Of a stretch of 20,000 nt of DNA, positions 1 through 20,000 are shown piece after piece; the stretch's first letter is position 1; each line of letters begins with the position of its first letter. Source of the stretch: Atractiella rhizophila (lineage: Eukaryota); assembly GCA_021432655.1 (NCBI GenBank), contig MU271210.1, positions 134,239-154,238 on the forward strand. Reading direction: 5' to 3'. The notes below the pieces were generated by a model. The model did not search any database. It was not told the DNA's origin and worked only from the letters and a program-made list of their open reading frames with translations. Position numbers and translations under genes: made by a program.

Positions 1-768
1 TACGATATAAGAGCTCTAAAGCGTTACTCAGATAGCTATCAAGGCAGGATAATACGACACATACAACATTCAAATACGCTTCGTCTAGCGAAGCAGGGGC
101 ATAATTCGGATCAAAAGTGGCCAGCACATCCATGACTTTCTTCGATGCTTCCGAATACTATCGTTTCACAATGGTCAACAGCAAACATGAAGTCTGAAGA
201 ACAATGCGCACCCGTTTGAAGTCTGGCTTGACCATCAAGATCCCTGGACAAAGCTTCCCAGCAATGTAGCCTGTCAACCAGTTTCAGCGAGCTAAGGACA
301 AAGCAGAAGGTGATGCTTACCTGCCATCCCACTTCTGACACCAAATTTCGAGCCTCGTATGATGCGGTCAATATAACCCCTCCCGAAACTGCGAAGATCT
401 ATGAAAAGCTGATTTGTCGCTGTTTTATCGTTGAAAGGTTAGGCGTCTGACACGGACCTTCCCTTTCAGTTCAGGATTGTACAGCTCCTCCACGCTTGCA
501 TAGAACGCATCCGCGTCAACCACGACTGTGCCAGTCAGGAACATCGTCAGTGTCGGCAACCACAACAGGCGGTGGACACGCACCAATTGTCTGCGAGAGG
601 TCCCTCGTCTTTTCCAAGTCCAGCAACATCCTATCTACAGTCTTCTCCTCAGGCGTTAGGTCCTTCTTAGTCTTCAACATCTCCTCTAGCCGAACCATCA
701 TCTGTTCGATCCGCTTTTCCACCTTGTCCGGCAGCTCTTCTTGGTTCTGTAAAGTGCTTCAGGACGCA
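1..768 (-). pseudogene. 5'-truncated inverted duplicate of the DNA polymerase kappa gene (continues past the left window edge)
   Basis: The reverse complement aligns to about 11073-12120 (without the tandem duplication), introns included. A 1-nt deletion at about 346-348 gives CGA AAT TTG instead of CGA AAA TTT, a frameshift in TASYEARKFG. Exon 1 is absent and homology decays with indels at about 748-768. Confidence 0.85.
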
Positions 769-934
769 GTGGAATATACAGAAGACATTTAATTTGTTTA
801 TGTTGAACGGGTATATTCACACAATTTCGAGCATAACAGAATTCGGAATATGCTCGCATTATTACTCAAAGGACACTTGTCGGATCGAGACGATTCATTA
901 GCTTCTGCGGTAGGAGTAGAAGAAAGAGCACACC

Positions 935-2073
935 TCACTCGATATCCACCCAGTCAATCTCTCCAGCGTGAGATCTGAGCCTCTTCATCCCCAGACTAGC
1001 GAAGTAGCCATTCTCCAAGCCAGCGAACACTTCGCTCCTCGTGAGACAAAGAGTGATGATGCCCACCGTTTCGATCTCGATGACGAAGAACTCGGCACAT
1101 TCGCCTGGCGTGAGAGGATAGTACCTTCTGACCTCTGGCGTGTAGAGTGGGGGCTCAGACAGCAACTTGAGCTCGAAATCGATTCCCGCTCGAAGTCCAG
1201 GGGTGTGGTGAGCGAGGTAGACCGTGTCCGAATGGGCACTGGCGCTGGACGTGTGCGAATCCGAGCGAGAGACGGGATCGGCCAAAGACGCCGCCATGCG
1301 TTCGGGACTCATGAAGGCACCGTCGACAGATGCCATAAAAGCGTCGACACGGGCCATTCCCGCGGATAGGGTCTTCTCCATATGTTCTCTATCATCACGA
1401 TTACTATAATCAGCGTCCAGCAATAAGGCGAGAGGGAGAGACCATACGGTTCAGTCACTTTGGGCTCACAGAGGTCCACGCTGCCCATGGAAGAGCCGGA
1501 GACAGAATCCTCCGCAAGAGGAGGAGCAATGACTTTGGAGAAGAAAGTCCTCTCCGTCATTGGCGCGCTAACCAAATGAAACTTGGCCTCGACACAAAAT
1601 TCCTTGGAACGAGCGACTCACGCTTTCGTTGCTTGCAAAGCTTCGTACTCTAATTGACCCAAGGTAGTATGGGAAGACTTCTCCGAATGCAATTCGAAGA
1701 CGCTGGAAACACTGCTGGAGCTGCTTCCAGTAGATTCCATCGTCTTAGCGCTAGGACATCGTGGTCAGTTAAGGTGACAGGTAAATGGATAAAGCCATGC
1801 GTACCATTGCATTTCGCTGGTTTTAAAGTCGCCATATCCTTGGAACGGAACTTTGCCACTATCCCCCCAAACGTCAGAAATCAAGTGGTAGCAGGAATAT
1901 GGGAAAAGGAGGATAGGAGAAAGGACGAACGAGGCGTTGGCCTGAGCGTTCAGAGTGGCAAACACTGCAGCGAACTTGCTTTCAACTCTCGGGGAAGAGA
2001 GGGGATCGAGCTGGTGGGAAGAAAGGAGGTAATACTTCCAAGTAAAAGTCTCGCAAATGAGCAAAGGCGCCAT
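935..2073 (-). CDS. Multi-exon hypothetical (orphan) protein
   Basis: Three GT-AG introns join separate ORFs in phase: ...KTSEMQC|AKTMESTGSSSSSVSS...QATKA|APMTERTFFSKV...KVTEP|NRDDREHMEKTL...DWVDIE*. The probable ATG at 2073 (MAPLLICETF) is uncertain. No family recognised. Confidence 0.6.
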
Positions 2074-2901
2074 GTCTGTGTCGATGATTGTGATGTCTGA
2101 AGAATATGAAGGCACTCAAACTGCGTCGTCGTTTATGTAGGCCGGAATGCCCACAGTCGGGACCTAGGAGCGGGACAACAGATTCCTGAACCAAGTGAAG
2201 GCGGGAACATGGCGTGAGAAAATGGACCATCCCGCCGCACGTGAGCCCTAGACAAGACCAAGACGCGTACCATCCCACGTAGTCGTACTAAGACACGTCA
2301 AAATGTAACCTCCAGGTAAAATATGCGCTGTCATGATCCAGGTGAGGTCGTTGAAAAAGTGGCAGTGGTCGTGGACGCGTCGCAGTTGTTCTGTCGCACG
2401 ACGGCGTGGGATCGCGCAGAGGCACTCGTTATCTCCGAACATCGGACTTCATGAGCAGCTTCTTCACGTGCAGACATGCAGACGTTAACTCGCAGGAGCA
2501 CGAGAGCATGTTGACGTTGACCGGGATGGCAGAGCTGAATGATTTCTGGTGATGGACATAACCATCTTTGCGGGTGTCGTGATTGTTACAGCAGTTTACA
2601 GGGTGCCGGCTGGACAAACGAAACGGTTGTCAAGCAAGAGATTTTGGCTTGGGCTGGGTGGAGAAGCGATGAACATGCGTCGATCGATCCACGCGACGAA
2701 ATGCAAACCGATTGAAAGGCGGAGGGAGCAGGAACGAGTTAAATATCGTGCTCTGTGTTCTAGCCAGTTTGCTTTCTTTTCAGACGACGCCAGCTTGTAG
2801 CTGATTTGAGCTTGAAGCTCTTTCTCCTTTCATACCATATATCCTCTCCAACGGGTGCTGTCGACCTTTCCTTCGTTCTTTCTAGAAAACGTGCATCGAC
2901 C

Positions 2902-5116
2902 ATGCATTCCCTTCTTTTCTCAGTCATTGCCACAACCTTGTCGCTCGCTTCTGCGGTAAATGATTGGTCCCTACCCTGCTTGGATGGAGAGTGTTCGTAC
3001 GACCTTCCACCTTCCGTCAGCTCTCGCACAAAAACGACCGTTTCGGGAAGCATGCGAATTGTCTGTGTTTATCTGTCCCCTACCTTTTCTAGCCGTTGAA
3101 ACTTGCAAGGGAAACAGTGGGGAAATACCTCTGCCTTATCGGACATCACGACTGCTGCAGGATGGACGATCCTTGAATGTAATTCTACCTCTCTTGCACA
3201 GGAGATTCGGCTCGTGTGTACCAACGAAGACGGAGATGGTTGCAACAATCTTTTTGCAGGAGCGACAGGTGGTGTGAACAAGCTTGTCCGGCTACCAGAG
3301 AGCGTGAGCCCCCACTCCTTCGTTGGTACACTTGTGACGACGCAAGTTGTGGAACAGTGCGGAAAGATGGCATTTGCGAGAGTGGCGAAGATTTGGACAC
3401 ATGAGAACCAGCAAGTACCGCAGGATGTCGCCCGTTCAAGAAGCAGTCCTACTGTCCATGGTCTGGCAATTGACACCAATTTTGCGGCTATTGATCCACA
3501 GACGTTCGTCCTGCTTATTGTAAGCGTTATCAGACTGTTGACTGCGTTGCACAGTGTTGGGACTCTCAACATCGCAATACAAGGCAGTAACGTCCCCACC
3601 GTTCCTTCAAATACCACCACGACGACGTCTTCCACCTCGGCAGAGGATCGTAGCCTCTTGGATGTAGTTGATGACGCACTGGGAAAGTTCAACCAGATCA
3701 ACATTAATGAAACAAAGACGCTGGACCACATTTCCTTCCAGAAAAACCTGCCGGTGATAGACGAAAAGATCAGCTGTCCCCTACCAGGCGGAGGGAACTT
3801 TGATGCTGGTTTCGATATCTCAGTTAATGGCTGCTTTTGGGGAGATGTCACCCTTGGCATTGTCGCGACGGGCACCGTTGTACCGCCTCAGCTAGACAAC
3901 TTCAACGTTTTTGCTGGTTCGTTGTACACCTCCATTACTGACCTGTACTCATGAGCTAGGGTGAAGGTCTGAGCGCATTTTTTGGTGGAACTCTGGATCT
4001 GAAAGCCAATGCTGGAGCAAGTATCTCTTCCCCCGAAATCACGTTATTCCAACTTGGGCTTCCGGGCCTCAGTTTCCCAGGGTGTGTTTTTCAATATAAC
4101 ACTTGGGTTCATGAATGAACCTTCGCCCATAGAATCCTCAATGTTGGTCCTTCTTTCAGCGTTAAAGCGCAGGCAAAAGCGGCCATCGAAGCCGATGTTG
4201 ACTTGAAGTTTGACCTTTCCTATAAAACCAAGGATACGACCCTCACTTTCCCTCCCAATGAAAAGTATAAGAGTAAAGGAACTTTCAACCCAACCGACGC
4301 CAGTATGTTCATCTCTCTCCCTTCGCACTCGTCCTTATGAATCAACTATAGATCTCACTCTCAGCGTTTCCCCTGATGCTGGAGCTAGCGGCACTCTCGA
4401 ATTTCACCTCATACCCACGGTACGTGGCTTCTCCGGCGTTTCGGGCGAGGTTGGTGCTGACCTGCTTGATGCATAAGATCTCGATCGGCCTGGACGCGCT
4501 GTCAGTCGCTAAAGCAGAGGTTTTTCTCGACCTCGACTCATCTGCTACCGTCACTGCAACTCTGGACGCTAAAGGCCCGACGATCAGCAAGAACCTCGGG
4601 AACTCTTCAGAGCCCGCTCAAATCACTGATGCCGACTTTTCTGGATGTTTAGAGTTGGGAGCTGGCATCGACGTCAATGCGGGTGCTTCAGCTGACTTCT
4701 TCGGACTCTTCGATCAGAATAAGACGGTCAATCTCTTCTCCAAGGACTTCCAGATTTTGAAGGTACTTCTCTCTGACACCCTACCCCTGTGCTGGTTTAT
4801 GAGATAGTGATGGTATCACAATAGAAATGCTTTGGCGACGACGCTGCAGAGACTGTGCAGCGTTTGAAGAGGCGAAGAGCGATAGATCTGCATCGGAAGC
4901 GTCATTCAAGGAGAAATGGAAGCTCGAGGAACTTGAAAAGGCAGGACGACAATGGGCTCAGTTGTCTGCCCAATGTGATCGATACCTCAAAGTTATTCAA
5001 CATCGAAGATACCATTGTGAAGGCTGCCGAGTGCGTTCCACTTCCTTTTTTGTCCCAAGGATGCAGTGATTGAAATGCCGTATTGTAGCTTCATCCTCCC
5101 CAAAAGGCTGTTGTAA
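2902..5116 (+). CDS. Secreted Cys-containing, beta-rich uncharacterised protein of a type common in basidiomycetes
   Basis: Signal peptide MHSLLFSVIATTLSLASA, then VNDWSLPCLDGECSYD..., SALSDITTAAGWTILEC...QEIRLVC and KLVRLPES|CGKMAFARVA. Multiple GT-AG introns. The last exon is predicted as ...KAAD|FILPKRLL* with TAA at 5114-5116. Confidence 0.75.
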
Positions 5117-5415
5117 ATTCGGCAATTCTACCGTGTCAGACAGGACATCCTGTACCTCATTCTTTCTAACCGTTACCCAAGTGCCTGCAAAATACCCATT
5201 AAAACAATTTTTTCTTCAAGCCATGATTAGGTTCCGCGTACCGCAATGAGTCATCCCATCCTCGACCACCGCCTTTATCAATATCAGATTATTGCAGAGA
5301 TTACTGAGCTCTTGAACTTGTTCTTGATTGCCCGGGACAATAGCATATTTCTCCCCCAAGAGTCCAGAATTCTATTGTCTTTGGTCAGGCTTACGAGGCA
5401 ATCAGTGGCGTTGAT

Positions 5416-6822
5416 ATGGCTTCCTGTGGACGGCTAGGCGATGAACTTGAACCAGAGGACACCCCTTCAGTTAATTTACCTGTCTCAAAGAATCAACCCC
5501 AGGTCTGCCTTCGCTGTAAAGACCCGTCCGTTTCCATATATGCTAGTCTAGGCACCAACATCGTTTACTGTCGGTTTGTTTTTCTGCTTCATCGAACATG
5601 GACGACTGCTAAGTTATCCTTGATAGCCCTTGTTTTCTCATCAACACAGGCTCCAAGATTCGTCGCAGTTTGGAGCTCGCTTTGGAACGGGAGAGGCATC
5701 TGAATTCTCGACGGAAAAATGGACCACTACCACGAGTAGTGATCGCTGCAAAGGACAATGACGGATCAAGGCATGAGGCTCATGCTATCGTTTCGGGTGT
5801 ACTGATCCAACAGCAGAGCCATGATCAACTTTATCGCCTCACTCTTTTCAACGTCAGATGCTCCGGAGCAATTGTACAATGTCAACGATGGCCTCAAACG
5901 GAAACTAAAACCAAAGATTTTCGGTTACACAACTGTCGTGCATTTTTCGGATGGCGATACTAGTGAGGCGTCGAATCTTCAGGCTTTCTGCGATCGACTC
6001 TCCGTCCCATTCAAGCAGAATCCCATACCAAAATCGTCGTCCTCGACTGTGATTACTCTACAAGATCTTTACCCCTCTGTTTCAATCTTCATCTTCTGCA
6101 GCAATGCGACTTCTTTAGCCGGAAAAGCCATCGAGTGCATATCGAATGGAAGGGGGTGGGCTTTAGCCGAGGAGGTGGGCAACTTGTGGAATTCTAGAAA
6201 GACCAAAGAGGGGCTACACACAGTCGGCGTGAGGCCGCTTGCTGGTGTCGCGCGGAAAGAGTTACAGCTTTTCTGCGATGCTAACGACATTGACAGAGCT
6301 CCTAGACAAGCAGACAAGGCAGGGCCGAAGAGCATCAAAACCATTTGTCGAGGTGAGTACGTTTTTGGTGGTAAATCTGGCTCATGTTCGTACAGAATTT
6401 GTTGATGGTCTCGACGACGCCATGCCTAACACCGTACCAACCATCATGAAGACTGTCGCGAAAGTCGGAATCCGTTCCGAGCAGCCAGGAAACAACAGCT
6501 GCCTCCTCTGTGGAATGTAAGCCCTGTTTTACCAGGGGAAGTGTGTCTGACCTTTATCAGGCCGTCTGAACGCGGGTCGAAGATTTGGCGAGAGAAAATC
6601 TCCATCACCACACTACACGGTCGGAAGGAGAAGGATATGGATTTAGATGCAGACGCGACGGATTATTTGTGCTACGGTTGCCTTATCGAGAACCCGACAC
6701 TGAAGGAGGAGGACCTTGCAGATTTTCTGATTGTTGACTTCCACCGTCGGAGAGGAGAGACGGCAGTGAAAAGGGAACAGCGCGACAATGAGAAAATTGT
6801 TAAGGAGTTCCTCATAGAGTAG
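5416..6822 (+). CDS. NCS2: Cytoplasmic tRNA 2-thiolation protein 2
   Basis: N-terminal CLRCK...YCRPCF, then NATSLAGKAIECISNGRGWAL, VRPL..VARKEL, SIKTICREFVDGLD...NTVPTIMKTVAKV, CLLCG and LCYGC. This motif order matches Ncs2/CTU2. Four introns inferred. Confidence 0.8.
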
Positions 6823-6873
6823 ATAGCGCTTGTAGTTATCTCTGTGTAGCTAATCGTGTTTTAAAAAACTCTG

Positions 6874-7046
6874 CCATTGATGGCTCAGGACCGTACTCTA
6901 AGCGACGGACGCCTTCTAGTCGCCTTAGAACTACAGCTTCAAGAGCTGATGGTGAAAGGAGATCCTGCCATCCACACTAGTAGTGATTCACACCGTCATA
7001 TTATTCGCAGACATTAAGAAACATAATCCTGAGAGCCAAACAATGG
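6874..7046. ncRNA. Candidate structured non-coding RNA (family not recognised)
   Basis: A bulged closing stem (6874-6890 with 7027-7046) encloses several internal hairpins. A T6 run follows on the minus strand (6863-6868). No ORF in the region. Confidence 0.3.
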
Positions 7047-7322
7047 ACTCCTACGTTTAAGCGTCAGACCTTGGGGAAGCAACTTATAACACGGCTGATG
7101 GAGCTAGAATTCATCCGTGGAGGTAATCATCCACCGGTCATGTTTCTGTTCTAAACTCTTCCGCGCTCTTAGATTGTGATACAGGGGCCGCGTGTTCAAC
7201 GTGTGTCAAGAAGGCCCGAGTAAAGTTCCGTACGGATTATCGTGGCTCGTTGTTTTTGTTTTTGCTTTCGCGGTTTGACTCTCTCCTCCCTTCTGTATCC
7301 GTTCTCTTACTAACTCTCCAAA

Positions 7323-8321
7323 ATGGTGAGGTTTCTGCTCGCTCATATTGCGTGTCTCTGATACAGACCATTTTTATTGCCTTTTTCCCGCCATTTCTGA
7401 TGCACTTGCGGTCGAACCCTCCCACCTAATCCTACACTTGCACATCTCATTTCACCTCACTCTCGCACAACCAGGGCAAATACGCTTCTAGCCACTTGAT
7501 TGGTGATAAAACCGAGAAGCTGAAGGTGGGCAGGAGCCGAGGGAGGTTAGTTTTCTCATCCCAATCCAGATCCGCAGCACCAGATTGAGCAGAGAAGATG
7601 TCGGAGAGTTATACTGACAACACTTTATGTGGTGCAGCTATCTTCGCGTTCACTTCAAAAACACTCTCGAGACTGCGGCAGCTGTCAACGGAATGCGAGT
7701 ATCGAAAGCTATCACTTATCTCGAGGATGTGATTGAGCACAAACAGTGTGTTCCTTTCAGGAGGCACAACGGAGGTGTTGGAAGGACTGCTCAGGCCAAG
7801 GCTTTCAAGGCTACTCAGGGTCCGTTTCTTCCGCTCTTCTGTTCGCTTATACTAATAATCTGTGAGATGAGCAGGAAGGTGGCCAGTCAAGTCGGCAAAG
7901 TTTCTTCTCGGGCTAATCAAGAACGCCGCCGCCAACGCCGTAGTTAACAACTTGGTTGAGGATGAACTCAGCATCAAGAACATCGTCGTCCAGCAGGCTC
8001 CCGTATGTTTCCCTGTCCTTTGATTCCTGCTCCCAAGCTGACTGCAGATGCCAGAAAACCCGCCGCCGAACATACCGCGCTCACGGTAGGATTAACCCCT
8101 ACCAGGGTCACCCCTGTCACATTGAGGTTTGTGTTCCGTCACTGCTTTCCTCCCTCCACTCGAACATGCATCCTGTTCCGCAATGACTGACGGTATTCAT
8201 CACGTTGGTGTAGATCATCACTGCTCAAGAAGACCGTGAGGTGCCGAAAGCTTCTGCCACATCAAGCCTTTCTGCGAAGGCTGGAGGAAAGAGGCGGGCC
8301 CCGGCTGCTATCGAGGCTTAA
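7323..8321 (+). CDS. RPL17: 60S ribosomal protein L17 (uL22)
   Basis: ATG|intron|GKYASSHL...[24 protein letters not shown]...[18 protein letters not shown]..., [39 protein letters not shown]. Stop TAA at 8319-8321. Confidence 0.97.
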
Positions 8322-8619
8322 GTGAAAGGGGCACGTTGGAGGTTTGTGACGGTGTGGCAGGTGATTATGGAGTATGACACATGAAATCATGATTTTTTCA
8401 TCTCGAAAACATCTACACGCAACCCGATCCCATATTAACGATTCCATCAGTTCCGTTTCTCGAGAATGGGTCTACTAGGTCCTTTTCCTTATCGACTAGG
8501 TGACGATCAGTCATAGCGTCCAGCAACAATCAGCTTGTAAATCAGTCGCACATCCTTATTCATGACATCAAGTTGTACATCACCATTGGAGCCATTGTTA
8601 CAAGTTTAACTCAAAGAAG

Positions 8620-9619
8620 TTACCGATTCCTAGTTCCCCCAAACCCGCTTGTGCTCCTCATCGAACCTCCTGCACTTCCACTCCCACTACCACTGGCACG
8701 GGGCTCTGGTCTGATGTATGTAGGGTTGTATCGATCCTCGTCACGGTCGAACAGAGACCTTCCCGTTGTCGTCGTATAACGCGGAGGGGCCTGCTGCTGC
8801 CGATTCGTAAACAACCTATCTGCTGCAGCTCCTGCTGCAAGACCTGTCCAGAACCTAATTTGTTGTGAATCACTAGACGAGAGGAGAAGAGGAGGATAGC
8901 ATACCCTGGACGCCATCCTTCGGATGAAGAACTGGATGTGGTAGATGGCTTGGAGGGATATGATGAACCACCACCTCCGAATCCAGGTCCTCCTCCTCCT
9001 CCTCCCCATCCACAACCGCCACCACCACCACCACCACCACCCCACCCACTTCGCCTTCCCGAGGAAGATGTATTACGAGGTCTACTCCCGTTAGATTGCA
9101 GAAGTCGCAGTACGAATCCATAAGCGATCCAAAGCGCGACCAGGGCGAAGATTCCCCAGAAGAGACGTTGTGGCCAGTCAGTCTCACCTCGAGAGCTAAA
9201 CGAGCGCTTCTGCTCAGAACCTTTGTAGTGCGGGTTCGGCTTGAGAGAATATGTGAGACCGCATGAACCAGCTAAGACGTAAGGATCGGAAGAAGAGTCC
9301 CATCCTTCGCAGGAGACCTCGATGCGGGAGAAGGAGAGAGATTCGGGGAGATCGGCTTCGCACTTTGAACCAAACAAATACATTAGGATTGACAGATATT
9401 CTTCAAGAATAAGCATGCTAATACCTTCCATTCGACGTTGCCAGGGGAAGAAGAGCCTTGGTTCGAGCACTGAACGATGTCAGGCGTGAAGTATGAGCAA
9501 TATTTCCCTTCGCAAGTCAGCTGAGGGATGGGGTCACCGCGTCGTGCTGTTGTCATCCGATCCGAATAAAGCGTCAATGCACTCAAATTATCCAGCGGAA
9601 TACGACGTGTCCGTGTCAT
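8620..9619 (-). CDS. SARAF: Store-operated calcium entry-associated regulatory factor (TMEM66/DUF1183 family)
   Basis: MTTARRGDPIPQLTCEG..C...TPDIVQCSNQG...VEWK|CEADLP...IEVSCEGWDSSSDPYVLAGSCGLTYSL, one TM helix, a Gly-rich region, WRPG|FWTGLAAGAAA and C-terminal STSGFGGTRNR*. Confidence 0.92.
8965..9048. repeat. (CCA)n/(CCT)n trinucleotide microsatellite encoding poly-Gly of SARAF
   Basis: accaccaccaccaccacc and cctcctcctcct tracts are directly visible. Confidence 0.85.
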
Positions 9620-10720
9620 GTTGATGCCTGCAACACATCATGGTCAAATCAATCATGTCAAAGGCCAATATTCTGCGAAAAACAACGATATCAAAACGTA
9701 GTTACTAAAACATATCAACCAGCATTTTTCTTAGGCTATCCTCAACACAGACACTTCAAAAGGGTCCTCAGGTCATACAATATGCAAAGCATGAAGAAAG
9801 AGGGAAACAGATTAGCTAAATATTGCACTCACAACGCCTCATTCGGGCATTATAGCAATTCGCAAACCCTTCTTCCGTTTCAGCTGCTTCAAGCACACCC
9901 TTCGATGCGATATGTATTTGCCACTTCCATGACCCCCCTCTCAATACAAACAGCACACCGTACTCACTTTGATTTATGCCAATGCCTGTAGACCTCGTTT
10001 CCACTTCTCAAGTTGTACCAAAAACGACGCTGCACGTTTCTTATTTCAGTCGCACTGGAGCCCTAGCCCAAAGATGCAGAGACGCCTTATAAACGATCAG
10101 TTCGCAAACGTGGCGCACAGAGGAGATCACGTTTCCGCAGCAGCGCGAATGACTCCCACGCGTCGACTTCCAGAGAAACGACGATATCAGAAACATTGGA
10201 TATCTAACTGGGAGTGAACCTGTTCACTCAGTGTTTAGAGAGTAATGCTAAGCTGAGAAACTCGCTGACTGGTGAGTCCTGGTTCTCTGTGTTTCTCAGG
10301 TGTCCTGTGAAGATTGGCGGCGCTGTCACAAGGCAGACTTGAGCCATGCTTGTGATGCTGGCATGTATCATGCTCGTAAGCACGGCATATTACGATTCTG
10401 TGTAGATAAGCGAAAGACTCCCTCATCTTGTTCTTTCCGGAGTTGGGCATGATCAGTTGTAGCTGTTGTTGTTGACAAAGTTCCCTGTGCTTAGCTGCTA
10501 TCCCCATAAGCAACGGCATTACGCCGTTGCATAATTTGATTCGAAAATGGGCTAAGCTATTGGGTATCCTTCAATGTGATGATTTATTTCTGTTTACCAG
10601 TCCGTAGCTGACACTCCTTCACTGGCATTTGACACCACCCGCCTTTGTTCAGGAATTGAGAGCTTTGCGACAACATAACTTAACAGCTGACTCCATTTTC
10701 TGCTGTGGGCAGAAGTTAAA

Positions 10721-13700
10721 ATGTTGACGCCATCAAAGCGGGTATCTCCTCCACATCCTGAAGCCCCATCGTCAAAAAAGCCAAAACTTTCTCCTTCGGC
10801 AACTGCAACCTCTAATCTTCAACTCACTCCGGCTCCTCCTGCTGCGCCAATTGGAACCTCAGGCACACCTTTGAATAACAAATCGAGAGCAGATCTTATC
10901 GACCGATCCGCTGAGAAGGAACGAGGGCAAGCACTGCTGCATCGATTGGATGGACCTTCTACTGCTAAGGCAGGGTTAACTCGAGAGTATGTGTTCCATC
11001 TTCTGAAGTCACAACTTTGCGTGATTTCTAATATGACACCTCAGTCCAGAGGAAGTAAGACAGATCATTTACGATGCGTCCAAAGGATCAAAGTACTTCA
11101 AGAACCAAGAAGAGCGGTCGGACAAGGTAGAAAAGCGGATCGAACAGATGATGGTCCGGCTAGAGGAGATGTTGAAGACTAAGAAGGACCTAACGCCTGA
11201 GGAGAAGACGGTAGATAGGATGTTGCTGGACTTGGAAAAGACGAGGGACCTCTCGCAGACAATTGGTGCGTGTCCACCTCCTGTTGTGCTTGCCGACACT
11301 GACGATGTTCCTGACTGTCACAGTCGTGGTTGATGCGGATGCGTTCTATGCAAGTGTGGAGGAGCTGTACAACCCAGAACTGAAAGGCAAGGTACGGACC
11401 GTGTCAGGCGCTTAGCCCTTGAACAAGAAAACAGCGACAAATCAACTTTTCATAGATCTTCGCAGTCTCGGGAGGGGTTATATTGACTGCATCATACGAG
11501 GCTCGAAAATTTGGTGTCAGAAGTGGGATGGCAGGTAAGCATCACCTTCTGCTTTGTCCTTAGCTCGCTGAAACTGCCTGACAGGCTACATTGCTGAGAA
11601 GCTTTGCCCAGGGATCTTGATGGTCAAGCCAGACTTCAAACGGGTGTGCATTGTTTCTTCAGACTTCATGTTTGCTGTTGACCATTGCGAACGATAGTAT
11701 TCGGAAGCATCGAAGAAAGTCATGGATGTGCTGGCCACTTTTGATCCGAATTATGCCCCTGCTTCGCTAGATGAAGCGTATTTGAAAAAAAAAAAAAAAA
11801 AAAAAAATCACCTTCTGCTTTGTCCTTAGCTCGCTGAAACTGGTTGACAGGCTACATTGCTGAGAAGCTTTGTCCAGGGATCTTGATGGTCAAGCCAGAC
11901 TTCAAACGGGTGCGCATTGTTTCTTCAGACTTCATGTTTGCTGTTGACCATTGTGAACGATAGTATTCGGAAGCATCGAAGAAAGTCATGGATGTGCTGG
12001 CGACTTTTGATCCGAATTATGCCCCTGCTTCGCTAGACGAAGCGTATTTGAATGTTGTATGTGTCGTATTATCCTGCCTTGATAGCTATCTGAGTAACGC
12101 TTTAGACCTCTTATATCGTATCTCTCTATCTTAGCGGTTATTCAAATTCTAACAAGAGGAATCAGAAACAGAATGGCCTTACCCCCGAAGAAGTCGGTGT
12201 CCGAATACGAGAGAAAGTAAAAGAGATATCTGGCCTGACCGTCTCTTGTGGGGTCACACCGAATTGTATGCTCTCGAAAATTGCTGCAGACCTCAACAAG
12301 CCAAGTGAGGATCTCTTGCCGCTTTCCTAAGTTACATCCCTAACTCTGATGTGATGAGAGATGGCCAATACGTCGTGCCTCCAGACAGAGACGCGATAAA
12401 GGAGTTCATGAAGAACATGCCAGTTCGCAAAGTCCCGGGGGTTTGTCACCTACGTTCGATTGTTGGACGCAATCTCACTCGACGTTCGTAGATTGGACGC
12501 GTCTCGGAACGCTGGCTTCAGGCACTGGAAATCAAGACCCTGGGTGATGTTTTCGACTCACGGGGACGTCTTTACTTGGTTCGAAATGAAATCGGTCTCG
12601 GATTTCTTCTAAGAGGATATCTTGGGCTTGGTTCGACAAAGGTTGAACCTCACAAGCGAGAGGGGAGGAAGAGTATCGGGAATGAGCAGACATTCACTAC
12701 CATTTGGAAAGAGGAGGACTTGGATGCTAAGGTCCGTTGTTCTTATCCTAATTCAAAGATGCTCAAACAGCGCAGCTGCGAGAAATCGCAAAGAACCTCG
12801 AAACAGATATGAAAGAAGGTGGATGGAGCGGGCGCACGATATCCCTTGGATACAAGCTCGACACATTCGAGACATTTTCACGGTGCGTCCTAGTCAAGCT
12901 TCTTCGGGGTTGGCTAATTTCATCTTCGTTTTCAGTGCCTCTTCCCTCCCAAAAGGTCGCTATATTCACCGCTTCGAGGACCTGTATCAAGAAGGCAAAA
13001 AGATTTTAATGAAAGAACTCAAAGCCCGACAAACTCTTTTCGATAGCGGTGGGAAGGTGGTTGGGTGTGGGGGGAAGCGAGAACTCCGTCTACGTCTCAT
13101 GGGTTTGACGATGTCAAATCTCCGAGACGAACAGGCAATAGCTGAGCAGGCAAAGAAGGGCCTCGACTCATGGGTGGTGACCTTGAAGGAGCAGGATAAT
13201 GTAACTGCCGGCCAGAGTTCCAAACATCGATTGGAAGATAATGAGGTGAAGTTGTTCGAGGCGGATGATCTTGTACAAGGGGTAGACATCAGGGAAGGAG
13301 ATGATGAAGAAGAAGAAAAGGAGTTCAGATTTCGACCCTACTACACTGGGGGACCGAGTATCAACTCGAAGAGGCACAGCACGAATGGACAGGTCAGCCC
13401 TCGTCATCAGTTAAGGTTCGATGCGCCGGTGAAAGGAAAGGGGAAAGAGGAGACGACGGAAGAGTATGAGTGCCCCGTTTGCCTCAAGCTCTTCCAGATG
13501 GGTCTAGGAGAGTTCAAGTCTGTCCTTCCCCTTCTCTCCCTTTGCCTTGATGAAGCAAAGTTTGCTTATTCCATCGTTAGTTCCCACGTCGACCAGTGCC
13601 TTAATCGTTCGTATTCACTCTCTTACGAATTAAGTACGGACGAGTTAACGTATATTGCAGGTTCACTTGTATTGGATTTGACCAAAGATTCCGATGACGA

Positions 13701-13866
13701 CTCCATTGAGAATGCTGTGTCGACAAAAGGGACAGAGCGGAACAAAGTGACAACTGGTACCCAAAAACGCCGATCTTCCCCGTCGGCAAATAAGGCTAAG
13801 GATAAAGAGAAAAAGAGAAAAAGACCCAAAACGAACACATTGGATGTAATGTGGGGTACGAAATGA
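10721..13866 (+). CDS. POLK: Y-family DNA polymerase kappa (DinB-like) with C-terminal UBZ zinc finger
   Basis: N-clasp AKAGLTRD...IIYDASKGSKYF, catalytic VDADAFYASVE, TASYEARKFGVRSGM, SLDEAYLN, SCGV.PN.MLSKIAADLNKPNGQ, VRKVPG|IGRVSE, RKSIGNEQTF, LRLMGLTMSNL, CPVC...HVDQCL and a basic NLS-like tail. Interrupted by the tandem duplication at 11541-12052. Confidence 0.93.
11541..12052 (+). repeat. 246-bp direct tandem duplication separated by an A23 tract
   Basis: 11541-11786 and 11807-12052 differ at 7 positions counted by eye. The A run spans 11785-11807. Confidence 0.95.
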
Positions 13867-14057
13867 GTTGAGGGTATAGCAAATTGTTCTTGTTTGTTGC
13901 TGCCGTTGCTGGTGTCTTCATGTGTTGTCCTGTTATCCAGAAGTTGTACCCAATTTTGTATTTCGCAATTCGAACGTCGTCCTTTCCAGGATCATAACGT
14001 CCCTCATTCACTGCCGTCATATCGAGAGGTATATGCGGACCGCCGTCAACTAAGTTT

Positions 14058-15144
14058 TCACGATGCCTTCTTCCGTCTGGCAACAACCATTCGACTGGGA
14101 ATCCAAGCTCTCCTTCTCGAATCTACAGAACATATGAGATCATTCACAGACAGCAGGAAAGAAGCAGGGAAACATGCCAGCCCATTCAATTCGACAATTC
14201 TTATGGAGCGCCTGAATCCATCCCTCTGAGTATCCGAACAGCAGAAACAGCGGTTTGGTCGTCTCCAGGGCAAGGAGACAGTCTACACAAATCGATCGAA
14301 CATGTAAGACCATCAGACTTTCAATCTGTCACATCCATAACGGGAAGTAAAGTCTGACGGAGGACGGGAGGTGACAAACCGCGCAACAAGTACCGACCTG
14401 CCATCTTCAGGTCTTCATCGCCAGCCCAATCACCGATGGGACAATCCAACCTCTTCGCGAGGATTAAGTGTAATTTTGGGTTCCGTCCCACCATTTCTGC
14501 TAGGTGGGCTGGGGCATCAGGATGGGCTCCCTAATGTTTTTGAGCGGAGTGTTCGACAGTCCATGACGGCATGGAAAAGAAGGACAAACTCTTGCAGCCA
14601 TGCATTCGCGCAGAGTACGCCACCACAGTCTATCCCACGCATATGATCAGTATTTGTTAATATTTTGCATGACAGAAGCAGATAAAGAAATTGGCGCACA
14701 AGGTCGCTTCTCCAACACTTCCCTCTCCCTCGAATACGCTGAAAGGCATCTCCCCTGGCTCGATGAGGACCATCATCCCACCTTCCTCGAGTCCCTGTGC
14801 GATTTGCTCAATTATGGCTTCCCAATCCCTTATCTGTACGTCACTCATGATCAGCCATCTATCCAAAATCGGATAAAGGAGTCAGCGACTCACTCCCCAT
14901 ATGAGACATCGCATGAATATCAGCTCAAACTTCCTCTTCTCCCCCTCCCCTATCCTGTCCTCCCTCTTCCGGAGGATATATGAGTAATCCAAGTCGTCCA
15001 CCTTGGTGAAGTCCTCGCAAACAAAGGTCACGTTCGGAGGCACCCTTTCCGGTTGCACTGGCGCCAGATCCACACCAATCACAGTGGAGTTGGGGAACTC
15101 GTCGCCCATCTGGATGGCCCAAACTCCAGAGCCGGTGCCGAGGT
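14058..15144 (-). CDS. LaeA/TAM-like class I SAM-dependent methyltransferase, 3' exons
   Basis: Acceptor cag ends at 15145, then (D)LGTGSGVWAIQMGDEFPNSTVIGVDLAPVQPERVPPNVTFVCED...ELIFMR, IRDWEAIIEQIAQGLEEGGMMVLIEP, CPIGDW, and a last exon ending VVARRKKAS*. No normal upstream exons are seen on the minus strand. Confidence 0.88.
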
Positions 15145-15159
15145 CTGTTCCATCCCATT

Positions 15160-16853
15160 CAAAACTCTCAGTGCATGCCAGAGTGGTACTAGTGTTTACT
15201 AGGAGTACAGGTAGGTCAGCTACACCATGGCGCCATGCTCTTCCACTCACCTGTCCTCCTTACACAGCCGGGTATAGCCACTGTCCGCATAATACCATAG
15301 TAAACTCCTCACCACGTTTAACAGTCAGCGACGACTGTTCGGTTTCGTTACTCGGTCTTTTAACCCCTTACATCTTCTGCCTCCATCTGCCTGATGGCGC
15401 TTTCAGTCACAGTTTCACCTATTATCTACCATCAAGCTGACTACCTAGATTCCGTGGGAAAGACATGCCCCCATTCTTGTCCCTTTGCCCTTTTTCAGCT
15501 GGCGAGGAAAGTAGCACTCCGTGACCTCTAACACCCGGACCTGGTTGGACGGCGTCCATAAATTCTTCAACCCGGAAGTGCTAAAGGAGTTTGCTCTTTT
15601 TTTGCTTAAATATTAGATACTCCCTCACAGTTTTGAGCCGGTAGTACTAACGGTCCGTCTTTGTAAGTACAGCCAAACGCAGTGGGGTATTTGATCCCTG
15701 CAACTGATGTTATATAGTACTTCGTTTATTTGAGGTAAATCTCGGGATATAACTCAAAGTTTAAGCTTGCTGACGTTTTCACCAAGACTCTTTATCGCCG
15801 AGTTCGGACGTTCAGCTTAAAAACTCTAAAGAGCGAAAGTACGCTGAGTTCAAAGATACCAGAGGGATACTTCGTCCCGTTTAACTCGAGCCTGCGAGTT
15901 CGCTTATGACAGTTGCCCCACGTCAGTTTTACATTGTTGAAATCCAACAGTTATAGTTGAAAACTTACCAACTTGTAACCACGTTTAATTAGAAGGCTTC
16001 TTTCGTTCAGCGGGCTCAGGGCTGTCTAACCTCTCCATGTTGTTACCACTTGCGAAGTGAGACTCGCTATACGGAGTGACCTAAAGTCACAGGTATAGAC
16101 GTACAACTAGTAACATCGTATATCTATAGCTATTTGTTTCTACCCGTACTCGTTTTCCTAACACGACTGTACTCGAACACGAGGAGAGGGGACCGAGGGT
16201 TAGCTAGAGTCGTTGATGGTTCGTTTACCTTTGAGGTAGAAGCTCGATAAGGACATGGGGGAGGGTGGTTGCAGACGGTCACGTGGTCGTGGTGGTAGTT
16301 CGGGTTGCGGCAACGCTTCGGGTACTGAGTTCTTATACCAATACTGTCCCTCGGAAGTTAGCGTAAGAGGCTGAGCTTGAGCGTTTCCTCGGAGCGATCG
16401 CGACCGTGGATGCTACAGTTGTACCTGCTACTTCCCTCGTCGAACTTGAGGTCGTGAAGGACCAAGAGGATGCGTCTTCCCTCCTCCAACCAGGAAGAGC
16501 AAACGTCTATACATAACTGTCCTCAAGTAACACTGAAGAAAGAAACCATAGCTACAGTATCCAAGGTGTTAAGGCTTGTGCTGTAGCCACACAGTGAGGA
16601 AGGAAGGAAGTCCTTGTTGTCAGCTCTGATTAAGGAGGGTCGAATAATGATGGGTTTACTACGGCTCCTCGAGCTGTCCGACCTGACAGTCGTGCTGAAC
16701 ATGTTTGAGGACGAACCCGCAGCTTTGATGGGATAGCTTCAGGAGAGTGACGTGGAGCTGGGCTTCCTAGGGCAAGGTCCGGGTGCTTGGTAAGAACCAG
16801 GCAGAAGGGGTGGTAGAGTTTGAAGTTTAGACCCCCCGGCGCGACTCTTAAAC
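15160..16853. other. Mirror-written segment (reversed without complementation); left boundary about 15160-15175
   Basis: The ORF track is empty from 15441 to 16738. The non-reversed complement of the segment gives spliceable exons that complete the adjacent methyltransferase. Confidence 0.93.
16323..16797. CDS. 5' exons 1-3 of the LaeA/TAM-like methyltransferase, legible only as the left-to-right complement
   Basis: Complement exons 16323-16486, 16562-16587 and 16642-16797 translate to MTQEYGYDREPSIAFSDSNSQRSLASAGTYDVNMDDEGSSLNSSTSWFSYAEGRR|FHNSEHDIA|YYYPNDAEELDRLDCQHDLYKLLLGRRNYPIEVLSLHLDPKDPVPGPRTIL(D), separated by GT..AG introns. Confidence 0.9.
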
Positions 16854-17224
16854 NNNNNNNNNNNNNNNNNNNNNNNNNNNNNNNNNNNNNNNNNNNNNNN
16901 NNNNNNNNNNNNNNNNNNNNNNNNNNNNNNNNNNNNNNNNNNNNNNNNNNNNNNNNNNNNNNNNNNNNNNNNNNNNNNNNNNNNNNNNNNNNNNNNNNNN
17001 NNNNNNNNNNNNNNNNNNNNNNNNNNNNNNNNNNNNNNNNNNNNNNNNNNNNNNNNNNNNNNNNNNNNNNNNNNNNNNNNNNNNNNNNNNNNNNNNNNNN
17101 NNNNNNNNNNNNNNNNNNNNNNNNNNNNNNNNNNNNNNNNNNNNNNNNNNNNNNNNNNNNNNNNNNNNNNNNNNNNNNNNNNNNNNNNNNNNNNNNNNNN
17201 NNNNNNNNNNNNNNNNNNNNNNNN
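16854..17224. other. Assembly gap (371 N)
   Basis: Run of N. Confidence 1.
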
Positions 17225-18069
17225 GTCCCCCAACGTCCATGTAGTCGTTGGTGACATATCCGACGCTACTTCTATCAAAGTGAGCTCCACCTCTTCATGT
17301 TGCAATGGATCCAATGTCCTGCATCGATCGACTGATTGAAATCTGCGAATGAAAAGGCTGCCGTCGCAGAGGTAGCGAGCAAGACAGAGAGAGTAGACGT
17401 GTTGATCAACAATGCTGCCATCACGACCGAAGGTGGGAAACCGACGCCATTTATCGAGTTACCAATCGAGCAATTCGAACAGGCAGTAAGTCCCTTCATA
17501 TCCTCCCTCAATTCTGCTCATTATCATCTCCAGTTCCGCGTCAATGTCATCGGTACCATCCAAACCACGAACGCCTTCCTCCCTCTCCTAAGGAAGGGAG
17601 AGAAAAAAGTGGTCAATGTGAACACGGTGGCAGGATCCATCGCTGCAGTAGATCCCGACAAAGATCTGCTTTGGAAGAATATTGGCTTCTTTGGAGCATA
17701 TTCCGTGTCTAAGGCGGGTAAGACACTTTCTCGCTCCCCTTCCAGAATCCCAGCATTGATGTCAAGTGGCTAGCGCTTAATATGGCAACGAGGAAATACG
17801 ATGCCAACCTTAGACATGAAGGGTTCACCTTCATTGCCCTGCATCCTGGGTGGGTAAAAACGGAGATGGGAAAGTTGGGCGGAGGCGATAATCCAGTTGA
17901 GGTAGGCCATGTTCTCTTCCTCGTGATAAGAGTTGATCAGGCTCTGCAGTCCGACTACACAACTGAGATGAGTGTCAGAGATTGCCTCGCTATCATTGAA
18001 AAGGTAACTCCCGACACGGCCCATAAGTTTTATGCCGTTGATACAGAGGACAAGACCCTTCCTTGGTAA
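17225..18069 (+). CDS. Short-chain dehydrogenase/reductase (CsgA/C-factor-like), 5' end lost in the gap
   Basis: NVHVVVGDISD, VDVLINNAAI, FRVNVIGT, catalytic YSVSK, ALNM, IALHPGWVKTEMG, terminal LPW*. The TGxxxGxG motif is not visible and presumably lies in the gap. Confidence 0.92.
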
Positions 18070-18623
18070 TCTAGATGTAGATTCCAGTTCAACTTTGATC
18101 AAGTGATATTTCATTCATTGATTCATCACACAACCGAACCAGGGCAACAGTCACAGAATAAAATTATCACCAGGCTCACTCTCAAAGTCTCAATCAATCG
18201 AAAAACCAGAGGGAAAGAGGTTAGTAAAGTTAGGAAGGAAAGACATAAAATTTACATTATCAAACATATTAAGGGATTGAAAGCCAAACAAGGTGAAAGT
18301 AGCGCTCTAGAACGGCACAAAAAAGGGGAGAGATCATCACTTAAGCCCAACCAAACAGGATCTGAAGTATTCGAACAGGCTCGAAACTGTCGCTAACGTA
18401 CCGCAAACGAATCAAGTGCAAAAGGTAATGCAACAAACAGGTTCGTGAAGGAAGGGGAAGAGAAAGAAATACGTTGGATTAGTTTTGTTGTTCACATCCA
18501 ACTCTTGGTTGCTGCGACGCAAAAGAAGGAGCATGCAAGGTTGGTGGGATACAGGACCAAGGGACCAAGGGACTGATTCGTAAGGCAGAGGAGCAAGATG
18601 AAATGGAGTCAGAATGAAGCGTT

Positions 18624-20000
18624 TCAGCGCTTACGAACAAAAGCTGTACCACTGTCAGTGGCAAATTACCCATTTCGGCGAGAAACGCACTTTTGTTGAG
18701 AAGAGCTAAAATCTTTGGAACGTTCAATTGGACATATTCGAGATCTAAGAGCTGCACGTTTTCTTTTTGCTAGTGGACGCAAACAATTGTTAATGAGACG
18801 TCTGGACATCAAACGAAAACAAACCTTCTCTAACAAATCGTCAATCTTCAAGTCCATTTCAAGAATAGCCTTCTCTCTCCCCTTGTAGTGAAGTCCGATG
18901 AGATACGTTCCTGGACTTGGGGAAGTGATGAGGAAAAAGATGTTGGATTGACTGGTGCACCAGGTCAGACTGATTCACTGAATTAGCAAATGCAAACCGA
19001 TTCTCAGGCACGTTAGTCTCAACAATGATGCCATCCTTTTCGAATTGGGCATGAGAGAACTTGAAGGGGCCAAGCGCTTGAGCCTGCTTGTTCACCTTTT
19101 TCTCCTTCCCATCCACCGATACGACTCCCACTCCTCCAATCGGCTTATTCTTCCCACCACCACCACCTGAGGTCATTCGTACGTTCTGCAAATACGCCTT
19201 GTACTGCTCTAGCTGAGATCTGAGGTAGTTGTTATGATCGCAAATCGTCTTGTAGACGGATTCCAGTGACTTGGTCTCCGAAATAACCTTTTCCCTCATA
19301 TTTCCCAGATGCGTAAGTTCCGCCCCGACTTCCTCTGTGAGAAGTTTATATCCATCCCTTCTATCCACGAGTCTCAGCTCCTCCAACTCCCGCAACATCT
19401 CCTTGACCTTGATCCCTTTCCTTACAAGCGTAGCATCTTTAGCCGTGGCCGCCCGTTCTGCAATCACTGGGAGGTTAATGGGACGACGTTCGGTGAGTTG
19501 AGGGATAGAACGGATGAGTTGAACAAAGATCGATTTGGACTCCATGTAGAGGATGTCATTTTGAGTCAAGTTGTTTTCTGCCATCAGAGTCGTCGTCAGA
19601 TCCTGAATCGGCATTTCCCAACGTGAGAACAAGGCGAGCTCGATCGCCCGATTTTCTTTTCGCGAAACTTGGGGAGGAGCAGGTCCTAGGTCGTCGAGCA
19701 GGATGCGCAAATGATTCTTCTCGTTTCTTGCCTGTAAAACCATCAGCTTCAACACCAGCCGCCAAGTCGACCGAAACACGCACAAGAGCCTCAAGGTGTT
19801 GTTGTAGAAGAGAATGCGTATTATACAATTCGTTCAAAGTGATGTTGAGAGACAAATCTTTCTTGGAAAGAGCCATATACGAATCCATCTAGACACATTC
19901 CACCTCAGCAAGGAACGTTAGGTGAGGGAAGGTGACAGACCTCGAGCGACTCATAAAAGTCTCCCACCTCGCAGAGGGAGTTCAAAAACGCGTTGATTCT
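18624..20000 (-). CDS. Ras GTPase-activating protein of the fungal Gap1/GapA type (RasGAP_C domain), 3' part
   Basis: MDSYMALSKKDLSLNITLNELYNTHSLL, PAPPQVSRKENRAIELALFSRWE, VYKTICDHNNYLRSQLEQYKAYLQNVR, GPFKFSHAQFEKDGIIVETNVPENR, MDLKIDDLLE, LLDLEYVQLNV. The last exon gives TFVRKR* with TGA at 18624-18626. The gene continues past the right edge. Confidence 0.9.

Follow-up and report, generated by a model that had tools for sequence, protein, structure and literature searches.

Biological inversions yield the reverse complement of the sequence that was turned around, and we know of no replication, repair or recombination process that copies a strand in reversed letter order. An ordinary misorientation, or inversion misassembly, typically concerns a contig-sized piece beside a gap that has been placed in the wrong orientation, so that a gene crossing the junction is broken. 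The locus described here resembles such an error in all of these respects, yet differs in one: the misplaced piece of an ordinary inversion misassembly is a reverse complement, whereas the present block is reversed without being complemented and therefore goes unseen in six-frame translation and in alignment to either strand.

The closest described procedure that would leave a comparable footprint is the extension of gap flanks with long reads. As described in the excerpted text of the PBJelly paper (PMC3504050), the program takes reads that align to within 25 bp of the start of a gap and extends the flank with the unaligned part of the read; the outcome termed 'gap reduced' is one-sided, with N retained for the remainder. 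According to a similarly excerpted source, other fungal drafts of the same period were patched likewise (PMC12923307). The present locus shares the one-sided extension with an N remainder, and the alignment of the other allele stops here 22 nt before the contig end. Unlike the block, the flank extension set out in the excerpt of PMC3504050 involves no reversed writing, and the excerpt of PMC12923307 makes no mention of it either. A literature search for reverse-without-complement assembly errors returned none under the phrases tried (the matches listed were synthetic control sequences or unrelated uses), and a search for a publication on the Atractiella rhizophila assembly gave none among the matches listed.

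The window (the whole 20,000-nt stretch that was analyzed, from contig MU271210.1 of the A. rhizophila assembly GCA_021432655.1) contains a block which is confirmed to be true sequence written in reversed, non-complemented order. As a feature of the genome the mirrored order is not real, and it reflects an error of sequence handling rather than biology. The initial annotation, made from the letters alone, had placed a mirror-written segment at 15160-16853, where it hides the 5' half of a methyltransferase gene. The mirror order and the right end of this segment held up, while its start proved to be about 20 nt too early. The features of the locus are collected in the table below.

Features of the mirror-written block, the methyltransferase gene and the gap-side neighbor (positions in the window)
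Feature	Coordinates	Strand	Evidence
Mirror-written block, 1674 nt, letters reversed but not complemented, directly adjoining the N gap	15180..16853	.	Polarity, depth, contig loose ends, tblastn
3' part of the methyltransferase gene in normal order, from motif I (DLGTGSG) on, several exons, P0001 residues 166-413	14061..15144	-	tblastn, spliced joints
3' end of the junction intron in normal order; AG acceptor 15146-15145	15145..15179	-	X3 and X4 contigs leave at 15145, X1 at 15157
Mirrored region upstream of the methyltransferase gene, gapward in true order	15180..16169	.	Open frames only
Exon 1, letters complemented, ascending coordinates; ATG 16170, in-frame ATG 16323	16170..16486	.	Mirrored splice model
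Intron 1, 75 nt, GT..AG mirrored	16487..16561	.	Mirrored splice model
Exon 2 (RFHNSEHDI)	16562..16587	.	Mirrored splice model
Intron 2, 54 nt, GT..AG, CTAAT at 16628	16588..16641	.	Mirrored splice model
Exon 3 (AYYYPNDAEELDRLDCQH ... RTIL), phase 1 end, G at 16797	16642..16797	.	Splice model, X3 30/30, X4 29/30
Mirrored 5' part of the junction intron; GT donor 16798-16799 in the complement	16798..16853	.	X1 loose end 30/30
Assembly gap, 371 N, hides the 5' end of the dehydrogenase gene	16854..17224	.	N run, P0007 start
Short-chain dehydrogenase gene, normally written, 5' end lost in the gap	17225..18069	+	P0007, Pfam adh_short

The coding content of the block was examined in relation to P0001, a protein of 413 aa with the source name 'S-adenosyl-L-methionine-dependent methyltransferase [Atractiella rhizophila]', which is 99% identical to the window over its motif I exon. 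As given, the longest open frames of the block are 92 aa on the plus strand and 75 aa on the minus strand, compared with 168 aa when the letters are complemented only. Four versions of the window were prepared, in which the segment 15160-16853 was kept as given, only reversed, reverse-complemented, or only complemented, and P0001 was searched against each by tblastn. Residues 166-413 matched 15145-14061 in all four versions. Residues 1-165 matched the reversed-only version at 15843-15217 on the minus strand, collinear with the remainder of the gene, and the complement-only version at 16170-16796, whereas the as-given and reverse-complemented versions gave no match to these residues at E ≤ 1e-3. 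The match of the mirrored reading to residues 1-165 has an E-value of 5.8e-107. An ordinary biological inversion was rejected, since the reverse-complemented block gives no match to this part of the protein. No copy of the block was detected elsewhere in the window, where only chance matches of 12-13 nt occurred. The reader's observation that neither strand codes in the segment thus agrees with both the short open frames and the lack of a tblastn match in either natural orientation, and the methyltransferase homologues that it expected for the complement translation were found.

The composition of the block is likewise that of DNA read backwards. A polarity statistic was calculated as the log-likelihood of the sequence as written minus that of its reversal, with a strand-symmetric Markov model for which the remaining window served as training sequence, so that normal DNA scores positive. 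The block scored -48.3, while 37 control blocks of the same length gave a mean of +36.3 (SD 9.5, minimum +22.6), i.e., the block lies approximately 9 SD away from the controls. All seven inner 400-nt segments of the block were negative at Markov orders 2, 3 and 4. Outside the block, two to three of 86 such segments were barely negative (3201-3401 and 6601-6801), with a minimum of -3.9; these were considered as candidates for further mirrored stretches and dismissed, their values being within noise. The enrichment in GTAC, TAG and CTA words that had been noted by eye is borne out by the counts: per kb, GTAC occurs 6.49 times in the block versus 2.47 times in the remaining window, TAG 15.35 versus 8.31 times and CTA 15.35 versus 8.54 times. 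The polarity-sensitive dinucleotide ratios are all inverted in the block, e.g., TA/AT at 1.75 versus 0.62.

Independent evidence for the order of the letters was obtained from contigs of four public runs, placed on positions 13000-19500 of the window. Two of the runs (X1 and X2) were tentatively taken to be DNA, the kind of X3 is unrecorded but its contigs are spliced, and X4 is a root metatranscriptome. Compared with the window, these runs show many single-letter differences and may not be the window's own reads. In all four, depth was zero over 15387-17122 and near zero in 15170-15386, with both flanks covered. One X1 contig departs from the window behind 15157, and its loose end equals the reverse of 16853-16824 in 30 of 30 letters. 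The spliced X3 and X4 contigs depart behind 15145, an exon edge; the X3 loose end is identical to the reverse of 16796-16767 (30 of 30 letters), and the X4 loose end agrees with the same stretch in 29 of 30. In the three other orientations of the window (as given, reverse-complemented or complemented only), none of these X1, X3 and X4 loose ends had a match. A second X1 contig tracks the window to 15179. Past that point it carries a diverged allele of the sequence with which the reversed block starts: its tail aligns from offset 19 of the reversed block with a score of 19, while none of the three other orientations scored above 9. For a query composed half of block and half of flank, the best run word shares were 0.32, 0.28 and 0.23, which are compatible with an absent block but too far below 0.5 to be given weight. 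Since the loose ends match the reversed block and the written order is without depth, the DNA and mRNA in the sampled runs carry the normal order. Continuity of raw reads into the sequence as given had been named beforehand as the result that would speak against an artefact; as examined on contigs, none runs continuously across the left junction (15157-15179) into that sequence.

The same contigs revealed heterogeneity on both sides of the block. The same DNA runs contain two diverged alleles or copies over 13000-15179 and 17225-19500; X1, for example, has both the window letter and the P0001-type letter at 14422 and 15044. A second copy of the dehydrogenase, P0008, is listed on another contig. 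The assembly thus seems to be a mosaic of two haplotypes, or to include duplicated regions.

The edges of the block coincide with those of assembly units, the right edge being flush with the N run and the left being located at a contig end with a diverged overlap. When the forward sequence of 15160-15179 is compared with the reverse of 16853-16834, 15 of 20 letters are alike, a score equaled at only one of 1634 other offsets. Because 15160-15179 resembles the reversed start of the block, and because the second X1 contig agrees with the window as far as 15179, the mirrored block begins at about 15180. These 20 nt are thus present in two versions in the window, a forward one that comes from one allele and a mirrored one that comes from the other, and the block is a separate assembly unit which overlaps the left contig end by these diverged 20 nt and was left unmerged. 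In the X1 contig the junction intron comprises 13 + 56 = 69 nt. It had been predicted that the G at 16797 joins the AC at 15144-15143 in phase 1, which the spliced X3 and X4 contigs confirm, and that reversal in place would restore one gene with an intron of about 70 nt. The gene is indeed restored and the intron length agrees; the flip, by contrast, is not a clean one, as a plain in-place reversal leaves the 20-nt allelic duplicate (15160-15179) inside the intron.

When the block is read in true order, the methyltransferase gene extends from exon 1 in the mirrored part, through the junction intron, into the normally written part. In the latter, the minus-strand open frame 14882-15259 carries DLGTGSGVW, and the spliced joints include 14833/14894 and 14629/14700. 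At a further joint, 14280/14380, the spliced X3 and X4 contigs carry two and five extra letters, respectively. The exon join reported there is out of frame relative to P0001, so that the true exon edge would lie a few bases from the reported joint (14280-14383). The N-terminal half of P0001 contains exactly the peptide that the reader had obtained from the complemented letters, and it shares 158 of 165 residues with the mirrored half (seven differ). The normally written half agrees with P0001 at 189 of its first 192 residues (three differ). The ATG at 16323, the three exons, the GT..AG introns and the CTAAT signal that had been described are all present in the complement-only reading, although the start is not that of P0001, which begins at the upstream ATG 16170, in frame with the former.

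In its exon structure and in these shared residues P0001 thus closely resembles the gene of the window. Its variant letters are those seen in runs X1-X4, e.g., at 14404 and 14422, and P0001 is a second allele or copy rather than the product of this window. As it differs from the window in both halves, it provides no evidence on how this locus stands in the public record.

In terms of protein family, P0001 matches Pfam Methyltransf_23 (PF13489) with 51.8 bits against a cut-off of 27, while the motif I exon of the window by itself reaches 23.0 bits, which is under that cut-off. No solved relatives of P0001 were detected at E ≤ 0.01, and its NCBIfam matches were generic methyltransferase models only, all sub-threshold. 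A conserved N-terminal stretch (GR.[YF]H ... P.D..E.DR.D.QH) precedes motif I, as the initial annotation had stated, and in the window it is encoded by mirrored exons 2 and 3. Nine of its columns, E102, R105, P118, D120, E123, R126, D128, Q130 and H131, are invariant in all six aligned fungal proteins. A stretch of this kind precedes motif I in LaeA-like or 'TAM-domain' fungal methyltransferases, to which the protein may be related. The gene is an ordinary fungal class I SAM-dependent methyltransferase, an intact relative of which is already public. Upstream of the gene, the mirrored region 15180-16169 contains open frames of 106, 101, 89 and 71 aa.

On the other side, the block directly adjoins the only N run in the window, as had been pointed out in the initial annotation. 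Beyond it lies the dehydrogenase gene (Pfam adh_short, 59.8 bits), represented in the public record by P0007, 'NAD(P)-binding protein, partial [Atractiella rhizophila]', which begins at 17229, 4 nt past the N run. Over its 236 residues P0007 is 100% identical to the window, except where the choice of exons differs. That a partial protein identical to the window starts just past the N run indicates that the gap belongs to a public assembly. The X1 and X2 contigs hold 185 additional letters ahead of 17225. Residues 1-47 of P0008, a full-length dehydrogenase and a close copy of P0007, were not found in the mirrored upstream region at E ≤ 0.01, and the N-terminus of the dehydrogenase is therefore located in the gap rather than at the far end of the block.

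The P0007 model also retains two in-frame introns of 48 nt (17486-17533 and 17900-17947) and has a different first splice; both of these stretches are skipped in the spliced X3 contigs and in P0008. The public P0007 gene model is thus probably wrong in addition to its truncation by the gap. Other genes in the window were noted in passing. An open frame of 417 aa at 12613-13866 on the plus strand has no Pfam match at E ≤ 0.001, and the X3 joints 13517/13581 and 13606/13661 suggest that it is a spliced, expressed gene. Two minus-strand genes appear ordinary, one for a SARAF-like protein (8658-9479; PF06682, 92.4 bits) and one for a protein with a RasGAP C-terminal domain (18859-19833; PF03836, 111.8 bits).

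Several explanations may be offered for a stretch with these properties. That the block is ordinary non-coding or diverged sequence, or a plain reverse-complement inversion, in which the mirrored reading arises by chance, has a vanishingly small probability: the E-value of the mirrored match, the failure of the reverse-complemented version, the distance of the polarity statistic from its controls and the exact agreement of independent contigs with the reversed block all stand against it. Almost as improbable is the physical presence of the mirrored order in the DNA of the isolate, i.e., a 1.7-kb polarity-reversed copy in place of the normal sequence. The scattered single letters at which runs X1-X4 differ from the window could be taken in its favor. 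Nevertheless, the DNA contigs of X1 and the RNA contigs of X3 and X4 are in normal order, and the written order appears in none of them. Moreover, the block is flush with an assembly gap and has the diverged 20-nt overlap typical of a patch, and the reverse-complemented version, which a natural inversion would have produced, fails here.

A less extreme proposal is that the public assembly is correct and that the reversal was introduced only afterwards, during data handling or on purpose, to serve as a reversed-sequence control. We regard this as unlikely. A blind reversal at a later stage would need to strike both edges of an assembly unit, namely the N run on one side and the contig end with its 20-nt overlap on the other. 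The existence of P0001 might seem to argue for an intact gene in the public sequence, but the window does not encode that protein (three substitutions in 192 residues and seven in 165), so that it is no proof of an intact gene at this locus. In our assessment, 15180-16853 is very probably a gap-extension patch that was written reversed and non-complemented by a sequence-assembly step, the DNA of the organism being in normal order. A reverse-without-complement bug at the gap had been considered the likeliest cause from the outset, and both the restored gene and the contigs that follow the reversed order support it.

The software step responsible for such a patch we infer as follows. The short-read assembly would have been broken by two diverged haplotype copies at 15179, the end of the original contig. 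A long read or contig from the other copy may then have aligned to the left contig only to about 15157, owing to the divergent intron, and its unaligned tail would have been appended at the contig end, giving rise to the diverged 20-nt duplicate. The tail was presumably written with the wrong strand operation, either by complementing only on a minus-strand read or by reversing only, and the rest of the gap would have been left as 371 N. Read correctly, the block contains the 5' part of the junction intron, methyltransferase exons 3, 2 and 1 (on the minus strand) and approximately 1 kb of upstream sequence that would run toward the gap. PBJelly may be considered as the responsible tool, but only as a lead.

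It is conceivable, though rather doubtful, that a systematic strand-handling bug in gap patching produced the block, in which case other gap-adjacent patches, and other drafts from the same pipeline, would also be written backwards. A bug that affects every minus-strand patch should be common, and the window offers only a single gap. If the bug were indeed systematic, further patches would hide parts of genes from six-frame or alignment-based annotation. At the present locus, annotation loses 165 methyltransferase codons together with the upstream region of about 1 kb. Checks of read orientation that look for inversions only are blind to a reversed, non-complemented block, as are six-frame translation and BLAST on either strand. 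The polarity statistic, which separates block and controls so widely here, could be used to screen all gap flanks of draft assemblies. Biologically, the locus adds nothing new; its value lies in genome curation, in which the block can serve as a flag for curators and as an example on which polarity scans of gap flanks can be tried out.
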